Shown piece by piece: positions 1 to 64,000 of a stretch of 64,000 nucleotides of DNA. The DNA comes from an uncultured Planctomycetota bacterium (GTDB lineage: Bacteria; Planctomycetota; Planctomycetia; Isosphaerales; Isosphaeraceae), in contig CAWJTV010000023.1 of NCBI GenBank assembly GCA_963845755.1, forward strand, positions 1 to 64,000, in the 5' to 3' direction. Numbering within the stretch: the stretch's first letter is position 1; every line of letters begins with the position of its first letter. Below the pieces are notes generated by a model. It did not search any database and had not been told where the DNA came from. It saw only the letters and a program-made list of their open reading frames with translations. Both the position numbers and the translations under genes were made by a program.

Positions 1-1726
1 CCTGGTGATCACGTCGATTCCCTACGGGATCGAGAAAGACCCCCTGGTCGAGCGGATCGGCGAATTGATCGCCAAGGGCCAGGTGCCGCAGTTGACCAAC
101 GTCAAGGACCTGAGCACCACCGACATTCAGATCGTGCTGGACCTCAAGCCGGGGGCCAATGCCGACGCGGCCCTGGCCTACCTCTTCAAGAACTCGTCGC
201 TCCAGATCAATTACAGCATCAACCTGACTTGCCTGCTGCCGGCCGAAGGGGCCGAGGTCGCCGTCCCCAGCCGTCTGGATCTCAAGTCCATCCTCCAGCA
301 TTTCCTCGACTTCCGGCTCGATGTCGTCACCCGACGGCTCCGCTACGAGCTGAAGAACCTGCTCGACCGCATCCATATCCTCGAAGGCTTCGCAATCATC
401 TTCAACAACCTGGACGAGGCCATCAAGATCATCCGCAACAGCGACGGCAAGGCGGACGCCGCTCCGAAGCTGATCAGCCGGTTCGGTCTCACGGAAATCC
501 AGGCCGACGCCGTGCTGGAAACCAAGCTCTACCGCCTGGGTAAGCTGGAGATTCGCGACATTCTGGACGAGCTGGCACAGAAGCGGAAGCGCGCCGGGGA
601 GATCCAGAAGTTGCTCGACGACGAACCGGCGCGTTGGGACATCATCCGCGGCGAGCTGAAAGAGATCGTGCAGTCCTTCGGCGAGCCGCGGCGGACCCGC
701 ATCGAGGTCCCCGCGGCGCCGATGGAGTTCCGCGAGGAAGATTATATCGTCGACGAGGATGCCTGGGTGATCGTCACCCGCGACGGCTGGACCAAGCGGC
801 AGAAGTCGTTCACCGACGTGGCCAGCATCCGGGTACGCGACGACGACCGCGTCGGCTGGGTCTACCGGGCCCGGGCGCGCCAGACCCTGACGTTCTTCAC
901 CGACCGCGGCATCGCCTACACATTAAGGGTCAACGATATCCCGATGACCACCGGGCACGGTGAGCCGATCCAGAAGCAGTTTGCTTTCGAGGACCAGGAG
1001 CATATCGTCGGCGTCATCTGCCACGACCCGCGCTGCCTGCCCGACCCGAGCAAGTATCCCCAGACGGGCCCCCGCCTGGTCCAGCACCTCCTCTCCGACG
1101 ACTTGGAGCGAGGGGGGGCCACCAGTAATGGCCACGCCCAAGGGAACGGCGACGGCGGAGGACCAGCGTTGCCACCGCCCCCCTATGCGATCGCTACGAC
1201 CGCGGGGGGTAAGGTCTTGCGCTTCGCCCTGGCGCCGCTGGCTGCCGTCTCGACCCGCAAGGGCCGGCTGGTCGTGCGGCTCGACGTCACGTTCAAAGGC
1301 GACCTGGTCGTCGGCGTCGAGGCGACCGACGGTTCGGAAAACGTCTGTCTGGCCACCCGGCAGGCGCGCGTCCTGATATTCCCGGTCACCGAGGCCAACA
1401 TCGTCGCTGGCGTAGCACGAGGCGTCGTGGCGATCCGGCTCGAGGCCAAGGACCGCGTCATCGGATTCGTCCTGGCCAACAAGAAGCGCGCGGGCCTCAC
1501 CGTGCGGACCAACCGGGGAGCCACTCAGATCGTCCGCGCCACCAAGTACCCCGTCACCGGCCGCGGCGGCAAGGGCTATGCCATCCTCCAGCGCGGCTCG
1601 CTCGAAGCCCTCCTGCCGCAGGAGGCCGAGCCGGTCCCCTCGCTCGAAGAGTTCAATGAATCCAATGGTCCAACGACGGGCAGCAAGTCCGCGAGCGACG
1701 AGAATCGCACAGGCGAGGCGACTTGA
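1..1726 (+). CDS. gyrA/parC: Type IIA DNA topoisomerase subunit A (GyrA/ParC family), 5'-truncated by window edge
   Basis: ITSIPY, RIHILEG, QADAVLE..LYRL motifs and C-terminal pinwheel blades (GRGGKG); adjacent to a B subunit. Confidence 0.93.
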   Translation, partial: LVITSIPYGIEKDPLVERIGELIAKGQVPQLTNVKDLSTTDIQIVLDLKPGANADAALAYLFKNSSLQINYSINLTCLLPAEGAEVAVPSRLDLKSILQHFLDFRLDVVTRRLRYELKNLLDRIHILEGFAIIFNNLDEAIKIIRNSDGKADAAPKLISRFGLTEIQADAVLETKLYRLGKLEIRDILDELAQKRKRAGEIQKLLDDEPARWDIIRGELKEIVQSFGEPRRTRIEVPAAPMEFREEDYIVDEDAWVIVTRDGWTKRQKSFTDVASIRVRDDDRVGWVYRARARQTLTFFTDRGIAYTLRVNDIPMTTGHGEPIQKQFAFEDQEHIVGVICHDPRCLPDPSKYPQTGPRLVQHLLSDDLERGGATSNGHAQGNGDGGGPALPPPPYAIATTAGGKVLRFALAPLAAVSTRKGRLVVRLDVTFKGDLVVGVEATDGSENVCLATRQARVLIFPVTEANIVAGVARGVVAIRLEAKDRVIGFVLANKKRAGLTVRTNRGATQIVRATKYPVTGRGGKGYAILQRGSLEALLPQEAEPVPSLEEFNESNGPTTGSKSASDENRTGEAT

Positions 1727-1780
1727 TCACGTTCCGGTCTCAGGTACTCAGTCAGTTGCTGGCTTTCGATAAGGGAATGG

Positions 1781-3710
1781 ATGGCGATGTCCACCACAAC
1801 TTACACAGCCAAATCGATCACCGTTCTGGAGGGCCTGGAGGCCGTCCGGCGCCGGCCGGGGATGTACATCGGCGGCGTCGATAAATCCGGGTTGCACCAT
1901 CTGCTCTGGGAGATTGTCAACAACGCGGTGGACGAGGTGATGAATGGCCACGCGTCGCGGATCGTGGTGACCATGCATTCCGACGGTAAGACGATGTCGG
2001 TGTCGGATAACGGCCGAGGCATCCCGGTGGATATTCACCCCAAGACGGGCAAGAGCGCGCTCGAGGTCATCTTCACCACGCTGCACGCGGGCGGCAAGTT
2101 CGACAACGACGCTTACAAGGTGGCCGGCGGCCTGCACGGCGTGGGTGCCAGCGTCGTCAACGCCCTGAGCAAGAGCCTGGTCGCCGAGGTCCGGCGCGAC
2201 GGGCAGACCTACATTCAGCGCTACCGGCGGGGCAAGCCGCAAGGGCCCGTCGAGCGTGGCGAGCCGGTCCGAGGGAATGGGACCAGCGTCACGTTCACGC
2301 CCGACTCCGACCTCTTCGAGGACCTCAGCTACGATCCCGCCCTGATCGCCGAACGGCTCGAGGTGAAGACCTACCTCAATAAGGGCCTGGTCATCCAGTT
2401 CGTCAACCAGAAGAACAAGACGAGCGTCGAGTTCCGCCACGACGGCGGCGTGGCCGATTTCCTGGATGCCGTCAATCAACAACGGAACGACCAGCGGGTG
2501 GCTCCCGCTGCCATTCGTCCTGGAGCGCGAAGACGAGGCGGACGGCCTCCGATGCCACGTCGCCCTCTCCTGGACGGAGGCGACCGACGAGGACATCCGC
2601 TCGTTCGTCAACACGATCCCCACGCGCGACGGCGGCACGCACGAGTTGGGCATGCTCTCGGCCGTCGGCACGGCGGTCATGCGGTTCATGGAAACGCACG
2701 ACCTGGTCAAGAAGGGGACGGAGATCAAGCGGGAGGATATCCGCGAAGGGCTGACCGGCGTGCTGGCAGTCTGCGTCCACGAGCCCCAGTTTCAGGGTCA
2801 GACCAAGGGCCGGTTGAACAATCCCGAAATCAAGGCGCAGGTCGAGTCCATGGTCCGCCCGGCGCTCGAGAACTTCCTGCTCAAGAACAAGAGCGTCGGC
2901 GACGCGATCGCCGCTCGCGTGATCCAGGCGGCCAAGGCTCGCGAGGCCAGCCGCGCCGCCGCCAGCCAGGTCCGTCGCAAGACGGCGATCAGCGGACGAT
3001 TGAACCTCCCGGGCAAGCTGCACGACTGCGACAGCACCGATCTCGGGGAAACCGAGCTGTTCATCGTCGAGGGCGATAGCGCCGGCGGCTCGGCCAAGCA
3101 GGGCCGCGATCGCGACATCCAGGCGATCCTCCCGCTCAAAGGCAAGGTCCTCAATGCCGAGCAGGCCGGCAAGGCCAAGGTGCTCGACAACAAGGAGCTG
3201 ACCGACATCATCAGCGCCCTGGGCTGTGGAATGGACGACCAGTACGATCCGGCCCGACTCCGCTACGGCAAGATCATCCTCCTGACCGACGCCGACAGCG
3301 ACGGCCACCACATTGCCACGCTACTCCTGACCTTCTTCTACCGTCACGTTCAAGGTCTTTTCAACGACGGGCGGATCTATCTGGCCTGCCCGCCGCTCTA
3401 CAAGGTCTCCTGGGGCAAAGAGACCTTCTGGGCGTCCGACGACGCGGCGCGCGACCGGATCCTCGCCAGGCTCCCCAAGAACGCCAAGCCGAACCTCACG
3501 CGATTCAAAGGACTCGGCGAAATGCCGGCCGCGCTGCTCTTCGAGACGACGCTCGACCCGGCCCGACGCCGGTTGCTCCGCGTCATCATCCCCGACGACG
3601 ATCGCCCCTACACGGACCGCACCGTCAGCGACCTGATGGGCAAGGAGCCGGAGGCGCGATTCAAGTTCATCATGGAAGAAGCGTATACAGCGAAAGATAT
3701 CGATATTTGA
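1781..3710 (+). CDS. gyrB/parE: Type IIA DNA topoisomerase subunit B (GyrB/ParE family), one frameshift near 2503
   Basis: LEGLEAVRRRPGMYIG, DNGRGIP, GGLHGVG in ORF 1781; VEGDSAGGSAKQGR, PLKGK, TDADSDG, RFKGLGEM in overlapping ORF 2466-3710. Confidence 0.93.
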
Positions 3711-3789
3711 ATGCTCAGTGACAAGCGTCAAGGTTATCAACCACCCAGGCAATCCTGTCTTTGCCAGCCACGAGCCGCCGGGAGAAGCG

Positions 3790-5761
3790 ATGAGCACAGA
3801 CGGGCGCCACACGGGCTTGGGGATCGCCGCGATGATTGCGGTGCTCGCCGGCACGCTGGTGATCTGGGGAAGGTGGAATCCGGACCCGGTGACCGCGGCC
3901 CGACGCGCCTACCAGCAGGGAGAATGGAAGCAGGCGGCGGAGGCATTGCGCGGCGAGGTAAGAACCGAGCGCGGAACCGCGGTCAGTCCGGAGGTCCTTC
4001 GCTTGTACGCGCGTACGCTGGCCCGCCTCGAGCGCGACGACGCGGCCGCTGCGATCTACAACAAGCGTCTGGACCCCTCGACCCTGGAACCCGAGGATCG
4101 GTTTCTCCTGGGTGTGATGAGTGCTCGCGCCGCCAATCCGGACAAAGCGTTCGACCTGTGGGAGCAGGCCCGGACGGAGGGATTCGAACCTCCCGAATTG
4201 CTGGATCACCTCGCGCGCCTCTCCTTCGACACGAAACAGATCGATCTCGCGGCCGAGACGGCCCGGAAACTAGCCCAGCAGCCCGGCTGGGAGGCGGCGT
4301 GGTTCTTTCCTGCTTGCCCCCATCGAGGAGATCGTCGACAACCCGCCCGGAGTCGTCGCTGCCTGCCGGTCGGCTCTCGATCGCGACCCGGATGCCCGGA
4401 GCGCACCCACTCCCCGGCTGACCGCCTCCCATTATCGCAAATTGCTGGCGAGAAACCTGCTCCGGCTAGGACGTTTCGTCGAAGCCCGGGAACAACTGGA
4501 GGCAGTGCTGTCGAATCGGCAAGGTGCAGTTCCATCCGAGCCGGCGGCTACCGAAGGATCGGACGGCGTTGCGTCCTCCCGCGATTCGACCGTGGACCGC
4601 GAAGCCTACTGGCTGCTCAGTCGAGCCTACTTGCAACAAGGCCACATCAAGGAGGCCGGAGACGCTCTGGCACGTTCCGGCTCCTACGGCGCCGAGAACC
4701 GGTTGATGCCCGAGCCCAGTCCCTACGTGGGCTCCGCAACGTGTGCCTCGTGCCATGCTCCGGAAGATCGAACGTATCGGAGCACGCGGCATGCCCGGTC
4801 CTTCTATCATGGCGCGGGGATCCTCGGTCTGCCGAAGCCCGACCAGCCGCTACCCGACCCCGATGATCCCAAGGTCACCCACGCCATCGAGCGCAAGGAT
4901 CAGCAGATCGAGGTCCAAACCCGCGCCGGTGACCGGGTCTTTCGGATGGTCGCGGCCTATGCCTTCGGGACCCCCGAGCGTTATGTGACGATGATCGGAC
5001 GGGATGAGGAAAAGAACTATCGGGCCTTGCGCCTTTCGCATTACCGTTCGGCCGGCGGATCGGGCTGGGATCGCACCTCCGGCGACGTCGGACACGGTGA
5101 TGAGACCGACGGGGTCCGCGGGCAGAAGATCGACGTCCGCGACGGCGTGGTTCGTTGCCTGCACTGCCACACGACGCGGTCTCGAGACTTCAGGGATCCC
5201 CCGCCGGAAGGGAAGGCCGGTCCGGAGTCCCATGACGCGGGCATCGGCTGTGAACGCTGCCACGGCCCGGGCGGCAACCATATCACAGCCATCAAGCAGG
5301 ATTTCGCCGACCGGGCGATTCTCAACGTAGCCGGGGCCCCGGCGGCGACGATCAACACCCAGTGCGCCGAATGCCACATTGTTGGACTGCGGTCCCAGAT
5401 CGAGAGCGCTCCCGAGGATCCGAAATATGTCCGATCGCCCGGGGTAACCCTGACCTTCAGCCGGTGCTACACCGAGAGCGGAGGCGGCATGAGCTGCCTG
5501 ACCTGCCACGACCCGCACCGCGAGGCCGTGCACTCCGCCGGCTTCTATGAGTCCAAATGCCTGTCTTGCCACGCGCGGCAGGCTGCCTCCCCGGGACCCA
5601 CGCTGTCGAGCCGCGGGGCCGTTTGCCCTGTCAATCCGGCCAAGGATTGCCTCGGCTGCCACATGCCCAGGGTCCCGACCCCCGCGCTTCACACCAACCT
5701 GACCGACCACTACATCCGGGTCCATCGGGACAACCCGAGAAAGATCGATGAAGCACAATAA
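3790..5761 (+). CDS. Membrane-anchored TPR + multiheme cytochrome c protein (7 CxxCH), frameshifted around 4300-4440
   Basis: GGAG RBS; N-terminal hydrophobic helix; TPR-like helices; CASCH, CLHCH, CERCH, CAECH, CLTCH, CLSCH, CLGCH in ORF 4442-5761. Confidence 0.8.
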
Positions 5762-5855
5762 CACGATATTTTAGATAAAATAATATCTCGTTTTCAATCT
5801 TGAATTCGGAGTCTCGAATCTGATCGGGAGTCCGGGCGCGGTCCCGGGTAGAATC

Positions 5856-6848
5856 ATGAGCATGATCGAGGTAGTGGACCTGACGAAGACCTATCGCGTC
5901 GTCCAGAAGCAGGCCGGCGTGATGGGCGCCCTGCGCGGGCTCTACCGCCGGGAATACCGGGAAGTCCGCGCCGTTGACCGGATCCGCTTCACGATCGAGC
6001 CGGGGGAGATGGTGGCGTTCCTGGGCCCTAACGGGGCGGGGAAGACGACGACGTTGAAGATGCTCTCGGGCCTGATCTACCCGACCAGCGGCGAGGCCCG
6101 AGTGCTGGATTTCGTCCCCTGGCAGCGTGCCGACGCATTCCGGCGGCAATTCGCGCTCGTGATGGGACAGAAGAATCAGCTCTGGTGGGATCTCCCGGCG
6201 GCCGACAGTTTCCAGCTCCTGCGCGAGATCTACGCGATCCCGCCCTCGGAGTTCCGCCAGACGCTCGATGAACTGACGGGGCTCCTGGGAGTGGAGAAGC
6301 TGACCCGCCAGGCGGTGCGCGAGTTGTCCCTGGGAGAGCGGATGAAGATGGAGCTGATCGCGGCGCTGTTGCATCGTCCGCGTCTGCTCTTGCTGGACGA
6401 GCCGACGATCGGGCTGGACGTGGTGGCGCAGGGGATGATCCAGCGCTGCCTCCGCGACTATCACACGCGCCGCGGCGTGACGACCCTCCTGACCAGCCAT
6501 TACATGCGCGACGTCGAGGCGTTGTGCGACCGGGTGCTGGTGATCAATCATGGCAGCCTGGTCTACGACGGCCCGTTGTCCCGGATCGTCGAGCGGTTCA
6601 GCGAGAGCAAGCTGGTGAAGCTCCAGTTCGAGGAGGAGGCGCCGGAAGACCTGCACCGGTTCGGGGAGGTCGTCCGCCGCGACGGCCCTTTCGCCGACAT
6701 CAAGGTCGAGCGCGCGCAAGTCGCCGCGGTCCTGGCGGCGATCCTCGATCGCCACGCCGTGGCCGACGTGAACGTCGCGGAACCGCCGCTCGAGGAAGTC
6801 ATCGCCCGAGTATTCGAGGAGGTCCGGACCGGCCATGACGCCGCCTGA
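5856..6848 (+). CDS. ABC transporter ATP-binding protein
   Basis: GPNGAGKT Walker A, LSLGE signature, LLLLDEPT Walker B. Confidence 0.95.
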   Translation: MSMIEVVDLTKTYRVVQKQAGVMGALRGLYRREYREVRAVDRIRFTIEPGEMVAFLGPNGAGKTTTLKMLSGLIYPTSGEARVLDFVPWQRADAFRRQFALVMGQKNQLWWDLPAADSFQLLREIYAIPPSEFRQTLDELTGLLGVEKLTRQAVRELSLGERMKMELIAALLHRPRLLLLDEPTIGLDVVAQGMIQRCLRDYHTRRGVTTLLTSHYMRDVEALCDRVLVINHGSLVYDGPLSRIVERFSESKLVKLQFEEEAPEDLHRFGEVVRRDGPFADIKVERAQVAAVLAAILDRHAVADVNVAEPPLEEVIARVFEEVRTGHDAA

Positions 6849-7767
6849 TGCCCTTGTGACCGAGCTCAATCCGTTGCTTCCGACCGCCGATACGCCGATG
6901 GCGCACCCGGCGAACGGAGCGAGCCCAATGCGCCGGCGAACGCGCGCGACGATCGCCAAGTATCTGGCGATCCTCCGCGTCTCGCTCGCGGAGCGCATGA
7001 CCTACCGTGCCGATTTCCTCGTGGCGACCATCCTTCGCTTCCTGCCCATGGTCACCACGATCCTCCTCTGGCGGGCCATCTATCAGGGAACGAACCAGGT
7101 GCCACTCGGCAGCCGTCAGATCACCTACAGCTACAACGAGATGATCGCCTACCTGCTTCTGACCCAGATCAGCCGCATGTTCTCCAGCATGCCGGGCCTG
7201 GCCGGCGGCATCGCCCGCGAGATCCGCGAAGGCACGCTCAAGCGATACCTGCTCCAGCCCATGGACATGATCGGCTACCTCCTGACTTACCGAGTCGCTC
7301 ATAAAATCGCCTATATCATCACATCATTCCTACCGTATGCCCTGCTGTTCTTCATCTGCCGGGGCTATTTCGACAGATTCCCCGACCCGACGACGCTCGC
7401 CGCCTTCGCCGTCTCGCTCGTCCTTTCCTTCCTGGTCGGCTTCTTCTTCGAGGTCAGCGTCGGGATGGTGGGGTTCTGGTTCCTGGAGGTCACGTCGCTG
7501 TTGTACATCGTGATGACGCTGAACTTCTTCATATCGGGGCACATGCTGCCGCTCGACCTGCTACCCGACCCGTGGGGCGGGCTGCTCAAGGTCCTGCCGT
7601 TCCAGTACATGGCCTACTTCCCCGCCGTCGTCTTCCTGGGGAAAGTGAAGGGGGCGACGCTGGTATTCCACCTGCTGGGCGAGCTGTTCTGGGCGGTGTT
7701 CTTCATGCTCCTGGCGCGGGGGTTGTATCGGCTGGGATTACGGCGTTATAGCGCGTTCGGAGGTTGA
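6835..7767 (+). CDS. ABC-2 family transporter permease
   Basis: Multiple TM segments, 'IAREIREGTLKRYLLQP', C-terminal 'RRYSAFGG'; follows the ABC ATPase. Confidence 0.88.
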   Translation: MTPPDALVTELNPLLPTADTPMAHPANGASPMRRRTRATIAKYLAILRVSLAERMTYRADFLVATILRFLPMVTTILLWRAIYQGTNQVPLGSRQITYSYNEMIAYLLLTQISRMFSSMPGLAGGIAREIREGTLKRYLLQPMDMIGYLLTYRVAHKIAYIITSFLPYALLFFICRGYFDRFPDPTTLAAFAVSLVLSFLVGFFFEVSVGMVGFWFLEVTSLLYIVMTLNFFISGHMLPLDLLPDPWGGLLKVLPFQYMAYFPAVVFLGKVKGATLVFHLLGELFWAVFFMLLARGLYRLGLRRYSAFGG

Positions 7768-7771
7768 CAGT

Positions 7772-8590
7772 ATGTCCATCATGGCGACGCTTCGGAGATA
7801 CCTCCGACTGTTAGGTAGCCTGGCGCTGTACACGCTCAACCGGGAGCTGGCGTTCCGGGGGAACTTTCTGGTGAAGGTCTCGGTCGAGGTTCTCTGGCTG
7901 GCGATCATGCTGGCGTTCTATCGGGTCATCTTCACACGGACCAGTCGGATAGCCGACTGGAATGAGCAGCAGTATCTCTTTTTCGTGGGTTGCTTCTTCG
8001 CGCTCAATGGCCTCATCGAGATGTTCTTCCTGGAGAACTGCAACGAATTCGCGGAGCTGGTGCGGACCGGCGACCTGGATGGCCTGCTGCTCAAACCGAT
8101 CGACGAACAGTTCTTGATCACGTGCCGGCGGATCGATTGGGGCACGGGCCCGAACGTGCTGATGGGCTCCGCCGTGATGGGGTTCGCCCTTGTCCAGATG
8201 GGATGGCCGTTCGACATCGTCCGGATCTTGACGTTTCTTGTCACATTCGCATGCGGCACGGCGGCTCGCTTACGGGTTTATGTTGATGTTGACCTCGCTC
8301 TCGGTGTGGATGGTGCGGAATCAGAGCTTGATGGAGATGTGGTGGCTGTTCTCGAGCCTGTGCGCTATCCCAAGGAGATCTTCTCGGGCCCCTGGGCCGC
8401 CGCACTGGGCAACTTCTTCACGTATTTCGTGCCGATCCTGATCGTGGTGAACGTCCCGGCCATGGCGATGGTCCGCTTCCTCGATTGGGAGATGGTCGCC
8501 CTGATCGTCGCCGCGACAGTCGTGGTACTCTGGTGCAGCCGCCGCTTTTTCCAATATGCGCTGCGGTCGTATCGCAGTGCGAGCAGTTGA
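7772..8590 (+). CDS. ABC-2 family transporter permease (second subunit); internal segment probably out of frame between two compensating indels at about 8265 and 8360
   Basis: 'VRTGDLDGLLLKPID', C-terminal 'YRSASS'; the hydrophobic segment AYGFMLMLTSLSVW lies in an alternative frame. Confidence 0.85.
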   Translation: MSIMATLRRYLRLLGSLALYTLNRELAFRGNFLVKVSVEVLWLAIMLAFYRVIFTRTSRIADWNEQQYLFFVGCFFALNGLIEMFFLENCNEFAELVRTGDLDGLLLKPIDEQFLITCRRIDWGTGPNVLMGSAVMGFALVQMGWPFDIVRILTFLVTFACGTAARLRVYVDVDLALGVDGAESELDGDVVAVLEPVRYPKEIFSGPWAAALGNFFTYFVPILIVVNVPAMAMVRFLDWEMVALIVAATVVVLWCSRRFFQYALRSYRSASS

Positions 8591-8595
8591 GTGCG

Positions 8596-9369
8596 TCACT
8601 CGCCGTGGCCTCGAGATTCCCAACGATCGAGGTCGTACCACGGTCCTCGGCTGCGGAAGGTGGGCAGGGGGAGCGAGCTGGCCTGGGTGGCGATCGATTC
8701 GGGACTCAGGTCGTCGCGGCGGATAGCCTGGCCGCGGAAGATCGTCAGCCTTCGCTGCCGGGCCAGGATCTCCCGCCGCGTCCGTCCCTCCGGGGCATCG
8801 GGCCAGGATCCGGGATGCTCCCGAAAGTCGAAGAATGCCGGGAGCACGCGGGTCATATAAGCCCAGTAGTCCGGATTATCCGTCTGCACGACAAACCGGC
8901 CTCCGGGGACCAGCGCACGATGGACATCGGCCAGGAAAAGTGGTGTGAAGACACGGCGATCGATCCGGCGCCGGTCGTGATACGGTTGGGGATGATACAG
9001 GTGGATCTCGATGATGCTCGACGACGCGACGAACCGTCCCAGGAACGATTCCGCATCCTTCACGGCGAACCTGACATTCTGCAATCCTCTCTGATTGGCA
9101 CGACGGGTTGCGTATCGGATCACAACCGGCAGGATATCGATCGCGAAATGGTCGAGATCCGGCCGGTTCGAGGCGTTGAGCAACGTGAAGCGGCCATTGC
9201 CGCAACCCAGGTCGAGCACGATAGGCGCCGTGCGCCCGAAGATCGACGGCCAGTCGAGAGGTCCGGGCGGAGGGAGCCGCTTGATGGCGGTTCGGGCCCA
9301 TTGCGACTGGGGGAGAATCCGCCCGGGGATCGCGACCCCCAACTCATATTCGATGGATTCGTCCGTCAT
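8596..9369 (-). CDS. trmB: tRNA (guanine-N7)-methyltransferase
   Basis: LDLGCGNG SAM motif, NVRF, HLYHPQPY (FPDPW-equivalent), QTDNPDY, TRRE. Confidence 0.85.
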   Translation of the reverse strand: MTDESIEYELGVAIPGRILPQSQWARTAIKRLPPPGPLDWPSIFGRTAPIVLDLGCGNGRFTLLNASNRPDLDHFAIDILPVVIRYATRRANQRGLQNVRFAVKDAESFLGRFVASSSIIEIHLYHPQPYHDRRRIDRRVFTPLFLADVHRALVPGGRFVVQTDNPDYWAYMTRVLPAFFDFREHPGSWPDAPEGRTRREILARQRRLTIFRGQAIRRDDLSPESIATQASSLPLPTFRSRGPWYDLDRWESRGHGE

Positions 9370-9457
9370 TCCGAGGCTTCCCGAGACGAGGTACGGATCG
9401 CTATCCTGGATATTGTAACGCGTCGGGTCGCTTTCAGGGTCGGGTAAGAAGAAAGCC

Positions 9458-10531
9458 ATGAGCAAGCGAGTGGTCTTGGCGATGAGCGGCGGCGTGGACA
9501 GTTCGGTCGCCGCAGCGCTGTTGAAGGAGCAGGGCTACGACGTCCTCGGACTCTTCATGCGCACCGGCGCGAGTGCGGTGGATGAGGAGCGTCGTGCCCG
9601 GACGTGTTGCAGCGTCGCAGACGCCCTCGACGTGCGCAACGTGGCGGATCGCCTCGACATCCCGTTCTACGCCCTGGATTTCGAGCGCGACTTCGCGCGT
9701 ATCGAGGATTACTTCGCGGACGAGTACCTCGCGGGCCGGACGCCGAATCCCTGTGTGATGTGCAACATCTGGCTGAAGTTCGGCAAACTCTGGGCTTATG
9801 GCAAGCAGGTGGGAGCCGATTTCGTGGCGACCGGCCATTATGCGCGGATCCTGCCGTCTGGGGACGGCGCACCGCGCGTCGCCCGCGCCGTGGATCGAGC
9901 CAAGGATCAGTCGTATGTCCTGTTCGGTCTCAAGCGGGAACTCTTGCGGCACGTCTTGTTCCCGGTCGGCGGGTTCGCCAAGCCGGAGATCCGGACGATG
10001 GCTCGGCAGCACGGCCTGCCGGTCCACGACAAGCCGGACAGCCAGGAAATCTGCTTCGTGCCGGACGACGATTACCTGGCATTCGTCCGCGACCGGCGAC
10101 CCGACCGCCATACCGGAGGACCGATCGTTGACGAGCAGGGACTTGTGCTCGGCGAGCATTCCGGCATCGAAGGCTTCACCATCGGTCAGCGCCGGGGGCT
10201 GGGCATCGCGTTCGGCGCGCTGCGCTACGTCGTCCAGATCGAGCCGTCGAGCCGGACGGTCACAGTCGGCCGGCGCGAATCCCTCGACAAGATCGGATTG
10301 ACGGCGACGCGGTTCAACTGGCAAGGGGCGGAGCCTTCGGGCCCGGTCGCATGCCTGGCCCAGATCCGCGCCCAGCATCGGGCGGTACCGGCCACCGTGG
10401 AACCACTTCCAGACGGTTCGGCTCGCGTCCTCTTCGAAACCCCCCAGTCCGCCGTCACTCCCGGCCAGGTTGTAACGGTCTATGAAGATGACCTCGTGCT
10501 TGGAGGCGGCTGGATCGCGGAGTCCCTCTGA
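9458..10531 (+). CDS. mnmA: tRNA 2-thiouridylase
   Basis: AMSGGVDSSV, TPNPCVMCN, ATGHYAR, KDQSY, DSQEICF, TIGQRRGLG, VTPGQ. Confidence 0.97.
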   Translation: MSKRVVLAMSGGVDSSVAAALLKEQGYDVLGLFMRTGASAVDEERRARTCCSVADALDVRNVADRLDIPFYALDFERDFARIEDYFADEYLAGRTPNPCVMCNIWLKFGKLWAYGKQVGADFVATGHYARILPSGDGAPRVARAVDRAKDQSYVLFGLKRELLRHVLFPVGGFAKPEIRTMARQHGLPVHDKPDSQEICFVPDDDYLAFVRDRRPDRHTGGPIVDEQGLVLGEHSGIEGFTIGQRRGLGIAFGALRYVVQIEPSSRTVTVGRRESLDKIGLTATRFNWQGAEPSGPVACLAQIRAQHRAVPATVEPLPDGSARVLFETPQSAVTPGQVVTVYEDDLVLGGGWIAESL

Positions 10532-10583
10532 TCCTCCGGGCGGCTGGCGGGCGCGTTCGATCGATCCTCGTCAACTCCGGGCG

Positions 10584-11213
10584 TCAGCCCTGCCGGTCAT
10601 CCGAAGGTGGCTCGTTGTGCGCCAGCATCCGGGACAGGTCGAGCCCGAACGGGCGGAATTCCGCGTTATAGCCGTACCCGCGGATCTGCAAGACCATCAG
10701 CAAGCCCGCAGCGGCGTGATGGGTATGGACGAAGAACCGGGAGTCCTTAAGGTGGGGCCGCGGCTCCTTGCAGAGCCATCGGATCACTTCCATCCCGCAA
10801 TCCTGGTCCCGGCTATCGACGAACGTCTTTCCACCCAGGTCGTGGTCGAGATGGATCTCGTCCCACGGCTGATGGAGCCGGACAAGGCACTCGGCGACGG
10901 TCGTCACCCAGACGGCCTGGGGGTTTTCCTTGAGGAATACCTCCGCCCGAAGAGGGTCGTCATCAAGGAACAGGAGGCGGGGTTGTCCCCGGCCGGAGGG
11001 TCTTCGAAATCGAAGGGCAAGTCTCGCCAACCACCCGGAATTCGCGACGTTCGATTTGTCGGGCGGCACGCAGGGCTGAATCGCTTGCTTCCTCGCGCCG
11101 ATCCCCGAATCAAGGAGCGCGAAGATGCGTCGGCACCGGTTACGGATCCACGCCCAAAGGCGCGAAATTCGCCGGGACACCGCGTCGGAATGACCCTCGA
11201 TCTTGAGATCCAT
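10584..11213 (-). CDS. Cyclic-phosphate-processing receiver-like domain protein (start uncertain)
   Basis: LFLDD...IHLDHDLG...GMEV..WL...VHTH pattern typical of this receiver-fold family. Confidence 0.65.
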   Translation of the reverse strand: MDLKIEGHSDAVSRRISRLWAWIRNRCRRIFALLDSGIGARKQAIQPCVPPDKSNVANSGWLARLALRFRRPSGRGQPRLLFLDDDPLRAEVFLKENPQAVWVTTVAECLVRLHQPWDEIHLDHDLGGKTFVDSRDQDCGMEVIRWLCKEPRPHLKDSRFFVHTHHAAAGLLMVLQIRGYGYNAEFRPFGLDLSRMLAHNEPPSDDRQG

Positions 11214-11280
11214 GGGATTTCGAAGCGGGTCCAGAGCACCGAGCCGCCATCGCGCCGAAGCGTTCCATCGACCTGATCCG

Positions 11281-11643
11281 TCAGCGATTTCGTCGGCGTT
11301 CAGGTGTCTCGGACAGGGGGTAATCGCCGATCGGCCGCGGCTCGGCCGATAATTCCCTCAGCCTCAGATAGCCGCGCGTGACTCGCTCCTCTTCTGAGGA
11401 TACGAACTGGGGGTCGAGATGTGTCTTTGCAAACGGGCCATCGAGCACAATTGGAACAAACCCCTCGGCGACGATGAACTGGCCCAACACCGGGTTGCAT
11501 CGAATGTGACGCTCGGGTAGCTGATGGAGGAGCTCGGCCTCCACCTCACCCAGGACAAAGCGCAGATAGAGGTCGGAATCCGTGATCTCCTCGACCTCCC
11601 CGCCGCAGACCGCGCATAGGTAGCCTTGTTCGCATGCGGCCAC
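11281..11643 (-). CDS. Hypothetical Cys/His-rich (possible Zn-binding) protein
   Basis: C-x5-CxxC...HxxC pattern; co-oriented directly downstream of dapB. Confidence 0.7.
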   Translation of the reverse strand: MAACEQGYLCAVCGGEVEEITDSDLYLRFVLGEVEAELLHQLPERHIRCNPVLGQFIVAEGFVPIVLDGPFAKTHLDPQFVSSEEERVTRGYLRLRELSAEPRPIGDYPLSETPERRRNR

Positions 11644-11660
11644 GTTTCATCCCTCTCGGT

Positions 11661-12458
11661 TCAGGCGAGGACATCTTCCATGGAATACAAACCCGCCGTC
11701 TTGCCGGCGAGGAACTTCGCGGCGTCGAGCGCACCTCTCGCGAATCCGTCCCGATTCAGGGCACGATGACTCAGTTCGAGGGTTTCCCCCATGAGTCCAA
11801 AGATGACCGTGTGCTCGCCGGGCGAATCCGCGATCCGGAGAGCGTGGATGCCGATCTCTCCCTCGGCACGGACATCGACCTCTCCGGCATCCGCTGCAAC
11901 GAGCCGACCGCCGGCGCGGCCCTGTCCGGCGAATTCCGCCAGGCGCAAGGCCGTGCCGCTGGGCGCGTCCTTCTTGGTCCGATGATGGCGCTCGATGATC
12001 TCGATGTCGGCCGACCGGCCCAGGACGCGCGCAGCCTCACCCGTCAGTCTCATCAGGAGGTTGACTGCCCGGCTCATGTTGGGGGAGATGAGGATCGGGA
12101 TGCGGCCGGATGTCGACTCCAGCGCGGCTCGCTGTTCCCGGCTGAATCCGGTCGTTCCGACGACGAGCGGCACCTCTCGGCGACGGCACCACTCGCCGAT
12201 CGCCAGGGCCGCCGACGGCGATGAGAAGTCCACCATCACGTTGATTGCGGCCTCGTCCGGGACCGTATGGCCCAGGACGATGCCCATGGGACCCACTCCG
12301 ACCAGAATCCCGGCATCCTCTCCAAGACGAGGATGACCTTCCCGCTCGAGCGCCGCGGCCAATGTCAGCACGGGATCCTCGGCGATCAACTGGATCAACC
12401 GAGCGCCCATCCGCCCTGACGCACCATGGATACCGATCAAGACTTTCGCCTGCGACAC
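11661..12458 (-). CDS. dapB: 4-hydroxy-tetrahydrodipicolinate reductase
   Basis: GASGRMG, VVGTTG, SPNMS, ERHHRTKKDAPSGTA, GEHTVIF. Confidence 0.96.
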   Translation of the reverse strand: MSQAKVLIGIHGASGRMGARLIQLIAEDPVLTLAAALEREGHPRLGEDAGILVGVGPMGIVLGHTVPDEAAINVMVDFSSPSAALAIGEWCRRREVPLVVGTTGFSREQRAALESTSGRIPILISPNMSRAVNLLMRLTGEAARVLGRSADIEIIERHHRTKKDAPSGTALRLAEFAGQGRAGGRLVAADAGEVDVRAEGEIGIHALRIADSPGEHTVIFGLMGETLELSHRALNRDGFARGALDAAKFLAGKTAGLYSMEDVLA

Positions 12459-12714
12459 GCCTCACGGTTCCTTTCTACATCAGGTGGAAATACTCAGTGG
12501 ATGCAAGCACGCAGACGCTAGCGTCACCCTTTGTAACTTGACTCGTCTGGACAGATCCGTCCGATACGTGCCACTCGGCCGTACCCGAGCACTGAGTCCA
12601 GCCTCGAGATTCGCGATTTCGAAAAACCGGGATCGTCTCCCTCGGGAATCTGGAATGTTGAATCGGGAATTGCCTCGTGAGTGCACGCGGCGGGGATACA
12701 ACGAAGGACGAAAA

Positions 12715-14178
12715 CTACTGCGTGCTGCCGACACTCTCTGAGGAATAGAGGGCGATGGTCCGGATGATGTCGTCGAGATCGTTGGCGACGACGACGGGTC
12801 GGTTCGCAAAGCCGGCTCTCTGGACCCCGCGACGACCCAGGACCTGATCGAAAAGTTCCTGGTCGCCACTATGATAAGCAACCGTCGCCGTCGGGTCCTT
12901 GAGCTGATGGCCCGTCAGGATGCAGACCACGCGATCCGTGCGGGCGATCACGCCGTCCTCGCGCAACCTCCGGGCACCGGCGACGCTGGCGGCACTGGCG
13001 GGCTCGCATCCGAGTCCTCCCGCCCCGACCCGCGCCTTCGCATCCATGATCTCCTGGTCCGAGACCGTCTGAACAACCCCGTTGCAGAAGTCCAGGGCTC
13101 GCAAGCACTTCTTAAGATTGACCGGACGGTTGATCTCGATGGCAGACGCGATCGTCGATGCCTTGATCTTCTCCGTGTCGAGATGACTGTAATACGAGTT
13201 GACGGTCGTCATCTCCGGCAAGCCGTTACGCCATTGCAAATGGCGATGTCCCACCAGCTCGTCCAGCGTACGTGCGCCGGCGGCGTTGATGACCGCCATT
13301 CGGGGGATGCGATCGATCAAACCGAGGTGTCTCAGCTCGATCAGTGCCTTGCCGAACGCGCTCGAATTCCCGAGGTTCCCGCCGGGGACGACGATCCAGT
13401 CGGGGACCTCCCATCGCAGGCCCTCCAGGATCCGAAAGATGATCGTCTTCTGCCCTTCGAGCCGGAACGGGTTGATCGAATTCATCAAGTAGATGCCGAG
13501 CCGGTCGGCAACCTGGCGAACACGTTGCATGGCATCATCGAAGTCGCCGACGATCTGGATCGTCAAGGCCCCGTGATCCAGCGCCTGTGCCAACTTTCCA
13601 TAAGCAATCTTTCCCGATCCGATGAAGATGATCGCCCGGAAGCCCAGGTCCGTCGCCGAGCAATACAAGGCCAGCGCCGCGGACGTGTTCCCCGTGCTGG
13701 CACAGGCGACCCGACGCGCAGAAACTATGCGTGCATGAGTAAATGCGGCGGTCATTCCATTATCTTTGAAACTGCCGGAGGGATTCATCCCTTCATACTG
13801 GAGCCAGAAGGAACCGGCTTCGAGCCCGATGTAGCGGCCGACCTTATCAGCGCATTGGAGGAGGGTCTGTCCTTCGCCGATGGTGACGATCGAATCCGGT
13901 GGAGCGAACGGGAGGAGTTCCCGGAATCGCCAGACGCCGGAGAAATTCAGGGGATCGTACCGGGCGGACCATTTGGCCTGGAACTGGTCGAGTCGATGGG
14001 GGACCGGCAAGCGGTCCCAGTCATAGACAACATCGATGAGATCGCCACAGACCGGGCAGGCGAAATGGGTTTCGTTGACCTCAAAGGTCGCGGAGCAGGA
14101 TGGATTGATGCACTGCTGGAACGCGGCAGAAGTTGTCGCGACGGGCCGGTTGATGACGGGACTGGTCGGCTGGGACAT
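12715..14178 (-). CDS. thrC: Threonine synthase
   Basis: [51 protein letters not shown]. Confidence 0.93.
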
Positions 14179-14503
14179 CGCTCGTTTTCTTCCTCGCGCC
14201 CGACACGTCCTCACCTCGAGGAGCGGCGGATTGTCCATCGGCCGGTTCGTCGCCGGCCGCCGCGGGAGGCAACGCATTTCCGGCTCGCTCGGCCCTCTCT
14301 CACTCTAACGGCCAGTGGCCGCCAACGACAAGCGAGAAACCCCGCTTGCTCGGGAAGCCCGCCGCCCCCCAACGCGATCCGCAACCAAGTTCCCGGCTCA
14401 CCGGATCCGTCGGGGACCCATTCCCGAACCGTCCGGGCAAGAAGCCGCGTCCCGAATTCTTTGTTGAACCGAGAATTCAATTGAATGAACCTGACAAGCG
14501 GGC

Positions 14504-14532
14504 TTGACGCGTTGTAGGCATAAATGTATTAT
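14504..14532 (+). promoter_or_regulatory. Sigma70-type promoter for the ArsR gene
   Basis: TTGACG (14504-14509), 17 bp spacer, TATTAT (14527-14532); perfect palindrome ATTCAATTGAAT at 14475-14486 just upstream. Confidence 0.6.
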
Positions 14533-14623
14533 AAGCTGTAGTGATCCTTAACTGGGTGCCCGCGCAGAGTTCGCGGGAGTCCGTTGACCGAAACCCAAAC
14601 AGGCTTGCCATCTGGGGAAAACC

Positions 14624-14971
14624 ATGCCTCCCTCTTCGGCCAAATCATCGACCTCATCCCGAAGTTCGAAGTCCGCGAGTGCAGCCGGCCCCCGTCCGAC
14701 GGCCGAGATCCGTCGCGTCGCGGAGCTGCTCAAGCAGGTCTCGGATCCGACCCGCCTCCAGGTTCTCATGCTACTCAATGAAAAAGAACGAAACGTAACC
14801 GAGCTTTGCGCCGATCTTGGCACGCAAAGCCAACCGGCGGTCAGTCATCACCTGGCGTTGCTGCGCCACGGCCGCCTGATCGAGCCCCGCCGGTCGGGCA
14901 AGCATAACTTCTATGCTCTCACCGATGCCGGGCGAGAGCTGGCACAGGTGGTCAACTCGGTTGTGACCTGA
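14624..14971 (+). CDS. ArsR/SmtB family transcriptional regulator
   Basis: SDPTRLQVL, NVTEL, SQPAVSHHLALLR, RRSGK..FYAL. Confidence 0.92.
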   Translation: MPPSSAKSSTSSRSSKSASAAGPRPTAEIRRVAELLKQVSDPTRLQVLMLLNEKERNVTELCADLGTQSQPAVSHHLALLRHGRLIEPRRSGKHNFYALTDAGRELAQVVNSVVT

Positions 14972-15250
14972 TTCCCTCCGTCGTTCGCCCCATCGGAATT
15001 GTCGGATCGAATTCGGGAGGGCGCGACGCAATCTCAGCCTCGCCCTCCCGACTCGTTACCCTGGCGAGTCGAAGCCTCCCGGGGCATTCTGGTCCGGGCT
15101 CGCCGGAGAGAGACGGCTAGCTGGCGGTCGAATATTGCTGGATGCTGTGAACATCTTCTCCAGATCAGCGAATTCGTGTGAATCGGGGACTTCGGCCCGG
15201 GAATTCGTCTCGGATCGAGTCGCGGTCACGCTACCCGCCGTCGACGACGA

Positions 15251-15898
15251 TCACGCCACCGGTCGGGCCGAGGATCCCGCGACTACGGGTCTGAGTGCGC
15301 GGGCCGTCCAGGATTCGCCGTCAAACCCGAGATCATGGACCGACGCGAAGTCGATGGCGATCCGGTCGAAGTCCGAGGGGGCGAACTCGGCGACCAGGCT
15401 GGTCAGTGCCACGCGGATCACCACGCCATGGGCCACGACGATGATGGTTGCGCCGCGATGGCGTTCGGCCAGTTCCTGAAAGATGGGGACGACGCGGCGT
15501 CGGATGTCTGCGAACGACTCGCCGCCTGGGTGTGTGAATTCGAGTTCGCCGACCATCCAGTGGGATTTCGTCTCCGCGTAAGTTGCCCAGCCGTCCTCAC
15601 GCGACACCCCGCTCAGAGGGCCGATCCGCCGCTCGTGCAGGGCCTCGATGATATGTGGCTCCAGTCCGCAGGCACGGCCTATGGGAACCGCCGTATCGAC
15701 GGCACGGCGCAGGCCCGAGCAGTAGAGCGCCGTCGCATCCGCCGCCTCCAGCCATCGGCCCAGTTGCTCGGCCTGCCGGGCTCCCCGGTCGCTCAGACCG
15801 ATGTCGGACTCGGCGCCGTGGAAGCGATCGGGCGCCGAGGTCTCGGCGTGCCGCGCCAGAAGAATCCGTGTTGCCGTCATGGTCTTGCCCATCGTCAC
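15251..15898 (-). CDS. Histidine phosphatase (phosphoglycerate-mutase-like) family protein
   Basis: LARHAET, SGLRRAVDTA, LHER, GGES, VAHGVVIR. Confidence 0.9.
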   Translation of the reverse strand: MTMGKTMTATRILLARHAETSAPDRFHGAESDIGLSDRGARQAEQLGRWLEAADATALYCSGLRRAVDTAVPIGRACGLEPHIIEALHERRIGPLSGVSREDGWATYAETKSHWMVGELEFTHPGGESFADIRRRVVPIFQELAERHRGATIIVVAHGVVIRVALTSLVAEFAPSDFDRIAIDFASVHDLGFDGESWTARALRPVVAGSSARPVA

Positions 15899-16189
15899 GG
15901 TCTGATCCAGGGTTGGGACTCCTTCCTCCCGTCGCCCGAAGTTGGGGTAGGTGCCTCCTGGCTTGACGACGGGATTCTAGGTAAGCTGTCAATGTCAACG
16001 GAATTCCGGCGGCTCGGGAGTCAGCCGACGTCATCTCGTGGGCCGTCTCCGCCGCCGGTTCCCCTCATCGACTCGACGCCTTTCGATTCGCCGCCTTGCG
16101 GAGTCGTACTCCAGGATCAGCGTGGCACGTCGATCCCGGTCCCCCGCATCGTTCGCGGACGCCCTCTCCAGTGCAAGGGGAATCCTCTC

Positions 16190-16791
16190 GTGGAAGAACG
16201 TCACCGATACCGTTCCATTCTCTTATTCGGAATGCCCGGCAGTGGCAAGGGGACTCAGGGAGCCGTCCTGGGCCAGCTTCCCAGCTTCGTCCATATCTCG
16301 ATGGGCGACGTGTTCCGCAAGACCCCCCGCAACGGCAAGTTCGGCGCGAGATCGAGCACTACACCTCCCAGGGGCGGATGGTCCCCGACGACCTCACCGT
16401 GCGAATCTTCGAACGCCACCTGAACATCCTCGAGATGCAGGAGATGATCATCCCCGAGCAGCATACCCTGGTGCTCGACGGACTGCCGCGAAACTGCACG
16501 CAGGCCGAACGGCTGGCCGGTTTCATCGACGTGCTCCAGATCTTTCACCTCAAGCTTTATGACACGGACAAGCTGGTGGAACGGCTGCAGGCTCGTGCCC
16601 TGAGTGAGAACCGGCTCGACGACATGAGCGAGGACGTCATCCACCGGCGGCTCGAGGCCTATCATGAGGAGACCTTCAAGACGCTGAGCCTCTATCCCAA
16701 CGAGCTGGTCCTCGAGGTCGATGCCAGCCGACGGGCGATCGACGTGCTCTGCGACATTTCCAGCCGGCTTGCCGAGATCAACCGCCCTTGA
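16190..16791 (+). CDS. adk: Adenylate kinase family protein, copy 1 (1-bp deletion near 16345)
   Basis: GTG start; FGMPGSGKGTQ P-loop then LDGLPR in the next frame; alignment with copy 2 locates the missing base. Confidence 0.82.
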
Positions 16792-16815
16792 GAATCATCC
16801 GTCTGAGGACTCGAC

Positions 16816-17436
16816 ATGGTGGAAGAACGTCACAGGTATCGCTCGATCATCTTGTTCGGTATGCCAGGAAGTGGCAAGGGGACACAAGGAGCCGTCCTCG
16901 GCCAACTCCCCAGCCTCGTCCACATCTCGATGGGCGACGTGTTCCGCAAGATCCCTCGCAACGGCAAATTCGGGCGGGAGATCGAGCACTACACTTCCCA
17001 GGGCCTGATGGTCCCCGACGACCTCACCGTGCGAATCTTCGAACGCCACCTGAACATCCTCGAGATGCAGGAGGCGATCATCCCCGAGCAGCATACCCTG
17101 GTGCTCGACGGGCTGCCGCGAAGTTACGCACAGGCCGAGCGGCTGGCGGACTTCATCGACGTGCTCCAGATCTTCCACCTCAAGATCGACAACACGGCCA
17201 TGGCGATCGAACGGCTCCGCGCCCGCGCCTTGCGTGAGAACCGTCTCGACGATATGAGCGAAGACGTGATCAGGCGCCGGCTCCAGACCTACTATGACGA
17301 GACCTTCCAGACGCTCAGCTTCTACGCCACCGATTTGATATTCGACATCGACGCCGGCCGGCGGATGATCGATGTCCTCTGCGACATCGCCAAACGCCTC
17401 GCCGCGATCACGCGTCCCGAGGTCCAGGCACACTGA
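16816..17436 (+). CDS. adk: Adenylate kinase family protein, copy 2 (short-LID type)
   Basis: GMPGSGKGTQ, HISMGDVFR, MVPDD, LDGLPR, RLDD. Confidence 0.88.
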   Translation: MVEERHRYRSIILFGMPGSGKGTQGAVLGQLPSLVHISMGDVFRKIPRNGKFGREIEHYTSQGLMVPDDLTVRIFERHLNILEMQEAIIPEQHTLVLDGLPRSYAQAERLADFIDVLQIFHLKIDNTAMAIERLRARALRENRLDDMSEDVIRRRLQTYYDETFQTLSFYATDLIFDIDAGRRMIDVLCDIAKRLAAITRPEVQAH

Positions 17437-17526
17437 TTCGGAGATGCGGTTGAGTCTGTCTGGATCGCCGGCGCAGGATCGGCCCGCGCCCGCTCACTTC
17501 CACCCTCCGACGGAGCACGAACGGTT

Positions 17527-19791
17527 ATGGCGGCCCCCGCGACCCCTGGCGACGAAACCACCCGGCCCTCGGGCAGTTCCGATACGCCCTCCTTCCAACC
17601 CTATATTCCCGACAAGGCCGAGTTGCCCGAGTTGACCTGGGCGCCCGTGGTCGTGGGCTCGCTCCTGGGCATCGTCTTCGGCGCATCGTCGCTCTATCTC
17701 TTCCTCAAGGTCGGCATGACCGTGTCGGCGTCCATCCCGGTGGCGGTGCTCGCGATCACGATATTCCGCGGCCTGTCGCACGCCTTCGGTATCCGTCGGG
17801 CGACGATCCTGGAGAACAATATCGTCCAGACGGCCGGCTCCGCAGGCGAATCGATCGCCTTCGGGGTCGGCGCCACGATGCCGGCCCTGATGCTGCTGGG
17901 CTACGAGCTGGAGTGGACGCGCGTCATGCTCGTGGCGGTGCTCGGGGGGTTGCTCGGCATCCTGATGATGATCCCGTTGCGCCGGGCCTTCATCGTCAAG
18001 CAGCACGGAGTACTGCCCTATCCCGAGGGGACCGCGTGCGCCAAGGTGCTGATCGTCGGCGAACAGGGAGGTTCGAATGCCCGATCCGTATTCCTGGGAT
18101 TTGGCGTCGGCTTTTTCTATCAGATCCTGATGCAGGCGACGAAGTTCTGGGCCGGCGAGTGGCAGAAGCCGATTACCGGAATCACGGGCTACAACAAGGC
18201 TGTGGTCTCGCTGGAACCGTCGCCGGCGCTCTTGGGCGTCGGCTACATCATCGGGCCCCGAATCTCCTCGGTGTTGGTCGGCGGCGGGCTGCTCACCTCG
18301 CTGCTCCTGGTGCCGATGATCGCCTACTTCGGCGAAAACTTGCCGAGTGTCCTGCCACCGGGTCAGCAGAGGATCGCCGAGATGAGCGCCGGGGCCATCT
18401 CCGGCCAGTACGTGCGTTACATCGGTGCCGGCGCGGTGGCGACGGGCGGCATCCTGAGCATGATCAACGCGCTTCCCCTGATCGTGGCCTCGGTGACCGG
18501 CAGTCTTCGAGACCTCCGATCCGGCAAGAGCGGGGATGAAGGAGGTGTCGCCCGCACCGAGCGCGACCTGCCCATGGCCGTGGTCATCTTCGGCTCGCTG
18601 GGGCTGGTTCTGGCCGTCGCGGCATCCCACCTGATCCCCACCGACCTCCCTGGCCGGCTCATCGGCGGCACGATGATCGTGCTCTTCGGCTTCTTATTCG
18701 TGACGGTCAGCTCGCGGATCACGGGCGTGATCGGCTCGTCATCGAACCCGATCTCCGGCATGACCATCGCCACCTTGCTGTTGACCTGCCTGATCTTCGT
18801 CCTGCTGGGCTGGGTCGGCCCGGAATACCGCATCACGGCGCTCTCGATTGCGGGTGTCGTCTGCATCGCGTCTTCTAATGCGGGAACGACCTCGCAGGAC
18901 CTCAAGACCGGCTACCTGGTCGGGGCGACGCCCTGGAAACAGCAGGTCTCGATCCTCGTCGGGGCGCTGGTATCTGCGGTCGTCATGGGAGGCACGCTCC
19001 TGCTCTTGAACGCCGCGTATACGACCGTCACGGACGACCCCGCCGAGCTGCCCAAGATCAAGGCGCCGGTCAGTGAATTGAAAGGGACGGATATCGGGCC
19101 CGATGGGAAAACGTATCAAGTCTGGTGGGTGACGAACCCCCGGCCCGGTGCGCAGCCGGGCAAGTACCTTTGCGACGAGTCGGGACAGGTCCGATACAAC
19201 AAAGACCCCGGCATCGGCGGACGACTGACCAAGACCGCGTCGGGGACGCAGATCCAGAAATTCAACCCACCCCAGCCCCGGCTGTTCGCGACCCTGATCG
19301 AAGGGATCATGTCCAAGGAGCTCCCGTGGGGATTGGTGATCCTCGGCGCGGTGCTGGCGATCGTGATGCAACTGGCCGGGGTCTCGGCGCTAGCGTTCGC
19401 CGTCGGCGTCTACCTTCCGCTAGCGACCACGTTGCCGATCTTCGTCGGGGGCGTGCTCCGCGGGTTCGTCGATCGCGCACGCCGGTTCACTACTGAAGAG
19501 GGCGAGACCAGCCCCGGCACGCTGATGTCCACCGGCCTGATCGCCGGCGGATCGCTGGCCGGCATCATCATCGCGCTCCTGGTCGTGTTCGAGGAGTTCG
19601 GCAAGACGATCGATTTCTCGATCAAATCTCCCGGCGGCGAGCCCGGCTACTATATCCCGGCGATCCGCGCCTTTGCCGTGATGGTGGCCGTCCTGCTCGT
19701 CGTCGGCCTCAGCGGCAAGCGGCCGATCGCGGGCGCGACGGGGAAAGGCGAGACGGCGGAGTTCGGCGAGATCGGCGCCGAGGATCGGTAG
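17527..19791 (+). CDS. OPT family oligopeptide transporter
   Basis: LKVGMTVSASIP, ENNIVQT, YPEGTA, SSNPISG, QDLKTG, VGVYLP. Confidence 0.93.
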   Translation: MAAPATPGDETTRPSGSSDTPSFQPYIPDKAELPELTWAPVVVGSLLGIVFGASSLYLFLKVGMTVSASIPVAVLAITIFRGLSHAFGIRRATILENNIVQTAGSAGESIAFGVGATMPALMLLGYELEWTRVMLVAVLGGLLGILMMIPLRRAFIVKQHGVLPYPEGTACAKVLIVGEQGGSNARSVFLGFGVGFFYQILMQATKFWAGEWQKPITGITGYNKAVVSLEPSPALLGVGYIIGPRISSVLVGGGLLTSLLLVPMIAYFGENLPSVLPPGQQRIAEMSAGAISGQYVRYIGAGAVATGGILSMINALPLIVASVTGSLRDLRSGKSGDEGGVARTERDLPMAVVIFGSLGLVLAVAASHLIPTDLPGRLIGGTMIVLFGFLFVTVSSRITGVIGSSSNPISGMTIATLLLTCLIFVLLGWVGPEYRITALSIAGVVCIASSNAGTTSQDLKTGYLVGATPWKQQVSILVGALVSAVVMGGTLLLLNAAYTTVTDDPAELPKIKAPVSELKGTDIGPDGKTYQVWWVTNPRPGAQPGKYLCDESGQVRYNKDPGIGGRLTKTASGTQIQKFNPPQPRLFATLIEGIMSKELPWGLVILGAVLAIVMQLAGVSALAFAVGVYLPLATTLPIFVGGVLRGFVDRARRFTTEEGETSPGTLMSTGLIAGGSLAGIIIALLVVFEEFGKTIDFSIKSPGGEPGYYIPAIRAFAVMVAVLLVVGLSGKRPIAGATGKGETAEFGEIGAEDR

Positions 19792-19805
19792 GCGTGAACC
19801 GGATC

Positions 19806-19866
19806 GGCAGGTCAGACTCTCCAGACTGGCGGCGGCGGTTCGTCAGCCTGGAGAGTCTGACCTACC
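19806..19866. repeat. GTAG-type REP-like inverted repeat (possible terminator of the OPT gene)
   Basis: GGCAGGTCAGACTCTCCAGACTG / CAGCCTGGAGAGTCTGACCTACC, 23-bp arms. Confidence 0.7.
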
Positions 19867-20118
19867 GCGGCCTTCGGCCGCAACTCAAGAGGGATTCCCA
19901 ATTCGAGATTCCGGATTCCTGAAGGGGAACGATGCCGGAATCGGGAATCGCGAATCCGGAATTCGGAATCCCCAGAGGCGCGGACGGCGCAGGGATCCTA
20001 CCGAGGAAGACTCTACGTTTTTTCGGGACTGCGCCCGAAAAAATGGCCCCTGCGGGGCAGTTGAATTAAAAGTCAACCATCGACAACAAATTGTCGATGG
20101 GCGGCCCATAAGGGCCTA
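19862..20118 (+). mobile_element. CTA-bounded composite repeat (module B about 150 bp + module A about 100 bp)
   Basis: CTA at 19862, 20013 and 20116; closely matches the reverse complement of 51187-51439. Confidence 0.8.
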
Positions 20119-21287
20119 TGGACCCTTCACGCAACGAAACCCCAGATGATTGCTGCCGCTGGAGACCTCGCCCTTGCCGCGGGTGCCGATCATATAGCGC
20201 GTGCAGTATTGTTCGGTGCACAGGAACGACCCGCCGCGATGCACACGCTTGGCCTGACCAGGCTCGGCGGGATCGAAACTGCTTGACGGTCCCTGGGGAT
20301 TGTGAGCAACTCGGCCCTCCGCAGCACTCTGGGCGTAGGCATCCGGACGATACCAATCCGAGCACCACTCCCAAACGTTGCCGGCCATGTCGTACAACCC
20401 GTAACCATTCGGCGGGAACTGGGCGACGGGAGCGATGCCCGCGAACCTGTCCTCGCCCAGGTCCTTCACGGGAAACTCTCCTTGCCACGTGTTGGCCATC
20501 CAAGAGCCGCCAGGCTGAAGCTCGGCGCCCAGGCATAGGGCTGGCCGGTGAGCCCGCCGCGCGCGGCGAACTCCCACTCCGCCTCGGTGGGGAGCCGCTT
20601 CCCGGCCCATCGGGCATAAGCCTCGGCGTCCTGATACGCGATGTGAACCACCGGATGATTCCCCCGGCCTTCGATGCCGCTGGATGGCCCCTCGGGGTGG
20701 CGCCAGCAGGCCCCCTTAACATAGCTCCACCACCGGTAATGGTTGTCGAGGGGCACCGGTTGCGATGGTCGCGTGAACACGACGGAGCCGACAACGAGGT
20801 TCTCCGCCGGCGCGCCAGGGAACTCCGCTGCCGTGGGCGTGCGCTCGGCGACCGTCACATGGCGGGTGGCCTGGACGAACGCCTCGAACTGGTCGTTCGT
20901 GACCTCGGCTCGATCCATCCAGAATCCGTCCACACGAACTCGATGGATCGGCCGGGCGTCCGCCATTCCATCCGGGCCGCCGTGCGGAAGGCCGCGCGGG
21001 TCGAGGCACCCCATAGAGAACTCGCCGCCGGGAATCCAGACCATGCCGAGCGGAGAAGAGCCGGGCGGGTTGGTACCGTCGGGATCGGTCCGCGCGAACT
21101 CGCTCGCCGACTCAATCGGAGGAGTTTCCGATTCCGGCCGATGCGGGCGGACCGGCGGAGCACCTCCGTATCTCATGGCCGCCCACGTTAGTCCGGCGCT
21201 GGCGAGGAAGAGACCCACCCGCCAGAGCCAGGTCTTCAAAGGACCGCCTGACTGCCGCTCATTCGCATGGTCGGTTGTCTTAGCCAT
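20116..21287 (-). CDS. Formylglycine-generating enzyme (SUMF1/FGE-sulfatase) family protein, frameshift near 20520
   Basis: [34 protein letters not shown]; then [28 protein letters not shown]. Confidence 0.9.
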
Positions 21288-21430
21288 GGATGAAGAGAAG
21301 TCCGGCACGGTCTGAAATCGTCGAGAGGCGCATCCGCCACGGAAGACCCGATTCTAACATCCCATCCGGTTTGGATCACGCCATTCGGTAGGATGCCATC
21401 GGGGACCGCGCCGCAGATCGGACGCGGACA

Positions 21431-22018
21431 TCAAGCCGTCGCCGCTCTGGGCATCGCACGCAGCGCCAGACCCAGAGCGATCCAGTTGAACCCGCGGAAG
21501 ATCAGGTTGATCCCCACGAATAAACCGATCACCCACAGGGCCGAGGCCGGCAACTCTTGCCAGATGAGTACGCCGAGGATCACGTCAATGATCCCGCTGG
21601 CTAGCGACCAGCCCCAGGCTGCGAACCGATAGGTCAGCGCAGCGACGATCTTGAATATCCCGCTGACCATCAAGAAACACGCCACCAGGAGCGTCAAGGC
21701 TAACAGAGCGTCAACCGGGGCTCGAAGGAACAAGACCCCGACGACGATCGACAACACGCCGGAAAGCAGGTGCAAGAAGAATCCGCTCCATCCACGGCAC
21801 CAGAACGCTCCCAAGACTTCGGCCGCTCCCCCGAGGAGGAGCAGCATGCCGATCGCCACGGCCGCCGCCAGAGATGCGATCGCAACTGACCCCAGAGCGA
21901 TGAACCCCAGGACGAGCAGCGCAACGCCCAGGACGACGAACCAGATCCAGTTGCCGCGGAGTGCGTTCAACTCGTGACGCAGCTCCGCCATGAGTGGACG
22001 ATCAAGACCTGTGTTCAT
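21431..22018 (-). CDS. HdeD/DUF308 family membrane protein
   Basis: Six hydrophobic segments; 'WIWFVVLGV', 'WVIGLFVGINLIFRG'. Confidence 0.85.
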   Translation of the reverse strand: MNTGLDRPLMAELRHELNALRGNWIWFVVLGVALLVLGFIALGSVAIASLAAAVAIGMLLLLGGAAEVLGAFWCRGWSGFFLHLLSGVLSIVVGVLFLRAPVDALLALTLLVACFLMVSGIFKIVAALTYRFAAWGWSLASGIIDVILGVLIWQELPASALWVIGLFVGINLIFRGFNWIALGLALRAMPRAATA

Positions 22019-22132
22019 TACTGAGACCCTCGACAGAAAGGGGCTTCAGACCATCGAAACGCGTCACGGTGCCCACCCTTCGAGGTCCGTGGCCGAGACC
22101 TCTGTGGCCTTGACCCACAAACATCCGCGCTT

Positions 22133-23182
22133 TCACTGATTGCGAAGGTTGACTGGTCGTACATCAGAGCCGACGGCCGCCATGAGTCCGAGGACTCGCT
22201 GGTGTAGGTCGAGATCGCGGATCCATCGAATGGGGAGCTCCGAGTAAGAGCGGCGTAACTCGCACGCGGCAAGGACGGCCAGCTCGAGGTCCCCCTGCAG
22301 GCTGAGGCCCTCCACCGGTGCGGGAACCGCCTCCCGGTCTCGCTTCATTTCCGGTCCCGACACCGTTTCCAGCAATGGTGAGGACCATACCCCGTGGCGC
22401 TCGTTTCCGGGCAGGTAGACTGGCTGCTCGAGTGTAATCGGGCGTCGCAGCATCAACCCCGAGACGTACGGGGTCGCGAGGGCGGTCAGAGGATATCGGT
22501 TCAGATGCTCCCAGTCGCCGATCCGGACCGGCTCGGAAAGCGGCATCTTCTGGGACCGAAACGCCTTTTCCGTCAGCTCGAGGCAGTAGAGCGCGGCGTC
22601 GTCGAGGCGGAACTCGTAGTCGAACGACACCTGCTGCTCGAACATCTTACGGCAGTAGCCGATCACGCCGGGAATGCGGCGGCGGTACTCGGACTTCAAT
22701 CGTTTGACGCCCGGGGATCCGACGCATTCGAGCATCCAGACCTCGATCGGCAGTCGCCGGATCCCCTCTGACGAGCAATCGTAGACGACGGGAGATCCCT
22801 GCTCGATCGCGACGATCCCGGCATGCGAGAACGGGCTTCCTGTCGCCTTGGCGATGAGAAGGCTCAGAGGAAAGATGCCGCGCAGGGTCCTGGCATCGCC
22901 GAGCCGGAAGACGATGTCTCCCTCACGAAGTACCCTCCGCCCCCAGCGGCGCCACCGGGCCATCGCCGGGGTCATGGGCAGCGGCGAGAGCTCTCCGGCC
23001 AAGCGAGCACGGCTCGCGGTCGGGCCCCAATAATTGCCTGACCAGGCGGGCGGTTTCAGCCACTCGATCGCGTCCTCCGCTTCCCTCTCATAGGTCGAGA
23101 GCGCGATCACGTAACAGCAGAGCCAAAGCAAAGCCAGTCTCCTGGTGAGTCTCAGAAGATGTGCCAACGCGTCCTGCACCAT
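22133..23182 (-). CDS. Permuted papain-like amidase (YiiX/YebB-like NlpC/P60)
   Basis: GDIVFR, FSHAGIV (His) before FDYEF..LYCLEL (Cys): permuted catalytic order. Confidence 0.75.
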   Translation of the reverse strand: MVQDALAHLLRLTRRLALLWLCCYVIALSTYEREAEDAIEWLKPPAWSGNYWGPTASRARLAGELSPLPMTPAMARWRRWGRRVLREGDIVFRLGDARTLRGIFPLSLLIAKATGSPFSHAGIVAIEQGSPVVYDCSSEGIRRLPIEVWMLECVGSPGVKRLKSEYRRRIPGVIGYCRKMFEQQVSFDYEFRLDDAALYCLELTEKAFRSQKMPLSEPVRIGDWEHLNRYPLTALATPYVSGLMLRRPITLEQPVYLPGNERHGVWSSPLLETVSGPEMKRDREAVPAPVEGLSLQGDLELAVLAACELRRSYSELPIRWIRDLDLHQRVLGLMAAVGSDVRPVNLRNQ

Positions 23183-23292
23183 CCCAAGACGTCATCTCGT
23201 TCCAGGGAGACTTCCGTGTGGAGCACGGGCTTCGGCGTCGTCCGCGAAGGGCGTGCTCGGGGGTTCTTCTCTGAACTGAGACGGTCACACCA

Positions 23293-23355
23293 ATCGGCGG
23301 ACAGCCGACGTGGACGAACGTCATCCTGCCGTCGAGGATCGGCGGACAGCCGACG
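23293..23355 (+). repeat. 18-bp direct repeat pair
   Basis: ATCGGCGGACAGCCGACG at 23293 and 23338. Confidence 0.6.
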
Positions 23356-23589
23356 ACAAGCATAATGTAATATAACATGAGTCTATTCATTTCACAAGGC
23401 GACGTCACTCAATTCCCGACCGATTGACGGGCGACCATCACCTCTGACGCGATCAAGGACTTCCCACGGATCGCGACGACGATAATGCCGAAAGTCCTGC
23501 TCTTGCCTCGCGAGCCCGGCCAGTCACTCTTCGGAACTGGGTCACTATTCGGTCGAATGTTGTCCGCGGCGCGGTCTGCTTCGCGCCTC

Positions 23590-23780
23590 CAGGTGTCTTC
23601 CAGTCGCGGACTTCGGGCATGTCGTCGCCGTGCTGGGCGATCTGGTTGTTGTGGTCGATCCGCTTCTCGCGGATCGGCTCCTGGGCGTATACTGCCCGCT
23701 CGCACAGCCTGGGCAAGCGGTCAATCAAATCGCTCACCGAGTTGAATCGGTCGAGCTGGTTGAGCACCGCCAGGTCCCCT
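23590..23780 (-). pseudogene. xfp: Phosphoketolase (Xfp) C-terminal remnant
   Basis: DLAVLNQLDRF..SDLIDRLPRL...HGDDMPEVRDWK resembles the Xfp C-terminus; rest of gene absent. Confidence 0.65.
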
Positions 23781-23846
23781 CAGGCGATCCCGATGGGGTT
23801 CAGGAGGCGACGCCGGCGGGTTCGGGTGTTGAACTATTCAGGGCAC

Positions 23847-25494
23847 TCAGCCCTTGGGCCGTCCACCACGCTTCGGCGCGGTTGCGCCCCATTCGGAGAC
23901 CGAAGTGCAGGCGGCCAGAGCCTCGCCGAGGGCCCTGACGCTGGGAAAACGTTCCCCGCGCTTCTTGGCCAGGCAGCGGAGGACCACGCGCTCCAGGTCT
24001 TCGGGTAAGCCCGGAACGATTTGCGAAGGGGGCGCGACGGGATCGCGGGCGTGGGCCATCATGACCTCGAACGCACTCTCGCCCGTGAATGGCGGCCGGC
24101 CCGTCAGCGCGTAATAGAGCATCGCGCCAACCGCGTAGATGTCGGCGCGGGCGTCGAGCGATCGGTCCCCGACGGCCTGTTCGGGCGCCATGTACATCGG
24201 AGTACCGCTGACGGTCAGCTCGCTCGACAACTCGGGGGCGCCCGGGTCTCGGGTTAGTTTGACCAGGCCGAAGTCCAGCACCTTGACCACATCAGCCTCG
24301 CCGCCACGGACCGCAATGAACAGGTTGGCAGGTTTCAGGTCCCGGTGCACCAATCCCAGATCATGAGCCTCGGCCAGACCCGCGCAGACCTGGCGGAACA
24401 GGTAGATCACGCGCCGGGAGGCAGGGGACCGTTCTGTCGAACCAGGTCGGCCAGGCTCAGGCCCTGGAGGTATTCCATCACGTAGTAGAACGTCCCGTCG
24501 CCGGCATAGCCGTAGTCGAAGATCTCGATCGTATTGGGGTGTGAGAGCCGGGCGGCCGCCTGGACCTCGCGTTCGAACCGCGCCAGAGCGACCGGGTCGG
24601 TCCCCGCCTCGGGCTTGATCAGCTTCAGGGCGCAGGGACGCTTCAGCAACTGATGCTCGGCGAGGAAGACGACCCCCATGCCCCCTTCGCCCAGCTTTCG
24701 CACCAGTTGATAGTGGCCGTACTTGCGGGCCTCATGCAGCTCCGTGCGAAGGCCGTTGAGGACATACGACCCGTAGATCGCCAGCGCCGCACCGATCAAC
24801 AGAAAGACGACGTTCGACCCGGAGTGCTCGGCCGTCCGGATCTGCTCGACCACCGATTGGACCTCGGGGTGTTCCAAGAACAGCACCAGGGAGATCACCA
24901 GGACCAAGGCCATTGTCAGGACGACCTTCGCCGTCCTCCTCGGATCGTTGGGGATGAACATCCCGTAGATGATCATCGTGAGGACCATTCCGAAGATGCC
25001 GTTCTTCACGGATGAGATCACGCCGAGTACATCACCCTGGCGCAACAGGTCGAGATTCACCGTGTACTGGGTGACGGCCAGGATGATCGTGACGCTTCCG
25101 AACAGGACGTACTCGGCGGCGTACACCTGGCCTCGCGTCAAGTCAACGCGACTCAGGAGCAGGCCCGCGACCGCCGCCGCGATGGCGAACCGCAGGCCGC
25201 CGCTCGTGGCCAGGGTGTACCAGGAGGAGGCCTCAAGGCCGGAACCGAAGATCCTCCAGATCAGCACGACGCCGTAAGCCAGGGCGAGGAACAGCGCGGC
25301 TGCGGCAATCCGGTTGCGCCGCAGCGAGTGAATCTCACCCGCAAGGCTCGCGAGGCTTCCTTCGTCCGGCGCCGGGCGCGGCTCGAAGCGTTGCCCAGGG
25401 TGGACCAGGGCTCGGCCACACCCACGGTGAGGGTGGGCTCCAGCTCGATCACTTCGGCGTCCGGCAGTACTTCTTGAATCGGAGACGTAGACAT
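23847..25494 (-). CDS. Membrane Ser/Thr protein kinase (N-terminal TM region), frameshifts near 25410 and 24410
   Basis: LGEGGMGVV, ALKLI, HPNTI, HRDLKPAN, DFGLVK, GTPMYMAPE, DIYAVG. Confidence 0.88.
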
Positions 25495-25556
25495 GAGGCG
25501 ATCTCGGGGTTTCCTTCGTCGATCGAGTCGGGTTTCGTATGGCGTCGGTGGGTGTA

Positions 25557-26590
25557 TCAGGGTTGTTTCTGCGCCTCCTCGATCGTCGCGCAGGCGCGCT
25601 CGCCGACATCCTTGATGAGTCCGCGGATTGCGTTCGAGGGTGTCTGGGTCGGACCACCCTCCGTCGCCGGCGGCTTGGCCGCGCCGCCGGCCGACGGCGA
25701 TCCTAGCCCCTTGAGCTTTTCCTGGGCCTGTGCGCCGAGCTTCTCGAGGTCGAGCCTCTTGGCCTTGTCGGCCACCCTCTCCACCTCGCTCTTGATATCC
25801 GTTTCAAGGGCCTCTGCGCCGGAACGGAGGCGCGCGCCGAGGCTCCCCTTGGCGGCCTTCCCGGTCGAGAGCCAGGGGATGAAGGTGAACGCCAGGATCA
25901 CCAGGCCGATCGTCAGCAACGGTTCGAGCACGCGCGGAACGGCTTTTTCATCTTGCTCAGATTGATCCCATCACGGAACGGAACAACGCTCAAATTGGCG
26001 ACCCCGGCGATCAGCCTCCCGACGTTGAGCAGGACGACCACGGTCGCGCCGAACAACGCCATCGGCCGATTCCTCACGGCGGCGCCGAGCAGCAAGATCA
26101 TCAGGAATGGGACGGAGAGCAGATACGCGGCCTCGTTGATCCTGCGGAAGAGCTTCTGAATGCCGCCGAGTTCCCGCCTCCAGAGCCTCAGGACGATGTT
26201 GTCCTGCACACGAACTCGCGCACGTGTCTCGACCAGGGGTTTGGCCAGGACGTAGGGCTTGGAATCCTCGGCGTCGTCGAGCGGCGACGGCTTGCTCGGG
26301 CGGAGCGGCATCCGGTCAACCGTCAGCGGCGCCAGCCCTACCTTGCTGATCCCCGCCTTGAGCCAGGACCCGATCGATGCTCCTCCGTCCCCAGGACTCG
26401 TGGCCGATGGAACGCCGGCTCCCACCGCCGCCGCGGCCAGTACGGGCATCGCGACCATCGACGCGATCTCTTCGGCCCGGGGGATCGTCATGGCCTGGCT
26501 GCACTTCTTGCAGCGCCCTTTCTTCCCGGCCATTCGCGGGTCAACCTCGAACCGCGCGCCGCAGCTCTGGCAGAAAAACACGATGCCCAT
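25557..26590 (-). CDS. Zinc-ribbon membrane protein, frameshift near 25935
   Basis: MGIVFFCQSCG...GRCKKC; TM helices continue in ORF 25557-25931. Confidence 0.7.
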
Positions 26591-26671
26591 CAGGCCCTTC
26601 CCTTCGTCATAACCAGACCGCGGGCGCCTCCGCACCGCGAGGCGGCCCGCTGCCCGCACGGTCCCATCCCA

Positions 26672-27028
26672 CTAGAACAGGACGACGAGCAAACCCAGCA
26701 GGAGCAGGGTCCAGAAGATCACACCCTCGTCGAACTTCGCCATCAGCCAGAAGTACAGGGTGGACAGAATCAACGTCTCTCCGACCCAGACCAGCCAAGG
26801 GGAGACACCTACGGTCGAGGCGATCTGGTTCTGCCACGGCGGCCAGCGAATATCATCCCGCCAGCCAAATATGAATACATAACTGAGAAACGCAACGCCC
26901 GCCGTATAGAGTAATCCCAGGAATAGCCAATGGTCCTTCATCGTATCAAACTTGATCTGGATGCGGACCAGGCTGTAAAAAAAGACGATTTTCATGAAGA
27001 AGTAATAGGTGAGAATGCCGGCTAACAT
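26672..27028 (-). CDS. Small hypothetical membrane protein (about 4 TM)
   Basis: Strongly hydrophobic ORF, co-oriented with the downstream genes. Confidence 0.7.
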   Translation of the reverse strand: MLAGILTYYFFMKIVFFYSLVRIQIKFDTMKDHWLFLGLLYTAGVAFLSYVFIFGWRDDIRWPPWQNQIASTVGVSPWLVWVGETLILSTLYFWLMAKFDEGVIFWTLLLLGLLVVLF

Positions 27029-27529
27029 CAGAGGCTTCCTCGGGTAGGGTGATGCTGAGGGACGGTTAGAACGGGGGACCAGGGTTCGAACCTACCCGGA
27101 GGTCATGGCTCGGACGTGGATCGTGCTGATCGTACCGGGACGAGAGGAGGTACGGGACATTCGAGCGCGGCAATCATTGCCGCGGGTCGAGGGATCATCC
27201 GACAGCGGATGGTTCCCTGGTTTCGGGCGTCAGAGACTGGAACGCACAAAAACACGATCCCGCAAAATCCGCATTACGGGGCGACATCCACCAGGCTCCC
27301 CGATCGCCAGTCTTGACTTTCCCGAAGCGCGCAGGATAACCAATCCACGACCCCTCTTCAAGCACGCTCTCCTTCTGGAACGGCATCCCTGGTTTGCCGT
27401 TCCAGAAAAACGGGCTGTCGAGATTTCGAAAGGAAGCCCATCGTTTTTCTGATAGAGGCCTCGTCGAATTTGATGCTATTATTGAGAACCTTTTCCGAGA
27501 ATCCTGAATAGACCTATCGGGACAGAAAA

Positions 27530-27864
27530 ATGCAGACCGAATCCGTAGGTTCGACGGGCTCCGACCCCCTGAAGGCCGTAGCCGATGCGCTGGACACGGC
27601 GGTCAAGGCGACGAAGGATGGAGCCGAGAAGGCGCGGCGCGTCGGCCACGAACGCCATGCCCGCCGCCGGAGAGTTTCTGACACAGGCCGCCTACAAAAC
27701 CTGTTACGGGATCTCGTTCGGGGTCGTTTTTCCTACGATGTTGCTCGTGCCGCGCGATCCCCAAGGACAATGCCGCCGTTCACGGACTCATCGATGGTGC
27801 CCAAGCGGCGTGCGACCTGGTCAAAGAGATGAAAGCCAAGTCGGCGCCTGGCGAACCTCATTAG
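27530..27864 (+). CDS. Small helical/membrane protein, paralog of 30766-31089 (frameshifts near 27640 and 27750)
   Basis: STGSDPLKAVADALD, QAAYKTCYGISFGVVFPTML and HGLIDGA read in successive frames and match the intact paralog. Confidence 0.8.
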
Positions 27865-28197
27865 GCCGGGACTCGAGACTGAGCGAGCCGAACAAGTCCG
27901 CGCATTACGAAATCGCACTTATGAACGCCCGTACTCTATCCGTCTCGTTCCCTCCGGGAGCACTTGCATGATGCAAGAGTCTGAGCAATCAGACTTGCGC
28001 GATAATTTGCGGATCAGGCATGATTTGCAGATCGTGTTGTCGATTCTCTCTATAAGCTTTACGCCGACCAAAACCAGGTCTCCAGTGAACCTTCGTGCAC
28101 TCAGCAAGTCGTCAAAGGCGGTGGCGCGGGCGTAGACGGTTGGTCCGGCAACACCGAGAGTGATTGTCCCAGCCAGACATCATGTCTTTGCAATCGA

Positions 28198-29160
28198 GTG
28201 GTCGCCGCCCCTCTTTCGAGTTCGGGCAGTATTCTGGCGGATGCCGACGCCGGGCGACTCACGACCGGTTCAGCCAACCCCAGGTTGGGCGACTTGAGCG
28301 CGATTCTCCGCAACCGCATCGACGGGACAGTTGGCGCGGGTGAGGAACCACAGTTCAACTATCCCGACATCCATTCCGATCCGGCGAAAACCTATCACGA
28401 TCGCTTTGGTCTCGATGAGGATCATGACCGCTTCTTCTTCCCATGGGTCATGAACTTGATATTCGACGACCGATGGCTGCTCGCGGAAAGCGACCCCAAG
28501 ACGGCGCTTCAGAACCAGTACCGACGCCGGATGAAGATCGACCTCCGCGACCCAGACCCCGACACCGCCAACTTCCCCAATGGTGCACACCCTCCCCAAG
28601 AGTCGGCTCTACATCTCGATCTGCGATCCTCAGAGGTGCGCGCACAGCACGGCGAGCCTACGGTGGTCGCATCTACTTGACCGAAGCCCTGCGGGGTAAA
28701 CTGGAAACCGGTCATCTCGGTTCAGGGTTGACCCGCGACTCCTCGAGGCGCCGGAGCTGGTGAGGGGAACGCGTCGCGGTTCATTCGACTTCGACTTCGG
28801 AACGGTCGGCGGCATCGCCATGAAGATGGCGGCGATCACCGCGCTGGCCAAGGGAGGGGCCTGATGGATTCTCTTTCCCTTCTTCAGCATCATGGCCGAG
28901 CTCACCGTGATGATCGTATGGTTCTTCGTGCTCTTCGATCTGAGCAAGTGCCAGACCTACGTGATCGTTCTGCTGAATTCCGTCGTGCTCTTCGGGGCGA
29001 ATTTTTTGATGGCCAATTACATCAATAATCCCCGTTCTTTCGGATCGAGGCCCGGGGCCCAAATCTCCGAGACGCGAATCGGCCTGCCGAATCCTCCCGT
29101 GGTCCTATGCGACGACCGAGAAAGGGGAAGTTGGCGACAATCATCGATCACGGAATTATG
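28198..29160 (+). CDS. Hypothetical protein with C-terminal TM helices, apparently multiply frameshifted; ends uncertain
   Basis: Coding-like segments in successive frames: NYPDIH..., GRIYLTEAL..., FDFGTVGGIAMKMAAITAL..., VWFFVLFDL... Confidence 0.4.
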
Positions 29161-29309
29161 CGCCAATGAGACGATCGGCGATCAAGCGATTGGTCTCGGT
29201 CGATGCCGATATGGTCTGAACGTTTCCATGGATGGGATCAGCGAGGGGACAATCGAGGGACTGGCCACGTTGACCGGTCGTGTTCCAAGCTTCTTGGAGG
29301 AGATCTGCG

Positions 29310-30440
29310 ATGACTCGAAAGATTCGTTTGGCAATCGTGACCATGGCCTTCTTGGCGACCTGGGGCAAGGCTCATGCCCAGTACGGATACGGGGGCTATG
29401 GATGGGGCAGGTGGGGCGGCTCGACGCCCGGGAGCAGTATGGCCCGTGGTATGGGCATGCTCAACATGGGTGCCGGTTTCTATAACGAACGCACCGCCAT
29501 GGCCCGATCGATGAACACCACCACCGCCATGAGATGGAACAACTACGTCTACCGAGCGCAAATGGGGGCCGCCAGCACGCACGCGGCTCGCGTTCAAGCC
29601 AGGAAGGCCCGAACGATCAGGGACGTGGCCGGGATTCAGGACCGGCTGCGCAACCACCCCAATCAACTGGACATTACCGACGGGGACGCCCTGAATGTCC
29701 TGCTCGACATCCTGCTCAATCCGGCGAGCGCCGACCGTTCGCTCCAGACGATCAAGACTCCGCTCCGACCCGAGGCCATTCGCGACATCCCGTTCGAATA
29801 CGCTTCCGAATGCATGACAGTCTGCCTGAATCGGATGACGATGGACGGACAATGGCCCCTGGCCCTGCGGACCGACGCCTTCCGTCCGGAACGCGACGCG
29901 CTCAATAAGGCCACTGCTGCTGCGCTTGAGGAAGACAAGGTGGGGAACCTCGAACCCGACACGATCCAGGCCGTTCAGACAGCGATCGACAGCCTCCGTC
30001 ACAAAATCGAAAGTGTCGTCCCGCAGAACAGCCCCGCCTACATCGAATCCCAAGAAACGATCAAGGCGATGAACGGCCTGACCAGGATGCTCTACAGCCC
30101 CGATATGGAGAAGATCATCGCCCAACTGGAAGACTACCAGGGCACGAACCTGGGCGATCTGCTCGGCTTCATGCAAGCCTTCAACCTCCGGTTCGCCCCG
30201 GCCAACTCGTATCGACAGCGGCAGATCTATATGAAGCTCTATCCGATGCTGGCCGAGCAGGCCAATGGTAGTTCGCTCGATGCCGCCGGCGGCGACGTGA
30301 ACGCGGTCGCGTCGGATGCCGTCAAGGGCGTCGAGAAGGAGGGTGGCGCGGCCGTTGGCGCCGTCGAGCACGCAGGCGGCGACGCGATCGATGGGCTGAA
30401 ATCGGCGGCCATCGGTCTCTTCAAGGGCATGAAGTGGTGA
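29310..30440 (+). CDS. Secreted hypothetical protein (Gly/Tyr-rich N-terminus, helical body)
   Basis: GGAGG RBS; signal peptide ending AHA-Q; YGYGGYGWG. Confidence 0.8.
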   Translation: MTRKIRLAIVTMAFLATWGKAHAQYGYGGYGWGRWGGSTPGSSMARGMGMLNMGAGFYNERTAMARSMNTTTAMRWNNYVYRAQMGAASTHAARVQARKARTIRDVAGIQDRLRNHPNQLDITDGDALNVLLDILLNPASADRSLQTIKTPLRPEAIRDIPFEYASECMTVCLNRMTMDGQWPLALRTDAFRPERDALNKATAAALEEDKVGNLEPDTIQAVQTAIDSLRHKIESVVPQNSPAYIESQETIKAMNGLTRMLYSPDMEKIIAQLEDYQGTNLGDLLGFMQAFNLRFAPANSYRQRQIYMKLYPMLAEQANGSSLDAAGGDVNAVASDAVKGVEKEGGAAVGAVEHAGGDAIDGLKSAAIGLFKGMKW

Positions 30441-30765
30441 TGCTCTCTCCGATCTTCTCACCATGACATCGCGGGGTGGGGTACGGAATCCCGGCGGGCG
30501 AGCGAGACTGTGACGATGCCTGCCGAGCACGAAGCCCAGTCCCTGTTCGTCTGATCTCGGATCGCGAGTCCTCATACACAGCCCGGGATGTCCGGACTGG
30601 CAGGGCAACCTCGTTGATCGGTCGATCGACGGCCATGTGTCACCAAACCCCCAATCATTAGATTTCGAAAAAGAAGAAAAGCATTCCGTGGAAGAATAAT
30701 CCGGCGAGATAGGATATACTCTTATCTGTCTCGGCTTGTGATGGTCTCACCAAATGAGGTACAGC

Positions 30766-31089
30766 ATGAAAACCGACCCCCTCGTCTCTACAGGCTCCGA
30801 CCCGCTCAAAGCCGTCGCGGATGCCCTGGACATGGCAGTCCACGCCACGAAGGGCGGGGTCGAGAGGGCACGGGCATCGGCAAGCGAGGCGATACCTGCC
30901 GCCACCCAGTTCCTGTCTCAGGCCGCCTACAAGACCTGTTACGGGATCTCGTTCGGCGTCGTCTTTCCGACGATGCTCATCGTCGGCTTGATCCCGAAGA
31001 ACAATTCCCTCTTTCACGGCTTCATCGACGGTGCCCATGCTGCGATCGACTCGGTGAACCAGATGAAGTCCAGGTCGGCGACTCTTTAG
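30766..31089 (+). CDS. Small helical/membrane protein with GxxxG (GISFG)
   Basis: GAGGT RBS; intact ORF; duplicated at 27530. Confidence 0.82.
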   Translation: MKTDPLVSTGSDPLKAVADALDMAVHATKGGVERARASASEAIPAATQFLSQAAYKTCYGISFGVVFPTMLIVGLIPKNNSLFHGFIDGAHAAIDSVNQMKSRSATL

Positions 31090-31298
31090 ACCGAGACGCC
31101 GGACCGCTCGCTGAGCCAGTGTCGATCCCAACGAGGCGAGCTGCATGCAGTTATGAGGGTTCTCGGAGTCCAGCGTCCGGAGGCGGAATTCCCCACGACC
31201 CGAGTCTCGGGGGCCTCTATGAAAAACAGAACCAACAGAAAACGTCGCCATAACTCCTTTAGCGGCATGAGGCGACGAAGCCGAAGTCAGTAATCCGA

Positions 31299-31414
31299 TT
31301 AAGAAACTGTCCGAGAAGCGGATCCGGGGTTTGTCGGGTGGGTGAAACCCACCAGAATCGGGACACTTCCTGGTGGGTTTCAACCACCCTACAAGATTCT
31401 CGGATAGTTCCTAA
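31299..31414. mobile_element. MITE-like element enclosing a REP doublet
   Basis: Terminal IRs AGAAACTGTCCGAGAA / TTCTCGGATAGTTCCT (14/16); internal GTCGGGTGGGTGAAACCCACCA / TGGTGGGTTTCAACCACCCTAC. Confidence 0.65.
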
Positions 31415-31561
31415 AGGTATTATTTATTCTCTCCCATCAATCATCATCCGCAATTCCTACAAGCCGGTGAAATCATCGTCCTGCGATTAAGTCGACTGGG
31501 AAGGATCCTCGTCCTCAGTGAAGATCACTCATCCATCCTGGTCCTTGCGAGCCTCCATCTG

Positions 31562-34350
31562 ATGAACACCTTCGACCTGTCCATCTCCTTCCCTTCCCCG
31601 GGACTGATCCGCCTGCAAAGCCGGTCCATGTTCGGAGATGTGGACGACCCGACATGTCGGCGTTTCCTCGAGCGCGTGTTCCAGGCCGATGAGATTTCCA
31701 ACATCACGATCGTAGGCGGAGACTCGCCCCAGGCGGACCTACGATTCTGTCCCAAGACCTCGACCCTGCAGGATGTCGTCAAGCGCATCGTCGGCTTCCT
31801 CAGACTGGGCCCGGAAAACGAGGGCGTCCGATCCAGTGGCCGGATTCACGGAGAATCCGGCGGCCCCGCGTCGGGCAGCGGCCATGCGATTGAGAATGGC
31901 TATGCGAATAGCAACGGTCATGCGAATGGGAATGGTCATGCGAATGGGAATGGCCATGCGTATGAGAACGGTCACGCGAATGGCAATGGACATGCAAATG
32001 GCAACGGTCATGCCTCCTTACATCTCGGCCATGCAACTCAACGCGGCGCCTTACCCGTGCCGTCGATCGCGAGTGCGACCTCGGCGCGGGATAGCAAGGG
32101 AGTCGTCCGATACTTCCGCCACGAGTCGGTGGTCACCGGATGGGAGATCAAACTCGATCAACCCGGCCGGCTCCGCTTGAAGAATCGCGTGCTCTATCGG
32201 AAGTCCGAGCTGTGCCAGGCGATCGAGCGGGAGTTCATGAGCATCCTGGGTATCGACCAGTACAAGACCAATTCGATGACCTGTACGGTCCAGGTCGACT
32301 ATGACCCGCGGCAGCTCAGCAAACTGCAAGTGGTCGAGATCCTCGACTCGGCGCTAGCCAACGCCGAGCACCCGACACGTCTCGACAAGCTCGACCTTCA
32401 CCTGCCGATCTGCACGGCATCGATGCCGTTCGCGGCGGCAGCTCAGTTCGCCTTCCCGCCGCTTTTGCCGGTTGCGGCGGCGGTGTTCGCGTATACGTCG
32501 ATCCCGACCTTCCGGGAAGCTCACAACGTCCTGTTCAAGGAGAAGCGCCTCGGGGTGGATGTGCTGGATTCGATTGTCGTGATCGGCTGTCTGGGGACCA
32601 TGTCAATCTTTCCCGGCGTGGTGCTCTGCTGGTGTCTGAGCTTCGGCCGCGTGCTGGTCAAGCGAACGCAGGACAACTCGAAGAAGCTGTTGCTGAACGC
32701 CTTCGGGAAACAGCCCCGGTACGTCTGGCTTTATCGCGACGGCACCGAGGTGCAGGTCTCGCTCGACCGGCTCCAGAAGGGCGATATCATCGTCGTCAAC
32801 ACCGGTGAGGTCGTGCCGGTCAACGGCCACGTCGTCGAGGGGATGGCGATGATCGACCAGCACGCGTTGACCGGGGAATCGACTCCGGCCGAGAAGGGAG
32901 TTGGCGACCGGGTCTTCGCCTCGACCGTGATGGTGGCCGGCAAGGTCTTCGTCTCGGTCGAGACCTCGGGCACCGAGACGGCCTCGGCCAAGATCAGCCA
33001 GATCCTCAATGACACGGCCGGTTATAAGCTCTCCTCGCAGCACAAGGGCGAGCGGCTGGCGGACAAGGCCGTCATCCCGACCCTGACCCTCGGCGCCGTC
33101 GGGATGGCCACGATGGGGCCCTTCGGCGCGGTGGCCGTCCTCAACAGCGACTTCGGCACGGGGATCCGCATGGCCGCACCGCTGGCGATGCTCAGCTCGC
33201 TGGCGCTGTGCGCCACAAGGGCGTCCTGGTCAAGGACGGCCGGGCCCTCGAGCTGATGAACGAGGTGGACACCGTCCTCTTCGACAAGACCGGGACTCTC
33301 ACCCGCGAGCGTCCCGAGGTGGGCCGGATCATCGCCTCGGAGGGATTCTCGCCCGAGCGGATCCTCCTGTTCGCGGCGGCCGCGGAGAAGCGATTCCACC
33401 ATCCCATCGCCCTGGCGATCCTGCATAAAGCGAACGAGTTGGACCTGGAATTGCCGGCAACCGACGACACCCAGTACAAGGTCGGCTACGGCATCACCGT
33501 TCAAATCGAGGGGCACACCGTCCGGGTAGGCAGCCGTCGATTCATGGAGATGGAGGGAATCGACCTGACGCCCGAGGTCCAGGATGCACTGGACGAGGCG
33601 CACCGCGAGGGCTACACCATGGTCATGGTCGGTGTCGACGACCGGTTGGGCGGAGCGATCGAGCTCCAGGCGTCGGTCCGGCCCGAAGTCCGGGAGATCA
33701 TTCAAGGACTCCGCAAGCGCGGGATCAAGCATATCGCGATTATCTCGGGCGACCATGAAGCCCCGACCAAGAAGCTGGCCGAATCGCTGGGAATGGACCG
33801 ATACTTTGCCCAGGTCCTGCCCGCCGACAAGGCCGAATACGTGGCCAGGCTCCAGGACGAGGGCCGCAAGGTCTGCTTCGTGGGCGACGGGATCAATGAT
33901 TCGATCGCGCTGAAGAAGGCCAACGTGTCGATCTCGCTCCGAGGCGCCTCGTCGATCGCGACCGACACGGCCCACATCGTCTTCCTGGAAGAAGGGCTCG
34001 CCAAGCTCTGCGAGCTGCGCGATATCGCCCGCGACCTCGATCACAACGTCAAGCGGAGCTGGTCGATGATCCTGGCCCCGAACATCGCCTGCATCGTGGG
34101 CGTCTTCACAATGGGCTTCGGGATCATGGCGTCGGTCGCCACCAACAACGTCGCCGCCCTGGCCGCCCTGGCCAACGGCGTGCTGCCCCTCCGCAAGGTT
34201 GCCCAGCTCGAGGCCGAACGCCGTCACAGACTGGAGATGACCCAATCCTATGCGATGGAAAGAAACCCTGTACAAACGCCGGCTGCAGCGGCCGATCGAC
34301 CAGGACATGCGCGAGGCGATCAGCCGCGAGTTCTCGCGACGACGTCATGA
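31562..34350 (+). CDS. P1B-type (heavy-metal-family) P-type ATPase with a non-canonical DFGTG membrane motif; 1-bp deletion near 33213
   Basis: PGRLRL N-domain, LTGES, FDKTGTLT, HP, SGD, VGDGINDS; no CPx/SCA motif. Confidence 0.92.
31880..32013 (+). repeat. In-frame 18-bp tandem repeat encoding (NGHANG)-like units
   Basis: GHAIENGYANSNGHANGNGHANGNGHAYENGHANGNGHANGNGHA. Confidence 0.85.
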
Positions 34351-34561
34351 AATCCCGGTGCCCGCTGAGCTTCACTGGCACCGGGAGAAACCTCAGTTCA
34401 CGATCCAGTCGGAATGGCTGTCCTTCAACGTACAGTTCACGCCCGAGGACCTAGTGGTAAACGCCGAGCTCTCCCTCACCGCGAAGATGTTCGCAACCCG
34501 GAAGCATCGGGAGGACGCTGTGAAGATGATCGAGGACGTTGCCGACCACCTGGGCCTTTGA
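34250..34561 (+). CDS. Small hypothetical protein
   Basis: Globular-looking 103-aa ORF in operon context; overlaps the ATPase tail. Confidence 0.65.
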   Translation: MRWKETLYKRRLQRPIDQDMREAISREFSRRRHEIPVPAELHWHREKPQFTIQSEWLSFNVQFTPEDLVVNAELSLTAKMFATRKHREDAVKMIEDVADHLGL

Positions 34562-34596
34562 GGCTACATGTCCCCGTCACACGGATTCCGACCGTC

Positions 34597-35121
34597 ATGT
34601 CAGACAAACCGAAGACGACCGGCCCAAAGCCGCCCATCGACCTGGATTTGAGGACCCGGAATACGGCCGCGCCTCTGACCCCGGACATGAAGCGGTTCGA
34701 CATCTTCCTCATCGATACCGGCTGGAACAAGCCGATCTCCCGGACTGTGCGATCCCATCTGCGAAAGTTGATCGAATACCATCCGAACGACAGTCTCTAC
34801 GAGCTCACCCCCGAGCAGTCGGTCGAGATCCTCAGGCAGGATCCGGCCCTGATCGGCTGCGACCCGACGATCATCGTCTACGACCTTTATGGTTCCACCC
34901 GGGCGCATGCCGGCAAGTACCGTGGTTTTCGGCTGAATCTGGGACTGCTGAAGCACTGCGATCAGGCGGTGGCCCGGCTCCAGGAGTTCATCCGGTTCAT
35001 CTCGATCAATCGCACCGCCGAACGCCTCGATAAGGAGATCCGCCGGGAATTGCACCGCGAAGGCCTCGATGGCATCGTCAAAATCTTGCGTGAGACATCC
35101 GTCGAGCTGCTCATCGAGTGA
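34597..35121 (+). CDS. Hypothetical protein
   Basis: Coding-like composition; operon context. Confidence 0.75.
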   Translation: MSDKPKTTGPKPPIDLDLRTRNTAAPLTPDMKRFDIFLIDTGWNKPISRTVRSHLRKLIEYHPNDSLYELTPEQSVEILRQDPALIGCDPTIIVYDLYGSTRAHAGKYRGFRLNLGLLKHCDQAVARLQEFIRFISINRTAERLDKEIRRELHREGLDGIVKILRETSVELLIE

Positions 35122-35146
35122 CTTGGTGAACCGTGAGGAGCTGGCC

Positions 35147-35350
35147 ATGAACGAAGAGATCCCGATTCTACCCCTGGTCATCGGCACATGTCTCGGGCTG
35201 TATCTCGGCTACGAGATCAACCGGCGACGGAACAAGTTGCGGAAAGTTTTCTTCACGTTCGACAGGCAGGAGAGCAAGATCGCCCAGGCACTCGAGTTGA
35301 TGGTCGAGAGCGGGCAGCTCCGACCGTATGCCCCGGAACACGCCCGTTGA
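35147..35350 (+). CDS. Small single-TM protein with GxxxGxxxG
   Basis: GAGGAG RBS; ILPLVIGTCLGLYLGY followed by basic RRRNK. Confidence 0.78.
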   Translation: MNEEIPILPLVIGTCLGLYLGYEINRRRNKLRKVFFTFDRQESKIAQALELMVESGQLRPYAPEHAR

Positions 35351-35528
35351 ACGCGTGACGCGATTGCGGATTCGGGTCCCGGGGCGGCCTTGCTGGGACT
35401 GTGCCGGCATGGCCGGCTTCACCCCAGCCTCCTCGGGTCGTTGCAGCAAGACCGGGAGTGGCTGGGGTCGAGCCCGAGGGGCGATGCCCCCGGAGGATCC
35501 CGTCGTTGGTGTTTCGGAGCGAGAACTG

Positions 35529-37964
35529 ATGCACCGATCCCAGACGACCTCAATCGCTCCGACGACGGAAACCCAGGTCACGTGCGCCGATGGAACGCTC
35601 GTGCTGCGGGATGAACAGGTCTTCGGTCCCTGCGGGGATGGCCCGTGCGAGCGCTTTCTCGGCCGGGCCTTGAGCGTCCAGGGGGTCCGATCCGTCTCGC
35701 TGGATCGCGCCCGGGCGACGGCGGTCATCCGATACGATGCCGGCCCGCGCGAGGTGGCTCCGTTCCTGGAACGGCTATCGTACGCGATCCGGGACGGGGT
35801 GCCTTCCGACATCGTGCCGGCACTCCCCAGGACGAACCGGGAGACGGCTTACACCCTCTTTCGCCACGGCCGGCTGGCGACGACTTGCGAGGTCCTGTCC
35901 GATCATCCCGGTCGGTTACGCCTTCAGCACCCGGCGATTCGGCGGGACGCGAGCCTCGCCAAAGTGGTCGCACGCCGATTGGAGACGATGCCGGGAGTCT
36001 CCGCGACCTCCGTCGGCTGGTGGACGTCGAGTCTGCTGATCCAGTACAGCGCGTCACTCATCAGCGTTTCGGAGCTGATCCGCCGGGTCGAGGGAGTTCT
36101 AGACGACTCCGGCGGCTGGGGCGCCGCGCTCCACGAGCCGACTCGCACCCGGTTCGGCCTGGCGAATGCGAGCGCGGGCCTCGCGGCGATGGCCGACTTC
36201 GTCGTTCCGGCCCTGTCGCCGGCAAGCGCGGTCTTGCTGGTCGGCACCAACGTGCGTACGTTCCAGGCCGCCTGGCTCCAGATTCGCGGCCGACGATTCG
36301 GCTTGCCGGTGCTCTACACGGCCATCGCGACGACGGCCCTGGCCAGTGGCCAGTTCTTCTCCTGCGCCTTGATGTCCTTGTTCTACAAGTTCTGGCACCA
36401 TCGGCTTCGACTGGAGCTGTCGAGCGAACGCCGACGGCTTCTGGATGAGTGCCTGCCGCGGCCTAGCTCGACCTGCCTGATCACTCCGGACGGGGCCGAA
36501 GTGCTGGTCCCTGTGGATCGATTGCGGCCGGGGGACCGCGTCGTGGTGGGGGCTGGCGAAGCCGTGCCGGCCGACGGCCGAGTGGTCGGTGGCGAGGGGA
36601 TTGTCGATGAACGGAGCGTGCGCGGTCTGGAAGGGGCCTCGCGGAAGCGGATGGGAGACACTATCCTGGCCGGCTCGACGGTCCTGGCCGGCTCGTTGCG
36701 CGTCGAGGTAACGCGGTTCGGCGAAGGGACGCGCGCCTTTTCAATCGTCCGCGCCCTGGTCGCGGCGACGAAGCCCACGTCCGGTCCGATCTCTTCGATG
36801 CCGCGTGCCAAGGCGTTCGCGGATCGGGCCGTCGGGCCGGCCCTTGCGACCGCGGGCGTCGGCCTGCTGGTGGGTGACCTGTCGGCCGCCGGTGCGATCC
36901 TGACGCCCGACTATTCGTCCGGTCCCGGCTTGGCAGTCCCGCTGGAGACGCTCCGCGACGCCGCCGTCTGTGCCCGCCGGGGGATCGTCATCCGCCAACC
37001 CGACGTGTTCGAGCGTCTGGCGAAGGTCGATCTGATCGTGCTCGACGACGACCCGATTCTCAGCCGTATCGAGCTGGAGGTGACCGGCATCCAGACCCGC
37101 CTCCAGGAATCCGACCTGCTCCGCTACGCAGCCAGCGCGTTCCGCCACCTCGCCGACGAGCGAGTCGCCGCCCTCGACGCCGCCTGCCGGAACCGTGGCG
37201 TCTATCTCCTGAACCTGCCGCCGGTCGATTTTCGGCAGGGCGTGACCGTCCTCCACGACGGCCGGCGCATTCGCGTTCGCGAGGACGTCTCCGCGGGACA
37301 ACCCGACGGCGAGCATCCGGGATCGGCCTCCAAGCTGGGTCCGCTGCTCGTCGAAATCGATGGGACGCCCGTCGGCTTGATCCAGTTCGGACGCTCGAGC
37401 CGCCCGGAGGCCGCGACCGCGCTCCAGCGCATCCGCGACCGCGTCTCGGTACCGATCGCGCTGGTCTCGAATCGATCCGAGTCCGACGTGGCCGTGCTCG
37501 CTCAGCTCCTGGGAGTGGACCTTTACAAGAGCGGCTTCTCATCCGAGGAAACGGGCCGTTTCCTCCGCGCCTGCCGCGACCGTGGCTTGCGCACCGCGTT
37601 CGTCGGCCACGGTCGACGCTGGGCGGCTGCGGCCGTGGAAGCCGAGGTCGCCGTCTCGTTCGTCAGCGACCCCGACGAAAGGGGAAGCCCGGCTGCGGTG
37701 TCGCTCCTGCAACCGCGGATGGATCGGTTCGCCGACTTATGGGAGATCGCCCACCTCCATGAAGGGCGCGTGCTCGGCGCTCAGAAACTCGTCCTGGTCC
37801 CGAACGTCCTCTGCGTGGCCGGAGCCTTCCTGTTCGGGTTCACGGGCCTGACCGCCGTGATGATCACCAACCTTGGTACCCTCGGCCTCTTCAACCGCTC
37901 CGTCGGCACGCTCCGTGAACTGGAGGCGGCCGGCGGCGAAAGATTGGTTGCCTCGAGAAGATGA
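35529..37964 (+). CDS. Degenerate P1B-type ATPase paralog (pseudo-ATPase)
   Basis: PGRLRL, GEAVPADG, ILAGS, PDYSSG retained; TGES>RGLE, DKTGT>DDDPI, GDGIND>GHGRRW. Confidence 0.85.
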   Translation: MHRSQTTSIAPTTETQVTCADGTLVLRDEQVFGPCGDGPCERFLGRALSVQGVRSVSLDRARATAVIRYDAGPREVAPFLERLSYAIRDGVPSDIVPALPRTNRETAYTLFRHGRLATTCEVLSDHPGRLRLQHPAIRRDASLAKVVARRLETMPGVSATSVGWWTSSLLIQYSASLISVSELIRRVEGVLDDSGGWGAALHEPTRTRFGLANASAGLAAMADFVVPALSPASAVLLVGTNVRTFQAAWLQIRGRRFGLPVLYTAIATTALASGQFFSCALMSLFYKFWHHRLRLELSSERRRLLDECLPRPSSTCLITPDGAEVLVPVDRLRPGDRVVVGAGEAVPADGRVVGGEGIVDERSVRGLEGASRKRMGDTILAGSTVLAGSLRVEVTRFGEGTRAFSIVRALVAATKPTSGPISSMPRAKAFADRAVGPALATAGVGLLVGDLSAAGAILTPDYSSGPGLAVPLETLRDAAVCARRGIVIRQPDVFERLAKVDLIVLDDDPILSRIELEVTGIQTRLQESDLLRYAASAFRHLADERVAALDAACRNRGVYLLNLPPVDFRQGVTVLHDGRRIRVREDVSAGQPDGEHPGSASKLGPLLVEIDGTPVGLIQFGRSSRPEAATALQRIRDRVSVPIALVSNRSESDVAVLAQLLGVDLYKSGFSSEETGRFLRACRDRGLRTAFVGHGRRWAAAAVEAEVAVSFVSDPDERGSPAAVSLLQPRMDRFADLWEIAHLHEGRVLGAQKLVLVPNVLCVAGAFLFGFTGLTAVMITNLGTLGLFNRSVGTLRELEAAGGERLVASRR

Positions 37965-38086
37965 TTCTCGAAAACCATCCCCTGAGGATGCACCACGAGA
38001 ATGTGCGTCTGACCAAACGCTTCCGGGATGACCTGGGCCGCCGGTAGCCTATGGCTAGGTAGCATCATCCCTTTTCCGGTCATCCC

Positions 38087-39178
38087 ATGAAACCACTCAA
38101 CGCCTTGCTGGTGTTTATCCCTGTGGCGATCGTGCTTGACCGGACGGTGGACAACCCGATCCTGGTGTTCGTCACGTCGGCCCTGGCGATCGTACCCCTG
38201 GCCGGATTGATGGGAGACGCGACCGAGGCGCTGGCGGAGTATCTCGGCCCGACTCTGGGCGGCCTGCTCAACGCGACGCTCGGCAACGCGCCCGAGATCA
38301 TCATCGCGCTGTTCGCCCTGCACCGAGGGCTGATCGATATGGTCAAGGCGTCCCTCACCGGGTCCATTGTCGGGAATCTCCTGTTCGGCCTCGGGGCTTC
38401 GATGGTCGCCGGGGGATTCAAGGTCCGGGACCAGAAGTTCGACTGGAACGTGGCCCGGATGAATGGCGCGTTGCTGACCCTGGCCTCGTTCGGTCTCATC
38501 ATCCCGGCGATCTATCGCCTGAGTCCTCTGGCGGAGAATGACCCCGGCCCGGAGGTCTCGCTCGAGATCTCGGCGATCTTGTTCCTGGTCTACCTGGCGA
38601 GCCTGGTCTTCACGTTAGTGACCAGCAAAGCGGTTGTCGGCCAGGCGGGAGTTAAGGCCGAGAAGGTCGAAGCTGGTACCGGGCGGCCGGGGGTCGAGCC
38701 GGAACAAAGGACCGGCTGGGGCCGGAACCAGGCACTCGGGATCTTGATCGTCGTAACGATCGCCCTGGCGATCATGAGTGAAGTCCTCACCGGGCAGGTG
38801 GATCCCGCGGCCAAGAAAATGCACCTCACGGAGCGATTTGCGGGCGTCTTCCTGCTGGCCCTGGTCGGCAATGCCGCAGAGCTGTTCAACGCGATTCGGT
38901 TCGCCCGCAGGGACAAGATGGACCTGGCGATCGGCATCACGGTCGGTGCCAGCACCCAGGTCGCGCTCCTCGTCGCACCGATCCTGGTCTTCGCCGGTGC
39001 GTTCATGGGGCGGAACATGAACCTACTTTTCTCCACATACGAGATGTGGGCGATCATCATGGCGGTGTATGTCGCGCGGAACCTCATCTACGACGGCAGC
39101 TCGAACTGGCTCGAAGGCCTCGTCCTGGTCGCACTCTACTTCATGCTGGGGATCGGATTCTTTTACCTGCCGGCCTGA
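38087..39178 (+). CDS. cax: Calcium/proton exchanger (CaCA family)
   Basis: GGLLNATLGNAPE, GSIVGNLL, GNAAE, GASTQVAL, SNWLEG. Confidence 0.93.
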   Translation: MKPLNALLVFIPVAIVLDRTVDNPILVFVTSALAIVPLAGLMGDATEALAEYLGPTLGGLLNATLGNAPEIIIALFALHRGLIDMVKASLTGSIVGNLLFGLGASMVAGGFKVRDQKFDWNVARMNGALLTLASFGLIIPAIYRLSPLAENDPGPEVSLEISAILFLVYLASLVFTLVTSKAVVGQAGVKAEKVEAGTGRPGVEPEQRTGWGRNQALGILIVVTIALAIMSEVLTGQVDPAAKKMHLTERFAGVFLLALVGNAAELFNAIRFARRDKMDLAIGITVGASTQVALLVAPILVFAGAFMGRNMNLLFSTYEMWAIIMAVYVARNLIYDGSSNWLEGLVLVALYFMLGIGFFYLPA

Positions 39179-39311
39179 GACGAAGTTGCGTCAAGATTCC
39201 TGATGTGGCATCGCCGATTCCCAAACGCGTGATTCGGATGTATCCTGTTTCGGATCCTGTGCGAGGACGTGCGAGATTCCGTACATCCGCTACGAGTAGA
39301 TCGGATCGACG

Positions 39312-40505
39312 ATGATGCAAGATCTCCGGAAAACTGCCGCGGGCGATGGCTCAGCCTCGCGCGAAGGCCCGGCGTACCGGATCGCACTGCGACTCGGGTT
39401 TGCTCATCCGGATCCACCTCGACTGTGGTGGAGCATCGGGCTATCCGCCCTTGTGACGTCGGTGCCCCTGGTGCTCTTGTCATTGGCCTCCGGCCTGGCG
39501 TATGGCGACCGGGTTCAGGTTCCCTTGTTGCGCGACCCGGCATTCTATCTGCGGTACCTGGTGGCTCTGCCGCTGTTGATCTTCGCCGAGGTCGTCGTGG
39601 CGAGGGGTCTCGGGGTCCAGTCGGGATACTTCCTCGAGACGGGCCTGATTCCGGAGACTCAGCGCTCGCGTTATGCGGATGCGAAGGCCGAGTTGAGTCG
39701 ATTGTACGGCTCGATGATTGGGAAGGGAGTGATCCTGGTCCTTTCCTACGCGCTGGTGATCACACTGCGTACTGTCGTCGCCTACAGCGCGGGCTCCTCG
39801 AACTGGGAGAGGCTGGGGAGCGCGGAGGGGGGTGATGTCACGTTCGCCGGTTGGTGGTCCATCCTCGTCGCCCTGCCCATCCTGGTGTTCCTCTTCCTGG
39901 AATGGTTCCGGAGGACGTGCGTCTGGGCCTGGTTCCTCTTCCGGGTCTCCCGGCTGGATCTAGAATTGACGCCCACCCACCCTGATCGCGCCGGCGGGCT
40001 CGGTTTCCTCTCGTGGGGACAGGCGAGCTTCGCCCCCGTATTGGCGGCCGTGTCGGCGGTGCTCTCGGGCAGTTTCGCAGGACAAGTCCTTTACGCGGGC
40101 GAATCCGTTAACAGCTTGAAGTACCACCTGGCGGTCTTCGTGGCTCTGTCGCTCGCGTTCCTGCTCGCACCGCTGCTGGTCTTCTCCAAGAAGTTGGCGC
40201 AATGCCGCTTCCAGGGCGTGCTGGATTTCGGTTTGCTGATCTGGCGGCACGACCGCGCGTTCGATGAGAAGTGGTTGCGGGCGCCCGCGACGGAGCAAGC
40301 GGGCCTGCTGGGCTCTCCCGACGTGTCGTCGCTCGCAGACATCGCCGCCGCCTTCGAGCATGTCGAGCGGATGAGGATCCTGCCGGTGGACCACAGGGCC
40401 GTGATCGTCCTATTCGGGGCGGCCATGGTCCCGATGTTACCGTTCGTGGCCTCTTCGATCCGTCTCACCGAAATCCTCAAGGACCTTGGCATCTTCATGG
40501 TCTAG
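39312..40505 (+). CDS. Hypothetical multi-pass membrane protein
   Basis: Several TM helices; HPDRAGGLGFL, FDEKW, DVSSLAD. Confidence 0.8.
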   Translation: MMQDLRKTAAGDGSASREGPAYRIALRLGFAHPDPPRLWWSIGLSALVTSVPLVLLSLASGLAYGDRVQVPLLRDPAFYLRYLVALPLLIFAEVVVARGLGVQSGYFLETGLIPETQRSRYADAKAELSRLYGSMIGKGVILVLSYALVITLRTVVAYSAGSSNWERLGSAEGGDVTFAGWWSILVALPILVFLFLEWFRRTCVWAWFLFRVSRLDLELTPTHPDRAGGLGFLSWGQASFAPVLAAVSAVLSGSFAGQVLYAGESVNSLKYHLAVFVALSLAFLLAPLLVFSKKLAQCRFQGVLDFGLLIWRHDRAFDEKWLRAPATEQAGLLGSPDVSSLADIAAAFEHVERMRILPVDHRAVIVLFGAAMVPMLPFVASSIRLTEILKDLGIFMV

Positions 40506-40839
40506 GCGGGAGGTCATGGACTCAATACGTCGCAGGGCCGTCCTATCGGGACTCAACCGCCCGCCGGCGGGGTCGTACTCGATCCGCGACAAAAGGCCGA
40601 CATCGGCGCACCGGACGCCGCCGGAATCTTGCGACGATCTCTTGATGATCCGCGTCAACTTCCATTATCGTTGATGTGCGGCGTCTGCTGACGGTGGGCA
40701 GGCAACTCTGCCATGAGGGCCCCGCTCAGTGATCGGTCACAGACATGTGATTGATCACCGAAATGGGGTTTTTTCATGCGCCTCGTGAGAGTCGGACTGG
40801 AACTTCCCCACGAAGGGGATACCGAAGAGAGCACGACCG

Positions 40840-41778
40840 ATGGCTTCCCGCCGTGAGCCGAACCCGTCCTTGCCGGCCCTCCTATCCCGGATGCCTCCGC
40901 CGGGGATGACGCTCACAGCCTCGACCCTGGCGGCGGGCTGGGTGAATGTCCACGCCGTGATCCTCGACGGATGCCTGGAGACTTTTTTCGACTATTCCGC
41001 CAGGTTCCCCATCATTACGTTCAATCTCAAGGGAACTACACAGGTCGAGTGGAAGCGTTCAGGACGGTACTCGCGATTCCTCACCAAACCCGGGGACGTC
41101 CTGATCACACCGCCCGGCAATCGGAACTCGCTGCGTACCCATCTGCCGATCGAGGTGCTCGGTTGTTTGATCGATCTGGAGCTGCTCCAGAGCCTCGCCG
41201 AACGGGAGTGGAAGACGAAAGGGACCAAGGTCGAGATCGTCGAGAGTTTCAACAAGAACGATGCGGACATCTGGAACCTGGGCCAACGGTTCGCGGCCCA
41301 CCTCCGCTCGCCGGTGAGCGGTTCTCGCCTCTACGCCGAGACGCTCAACACTCAGATCGCCATCCATCTCCTGTGGAACTATTCCTCGTTGCCCCGGCAG
41401 GGTGAGACTCGGCCCGAGCCGTTGGCCGATCAGAGACTTCGACGAGTCATCGATTATATTCATGGTACGCTCGGGGATAATGTGTCGCTGGAGGCCCTGG
41501 CCGAGGTGGCGGGACTCAGTCCCAATTACTTCCTCGTCGCCTTCAAGCAGGCCACGGGACGGACGCCCCATCGCTATGTGATCGAACAGCGCATTGCCAA
41601 GGCCTGCGACTTGTTGCACAACCCGCGCAGCTCGATCACGGAAGTCTCGCTCGCCGTGGGCTTCTCCTCTCAGAGCCACCTCACGGAGGTCTTCCGACGC
41701 TTCATGAACACGACCCCGGCCGCCTATCGCAAGGAGGTCCTCGGCCTGACCCGCGATCCCGGCGACCCGAATCCCTGA
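40840..41778 (+). CDS. AraC family transcriptional regulator
   Basis: RVIDYI, LEALAEVAGLS, FKQATG.TP, VGFSSQSH.T..FRR. Confidence 0.93.
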   Translation: MASRREPNPSLPALLSRMPPPGMTLTASTLAAGWVNVHAVILDGCLETFFDYSARFPIITFNLKGTTQVEWKRSGRYSRFLTKPGDVLITPPGNRNSLRTHLPIEVLGCLIDLELLQSLAEREWKTKGTKVEIVESFNKNDADIWNLGQRFAAHLRSPVSGSRLYAETLNTQIAIHLLWNYSSLPRQGETRPEPLADQRLRRVIDYIHGTLGDNVSLEALAEVAGLSPNYFLVAFKQATGRTPHRYVIEQRIAKACDLLHNPRSSITEVSLAVGFSSQSHLTEVFRRFMNTTPAAYRKEVLGLTRDPGDPNP

Positions 41779-41785
41779 AAAACGC

Positions 41786-41933
41786 CAGACCCACCGCACG
41801 ACCCGGGCTTCACCCATCTTCAGCGACTGCGGCTCGTGCAGTACCGCCCGTTTCGCTCGGAGCTCAGACCCACCGCACGACCCGGGCTTCATCCATCTTC
41901 AGCGACTGCGGCCCGTCCGCTTCGCTCGGAGCT
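41786..41933 (+). repeat. Tandem duplication with 79-bp period downstream of the AraC gene
   Basis: CAGACCCACCGCACGACCCGGGCTTCA(C/T)CCATCTTCAGCGACTGCGGC at 41786 and 41865. Confidence 0.8.
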
Positions 41934-42188
41934 TCCCCCGAGCCGGCGAGTGTAGTGATGTTCTTCACGGGCCTTTCTCTACCTTTGGTGTTTTTGGACG
42001 GTCGTCGTCGCCGACACCCCGGGACACGAGGTTAGTGCTCTCTCTTTCACGCTCCGCATCTGCGCGATGGCATGGGCTCGCCGACGCGGAGGGTTGGGGA
42101 CTGCATCCCCGGGAGGAGCGAGCAACCGAGAGACGAAGTCCTTTGGTCTCTTCAATCGATCACTTATTCAAGGGTATTGCGGCCAAGA

Positions 42189-43920
42189 CTATCGCTTCTG
42201 CCAGACCACTTCCATCCAGCCATTTTGCATCTCATCCCAGGTCTGTAGGCCCCAGCGAACTTGCTTGGTCGGGTCGGGGTTGCGGGTTGTCCGGAGAGTT
42301 GTCCCAGTGGCCGATCCAGGTGAGCTTGCTCCCCTTGGGGACGCGCAACGGCGTTTCGAAACGGTAGCCGCTCTGCCAATTGAAGTCGTAATCGGGCACC
42401 GACAGCAGGGTCTCGGTCGTACCGTCCGGATACGCCATGTCGTATCGGGCGCTGATCCCTCGGAGGTGCATGTGCGGCATGAACGACAGCACGAGCGCAT
42501 CGTCGGGAAAGGTGAACGTCATCTGTCCCTGTTGATCCGAGACTTGCGGGGGGATCTTGAAGAACATGTTCGCCAGGATGTTCATCTCGACCGAGTTCGC
42601 CGGCGGCTTCCGGGCGAAGACGATCCCGACCGACGAACGGTCGGTCTGCTCGGTGCCGTTCGGGGTATAGTGGACCTCGAAGAGCAGTTTCGATCCGGCG
42701 GTGATCCGTCGTGCGGTGTCGATCGGATAGCGGGCCGGCATGTCGCCCGGCGCCCAGCCGACCAGGGTGGCCGCCGTGCCGTCCGGGTCGTAGGGATCAC
42801 GACGGCCTGGCTCCAGGATGTAGACGAGGATGTGATGGACTACCTTGCGATTGCCCGGCCGGCATTCCGCCGCCTGCACCCAGACGTCCTCCTGGAAGCC
42901 CGTGTCCACGACGAATCTCTGATAGTCCAGAACACCGGTCGCCGGCACGCGGAATTCTCTGGGCATGGTGAAGACCTTTTCCGGCACCCCGATCTTCCAG
43001 CCTTCCACGAACGTCAACGGGGGCGGCAGGTCCTTGTCATCTCCCTTGGGAGCACCCGAGTCGATCCACGCCAGCAGCGTGTCGCGCTCGTCCTGGGGCA
43101 TGCGCCGGTCGTTGGCGAACTTGCCGAAGCGCGGATCCGCGTGCCAGGGGGGCATCCGCTGCTCGAGCAACGCTTCACGGATCCGCCGGGTTCGCTTCTT
43201 CGCATCGTCATAGGTTAACAAAGAGAACGGCGCGATCTCTCCCGGTCGGTGGCATTCCTGGCAGCGTGTCTGGAGGACCGGCGCGACGTGCTTGGCGTAG
43301 GTCACGGGCTTCCCGTCGAGCGGCTTCCCGGACCGTTCGATCGGACAGCCTTCGACTTCGATTCGAGACACGGTGATCGGCCGGCCCGCGAGTTCTTCGT
43401 CGAGAGCCTCCTTGAGTTCGCGGCGGGTTGGCTTGTCGCGGCTGACGCCGACTCCGTACTGGTCGTCGATTCGGCCGTGGTAGCGGATGACCCGGTTCGC
43501 GTCGAGCAAGAACGCCTCGCACGTCCGCTCGGCGCCGAAGGCATCGGCAACCTTCTGGTCGAAGTCCTTGAGGACGGGGAACGGCACGTTCCGCTCCTGG
43601 GCATGGGCGGATACATTGATGAACACATCTTGATTACTGGAATTGATCGCCACGAACTGCACGCCCTTCTCGGCATACTCCTTGTGCAACGCGATCAGGG
43701 TCGGGATGTAGAGGTTGGCCATCGGACACTCGGTGTCCACGAACACGATCACAACGGCTTTCTTCTCTTTGAAGCTTTCGAGCGAGCGCGGTCGTCGGTG
43801 GATGTCCTTCAGGGTGAAATCGGGGACCACGGCGCCCACGGCGGGTGGAGCGAGCTTCGCATTCGGCGGATCGAGGAACCCCAGAGCGGCGGCCGTGAGG
43901 ACTGTGAGGATTTGCAGCAT
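42189..43920 (-). CDS. Exported redoxin + heme c + copper-monooxygenase-like protein; frameshift near 42285
   Basis: PDFTL..ECP..YHGRIDDQ redoxin; CQECH; VHH, PHMHLRG, YDFNWQ, DEM motifs. Confidence 0.85.
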
Positions 43921-44521
43921 ATTTTCTCCCTTTCCCCGATCGGTCGTGAGCAAGCCGCCCAACCAGCCGCGCCACGCCTGCGTGGCCGAACCACATCTCT
44001 GTTCTACCAGGAAACGGGCGAATGCGGAAAGATTCCGTCGAGGCGACCCGATTCGACCCGGGCCGCGACTCCCGGTCCTGCACAACGCACCACTCGAGCG
44101 CCTCACAGTTGCGTGGCACGCGCCCCGCGCTGCGGCACGGTCTGCGGACCTGGCCACCCGGTCGACCGCAGGTCCCCTCCGGGACTCACCGACCGATGCG
44201 GGTGTCATCACGTGGCACAATGGGACATCTTTTTCCAAAGTCGCCATCCCCGATCTCTTTGGCGGATATCCGGTTGCGACGATGAGGTGAACCGGGAGGC
44301 GCGGTTCGGGCACTCGTCTCGGGAGTGATCGCACGTGGGCTATAATATTAGGATGCCGCAACTTTTCGAAACCGTTAATGCACCTAGCGGGGAGTTCGGC
44401 AGAAGGCCGCCCCAACTCTCAGCCCCACCGGCAGATAAAAAATCCCAAATTATTTTCAGCCTGGTGTTTAGCGGGGTCTTCGCGTCGCCCTGGGGGACGT
44501 GCAACACAACGGTTCAGCGCG

Positions 44522-45898
44522 CTAGAGCCGATTCGGCTCCGGACTGGTCAGCGAGCTTCGGATGAATCCCGAATCCGCCGGGGCTAGGTAGTCGATCGCG
44601 GTCAGTTCGGGGGTCTCGATGCGTCGATGGCCCCGGAAGCGGCTCTCGTGGGCGACGTCGAGGATGCCGCCGGTGAGCTGGGTCCGCTCGACGGGGTAGG
44701 GGGGCTTCCGACTGGTGAAGAAGTCCTCGATCCGCAGCACCAGCGGGTTGAAGAAGCTTGCGCCGGGTGGCGCGGGGAGGTACATCAACGTGGAGACGAC
44801 CGATTCGCCCCCGGCGCCGTCGTCGATCCGTGCGGCGACGGTGGTGTCGTCCACATGCCCATTAAGGATCAAGACCGTGCCGCGGAGGCCGTCGACGTAC
44901 TCGACAAGAAACGCGACGGGGTGGCGGAATTTGGTCGGAACGTCGCCTTTGGGTGGTGCCGGCGGGCGGAAGTCTCGGGTGTTCTGCTTGATGTCGCCCG
45001 GATTCACGGTATGGCTGCGGCCCAGGGCCTGTTCCAGGAGCTTCCAGGACCAGGCCCCCTTGTCGCCAGCCTCCCAGACGGCGTCTCCCTCCAGGCAGGT
45101 GACGGCGGCGACCCCCTGCGGTTGGCCGCGCCGGTCGCGACGCTCGGCCATGCACTGGAGGGTCTCCAGGGCGTGGAATCCGAAGATCTCCAGGTCACCG
45201 CGCGAGGCGACCAGGACCTCGTGGAACTTTCGGCCCAGCGGGATCTCCAGCGGAGGGAGCCGCCAGGTCACCGGCAGGCTCGAGCCGGCCATCAGCGGCA
45301 CGTTCTGGGCCCGCGCCGACTCGATCATCGCACGGGCCTCGGTCCGGCTGTAGGATAAATGCTTGTCGATGAAAACCGGCACCGCGCGGCCCGACGCCTG
45401 GAACACGTCGAGCACGTCGCGAAAGAACCGGCCGCGTGGATAGAGCTTCTGAAGCTTCTCGTTGTAGGGATACGCGCCGTGCTCGGCGATCAGGAGGACG
45501 GCGTCAACGGCGAGCTTGCCGGTCCCCAGCGTGAGCGCATCGGCGATCGTCGGGCTGAGGCGGACACCATGCCGCTTCGCTTTCGGTCTCCCCAGGTCGG
45601 TCTCCGCCGCAACTTGCTCGATGAACAGGCTGGCGATCTCGAACGGAGGCTTGTGGAGGGCCTCGGGGCGACCATCATAAACCGGAAAGCCGTCGAGGAA
45701 CCGCCCGACGATGTGATAGGCGTGCGACAGGTAGTAATAGACCGAGGCCAGCGCAGCGACCTTCGGCCTTGCGGCCGCAGCCGGTTGCGTTGCAGCCTCG
45801 ATCACCGGCTCCACGCTTTGGCCGGATGTCGCGACAACACTTAGCCCTGCCATACCGGTTGTTTCCAGGAATTGACGCCGCGTCGAACCTGATGTCAT
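44522..45898 (-). CDS. Tat-exported hypothetical protein (oxidoreductase-like)
   Basis: TRRQFL Tat motif; LAVDAVLLIAEHG, VFIDKHL, MAGSS. Confidence 0.8.
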   Translation of the reverse strand: MTSGSTRRQFLETTGMAGLSVVATSGQSVEPVIEAATQPAAAARPKVAALASVYYYLSHAYHIVGRFLDGFPVYDGRPEALHKPPFEIASLFIEQVAAETDLGRPKAKRHGVRLSPTIADALTLGTGKLAVDAVLLIAEHGAYPYNEKLQKLYPRGRFFRDVLDVFQASGRAVPVFIDKHLSYSRTEARAMIESARAQNVPLMAGSSLPVTWRLPPLEIPLGRKFHEVLVASRGDLEIFGFHALETLQCMAERRDRRGQPQGVAAVTCLEGDAVWEAGDKGAWSWKLLEQALGRSHTVNPGDIKQNTRDFRPPAPPKGDVPTKFRHPVAFLVEYVDGLRGTVLILNGHVDDTTVAARIDDGAGGESVVSTLMYLPAPPGASFFNPLVLRIEDFFTSRKPPYPVERTQLTGGILDVAHESRFRGHRRIETPELTAIDYLAPADSGFIRSSLTSPEPNRL

Positions 45899-46222
45899 AT
45901 TCGGAAGTCCTTCTGAACATCACGAGCCCTGCTCGATCCCCACTTGAATCCGCTCGGTCCTGTAACGGTCAGCATAGTGACACTGCCAGGTCCATCCAAG
46001 CCCGATCCGAACGCGCACCGGGACACGGGTGAACGGTCCTGGGACGAGATGAGGTTTAGTGTAATTATGAACTATTATTAAAGATGAATCACTTCCGATG
46101 ACGCGCGGATCAGGGCGCAGGCCCGGTGGACCGGAGGGGGATGAGCTCCTCGTGTGATGGAAACGAACCCCGGGCGTCAATGGCGAGGCTCGGTCGGGGA
46201 GAAGGCATCGTGCCGGGTGTGC

Positions 46223-46828
46223 TCATTCGGGATCATAGACCGGACCAAGCTCCTCGCGCAAACACCGCAAGGCGCGTGACCAGAGCTTCCTGGCCGCCTC
46301 CTCGCTGATCCCTCGACGCTGGCCGATCTCCGCGAATGGCATCTGCTCCCGGTGGTGCCAGACGACAACCTCGCGATAGTGCTCGGGGAGTTGCGCGAGT
46401 GCGGCCATCACCGCCGCCTGGCGCTCCGCTTTCAGAAACTGGGCGCTGGGGGTTTCCCCATCAACCGGTGCGGGTGGCTGGAGTCCACTCGGCAGCGCCA
46501 CTTCTCGACCTGATCGCCGTTTCGCCGCCAGCGTGAACCGCCGTCGCTGGCTCGACAGTTGACGCACCAGGATGGTCCGCAGCCACCTTCGCCACTCCGC
46601 CGCCGAACGTCCCCGAAAAGTCGCGAAGCCGCGATGAGCCCGGAAGAACGTCTCCTGCACCAGGTCCGATGCGCCCCCCTTGGCTTGAAGCTCTGGGTCT
46701 GCTTCCTCGTTGGCCACCAGGAGAAGATAGTTGCGGAAGGAGTGAAGGGCCCGTCCCAGGGAATCCCGGTCCCCATGGCGAGCCGCCTCGATCCACGACT
46801 CCAGTTCATTCGCGAGCCGATCGCTCAC
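46223..46828 (-). CDS. ECF sigma-70 factor, planctomycete type
   Basis: KGGASDLVQET, WLRTIL, LPEHYREVV, ARKLWSRA. Confidence 0.9.
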   Translation of the reverse strand: MSDRLANELESWIEAARHGDRDSLGRALHSFRNYLLLVANEEADPELQAKGGASDLVQETFFRAHRGFATFRGRSAAEWRRWLRTILVRQLSSQRRRFTLAAKRRSGREVALPSGLQPPAPVDGETPSAQFLKAERQAAVMAALAQLPEHYREVVVWHHREQMPFAEIGQRRGISEEAARKLWSRALRCLREELGPVYDPE

Positions 46829-47741
46829 CCAGACACCATCGCTTTTCTCTCTTGACCTGAGGACACATCCGAGGGGTGGCTAGAACTGCGCGACTGATTA
46901 TGCAGGGCAGCCCGGACCCTGTCAATCGTTTCAGGACCTCCGGGTGCAGTCGCGTTTCTGCGGTCGGGCGGACGGGCCATCTCGGGTCGGTGGCCGAGTG
47001 CCATTGACCCGACGACCGGGAGGTCCCTCTCCGAGCGACTGGCGACCTCGACCCAACCACTCACAGGATCCTTCGCCGGTGTTGACGCGCCCGCGCCGGA
47101 GCGGCCCGCGAAGGGATCCGCGATCGACGCCGGATCCGGATCCGATCCGGACCTCCGGCCGTCGAGAACAGGAGGTTGTCGGGCTCATCCGTGACCTCAC
47201 GGCCTGGCTCATCCCGGGGCGTGTTCCCGCCGATTCGGGTGCCCCGCCGGACGAATCCCGGCGCATCGTCGGAAGCAACCACTGCGGTCGCGACCGGCTC
47301 CGGTCAAGTCCTCAGGCTGGCCGAGCCGACCGGCTGCGAGGGCGCAACCGCTCGCGACGTGGACATCCCGACGTCTCGGAAGGGCTGATCGGCTGTGGAC
47401 TTAGCCCGATCAACCCGGCTCCTGGCGGCGATGGCGGACGGTGGTCGAGCCCAGACCCGCGCTGTGAAGAAGGGCCAGTGGTGGTGGAATCGTCATGGCG
47501 GGAGACCGAAGTGGCCTGGTGACCCACGCGCTCGTCCCGAGTTCATCGGCGTCGATCCGATATGCTGGTCTTCCAGCCGGTGTAACCCGGCGTGCCCTGT
47601 CCGCTGTGCCCTCGCCGACGGAGGTGGTGCTTCGGCGAGGGAGGGATACTTGCGACGGCTGCTCGACTCTGGAGTTTGCGGCCTAGGTCTCAACTACGAT
47701 CTCGCGGCGTAAGCTCCCAATCTCATTGGCCTTAATACTTC

Positions 47742-48048
47742 CTAACGCGGCCTTCGGCCGCAACCCAATCGGGATTCCCGATTCGCGATTCCGGATTCCC
47801 GAAGGGGAATGATCCGGGAATCGGGAATCGCGAATCCGGAATTCGGAATCCCCAGAGGCGCGGCACGGCGCAGGGAGCCTGCGGAGGACGACTCTAACGC
47901 GGCCTTCGGCCGCAACCCAATCGGGATTCCCGATTCGCGATTCCGGATTCCCGAAGGGGAATGATCCGGGAATCGGGAATCGCGAATCCGGAATTCGGAA
48001 TCCCCAGATGCGCGGCATGGCGCAGGGAGCCTACGGAGGAGGTCTCTA
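47742..48048 (+). mobile_element. Two tandem copies of CTA-bounded module B (152-bp period)
   Basis: CTA at 47742, 47894 and 48046; GCGGCCTTCGGCCGC hairpin; GATTC/GAATC heptamer arrays. Confidence 0.85.
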
Positions 48049-48772
48049 AATCCACGGCCTCTGGCCGTGTGACCCAAAGAGCTTCGAGCCATCCGGCGTG
48101 CTTCCTCCTCCGGTAAACTCCTCTGGCTTGGCATCCGAAGGAGTGCTCCCGGAGTGAGCCCAGAAGTTTCAAGGGATTCGGCATGTGTCGTTCGACGGTT
48201 TCCTGGGCTTGGCGTCGCGGGCGTGGCCGTCGGAGAAAGCGTTGTCGAGGTAGCGTGGGGTGTCGACTGTCCGTTTGGCCCCAACGGCCCCAACGGGGCC
48301 TTCCTCACTCAAGCGGCCCCCTCGGAGGGGCCTTCCTAGATTGCCTACGGGATGGGGAGAGGCTTCGCCGAAATGACCGGAGTCGATCCCGTTTGACTCG
48401 CCGAAAGCTGATTCGGTCGGTCGATCCGACCAACGCGCGCAACACGTCTGGGCTGCGGGTTTCCCAACAGGCACACGACACGAATTGCCGGACGCAGGGC
48501 GGTCCATTCAGAAAGCCCACGGCGCTGAATCGAACCACAAAGAGCGTTGACAACTTTGAACGCGCGGAATTCGACGCCGCTCTCCACGTCCCACACCGTC
48601 AACCCTCCTCCCGGACCAATGCACGCGAACCATCTCCCACGAACGACGAATCGACTGACAACGTGAAACCTCGCGGCTCGCCCTTGAGTAATAACAGACA
48701 GTCTAGTTGGTTTCTTTGGCGGGGCGATCTCAATCAGCTAAGAGCAACCCGATCGCGAAAGGAAAGAGAGCT

Positions 48773-50701
48773 ATGCAGAGATTGACTGTTAGTGCAGCTG
48801 CGTTGGTGTTCGCCGGCCTCGTGTGCGGACAGGCTAGCACGGAGAGCGTCCCCGCTGCTGAAAAGAGACCGGTCACCCTCGACGCTTTGCAGGCAGAGAT
48901 CAAAGCCCTGAAAGCGCCGAAAGTCGCTTGGCGAGAGATCGACTGGAAGAGCTGTTTGCTCGAAGGGCTCCGCGAAGCGCGAGCCAAAAACAAGCCGGCC
49001 ATGCTCTGGGTCTTCATCGACCGTCCCATTGACGACGAGCGCTGCTGAGGGTATGCCGCACTCACCCGTGAGGTGATATTCTCCAACGCCGACGTCATTC
49101 GCCGTGTGAACGCCGATTTCGTGCCCGTGGCCCTCAAGGCCGGACTGATCAACAACCCGCCCGACAACGACGAAGGCCGGCTCTATCGCGAGATCGGACG
49201 CTCGAAGATCCTTCCCCAGGGAGTCTGTGTCGTCAACTCTGCGGGAAAAGTGCTCGACTGGGTCTTCATGTTCGACGACGAAAAGAGCGTCCTTGACTTC
49301 CTCGATCATGCTAAGAAGCGGTTCGCCGAGTTTCCGGACGCGACGAAGCCGTTCCCCGCCGAGCGATACAAGGGGTTTCCGAGTCAGAAGCTCGCCGATG
49401 TCGACGACGGCGGCAAGGTCATGCCGATGGTCGAGCGCCACCGCGAGGGGGAAAGCTGCCCGGCGAAGCCGCGCGTCCCGGAGGGGACCCTCCTGGCGCG
49501 GGTTTTTGGCCGGGCGCTCGACAAGGATGGCAAGCCCGTCGCCGACACGGTGCGCCAGGAAAATTATCTCGAGGACCGCTTCTACGTGCCCGTGGTCAGG
49601 CAAGAGGGGTTGGCGAAAGCGCTCGCCGCCGCCGGCAAGAACCGCTTCAAGATCGACGACGATCTGGCGAGGGTACTCATCAGCCATGCGTTCATGGGGG
49701 AACTCGACTTGAACCCCCTCGGCAACCTGAATGGCAGCAAGTGCGAGCACATGGACTGTGCGTTCTGGGGTCAAAAAATCGAGGCTGATGGCAACGGTCC
49801 TGTCTGGGTCCGAATCGATGGCGAATCAGAGGTCGCGGGGGTCGCGGGCCAGGGCCAAGACGACCATGGCGCACTTTGGCAGCACCGGGTCAAGCTCGCC
49901 TGGGAGGGGCTGATCGAGATGAAGGGAAACCGGATGACTCGACTGCTTCTCCTGGCCCGCGGTACCGAGAAGTTAACGCGGGGAAACAAAAACGAGGAAT
50001 TGGGTCGCCTACCGGGGCGCCAAGCCGTCTTCATTGACGTAGACAGCGGCGTCCGTTACGGCATTATCGGCGAACCGGTCGCGGTTGAGGAAGCCACCAG
50101 TGGGCATCAGGCGCAGATCCCCGACGAGGCCCGCAAAATGCTTCGGCACGAGTTTGGCGGCCCCTTTGTGGTGTCACGCGACCAAGTACAGGTGGAACTG
50201 CAGTTGACCAAGGAGCAGAAAGAAAAGCTGAACCAAAACCTTCTGGAATTGTTGCCCGAGGCGGTGCAGTTCTTTCAAAAGATGGAACGCCTGAACGGTG
50301 AGGATCGCGAGCAACAATTCGGTGCCTATCGACACAAGGCACGCAAAAATCTTGCGGCTCTCTTGAAGGAAACGCTCAACAAAGGCCAGCGCACGCGTTT
50401 GCGCCAGTTGGAATTGCAACGCGAGGGGCTTCGTGATGGGGAGATTTGGGAACTTCTCCACGTTAACGAGGACCAACGGAAGCAATTCATGGGTCTCATC
50501 ATGCAGGCGCATCAAAAGATTCAGCCGCTGCTCGAAGAGGCACAGAAAACCGGCAACCTCACGGAGGTTCAAGGCAAGGTGATCAAGATCCGCGATGACC
50601 TCGAAGCCGATCTACGCGCCAAGCTGACGGATGACCAGGAATCGCAGTGGAAGGAAATGTTGGGCAAGCCGATGGACCCGGCGGCCTTGTTTGATTTGTA
50701 G
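48773..50701 (+). CDS. Putative exported selenoprotein (642 aa, Sec at codon 92): SelN-like thioredoxin domain + C-terminal LTxxQ-like helical repeats
   Basis: ORFs 48707-49048 and 49073-50701 share a frame and are separated only by TGA 49046-49048 in DDERC*GYAALTRE; RBS and signal peptide at 48773; hairpin after the TGA. Confidence 0.75.
49049..49081 (+). promoter_or_regulatory. Candidate SECIS-like hairpin
   Basis: GGGTAT pairs with ATATTC; upper stem CACTCA-CCCG-TGAG(G)TG begins just 3' of the TGA; loop is non-canonical. Confidence 0.4.
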
Positions 50702-50788
50702 TCTCGGCTTGGTAGGAAGTGTCTTGGTGCGCGTTGATCTCGTCGAACTGTCTCGGCAAATGCAGGCACACTCACGGCACAAGAAGTT

Positions 50789-50938
50789 CTAACGCGGCCT
50801 TCGGCCGCAACTCAATCGGGATTCCCGATTCGAGATTCCGGATTCCCGAAGGGGAAGGATTCGGGAATCTCGAATCCGGAATTCGGAATCCCCAGATGTG
50901 CGGCACTGCGCGCAGGGAGCCTACGGAGGACGACTCTA
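50789..50938 (+). mobile_element. CTA-bounded module B copy
   Basis: CTA at 50789 and 50936; same sequence family as 47742. Confidence 0.85.
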
Positions 50939-51186
50939 ACGGTGTCCGGTCGCCTTCGGGCGACTAGATTTGAACTGGTCAGCACATATTACGTCCTGCG
51001 ATGTCCGCTCCGGTCTCCTGGACTCCACTTCGAAGTCGTTTTCGCGCTTCGGTCCGACGACACCGAAGCAACTTGGGACTCGCGAGGTTCGGAGGGGCTC
51101 CAGGTCCGCTCTTCTAAACGGTCGCCTTGGCCGGTAACCTGCACCTCCAAGAACGCGACTGCACCCAGGACCTCCCCAGCACCCCA

Positions 51187-51439
51187 TAGGCCCTTATGGG
51201 CCGCGCATCGACAATTTGTTGTCGATGATTGACTTTTAATTCAACTGCCCGGCAGGGGCCATTTTTTGGGCGCAGTCCCGAAAAACGTAGAGTCTTTCTC
51301 CGTAGGATCCCTCCGCCCTGCGCATCTGGGGATTCCGAATTCCGGATTCGCGATTCCCGATTCCCGGATCATTCCCCTTCGGGAATCCGGAATCGCGAAT
51401 CGGGAATCCCGATTGGGTTGCGGCCGAAGACCGCGTTAG
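51187..51439 (-). mobile_element. CTA-bounded composite (B+A), inverted
   Basis: TAG at 51187, 51288 and 51437; reverse-complement match to 19862-20118. Confidence 0.85.
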
Positions 51440-51520
51440 GCGTTAGCTTTACGATGGGACCCTGGGAAATCCGCGGGATTTTCGAGACGTGGCCTGTAAG
51501 ACCAGGCGGGTCCGGAGTCC

Positions 51521-51549
51521 CTCGTTCCCACGGGGACCGTGGGAACGAG
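51521..51549. repeat. Perfect 13-bp-arm palindrome
   Basis: CTCGTTCCCACGG-GGA-CCGTGGGAACGAG. Confidence 0.7.
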
Positions 51550-51715
51550 ATCTCCCACCGATGCGCCTCGGCCGCGTGCGCCCAGCCCTCGACCCATTTC
51601 TCTCAAGTTCGCGTCCGGTTCGGCCGGGGCGGGCGTCTGTGTGATGGGGACTTCGAGCGGCGGGGCTCGATGAGAAGGCGTCCTCATGACATCCAGGGAA
51701 GGAGTCCGGGAATCG

Positions 51716-52765
51716 ATGAGATCACGAATTCGACCGAGATCGGGATGGCTGCTCGTCCTCGCGCTGTTCGCCAGCGTGCACTTCGGCGACGCGGCCCGAG
51801 GTGATGGAATCACCGGGATCGTGAGCTTCGGCGACAGTCTCTCTGATGTGGGCAACGCCTACCTGGGGAGTGGAATGACTCAGCCGGCGCCGGTTTCCGC
51901 CTATTATCAGGGCCATTTCTCCAATGGCCCGATCTGGGTGGAATACCTGGCCAAGGATCTGGGAGTGGCCGCGCCGACGGCTGCACTCGCGGGCGGCACG
52001 GACTATGCCTTTGGAGGGGCACAGACCGGCAGCGGCTACGCCAGCCTCGCGGGCGCCCAGGTCCCGAACATCGGGACCCAGATCGACATGTATCTGGCAC
52101 ACAACACGCCGAGCCCCACCCAGCTCTTCACGATCTGGGGCGGTGCGAACGACGTCCTTTCCGGCACCCAGCCCAACCCTGCGGTATCGATTGCCAACAT
52201 CGGACAGGAGATCACGACGCTGGCCGACGCGGGAGCCAGGCAATTCCTCGTCGCGAACCTGCCGCCGCTCGACAAGATCCCGGCCGCGAGTAGCTTGACT
52301 ACGGCCCAGCAACAAGGTCTCGCACTCTTCACGCAAGTCTTCAATCAAGGCTTGCAGAATGAGGTGTCCTACCTCCAAAGTAGCCTGGGCGTCCAGATTC
52401 ACATGCTGAACATCAACAGCCTGATGAACTCCGTCCTCGCGAACCCGTCCCAATATGGTCTCACCAACGTCACCAACGCAGCCCTCCTGTCCGGTTCCAA
52501 CGGCACGGGATATCTCTTCTGGGACCCCTACCACCCGACGACCCAGGTCGATGCCGTCATCGGAGAAGTTGCGGCCCAGGCGGTCCCCGAGCCGTCGACG
52601 CTCCTGGTCCTGGCCACGGTGTTCGGGATTGCGGGGCTCTGGCGCGGGGCAGCGAAGGAGACAACGTCACCGGGGATCGGAGGGTGCGGGATTCCGCCAT
52701 CCCTCTCCCGAGTTGTGAGGCGCTTCGCGCACCGGCGCGCACTGGCGACGAGCGTCTGTCCCTAG
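51716..52765 (+). CDS. SGNH/GDSL hydrolase with PEP-CTERM sorting motif
   Basis: Signal peptide, FGDSLSD, FSNG, WGGAND, FWDPYHPT, VPEPSTL + TM. Confidence 0.92.
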   Translation: MRSRIRPRSGWLLVLALFASVHFGDAARGDGITGIVSFGDSLSDVGNAYLGSGMTQPAPVSAYYQGHFSNGPIWVEYLAKDLGVAAPTAALAGGTDYAFGGAQTGSGYASLAGAQVPNIGTQIDMYLAHNTPSPTQLFTIWGGANDVLSGTQPNPAVSIANIGQEITTLADAGARQFLVANLPPLDKIPAASSLTTAQQQGLALFTQVFNQGLQNEVSYLQSSLGVQIHMLNINSLMNSVLANPSQYGLTNVTNAALLSGSNGTGYLFWDPYHPTTQVDAVIGEVAAQAVPEPSTLLVLATVFGIAGLWRGAAKETTSPGIGGCGIPPSLSRVVRRFAHRRALATSVCP

Positions 52766-53404
52766 CTGGAAATGGGTACCTCGACCACGGTCTGGCCATC
52801 ATCCCCGTCACGACTTCCTCGGAGGCCATGACCGCGCCCCGGTCGAAGCTGACCGGAGCGACCAGGATCGCGCTGGCTCCGATGCGGTTGCAGCCACCGA
52901 TCCTGGTCGAATGCTTACGGCCATCGTTCTTTCAGGAATTCCGCGTTCTCGAGTCGGATTCCCATTCGGACGCATCGGTGTGAATCCAAGATTAATTTGC
53001 GAGAGCGCAATATCTGTCATCAGAGCAAGTCTTTCACTCGTTCCCACGCAGCGGAACGAGTGATCAAGTTCGGTCGATGCGGATGTCTCGGAGATTCGAA
53101 ACACCGTCGAATTTTTTTCCCCGCGCCCCGTCCGGTTTTGTCGCGGACCGGGTCTCTGTGGAGGGGTGGATCGAGCATGGAGGCTCGATCAGACCGACCC
53201 GGCGACCCCACACTTTGTCGAACGGCGACTCATCTTCTGATCGTACAGGACCAGCGGCTTCGTCAGCTCTTGACCCCAACGGGTCCGGCCGGGCCGGCTT
53301 CGTCATCATGCGCGGAGTCGTGCCGGGCAGCGCGAGCGATGGGCGCAGATCGCGGAGGAGTCAACTGCGCGCCGAGCGCATCAATAATTATTTAATTTAA
53401 TTCT

Positions 53405-53427
53405 ATCATATTTAGAATAAATATGAT
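53405..53427. promoter_or_regulatory. AT-rich operator-like inverted repeat upstream of the NHL-repeat gene
   Basis: ATCATATTTA-GAA-TAAATATGAT, perfect 10-bp arms in an AT island. Confidence 0.5.
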
Positions 53428-53521
53428 TTTCTTAAATAAAAATGCCGAATGATAGGTCACCCAGGAAAGAAGCGGTCGTATTCGAGCGAGCGATCAGACC
53501 GATTTTGAGGAGCCTTTCTCC

Positions 53522-56500
53522 ATGTCACTTCGGCAACGCAATCCCAGGCCGAGCCTGCTGTCAACGCTCTGGGGACATCGCGGGCAGACCAGGGATCGAC
53601 GGAGGAGACATCTCGGTCCGATCATGACTCGGCTCGAGGAGCGGACCTTGTTGACGACTCCGACGCTCACGACGCTGGCGGACTCGGCCACTTCCTTGAC
53701 GTACGGCCAGACCGAGGTGTTCACGGCCACCGTGACCACCGACCCGCACAGCGGCACGACACCGACCGGCGGCACTGTAACCTTCATGGACGGGACCACG
53801 ACGCTCGGCACCCAGCCCTTGACCAACGGCATGGCCCGGCTCAGCGTCTCCGGGCTGGGAGTTGGGAGCGACGAGGTGACGGCGATCTACAGCGGGACCG
53901 GCGCGTTCGGGGCCAGCAGTACGCCGGTCACGCCGTCGCCGGTCATCACCACCGTGGCGGGCGGGGGCAACTCCGCGGCCAAAGCGGCTCACTATACCTT
54001 GAGCTCCGCCGCCGCCGTCGCGGTAGACAGCTCGGGCGACCTGTTTATCGCCGAGGGCATTAGTTACTACAACGGCAGCGTCAACGAGGTCTGTGAGGTC
54101 AACCACTCCACCGGCGCAGTCTCCATCGTCGCGGGCAATGGTAGCAGAGGCTACAGCGGAGACGGCGGCCCCGCCACCGCCGCCGAACTGTCCAATCCCA
54201 GCGGCCTCGCGCTGAATGGCTCGGGCGATCTCTTCATCGCCGACAGCGGCAACAACGTGGTCCGCGAGGTCAACCTCAACACCGGGATCATCACCACCGT
54301 CGCCGGAAACGGCACCGCGGACCGGACCGAGCCGACCAGTGAGGTCGTGAACACCGGGATCACCACCAACGTCACCGGAAACGGCAGCGCGGGCTATTCC
54401 GGCGACGGCGTCCCCGCCACCACTGCCGAACCCTCCGACGTTGCGGCGGACGACCCGCTCAACCTGATCACCGGGATCATCACCACCGCCACCGGAAACG
54501 GCATCGGGGGCGATTCTGGCGACGGCGGCCCCGCCACCGCCGCCGAACTCTCCTACCCCTCCGGCGTTGCGGTGGACGACGCGGGCGACCTGTTCATCGC
54601 CGACAGTCTCAACAATGTAGTCCGCGAGGTCAACCTCAACACCGGGATCATCACCACCATTGCTGGCAACGGCACGCAGGGCGATCGCGGTGACGGCGGC
54701 CCGGCCACCGCCGCCGAACTGTCCGGTCCCAGTGGCCTTGCGCTGAATGGCTCGGGCGATCTCTTCATCGCCGACAGCGGCAACCATGTGGTCCGCGAGG
54801 TCAACCTCAACACCGGGATCATCACCACCATCGCCGGCAACGGCACCGCGGGCACCAGCGGGGACGGCGGTCCGGCCACCGCCGCCGAACTCTCCGACCC
54901 CTCCGGCGTTGCGGTGGACGACTCGGGCGACCTCTTCATCGCCGACAGCGACAACAATGCGGTCCGCGAGGTCAACCTCAACACCGGGATCATCACCACC
55001 GTCGCCGGCAACGGCACGCAGGGCTATCGGGGTGACGGCGGCCCGGCCACCGCCGCCGAACTGTCCCAGCCCATTGGTCTGGGCCTGGACGGTTCGGGCG
55101 ATCTCTTCATCGCCGACTGGTGGAACAATGCGATCCGCGAGGTCAACCTTGGCACTGGGATCATCAACACCGTCGCGGGCGGCGACGCGCTCGGCTACAG
55201 CGGCGATGGCGGTCCGGCCAACACCGCCGAGCTGGGCAAACCTGAGGGTGTCGCAGTCGACAAGTCGGGCGACCTCTTCATCGCCGACAGCGGCAACAAT
55301 GTGGTCCGCGAGGTCAATGCCCAAACTGGCGACATCACCACCATCGCCGGCAACGGCACCACTGGCTACAGCGGGGACGGCGGTCCAGCCTCCGCCGCCG
55401 AACTCTCCGATCCCTCCGGCGTCGCGGTGGATGGCTCAGGCGACCTCTTCATCGCCGACAGCGGCAACCATGTGGTCCGCGAGGTCAACCTCAACACCGG
55501 GATCATCACCACCATCGCCGGCAACGGCACGCGGGGCATCGCGGGTGACGGCGGTCCAGCCACCGCCGCCGAACTCTCCGACCCCTCCGGCGTCGCGGTG
55601 GATGGCTCGGGGGATCTGTTCATCGCCGACAGCGACAACAATGTGGTCCGCGAAGTCAATCTCGGCACCGGGATTATCACGACCGTCGCGGGTAACGGCA
55701 CGGAAGGCTACAGCGGCGACGCCGGTCCCGCGACTGCCGCCGAGCTGTTCGACCCCTCCAGCGTCGCGGTTGACTCAGCCGGGGACGTGTTCATCGCCGA
55801 TATGGACAATAACGTGATCCGCGAGGTCAACGCCAAAACCGGTGGCATCACCACCATCGCCGGCACCGGCACCGGAGGCTACAGCGGCGACAACGAATCC
55901 GCCACCGCCGTCGAGCTGAGCACTCCCCTGGGCGTTGCAGTGGACGGGTCCGGGCATCTGTTCATCGCCGACAGCGGCTACACTGTGATCCGCGAGGTCA
56001 ACCTCAACACCGGGATCATCACCACCATCGCCGGCAAGTATAACAACGGCAGCGGCGGCTACAGCGGCGATGGCGGCCCGGCGACCTCCGCCCTGCTCGG
56101 ATACCCCTCCGGCGTCGCCGTCAATTCCGCCGGGAATCTCTACATCAGCGACATCACGAACAACGACATCCGCGAGGTCTTGACGCCGACGAACCTGGCC
56201 CAGACGGTGACGGTCGGGAAGGCCCCGTTGACGGTGACGGCGAGCAATGCCACCAAGGTCGTCGGCGCCGCGGTTCCAAATCTGACTTACGCGATCACCG
56301 GCTTCGTCAATGGCGACACCGCCGCCAATCTGTCAACGCCCCCGGTGGTCTCCACCACGGCAACCTCCTCCAGCCCGACCGGCACCTATCCGATCGCCGT
56401 CAGCGGTGCCACCTCCCTCAATTATGCGATCCGCTTCGTCAACGGAACCCTCACGGTGGCCCCGGCGACGCCGCCCCCGGTGACCCCCCTGCGCGTGGAT

Positions 56501-56839
56501 GCGGTGACGTTCGCACCGGCGAGCGTCCACGGCGACTCGAAGGCCAGGATCGCAGGCGGAAAACATAAGGCGCCGCGGGAGATCCTGGTCCAGCTCAGCG
56601 GAGCCGTCAACGCATCGGCCGCGCTGAATCTCAGCAACTACCGTCTGACCACGCGGCCCAGGGGGAGGAAGGAGGGCAAGCGGATCGGCCTTTCGGAGGC
56701 GACCTACAACGCCACCACCCAGACGGTGATGCTCGTCACCCGCAACAAGGCGGCCGCGAGCCGACCGCTGCAATTGACGATCAACGCGGCCGGCCTGGGG
56801 TTGTCGGGGGGCGATGTCGTGGCGGTCGTCAGCCCGTGA
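53522..56839 (+). CDS. Extracellular Ig-like + NHL-repeat + MBG-like domain protein
   Basis: RLEERTLL motif; TPTGGTVTFMDG Ig-like domain; about 11-12 'GDLFIADS.N.VVREVN..TGIITT.AGNG' repeats; KAPLTVTA..ITGFVNGD. Confidence 0.9.
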   Translation: MSLRQRNPRPSLLSTLWGHRGQTRDRRRRHLGPIMTRLEERTLLTTPTLTTLADSATSLTYGQTEVFTATVTTDPHSGTTPTGGTVTFMDGTTTLGTQPLTNGMARLSVSGLGVGSDEVTAIYSGTGAFGASSTPVTPSPVITTVAGGGNSAAKAAHYTLSSAAAVAVDSSGDLFIAEGISYYNGSVNEVCEVNHSTGAVSIVAGNGSRGYSGDGGPATAAELSNPSGLALNGSGDLFIADSGNNVVREVNLNTGIITTVAGNGTADRTEPTSEVVNTGITTNVTGNGSAGYSGDGVPATTAEPSDVAADDPLNLITGIITTATGNGIGGDSGDGGPATAAELSYPSGVAVDDAGDLFIADSLNNVVREVNLNTGIITTIAGNGTQGDRGDGGPATAAELSGPSGLALNGSGDLFIADSGNHVVREVNLNTGIITTIAGNGTAGTSGDGGPATAAELSDPSGVAVDDSGDLFIADSDNNAVREVNLNTGIITTVAGNGTQGYRGDGGPATAAELSQPIGLGLDGSGDLFIADWWNNAIREVNLGTGIINTVAGGDALGYSGDGGPANTAELGKPEGVAVDKSGDLFIADSGNNVVREVNAQTGDITTIAGNGTTGYSGDGGPASAAELSDPSGVAVDGSGDLFIADSGNHVVREVNLNTGIITTIAGNGTRGIAGDGGPATAAELSDPSGVAVDGSGDLFIADSDNNVVREVNLGTGIITTVAGNGTEGYSGDAGPATAAELFDPSSVAVDSAGDVFIADMDNNVIREVNAKTGGITTIAGTGTGGYSGDNESATAVELSTPLGVAVDGSGHLFIADSGYTVIREVNLNTGIITTIAGKYNNGSGGYSGDGGPATSALLGYPSGVAVNSAGNLYISDITNNDIREVLTPTNLAQTVTVGKAPLTVTASNATKVVGAAVPNLTYAITGFVNGDTAANLSTPPVVSTTATSSSPTGTYPIAVSGATSLNYAIRFVNGTLTVAPATPPPVTPLRVDAVTFAPASVHGDSKARIAGGKHKAPREILVQLSGAVNASAALNLSNYRLTTRPRGRKEGKRIGLSEATYNATTQTVMLVTRNKAAASRPLQLTINAAGLGLSGGDVVAVVSP

Positions 56840-57097
56840 TTTTCGGGCACCTGACGACTGGGATGAGCGCCCCAGACGATCTCCCGTGTTAAGGGCAGAT
56901 CGAACTCGGTCAATGCCCCGAAGGTGTCGTTTCCTCGATCGTTCTGGCCCCGGACTCCGTAAACCACAGATTTCCGTCCGACCTGGTCGTGATCCCCTGC
57001 GGTTCCACGATCTGCACCAGGGGGATCGGAAAGGTCGTGGCGGTCAGGATTAGAGCGTCTCACCGTTGGGTGGCACACACTCGAAGCCTGCTCACGA

Positions 57098-57190
57098 AGA
57101 CCCCCCGAACCCCCCCTTCGCGAGGGGGGGATACTGATCGGGAAAAGCCCGTTTCCCGTCCCCCCGTGCGAAGGGGGGGTTCGGGGGGTG
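57098..57190. repeat. C-run/G-run palindromic repeat doublet
   Basis: ACCCCCCGAACCCCCCTTCGCGAGGGGGG ... CCCCCGTGCGAAGGGGGGGTTCGGGGGGT. Confidence 0.65.
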
Positions 57191-57287
57191 AATTCGCAGC
57201 GCCTCAGGGCGTGCGCAATGCAAGAGCTAGCGCTCCGAGAGCGCCTATCGATTGGATTGCGCACTCCCGTGCCGGGGAGGTTCTCCG

Positions 57288-57476
57288 GCGGCCCAACGGG
57301 CCGCAGGAACCCAGCCCGGGGTGAAACCCCGGGACTCGGGCGTCTCGTGCGCTGGTCATGCACCCTGAAAGGGTGCGGGAGACGTCTCCTGCGGCCCTTC
57401 AGGCCGCCCGACATTGGCGATATCCCACGGACCCCGGGTTTCACCCGGGGCTAGGCTCCCGCGGCCTTTCAGGCCG
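57288..57476. repeat. REP-like nested inverted repeat
   Basis: AGCCCGGGGTGAAACCCCGGG ... CACCCTGAAAGGGTG ... CCCGGGTTTCACCCGGGGCT. Confidence 0.65.
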
Positions 57477-57607
57477 CCGAACACATCGGCTGTTACTGTA
57501 TGCAATCCATCTGTTAAGCGCACTAGAGCCACACGATTTTTTAATGATCATCGACAATGGATCGGAATTCGTCGATGCGACAGGAGATGGGGTCAGAAAC
57601 GGCGTCT

Positions 57608-60600
57608 TCAGGAATCGCTCTGGCGCGGCTCCGGGCGTTGCCGTTTTGCGGAATCCGCCGTTTGATGGGCACGATCAGGCAAAGCGCGCCAGAGTTTGAT
57701 GGCTCCGTCGTGACTGCCGGATGCGAGGATCAAGCCGTCTGGCGAAAACGCGACGGCGTGCACCGGCGCCTCGTGCCCCTTGAGGACCATAAGTACCCTG
57801 CCTGTGACCGGTTCCCACAGGCGGACGGTGTGGTCCCGGCCGGCCGAGGCCAGCGTGAGGCCGTCGAGACTGAAGGCGAGGCCCAACACGTCGCCGACGT
57901 GGCCGCGCAGGGGAGGACCCGTTTTCTCGGTGGCGACGTCCCACAACCTGATGTTTCCGTTGTGATGTCCCACGGCCAACGTCTGGCCATCCGGCGCGAT
58001 CGCCATCGAGTAGACCTGATCGTCCGCCTTCCAGACCGCACGGACACGGCCGGCCTCCCAATCCCAGATGCGGATCGTCTCATCGAGAGAGCCTGAATAC
58101 AGGGTCTTTCCGTCCGGCGCGAACGCCAGCGAGAACACCGCATTCGTGTGGCCGGTCAGCGGCGGAGCCAGCTCGCGCCGGGATACCACATCCCAGAGCC
58201 GGATCGCTCGGTCTTCTCCGCCGGTTGCAAGCGTTCCGCCGTCGGGCGAGAACGCCACGGCGCGTATGCGACCTTGATGACCGCGAAGGATCGCCAGTTG
58301 TTGTCGGGTCGAGGCATCCCAGAGCCGGACCGTCTGGTCGAAGCCGACGGAAGCCAGCAGCGCGCCGCCAGGCGAGTAGGCTACCGCGGTCACCAGCGAT
58401 CCGTGTCCTTTGAAGGTTGTCCGTTCGTGGCCGTCCGCGAGGTCCCACAGCTTGATCGTCCAGTCATCCCCGGCCGACGCCAGCCGCGTGCCATCGGGCG
58501 AGAACGCCAGCCCCCAGACCTCTGCCTTGTGCCCGGCGAGTGTGCCGGGTGCGCGCCAGTCGTCGAGAATCCAGAGCCTCGCCCGATTATCGTACCCGGT
58601 CACGACCAGGGTATTTCCCTGCGGAGCGAATTCGAACGTGGAACCGACCGAGATCTCGCCCGGCGGGAACAGGGGACCGTCCCGCCCCGAGCCGACATCA
58701 ATCAGACGGAGTGTGGCGTTGTGAAGTGCCTGGGGGTCCGGCACCAAGACGGCCGCGGTACGGCCGTCGCGGGAGAAGCGCGCCCAGCGGTTCGGCCTAG
58801 CCTGTCCGATCGGTCTCGCACGCTCACACCCTGTGAGTGTGCAGGCCAGACGGCCGATCTCGTCAACCTGAGCTGGTGTGTACGGGACGTTGAGGTCGGT
58901 GCGGGGGAGGACGACGACCTCGGGGCCTTCGGTGCGGCAAGCGGCCTTCCAGTACCCCCCGATCGTCGAGTAGAGCCGTATCTCGCCATCCTCCAGCCAG
59001 ACCGCCAGGGTCGAGCTGTCCCCGGGCGTCACGGCCAGGACGTCGGAGAATCGAAAAGTCCGGCCCCAAGAGTCGGCCCGTCGTTGGGTCGGAGAGAGGT
59101 GGGCGCTGAGTTGATCCGCTCGCAACGATTCCAAGAGCGTCACCCTTTTGCGGTCGTCGGAGAGCCTCCACGAGCGGATCGGGACTTCCCGTGTTGTACC
59201 AGTGGCCTCGATGGTGATCAGGTTCCGTCCATCCGGGCTGAACAACAATTGATAGCAGAGGCCGAATTCCTCGGCGATCCCTGCCAGCTCCTCACCGCTG
59301 GCGACGTCCCAGATCTTCACATCGGTCTTGCGCCCGTACGGGGGGTGAGGAGCGAACGAGGCCAGGCTGCGGCCGTCCGGCGAGAACACCGGGGAATGGT
59401 ACCCATGGAAACGGTGCTGACTTTGTAGTGCCCGATACTTTCCGGTTTCACGATCCACGAGGACGATGTTCCGCGCCCTATCCAATAAGGCGATCGTGCG
59501 GCCGTCATTCGAATAGGCCGCCTGGACGATTTTCTCGGGGAGGGAGGGCAGCCGCATCACCCGAGGTTGACAGAGCCGGTCGAGGTAGTACCAGGCGAAC
59601 CCGCGAGAGTCGGGTAGACCCGGAGTCGGATCGAGAGCATCGAGGATCGATGTGGCGGCCTCCTGCTCTCCGCGCTCGTAGAGCGATCCGGCGATTCTCA
59701 ACTCTTCTGCGGCCCGATGCCTATCGGCCAGGGCGCGTAGGTGGAGAGCCGCTCTCTCGCTTCGGTGCGTCCGATCGAGCGCCAAGCCTAACTCGTCCTG
59801 ATGCCGCTTCTCTCGAGCCCGTGCCCAGCCGAGCCCGCTGAGACCCGCGAGCAGGACCGTCCCGAGCACGGCCGCCAAGGCCGCGTGGACTGGTCGTCGC
59901 TTGGCCCACTTGCCGGCACGCTGCCACACCGTGACCGGCCGGACACGGACGGGCTTCCCATCGAGAAACCGTTGGAGGTCTTCGATCAGCTCCGAGGCGC
60001 CGGCATACCGACGATCGGGCCGTTTCTCGAGACACTTGAGGCAAATCGTCTCGAGGTCGCGCGGCAGGCCGGGCGCAGCGCGCGCGGCGAGGGCGGGTCC
60101 TGGAGCGAGACCAGATGAATCGTCTCCAGATCGGTCTCCCCTCGAAGAGGGGGCCGGCCCGTCAACAGCTCATAGAGAATCACCCCCAGCGCATAGACGT
60201 CGGTCGCCGGACCTTGCTCGCGGAGGCGGCCGGCAGCCTGTTCGGGGGCCATATAGCTCGCCGAGCCGATCGCGACACCGCTGTAAGTCTCCTGGGAAAC
60301 CTGATTGAGCAGCTTCGCCAGGCCGAAGTCGCAGATCCGGGGGATGTAGTCGAGAACCCCGCTCCGATCCGGGTCACCCGTTGCGGACGCTCCGTCCTGC
60401 TGGAGCAGAATGTTGCCCGGCTTGAGGTCCCGGTGGAGAATCCCGCGCTGATGAGCATGGGCGACCGCGGCGCCCAGGACCGCCACCAGGCGGGCGGCGT
60501 CGCGAAACGGCACGGGGGCCGTCTGCTGTCGGAGCCAGTCGGCCAGCGTCGGGCCCTCGCAATACGCCGACGCGATATAGAAGACCGGCCCTTCCTCTCC

Positions 60601-61011
60601 CACCTCGTAGACGGTCACGATGTGCGGGTGGTCGAGCCGGGAGGCGGCCTCCGCTTCGCGAAGGAAGCGACGTCGCAGGTTCTCGGTGATCAAGACCTCC
60701 GGGCGAGGGACTTTGAGCGCGACCTGGCGAACCAGGACCGAATCGACCGCCAGGAAAACGACTCCGAAACCGCCGCGTCCCAGCTCCCGCAGGATCGTGA
60801 ATTGCCCCAGTCGGCTCGGAAGGGCGAGCGCGGGCTCGAGGTTTCGCGGCCAGACGGTCTCCAGTAGTCGCAGGCACTCGCGGGCCCCAAGCCAGGACGA
60901 CGAGCCGTTGCCTGCAATCGGGTCGTTCCCGATAGCCAGCTCTCGATCAAAAGCCAGCAGGGCCTCCAACTGGGAATCCTCGGCCAGTGGCGGATCATAC
61001 TCGAGGGTCAT
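57608..61011 (-). CDS. Ser/Thr protein kinase with TM segment and WD40 repeats; frameshift near 60070
   Basis: LGRGGFG, HRDLKPGN, DFGLAK, YMAPE; then GH...AFSPDG...WD repeats in ORF 57608-59929. Confidence 0.92.
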
Positions 61012-61248
61012 GGGCGAGTCCTGATTTCTTCCATGATGCGGATCAAAGCCCAGGTGCAAAGAATTGCAGAGCCTAGTTGTAGAGTTGAGATCGGTAACAG
61101 TCAATGGCAAATCACCAACAACACGTGTCGGACCTGAACCGCCGGACGAATCCGCCCGCGAGACGAGTGGAAATCCCCGAACGATTCGCTTATCCTGAGT
61201 TCGACATGCATCGCCGTAAATCCAGGGTCACTTCGGGGTTTTCGCTCC

Positions 61249-63428
61249 ATGCAAGACGTTCTGACAACGGCCATCGAGTTGCATCAGGCAGGCCGGCTGC
61301 CCCAGGCCGCCACGCTGTATCAGAAGATCTTGCGCAAGAGAAAGACAACGCGGTGGCGATGCATCTGCTGGGCGTGCTGCACCATCAGCAGGGCGATCAC
61401 GCGAAGGCGATCGAGCTGATCGGCCGGGCGGTGGCGATCCGGCCGAACGTGCCGGCGTTCCATGCGAATCTCGCCGAGGCGTACCGTGCGACCGGGCAGT
61501 TGGAGCGGGCGGCCGGCTGCTGCCGTGCGGCGCTGGGCCTGTGGCCGGACTATCCCGAGGCCCTGTGCAATCTCGGCCTGGCCTTGCAGGGACTGGGGAA
61601 GAAGCCCGAGGCCGTGGCCCAGTTCCGGCGCGCGCTGGAGCTACGGCCGGAGTTCGCCACGGCCCACAACAACCTGGGCATCGTATTGCGCGAGCTCGGT
61701 GAGTTCGATGAAGCCCTGGAGCATTTCCGCCGGGCGGTCGAGCTGGAACCGTCGTTCGCGCCGGCCCGGACCAACCTCGGCCAGATGCTCCTGGACCGCG
61801 GCCAGGCGGAGGAGGCGCTGCCGCACTGCGAGGAAGCGGTCCGGCTCCAGCCCAACATGGCGGCCCTCCACCACAACCTCGGCAACGCCATGAGGGGCCT
61901 GGAGCGCTATATCGAGGCCAAGGCCTCGTACCTGGAGGCCCTGCGGCTGGAGCCCGACCTGGCCCCGGCCCACGCACACCTCGGCCTGACCCTGCTCCGC
62001 GAGGGCCAACTCAGTGATGCCTTGCCCTGGCTGAAGCGGGCGATCGAGCTCGATCCGGTGAATCCGACTTTCGAGGAATTCCTGGCCGAGCTCTACACCG
62101 AGCGGGAGGATCCGTCCGAGGCGATCCCACATTACGAGCGCGCGCTGGCCCTGGCCGAGGAGGAGCGCCCGGGCCTCCACCTCTCACTGGGGTGGGCGCT
62201 CCAGGAGGAAGGCCGGATCGTCGAAGCCCGGGAGCATTACGAGTCGGCGCTGCGGATCCAGCCGGACTCTGCCGCGGCCCAACTGAACATCGGTGGGCTC
62301 AGCGAGGAACAGGGCCTGATGGACAAGGCCGAGGAGGCCTTCCGCACCGCCTTGCGGTTGCAGCCGAACTTCCCGGTACCGCACGCACGCCTGGCAACCC
62401 TGCTCCGCGGCAAGCTGCCCGACACGGACCTCGCCGCTCTGGAGCAGCGCCTGACCGATCCCCAACTGACCCAGGGCCCGCGCGCCCGGCTCCTGTTCGG
62501 CCTCTGCCATGTGCTCGACGCACGCGGAGACTATGACCGAGCCGGCGAATGCCTCCGCGAAGCCAACGCCCTGAGCAAGGAGCTGGCCAAGGGCCAGCGC
62601 GAGTACGTGCCGGCCGACCACGATCGGTTCGTCAACGGCTTGTTGCGGACGTTCGACGCGGCGTTCTTCGCCCGGTCCCGCGATTCGGGTCACGACTCCC
62701 GTCTCCCGGTGTTCGTCTTCGGGCTCCCTCGATCGGGAACGACGCTCATCGAGCAGATCCTGGCCAGCCACTCGCGGTTTCACGGTGCCGGCGAGTTGCG
62801 CCTGGCCCGGCAGACCTTCGAGGCCATCCCCACCACGCTGGGGTTACCCGGCCCGCCGATGGATTGCGTCCCCCATCTCGACGCGCCGGCACTCCGCCGT
62901 CTGGCCGAGCAGCACCTCGAGCGCCTCCGCGCGCTGGCCGGCAATCGGCCGGAACGCGTTGCCGACAAGATGCCCGACAATTACATGTACCTGGGACTCA
63001 TGTCGGTCGTATTCCCGCGCACCACGTTCATCCACTGCCGCCGCGACCTCCGCGACATCGCCGTCTCCTGCTGGATGACCGACTTCCGCAGCATCCGATG
63101 GGCCAACGACCCCGAGCACATCGCCTCGCGATTCCAGCAGTACCGGCGGATCATGGACCACTGGCAGGCCGTGTTGCCGTTGCCGATCCATCACGTCGAT
63201 TACGAGGAAACCGTCGCCGACACCGAGGCGGTGGCGCGCCGGCTGATCGCGGCCTGCGGACTGGAGTGGGAGCCCGGTTGCCTCGAGTTCTACCGCCACG
63301 ACCGTCCGATCCGCACCGCCAGCGTCACCCAGGTCCGACAGCCCGTCTACAAGCGGTCCGTCGCCCGCTGGAAGAACTACGAGCCGAGCCTGGGCGAGCT
63401 GTTCGCGATGCTGCCGGTCAGGGAATGA
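61249..63428 (+). CDS. TPR-repeat sulfotransferase; frameshift near 61330
   Basis: MQDVLTTAIELHQAG start in an alternate frame; TPRs; FGLPRSGTTL, DKMP, RDLRD, TASVTQVRQP. Confidence 0.92.
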
Positions 63429-63497
63429 ACGTCGATCGAGGTGGGCCACCGGTGCTCGTTCGAGATGCGGACGAGCGGCGTATTGACTCCGAGAGTC

Positions 63498-63956
63498 TCA
63501 CGTGATCGTCGTCCAGGGACGAGCGTCGATTCCAGGGAAGCGGCCCAGGTGACGAACGTTCCCAGTGGCGACGATGACGACATCCCCAGGACTCGCTGCG
63601 GTCAGGGCCTGGCCGGCGAGGATCGCATCGGCGTCTAGTGAGTGGGGGTGGGCCGTCGGTGTTCCGGCATTGCGGACATGCGCCCAGACCTCGGCGGCTC
63701 GGAGCAAGGAGGCCCGGTCCAGTGGTAACAGCCCGAACCGAATAAGGAGAGCGTCCAGCCGGCGCAGGCCTGCCGTGGCACCAGTCCGAACCAGTTCCCG
63801 CCGAACTTCGTAATCGACGATCTCTGGGATCAGAATTCGAGTCCCTGCCAGCTCGAGCGTGGTCAACCAGGTGCGGCAAACATCGACCCCGGCCTTGCCC
63901 GCCGCCTTGCTTGCCAGTCCGAGGGGCTCGCTGTCGAGGAAGACGAGTTTGGCCAC
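63498..63956 (-). CDS. PIN-domain (VapC-like) toxin
   Basis: VFLDS, PEIVDYEVRREL, LDADAIL, ATGNVRHL. Confidence 0.85.
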   Translation of the reverse strand: MAKLVFLDSEPLGLASKAAGKAGVDVCRTWLTTLELAGTRILIPEIVDYEVRRELVRTGATAGLRRLDALLIRFGLLPLDRASLLRAAEVWAHVRNAGTPTAHPHSLDADAILAGQALTAASPGDVVIVATGNVRHLGRFPGIDARPWTTIT

Positions 63957-64000
63957 TCAGGAATCCCTTTGCAGTCCTCGGAAGACCTCGTCCCAAACCT
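63957..64000 (-). CDS. 3' end of probable antitoxin (truncated by window edge)
   Basis: ..VWDEVFRGLQRDS* with TGA abutting the PIN gene GTG. Confidence 0.45.
   Translation of the reverse strand, partial: VWDEVFRGLQRDS

Follow-up and report, generated by a model that had tools for sequence, protein, structure and literature searches.

The gene cluster described here is a conserved unit that encodes a P1B-type ATPase with its catalytic motifs intact (ATP1), a second ATPase that has lost them (ATP2), several small proteins and often a Ca2+/H+ exchanger, and it is not a fez operon. P1B pumps are taken as transition-metal movers whose sites are built from Cys and His. Both the P1B classification and the known architecture of P-type pumps would be widened by a conserved subgroup whose site offers only oxygen and which has a dead partner as a regular feature. 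As for its function, we tentatively favor a multi-subunit Ca2+ pump that would likely load a membrane compartment, a reading that is possible rather than probable.

Gene content and conservation of the locus

In the window, that is, the whole stretch of 64,000 nucleotides that was analysed, the locus and its surroundings hold the following features:

27530..27864, + strand: GISFG copy 1, with two single-base insertions (pseudogene or assembly error)
28198..28680, + strand: porin-like gene fragment of family F9, loosely linked (16/80 loci)
29310..30440, + strand: protein of exported type; the genome has three paralogues outside this locus (7/80 loci)
30766..31089, + strand: GISFG copy 2, 107 aa, Ala-rich and helical, with a central hydrophobic stretch
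31562..34350, + strand: ATP1, predicted P1B-type ATPase, one-base frameshift near 33213
34250..34561, + strand: small1, 103 aa, overlapping the 3' end of ATP1
34597..35121, + strand: small2, 174 aa; no CxxC, thioredoxin-like fold predicted
35147..35350, + strand: 67-aa single-TM protein whose helix is followed by a basic patch
35529..37964, + strand: ATP2, putative full-length pseudo-ATPase, start codon inferred
37970..38047, + strand: relic of the 3' end of a DUF454-like gene (family F4), the gene itself deleted
38087..39178, + strand: CAX-family Ca2+/H+ exchanger, both GNAxE repeats intact
39312..40505, + strand: multi-pass membrane protein of no family, near the operon in 7/80 loci, association uncertain

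Every ORF named in the initial annotation is on the + strand and in the order claimed, and the motifs it reported (DFGTG, NNVAA, DYSSG, TNLGT and PGRLR) are all present. The two small GISFG genes it described both exist, but they are not adjacent: about 2.9 kb separate them, occupied by the porin-like fragment and by the unrelated exported protein. The first copy has an intact counterpart at the same position in the relative L015. A full-length member of family F9 matches Pfam Phenol_MetA_deg weakly, and the ORF at 29310..30440, given its 7/80 loci, is rejected as a member of the unit and regarded as a bystander. Promoter and terminator scans of the locus do no better than chance.

Gene order was counted in 80 loci of ATP1 relatives, 61 with an upstream flank and 55 with a downstream flank. 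GISFG is found in 56 of the 61, and the downstream flanks carry ATP2 (50/55), small2 (42/55) and the TM gene (42/55). The arrangement is far beyond chance, and the cluster is real and conserved. The order small protein, ATP1, predicted thioredoxin-fold protein, TM protein, ATP2 recurs in Isosphaeraceae, Methylococcaceae, Verrucomicrobia and Acidobacteria; the synteny check proposed with the initial annotation thus finds the small ORFs together with the pumps across phyla. ATP1 is present in 72 of 121 Isosphaeraceae genomes and in 39 of the 64 Methylococcaceae genomes searched. The operon also occurs in M. capsulatus, orthologues of the small genes have near-consecutive accessions in M. mesophilus and M. 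geothermalis, and many Nostoc have a sister pump. An occurrence throughout the planctomycetes is rejected, because in a Planctomycetota-wide sample ATP1 appears in 1 of 221 genomes, the present one (5 candidates scored per genome); in the same sample, G114 carries 37-42% relatives of ATP1. A literature search with the locus tags of the M. capsulatus operon returns the genome paper as the sole mention, and one supplement of PMC10728633 gives no match.

GISFG proteins belong to no Pfam family and are usually encoded immediately upstream of ATP1; the same domain forms the C-terminus of some EcsC proteins. The leading G of the eponymous "GISFG" varies within the family, whereas YxxxY, a G, a P and a later GxxxGxxxA are invariant; the last of these sits outside the hydrophobic stretch. 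Small1 has a weak match to PHA_gran_rgn (E 0.036) and is fused in frame to the C-terminus of ATP1 in 7 of 28 homologues. Small2, whose orthologue in M. capsulatus is MCA1913, has the consensus DSGWN after its first strand (DTGWN in the window). Nearly all of its top structure matches are thioredoxin-fold chains, with a best Z of 7.6 that lies below the tool's caution mark of 8 (rmsd 2.6 over 88 aligned residues) and a best Foldseek E of 4.7e-3; the CxxC redox motif is absent and no Cys is conserved. For both GISFG and small2, the best ESM Atlas matches are unnamed clusters only.

The GxxxGxxxG motif by which the single-TM protein had been described does not carry over to its family. It lies in the TM segment of 2 of 41 homologues (GxxxG in 4 of 41), and we reject it as a family signature. 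GxxxG is present in 13 of 13 members of another family, F11, which occurs in 19 of 61 loci, is not found in this genome, and weakly resembles small proteins of fez clusters (E 2e-4 to 8e-3, 27-sequence set). The DUF454-like family F4 accompanies 43 of 55 relatives; this genome has three full-length copies on contig C29, and the operon copy in the window has lost its DUF454-like genes. Other neighbours across the loci include EcsC, PHA_gran_rgn-like, ExoD and START-like proteins, and some loci also carry DUF5132-like genes.

The two ATPases

Judged by its motifs, ATP1 is a P1B-type ATPase predicted to keep the whole P-type catalytic cycle. In the window it has an N-terminal HMA_2/CoBaHMA domain with PGRLRL, intact TGES, DKTGT, HP and GDGIND, and the membrane motifs NSDFGTGIR (M4), PN (M5) and TNN (M6). 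PGRLRL is present in both window ATPases, and Pfam HMA_2 is above its cut-off in the genome search. Full-length relatives have DKTGT and TGES in 70/70 cases, GDGxND in 66/70 and N-[SCA]-[DN]-x-GTG in M4 in 70/70; a further 120 homologues have D[FLM]GTG in 118 and NN in 119. By alignment, M1 has an Asp in 23/23 ATP1 sequences where Zn/Co pumps have Met, and the M4 site has a single acidic residue beside a conserved Arg. The site consists of Asp (M1), Asn/Asp/Thr (M4), Asn (M5) and Asn-Asn (M6), with Cys and His absent from the transport positions, and its M4 and M6 polar residues align with ion-binding positions of FezB and CPx pumps.

In the window, a deletion of one base near 33213 breaks the ATP1 reading frame, which the initial annotation does not mention; L015 and L016 are intact at this point, and the frameshift is probably an assembly error. 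Coverage of the region by reads of three runs is limited to short stretches; one contig has an extra base at 33212 and may be a relative's. An AlphaFold2 model of the L015 ATP1 (pLDDT 81) has MA/MB and the six-helix core fold, and its best Foldseek matches are CopA, ATP7B and ZntA. Fold, topology and catalytic motifs are thus those of the classical P1B-1, P1B-2 and P1B-4 pumps (E 6e-41 to 2e-35; structures compared: CopA 4bbj/7r0g, ZntA 4umw, and 7qbz). ATP1 differs from them in having neither a CPx motif nor a CxxC metal-binding domain, and classical pumps need no dead paralogue.

"Degenerate", the initial description of ATP2, understates the case, as the protein has the features of a conserved pseudo-enzyme. 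In the window DKTGT, TGE, HP, TGD and GDG are all gone while the M4 Asp and the M5/M6 Asn are retained; identity to an intact ATP1 is 27%. DKTG occurs in 0 of 44 relatives. Catalysis appears to be lost, yet ATP2 is kept across four phyla, and a sequencing artefact is rejected as the origin of the motif loss. The annotation of M. capsulatus strain Bath shows its ATP2 as a fusion with EcsC. In M4, the 44 homologues have variants such as DYATG (16), DWVSG (8) and DFATG (6). DYSSG is the window's own sequence, found in none of the 44, and we reject it as a family signature.

Relation to ferrosomes and other known systems

In quick IQ-TREE and FastTree trees with 2-3 FezB references, FezB forms its own clade (100) and ATP1 falls in the sister clade (99), joined by a branch of moderate support (SH-aLRT 87, FastTree 0.989). 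Both pumps of the cluster, together with cyanobacterial DFGTG pumps, are sister to FezB and outside its clade. This adjacency agrees with the initial view of an uncharacterised system related to fez, and the correspondence it drew with the FezB motifs DYSCA and HNxxT is right by alignment. Neither outcome named at the outset as refuting that view, ATPases far from P1B-6/FezB in the trees or small ORFs that do not accompany them in other genomes, is observed. Membership in fez/P1B-6 is not supported, because the two motifs that define the group are absent and the cluster has no linked iron genes. FezB and ATP1 have in common, by alignment, the M1 Asp, the M4 Asp, a basic M4 residue and the M5 Asn, as well as an operon with small membrane proteins and an R-rich HMA-like N-terminal domain, which is not specific to FezB. 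Here, however, D[FLM]GTG stands where FezB has D[YF]SCA, NNxxA takes the place of HNxxT, and no ATP1 member keeps the M4 Cys or the M6 His. The second ATPase is without catalytic motifs, the small proteins are of other families, and the cluster is linked to cax rather than to Feo or ferritin-like genes. No D[YF]SCA is found in any frame of the 80 loci, which also give no match to a stand-alone FezC/FezD-like HMA gene. FeoA/B and DUF2202 ferritin-like genes are not among the families shared by at least 3 loci; the nearest FeoA domain, among the matches listed, is at least 38 kb from ATP1 (70 matches, 56 genomes; 29/179 unlisted), and DUF2202 occurs in 1 of 121 Isosphaeraceae genomes, an ATP1-negative one. 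In the searchable part of PMC11672702, the terms P1B-6 and FezB do not occur.

According to the available text of PMC13460109, CtpC groups with P1B-6, and its partner at the plasma membrane is a small scaffold protein with a single TM helix. The mycobacterial PacL-Ctp system (CtpC with DUF1490) resembles the present one in that its pump is related to P1B-6, has an N-terminal domain free of Cys and is immediately preceded by a gene for a small membrane protein. It differs in that CtpC keeps CPC and HN, exports Zn and has no dead partner. CPC is absent from ATP1 relatives, and the Pfam searches give no DUF1490 match (profile tests: E 0.075 for GISFG, 0.87 for F11).

The same M4/M6 motifs and HMA_2 are present in cyanobacterial DFGTG/NN pumps (Gloeothece WP_013334282.1, Nostoc WP_100903860.1), which are known by annotation only. 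Their neighbours are cax, a paralogue that is dead or altered, and DUF5132, DUF454, DUF1269 and DUF1345 genes. They form a separate subclade at 32-36% identity, their dead partners arose separately, and no GISFG, small2 or TM genes are detected with them.

Another likeness is to the surroundings of ccyA (calcyanin), a marker of Ca-carbonate formation in cyanobacteria and Methylococcaceae, which in the available text of 10.1101/2024.07.07.602159 include cax, DUF5132, DUF454/CoBaHMA and DUF1269 families. The features in common are CoBaHMA/HMA_2 domains, cax, DUF454-like and, partly, DUF5132-like genes (PMC8890360 and 10.1101/2024.07.07.602159, as far as their available text goes). M. mesophilus and M. 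geothermalis, the two Methylococcus species noted above for their small genes, are both proven to form Ca-carbonate granules (10.64898/2025.12.07.689555). The systems differ in their range: M. capsulatus, which has the operon, and many Nostoc, which have the sister pump, are not among the ccyA carriers named in the accessible portions of these sources. The envelope of cyanobacterial Ca-carbonate granules is given in the accessible text of PMC6087745 as about 2.5 nm and not a bilayer; such an envelope could not accommodate a P-type pump. No calcyanin-like protein, the type with a (GlyZip)3 domain, is seen in the loci, a rough pattern scan of this genome gives two low-complexity false matches, and a search of NCBIfam finds no calcyanin model. 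The ccyA plasmid of Fischerella NIES-4106 is absent among the plasmid matches listed. Two Nostoc "HMA2" proteins considered as calcyanin are rejected, being a dead ATPase and a Gly-rich protein.

The cax link and the possible cargo

The gene at the end of the run, named as a Ca/H antiporter at the outset, scores 323 bits on TIGR00378 (cut-off 211) and has the repeats GNAPE and GNAAE. It is the only cax found in this genome and is of the lower-scoring, operon-linked type. This second type is defined by bit scores: linked cax all have 248-329 bits, and none is among the 58 at 350 or above. The earlier suggestion that cax raises calcium as a possibility is strengthened by linkage: of the ATP1-carrying genomes, 23 of 72 in Isosphaeraceae and 17 of 39 in Methylococcaceae have a cax within 10 kb of ATP1. 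The other 49 of the 72 lack one at that distance, in part because contigs are short; cax is in 13 of 37 long loci, and most ATP1 loci are without a nearby cax. Its position depends on lineage: upstream, downstream or on the other strand. Two or more cax occur in 34 of 72 ATP1-positive versus 1 of 49 ATP1-negative Isosphaeraceae genomes, a contrast that is overstated, as related genomes do not count as independent cases and those with ATP1 are on the whole larger.

Since the site is all oxygen, a hard cation is favored, and the cax linkage picks Ca2+ among the hard cations; oxygen-only sites also bind Mn2+, Mg2+, Fe2+ and Na+, which counts against the choice of Ca2+. In the mechanism we propose, ATP1, ATP2 and the small proteins are likely to form a complex in the membrane, and this complex would move Ca2+ out of the cytosol. 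ATP2 would be a structural or regulatory subunit, small2 a non-redox adaptor, and the GISFG, TM, DUF454-like and DUF5132-like proteins a putative scaffold comparable to FezA-type and PacL proteins. The linked CAX likely exchanges the same ion for protons. The destination may be a ferrosome-like membrane compartment, which is speculative, as is any stored mineral. Were the cargo Ca2+, the cluster would be a candidate for the Ca2+-concentrating step of bacterial Ca-carbonate biomineralisation, a step left open in the available text of 10.1101/2024.07.07.602159 and 10.64898/2025.12.07.689555. A bolder version, which we consider improbable, makes the cluster for calcium what the ferrosome is for iron: its pumps would be a P1B subgroup without a name, with an all-oxygen site and a live and dead heteromer, serving membrane-bound Ca stores in planctomycetes and methanotrophs, and the missing Ca2+-concentrating route for Ca-carbonate in Methylococcaceae and, via the sister clade, in cyanobacteria. 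ATP1 hosts include cultured, genetically workable strains, which makes the question accessible at the bench, and the presence of the cluster in Methylococcus capsulatus would make the calcium reading testable.

The same kind of cargo could be handled by a complex that forms no organelle, in which ATP1 and CAX expel Ca2+ to the periplasm from an export platform in the cytoplasmic membrane, like the PacL-Ctp effluxosome. The cax linkage fits this equally well, bacterial CAX proteins are generally taken as exporters in the literature available in part, and CtpC/PacL, with a similar gene anatomy, builds such a platform at the plasma membrane (PMC13460109, available text). We regard it as rather doubtful, as the accessory set (GISFG, EcsC, DUF454-like, PHA_gran_rgn-like, dead pump) is much larger than PacL alone and no likeness to DUF1490 is seen, the F11 profile giving the E of 0.87 above against a DUF1490 protein. 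A divergent ferrosome or Mn store, with ATP1 pumping Fe2+ or Mn2+ into vesicles and cax as a frequent but secondary neighbour, has in its favor that FezB is the nearest characterised group, with the M1, M4 and M5 residues and R-rich domain it has in common with ATP1. [quoted passage not shown] MntP-like and Nramp-like genes are each found beside single loci. Set against this are the M4 Cys and M6 His missing in all members, the lack of D[YF]SCA and FezC/FezD-like genes in the 80 loci, and the distance of FeoA and the rarity of DUF2202 given above; we consider such a store unlikely.

Neither calcium nor another divalent metal need be the substrate if ATP1 and ATP2 move a lipid, a small organic solute, a proton or a monovalent ion, or shape membranes, with CoBaHMA reading anionic lipids, which it is proposed to bind in the text available to us. 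The nearest branch to ATP1 consists of pumps with a freely varying M4 and no conserved M4 ligands, and therefore the lineage may have left metal transport. The one acidic M4 residue next to the conserved Arg and the EcsC, PHA_gran_rgn-like, ExoD and START-like neighbours would also suit a non-metal role. We nevertheless hold it to be quite unlikely: unlike those of the nearest branch, the M4 and M6 polar residues of ATP1 are nearly invariant, they align with ion-binding positions as described, and the cax linkage recurs in several phyla.

Operon layout and erosion of the window copy

All the named ORFs lie on the plus strand of the window, as the initial annotation described. The window opens contig C23, covering its first 64 kb, in a source genome of 14.3 Mb and 49 contigs.

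27530-27864, +, GISFG copy 1, with two insertions
between the two GISFG copies, +, porin-like gene, a fragment
between the GISFG copies, after the porin-like fragment, +, exported protein unrelated to the operon
30766-31089, +, GISFG copy 2
31562-34350, +, ATP1, a P1B-type ATPase, its frame broken near 33213 by a one-base deletion
between ATP1 and ATP2, +, small1, then small2, then a 67-aa single-TM protein
35529-37964, +, ATP2, the partner pseudo-ATPase
38087-39178, +, cax, a CAX-family Ca2+/H+ exchanger gene

The two GISFG genes, taken to be neighbours, are separated by the porin-like fragment and the exported protein. This copy of the operon is partly eroded. The one-base deletion is likely an assembly error, because the ATP1 frame near 33213 is unbroken in two relatives (loci L015 and L016), a contig from sequencing run X1, possibly a relative's, has the extra base, and another window gene, a Ser/Thr kinase (23847-25657), is likewise divided over two frames, which fits indel errors of long-read assembly. 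Part of the decay is genuine: where relatives have two DUF454-like genes after ATP2, only a relic is left here, and of the porin-like gene only a fragment. A satellite locus (G000:C29:218883-222888, another contig of the genome) has a GISFG gene and three full-length DUF454-like genes around a GTPase-like ORF, and may be the source of the genes deleted from the operon. Cultured strains with an intact operon offer better material for study.

A pump, its degenerate partner and FezB

ATP1 has a predicted P1B pump fold (model pLDDT 81), with neither a CPx motif nor an N-terminal CxxC, and all 70 full-length relatives keep DKTGT and TGES. Aligned with FezB-type pumps from Azospirillum, Vibrio and Arcobacter plasmids, DYSCALKL of FezB, the ferrosome (fez) pump, falls on DFGTGIRM and HNGTT on NNVAA, the correspondence first proposed by eye. 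The Cys and His of FezB are gone from the site, leaving an Asp in M1 (23/23 ATP1 sequences), Asn/Asp/Thr in M4, Asn in M5 and Asn-Asn in M6; among 120 further homologues, 118 have D[FLM]GTG and 119 have NN. A low-complexity linker of NGHA-like repeats (31880-32015), variable in length among Isosphaeraceae, joins the two N-terminal domains and might bind metal.

Over 693 alignment columns, ATP2 shares 27% identity with ATP1. The initial annotation called it degenerate, and indeed DKTG is absent from all 44 relatives; the window copy also lacks TGE, HP, TGD and GDG, and retains the M4 Asp and the M5/M6 Asn. Judged by these motifs, ATP2 is unable to run the P-type cycle; that four phyla nonetheless retain it suggests that it serves structure or regulation. 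This live-plus-dead pump design is the unusual feature of the system.

FastTree (93 proteins) and quick IQ-TREE (61 proteins) topologies, with two to three references for FezB and none for FezH, the second ATPase of large fez clusters, agree. The proposed kinship with FezB stands as adjacency and falls as membership: FezB-type pumps form a single clade (support 100) with ATP1 and ATP2 outside it, and its sister clade (99) sets Deinococcus DFASG, cyanobacterial DFGTG and M. capsulatus DFAQG pumps against ATP2 plus ATP1 (100). The branch uniting the two clades has 0.989 in FastTree and an SH-aLRT of 87, and CPC, SPC and CPH pumps fall outside it. The branch nearest to ATP1 holds pumps with a variable M4. 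In Methylococcaceae these P-type pumps (L104-L117, L120) are catalytically intact, share 37-47% identity with ATP1 and vary freely in M4 and M6, with up to seven matches per genome. M. capsulatus has, elsewhere in its genome, a second pump of cyanobacterial type (L126:422-2443; DFAQG/NN) with a degenerate TGE motif.

The operon belongs neither to the ferrosomes nor to the effluxosomes: it fails on the two P1B-6 motifs, on the iron neighbourhood and on DUF1490. Unlike fez clusters as the preprint's text presents them (10.1101/2020.01.10.902569), it has neither P1B-6 motif and no linked iron genes, so the fez assignment falls; unlike effluxosomes as outlined in PMC13460109, it lacks their DUF1490 hallmark. 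By analogy, it may still work like either. The tree in the Grant preprint (10.1101/2020.01.10.902569) contains unnamed R-rich FezB relatives. Our literature search found no account of the operon; the clade may already figure in the Grant supplements or 2022 Nature version, Smith 2014 or Gaschignard 2024. The P1B-6-related system is a real and conserved one, apparently without an earlier description.

Small proteins and distribution

A scan of one genome per species confirmed 95 loci, and we worked with the best 80 of them, which span Isosphaeraceae, Planctomycetaceae, Pirellulales, Methylococcaceae, Verrucomicrobia and Acidobacteria. Among those of the best 80 with sufficient flank, GISFG is found in 56/61 loci, ATP2 in 50/55, the DUF454-like family in 43/55, small2 and the TM gene each in 42/55, small1 in 24/55 and the DUF5132-like family in 19/61, so that the small ORFs accompany the ATPase well beyond this genome. 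Of the 37 loci of at least 20 kb, 13 have cax, 9 the porin-like gene, 6 EcsC and 6 DUF1345. Carbonic anhydrase is not among the families that three or more of the loci have in common. ATP1 is matched in 72/121 Isosphaeraceae genomes, where the closest relatives of the window copy are found, and at 60% identity or more in 39/64 Methylococcaceae; an even sample of 221 Planctomycetota has it in the source genome only. These counts mark the conserved unit as real, old and patchily distributed. In the quick IQ-TREE, the ATP1 sequences of Methylococcus and of an Acidobacteriales bin sit inside the Isosphaeraceae (SH-aLRT 98), a placement suggesting that the operon has been passed from phylum to phylum.

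GISFG matches no Pfam family, only unnamed Atlas clusters; two Tyr, a Gly, a Pro and a late GxxxGxxxA are invariant, and it also occurs fused to EcsC proteins. At two other places in the genome (G000:C20:763282-765516 and C9:50943-52208) a GISFG gene adjoins a PHA_gran_rgn-like ORF and an EcsC-like protein; the GISFG profile matches both of these EcsC-like proteins and also EcsC-GISFG fusions in L023, L033 and L035. The GxxxGxxxG pointed out in the single-TM protein is present in 2/41 homologues. Small1 matches PHA_gran_rgn weakly (E 0.036) and is fused to ATP1 in 7/28 cases. Small2 is tentatively a thioredoxin-like fold without cysteines (predicted model, pLDDT 81, best Z 7.6). In a 27-sequence set, the profile of the deleted DUF454-like family matches Nostoc DUF454 proteins (E 3e-7 and 2e-6), and that of the DUF5132-like family weakly matches DUF5132 and fez small proteins (E 2e-4 to 2e-2).

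Cargo and its alternatives

At the level of sequence the operon combines a pump that is intact with a dead partner that is conserved; the site is oxygen-only, and cax is linked to the operon whereas iron genes are not. The antiporter call is sound: the window cax has both GNAxE repeats, and is the sole cax found in the source genome. A cax is found no more than 10 kb from ATP1 in 23/72 Isosphaeraceae and 17/39 Methylococcaceae genomes (for the latter, on ATP1-bearing contigs only), and two or more cax are present in 34/72 ATP1-positive against 1/49 ATP1-negative Isosphaeraceae. ATP1-linked cax all score 248-329 bits, with none among the 58 at 350 or above. These counts are only descriptive, because kin are not independent and the cax were grouped by bit score. 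In most operon-linked CAX proteins (compare 38087-39178) the second repeat reads GNAAE with L, T or I as the next residue, and so lacks the His that is usual at this place in characterised CAX proteins.

The calcium link is credible but unproven. ATP1 would remove Ca2+ from the cytosol, its assembly and placement would fall to ATP2 and the small proteins, and CAX would swap the same ion for protons; more speculatively, a ferrosome-like compartment would receive the ion. Calcium cargo with such a compartment is possible, and we hold it tentatively; a calcium export platform, sharing the cax linkage, is rather doubtful. Iron or manganese cargo we consider unlikely: in the FeoA control over 56 ATP1-positive genomes, all 70 matches among those listed (29/179 were not) lie at least 38 kb from ATP1 or on another contig, and DUF2202 appears in 1 of 121 genomes searched. 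A non-metal cargo seems more unlikely still.

M. mesophilus, M. geothermalis and M. capsulatus all carry the operon's small genes; Ca-carbonate formation is shown for the first two, and the main text of that preprint (10.64898/2025.12.07.689555) does not mention M. capsulatus. Such granules are disfavoured as the pump's direct target, because their envelope is described as no bilayer (PMC6087745). The cyanobacterial sister pumps, many of them in Nostoc and further taxa, adjoin cax, DUF5132, DUF454, DUF1345, DUF1269 and dead paralogues; Synechococcus sp. PCC 6312, listed as a granule former in PMC8890360, has one such pump. On the Nostoc flagelliforme plasmid pNFSY07 (L103:7632-38595), a 31 kb island holds a dead HMA_2 ATPase and two DKTG-bearing relatives, together with three cax genes or fragments, an ArsA-like ATPase, DUF454, DUF5132, two DUF1345, an MntP-like gene and a P2 ATPase.
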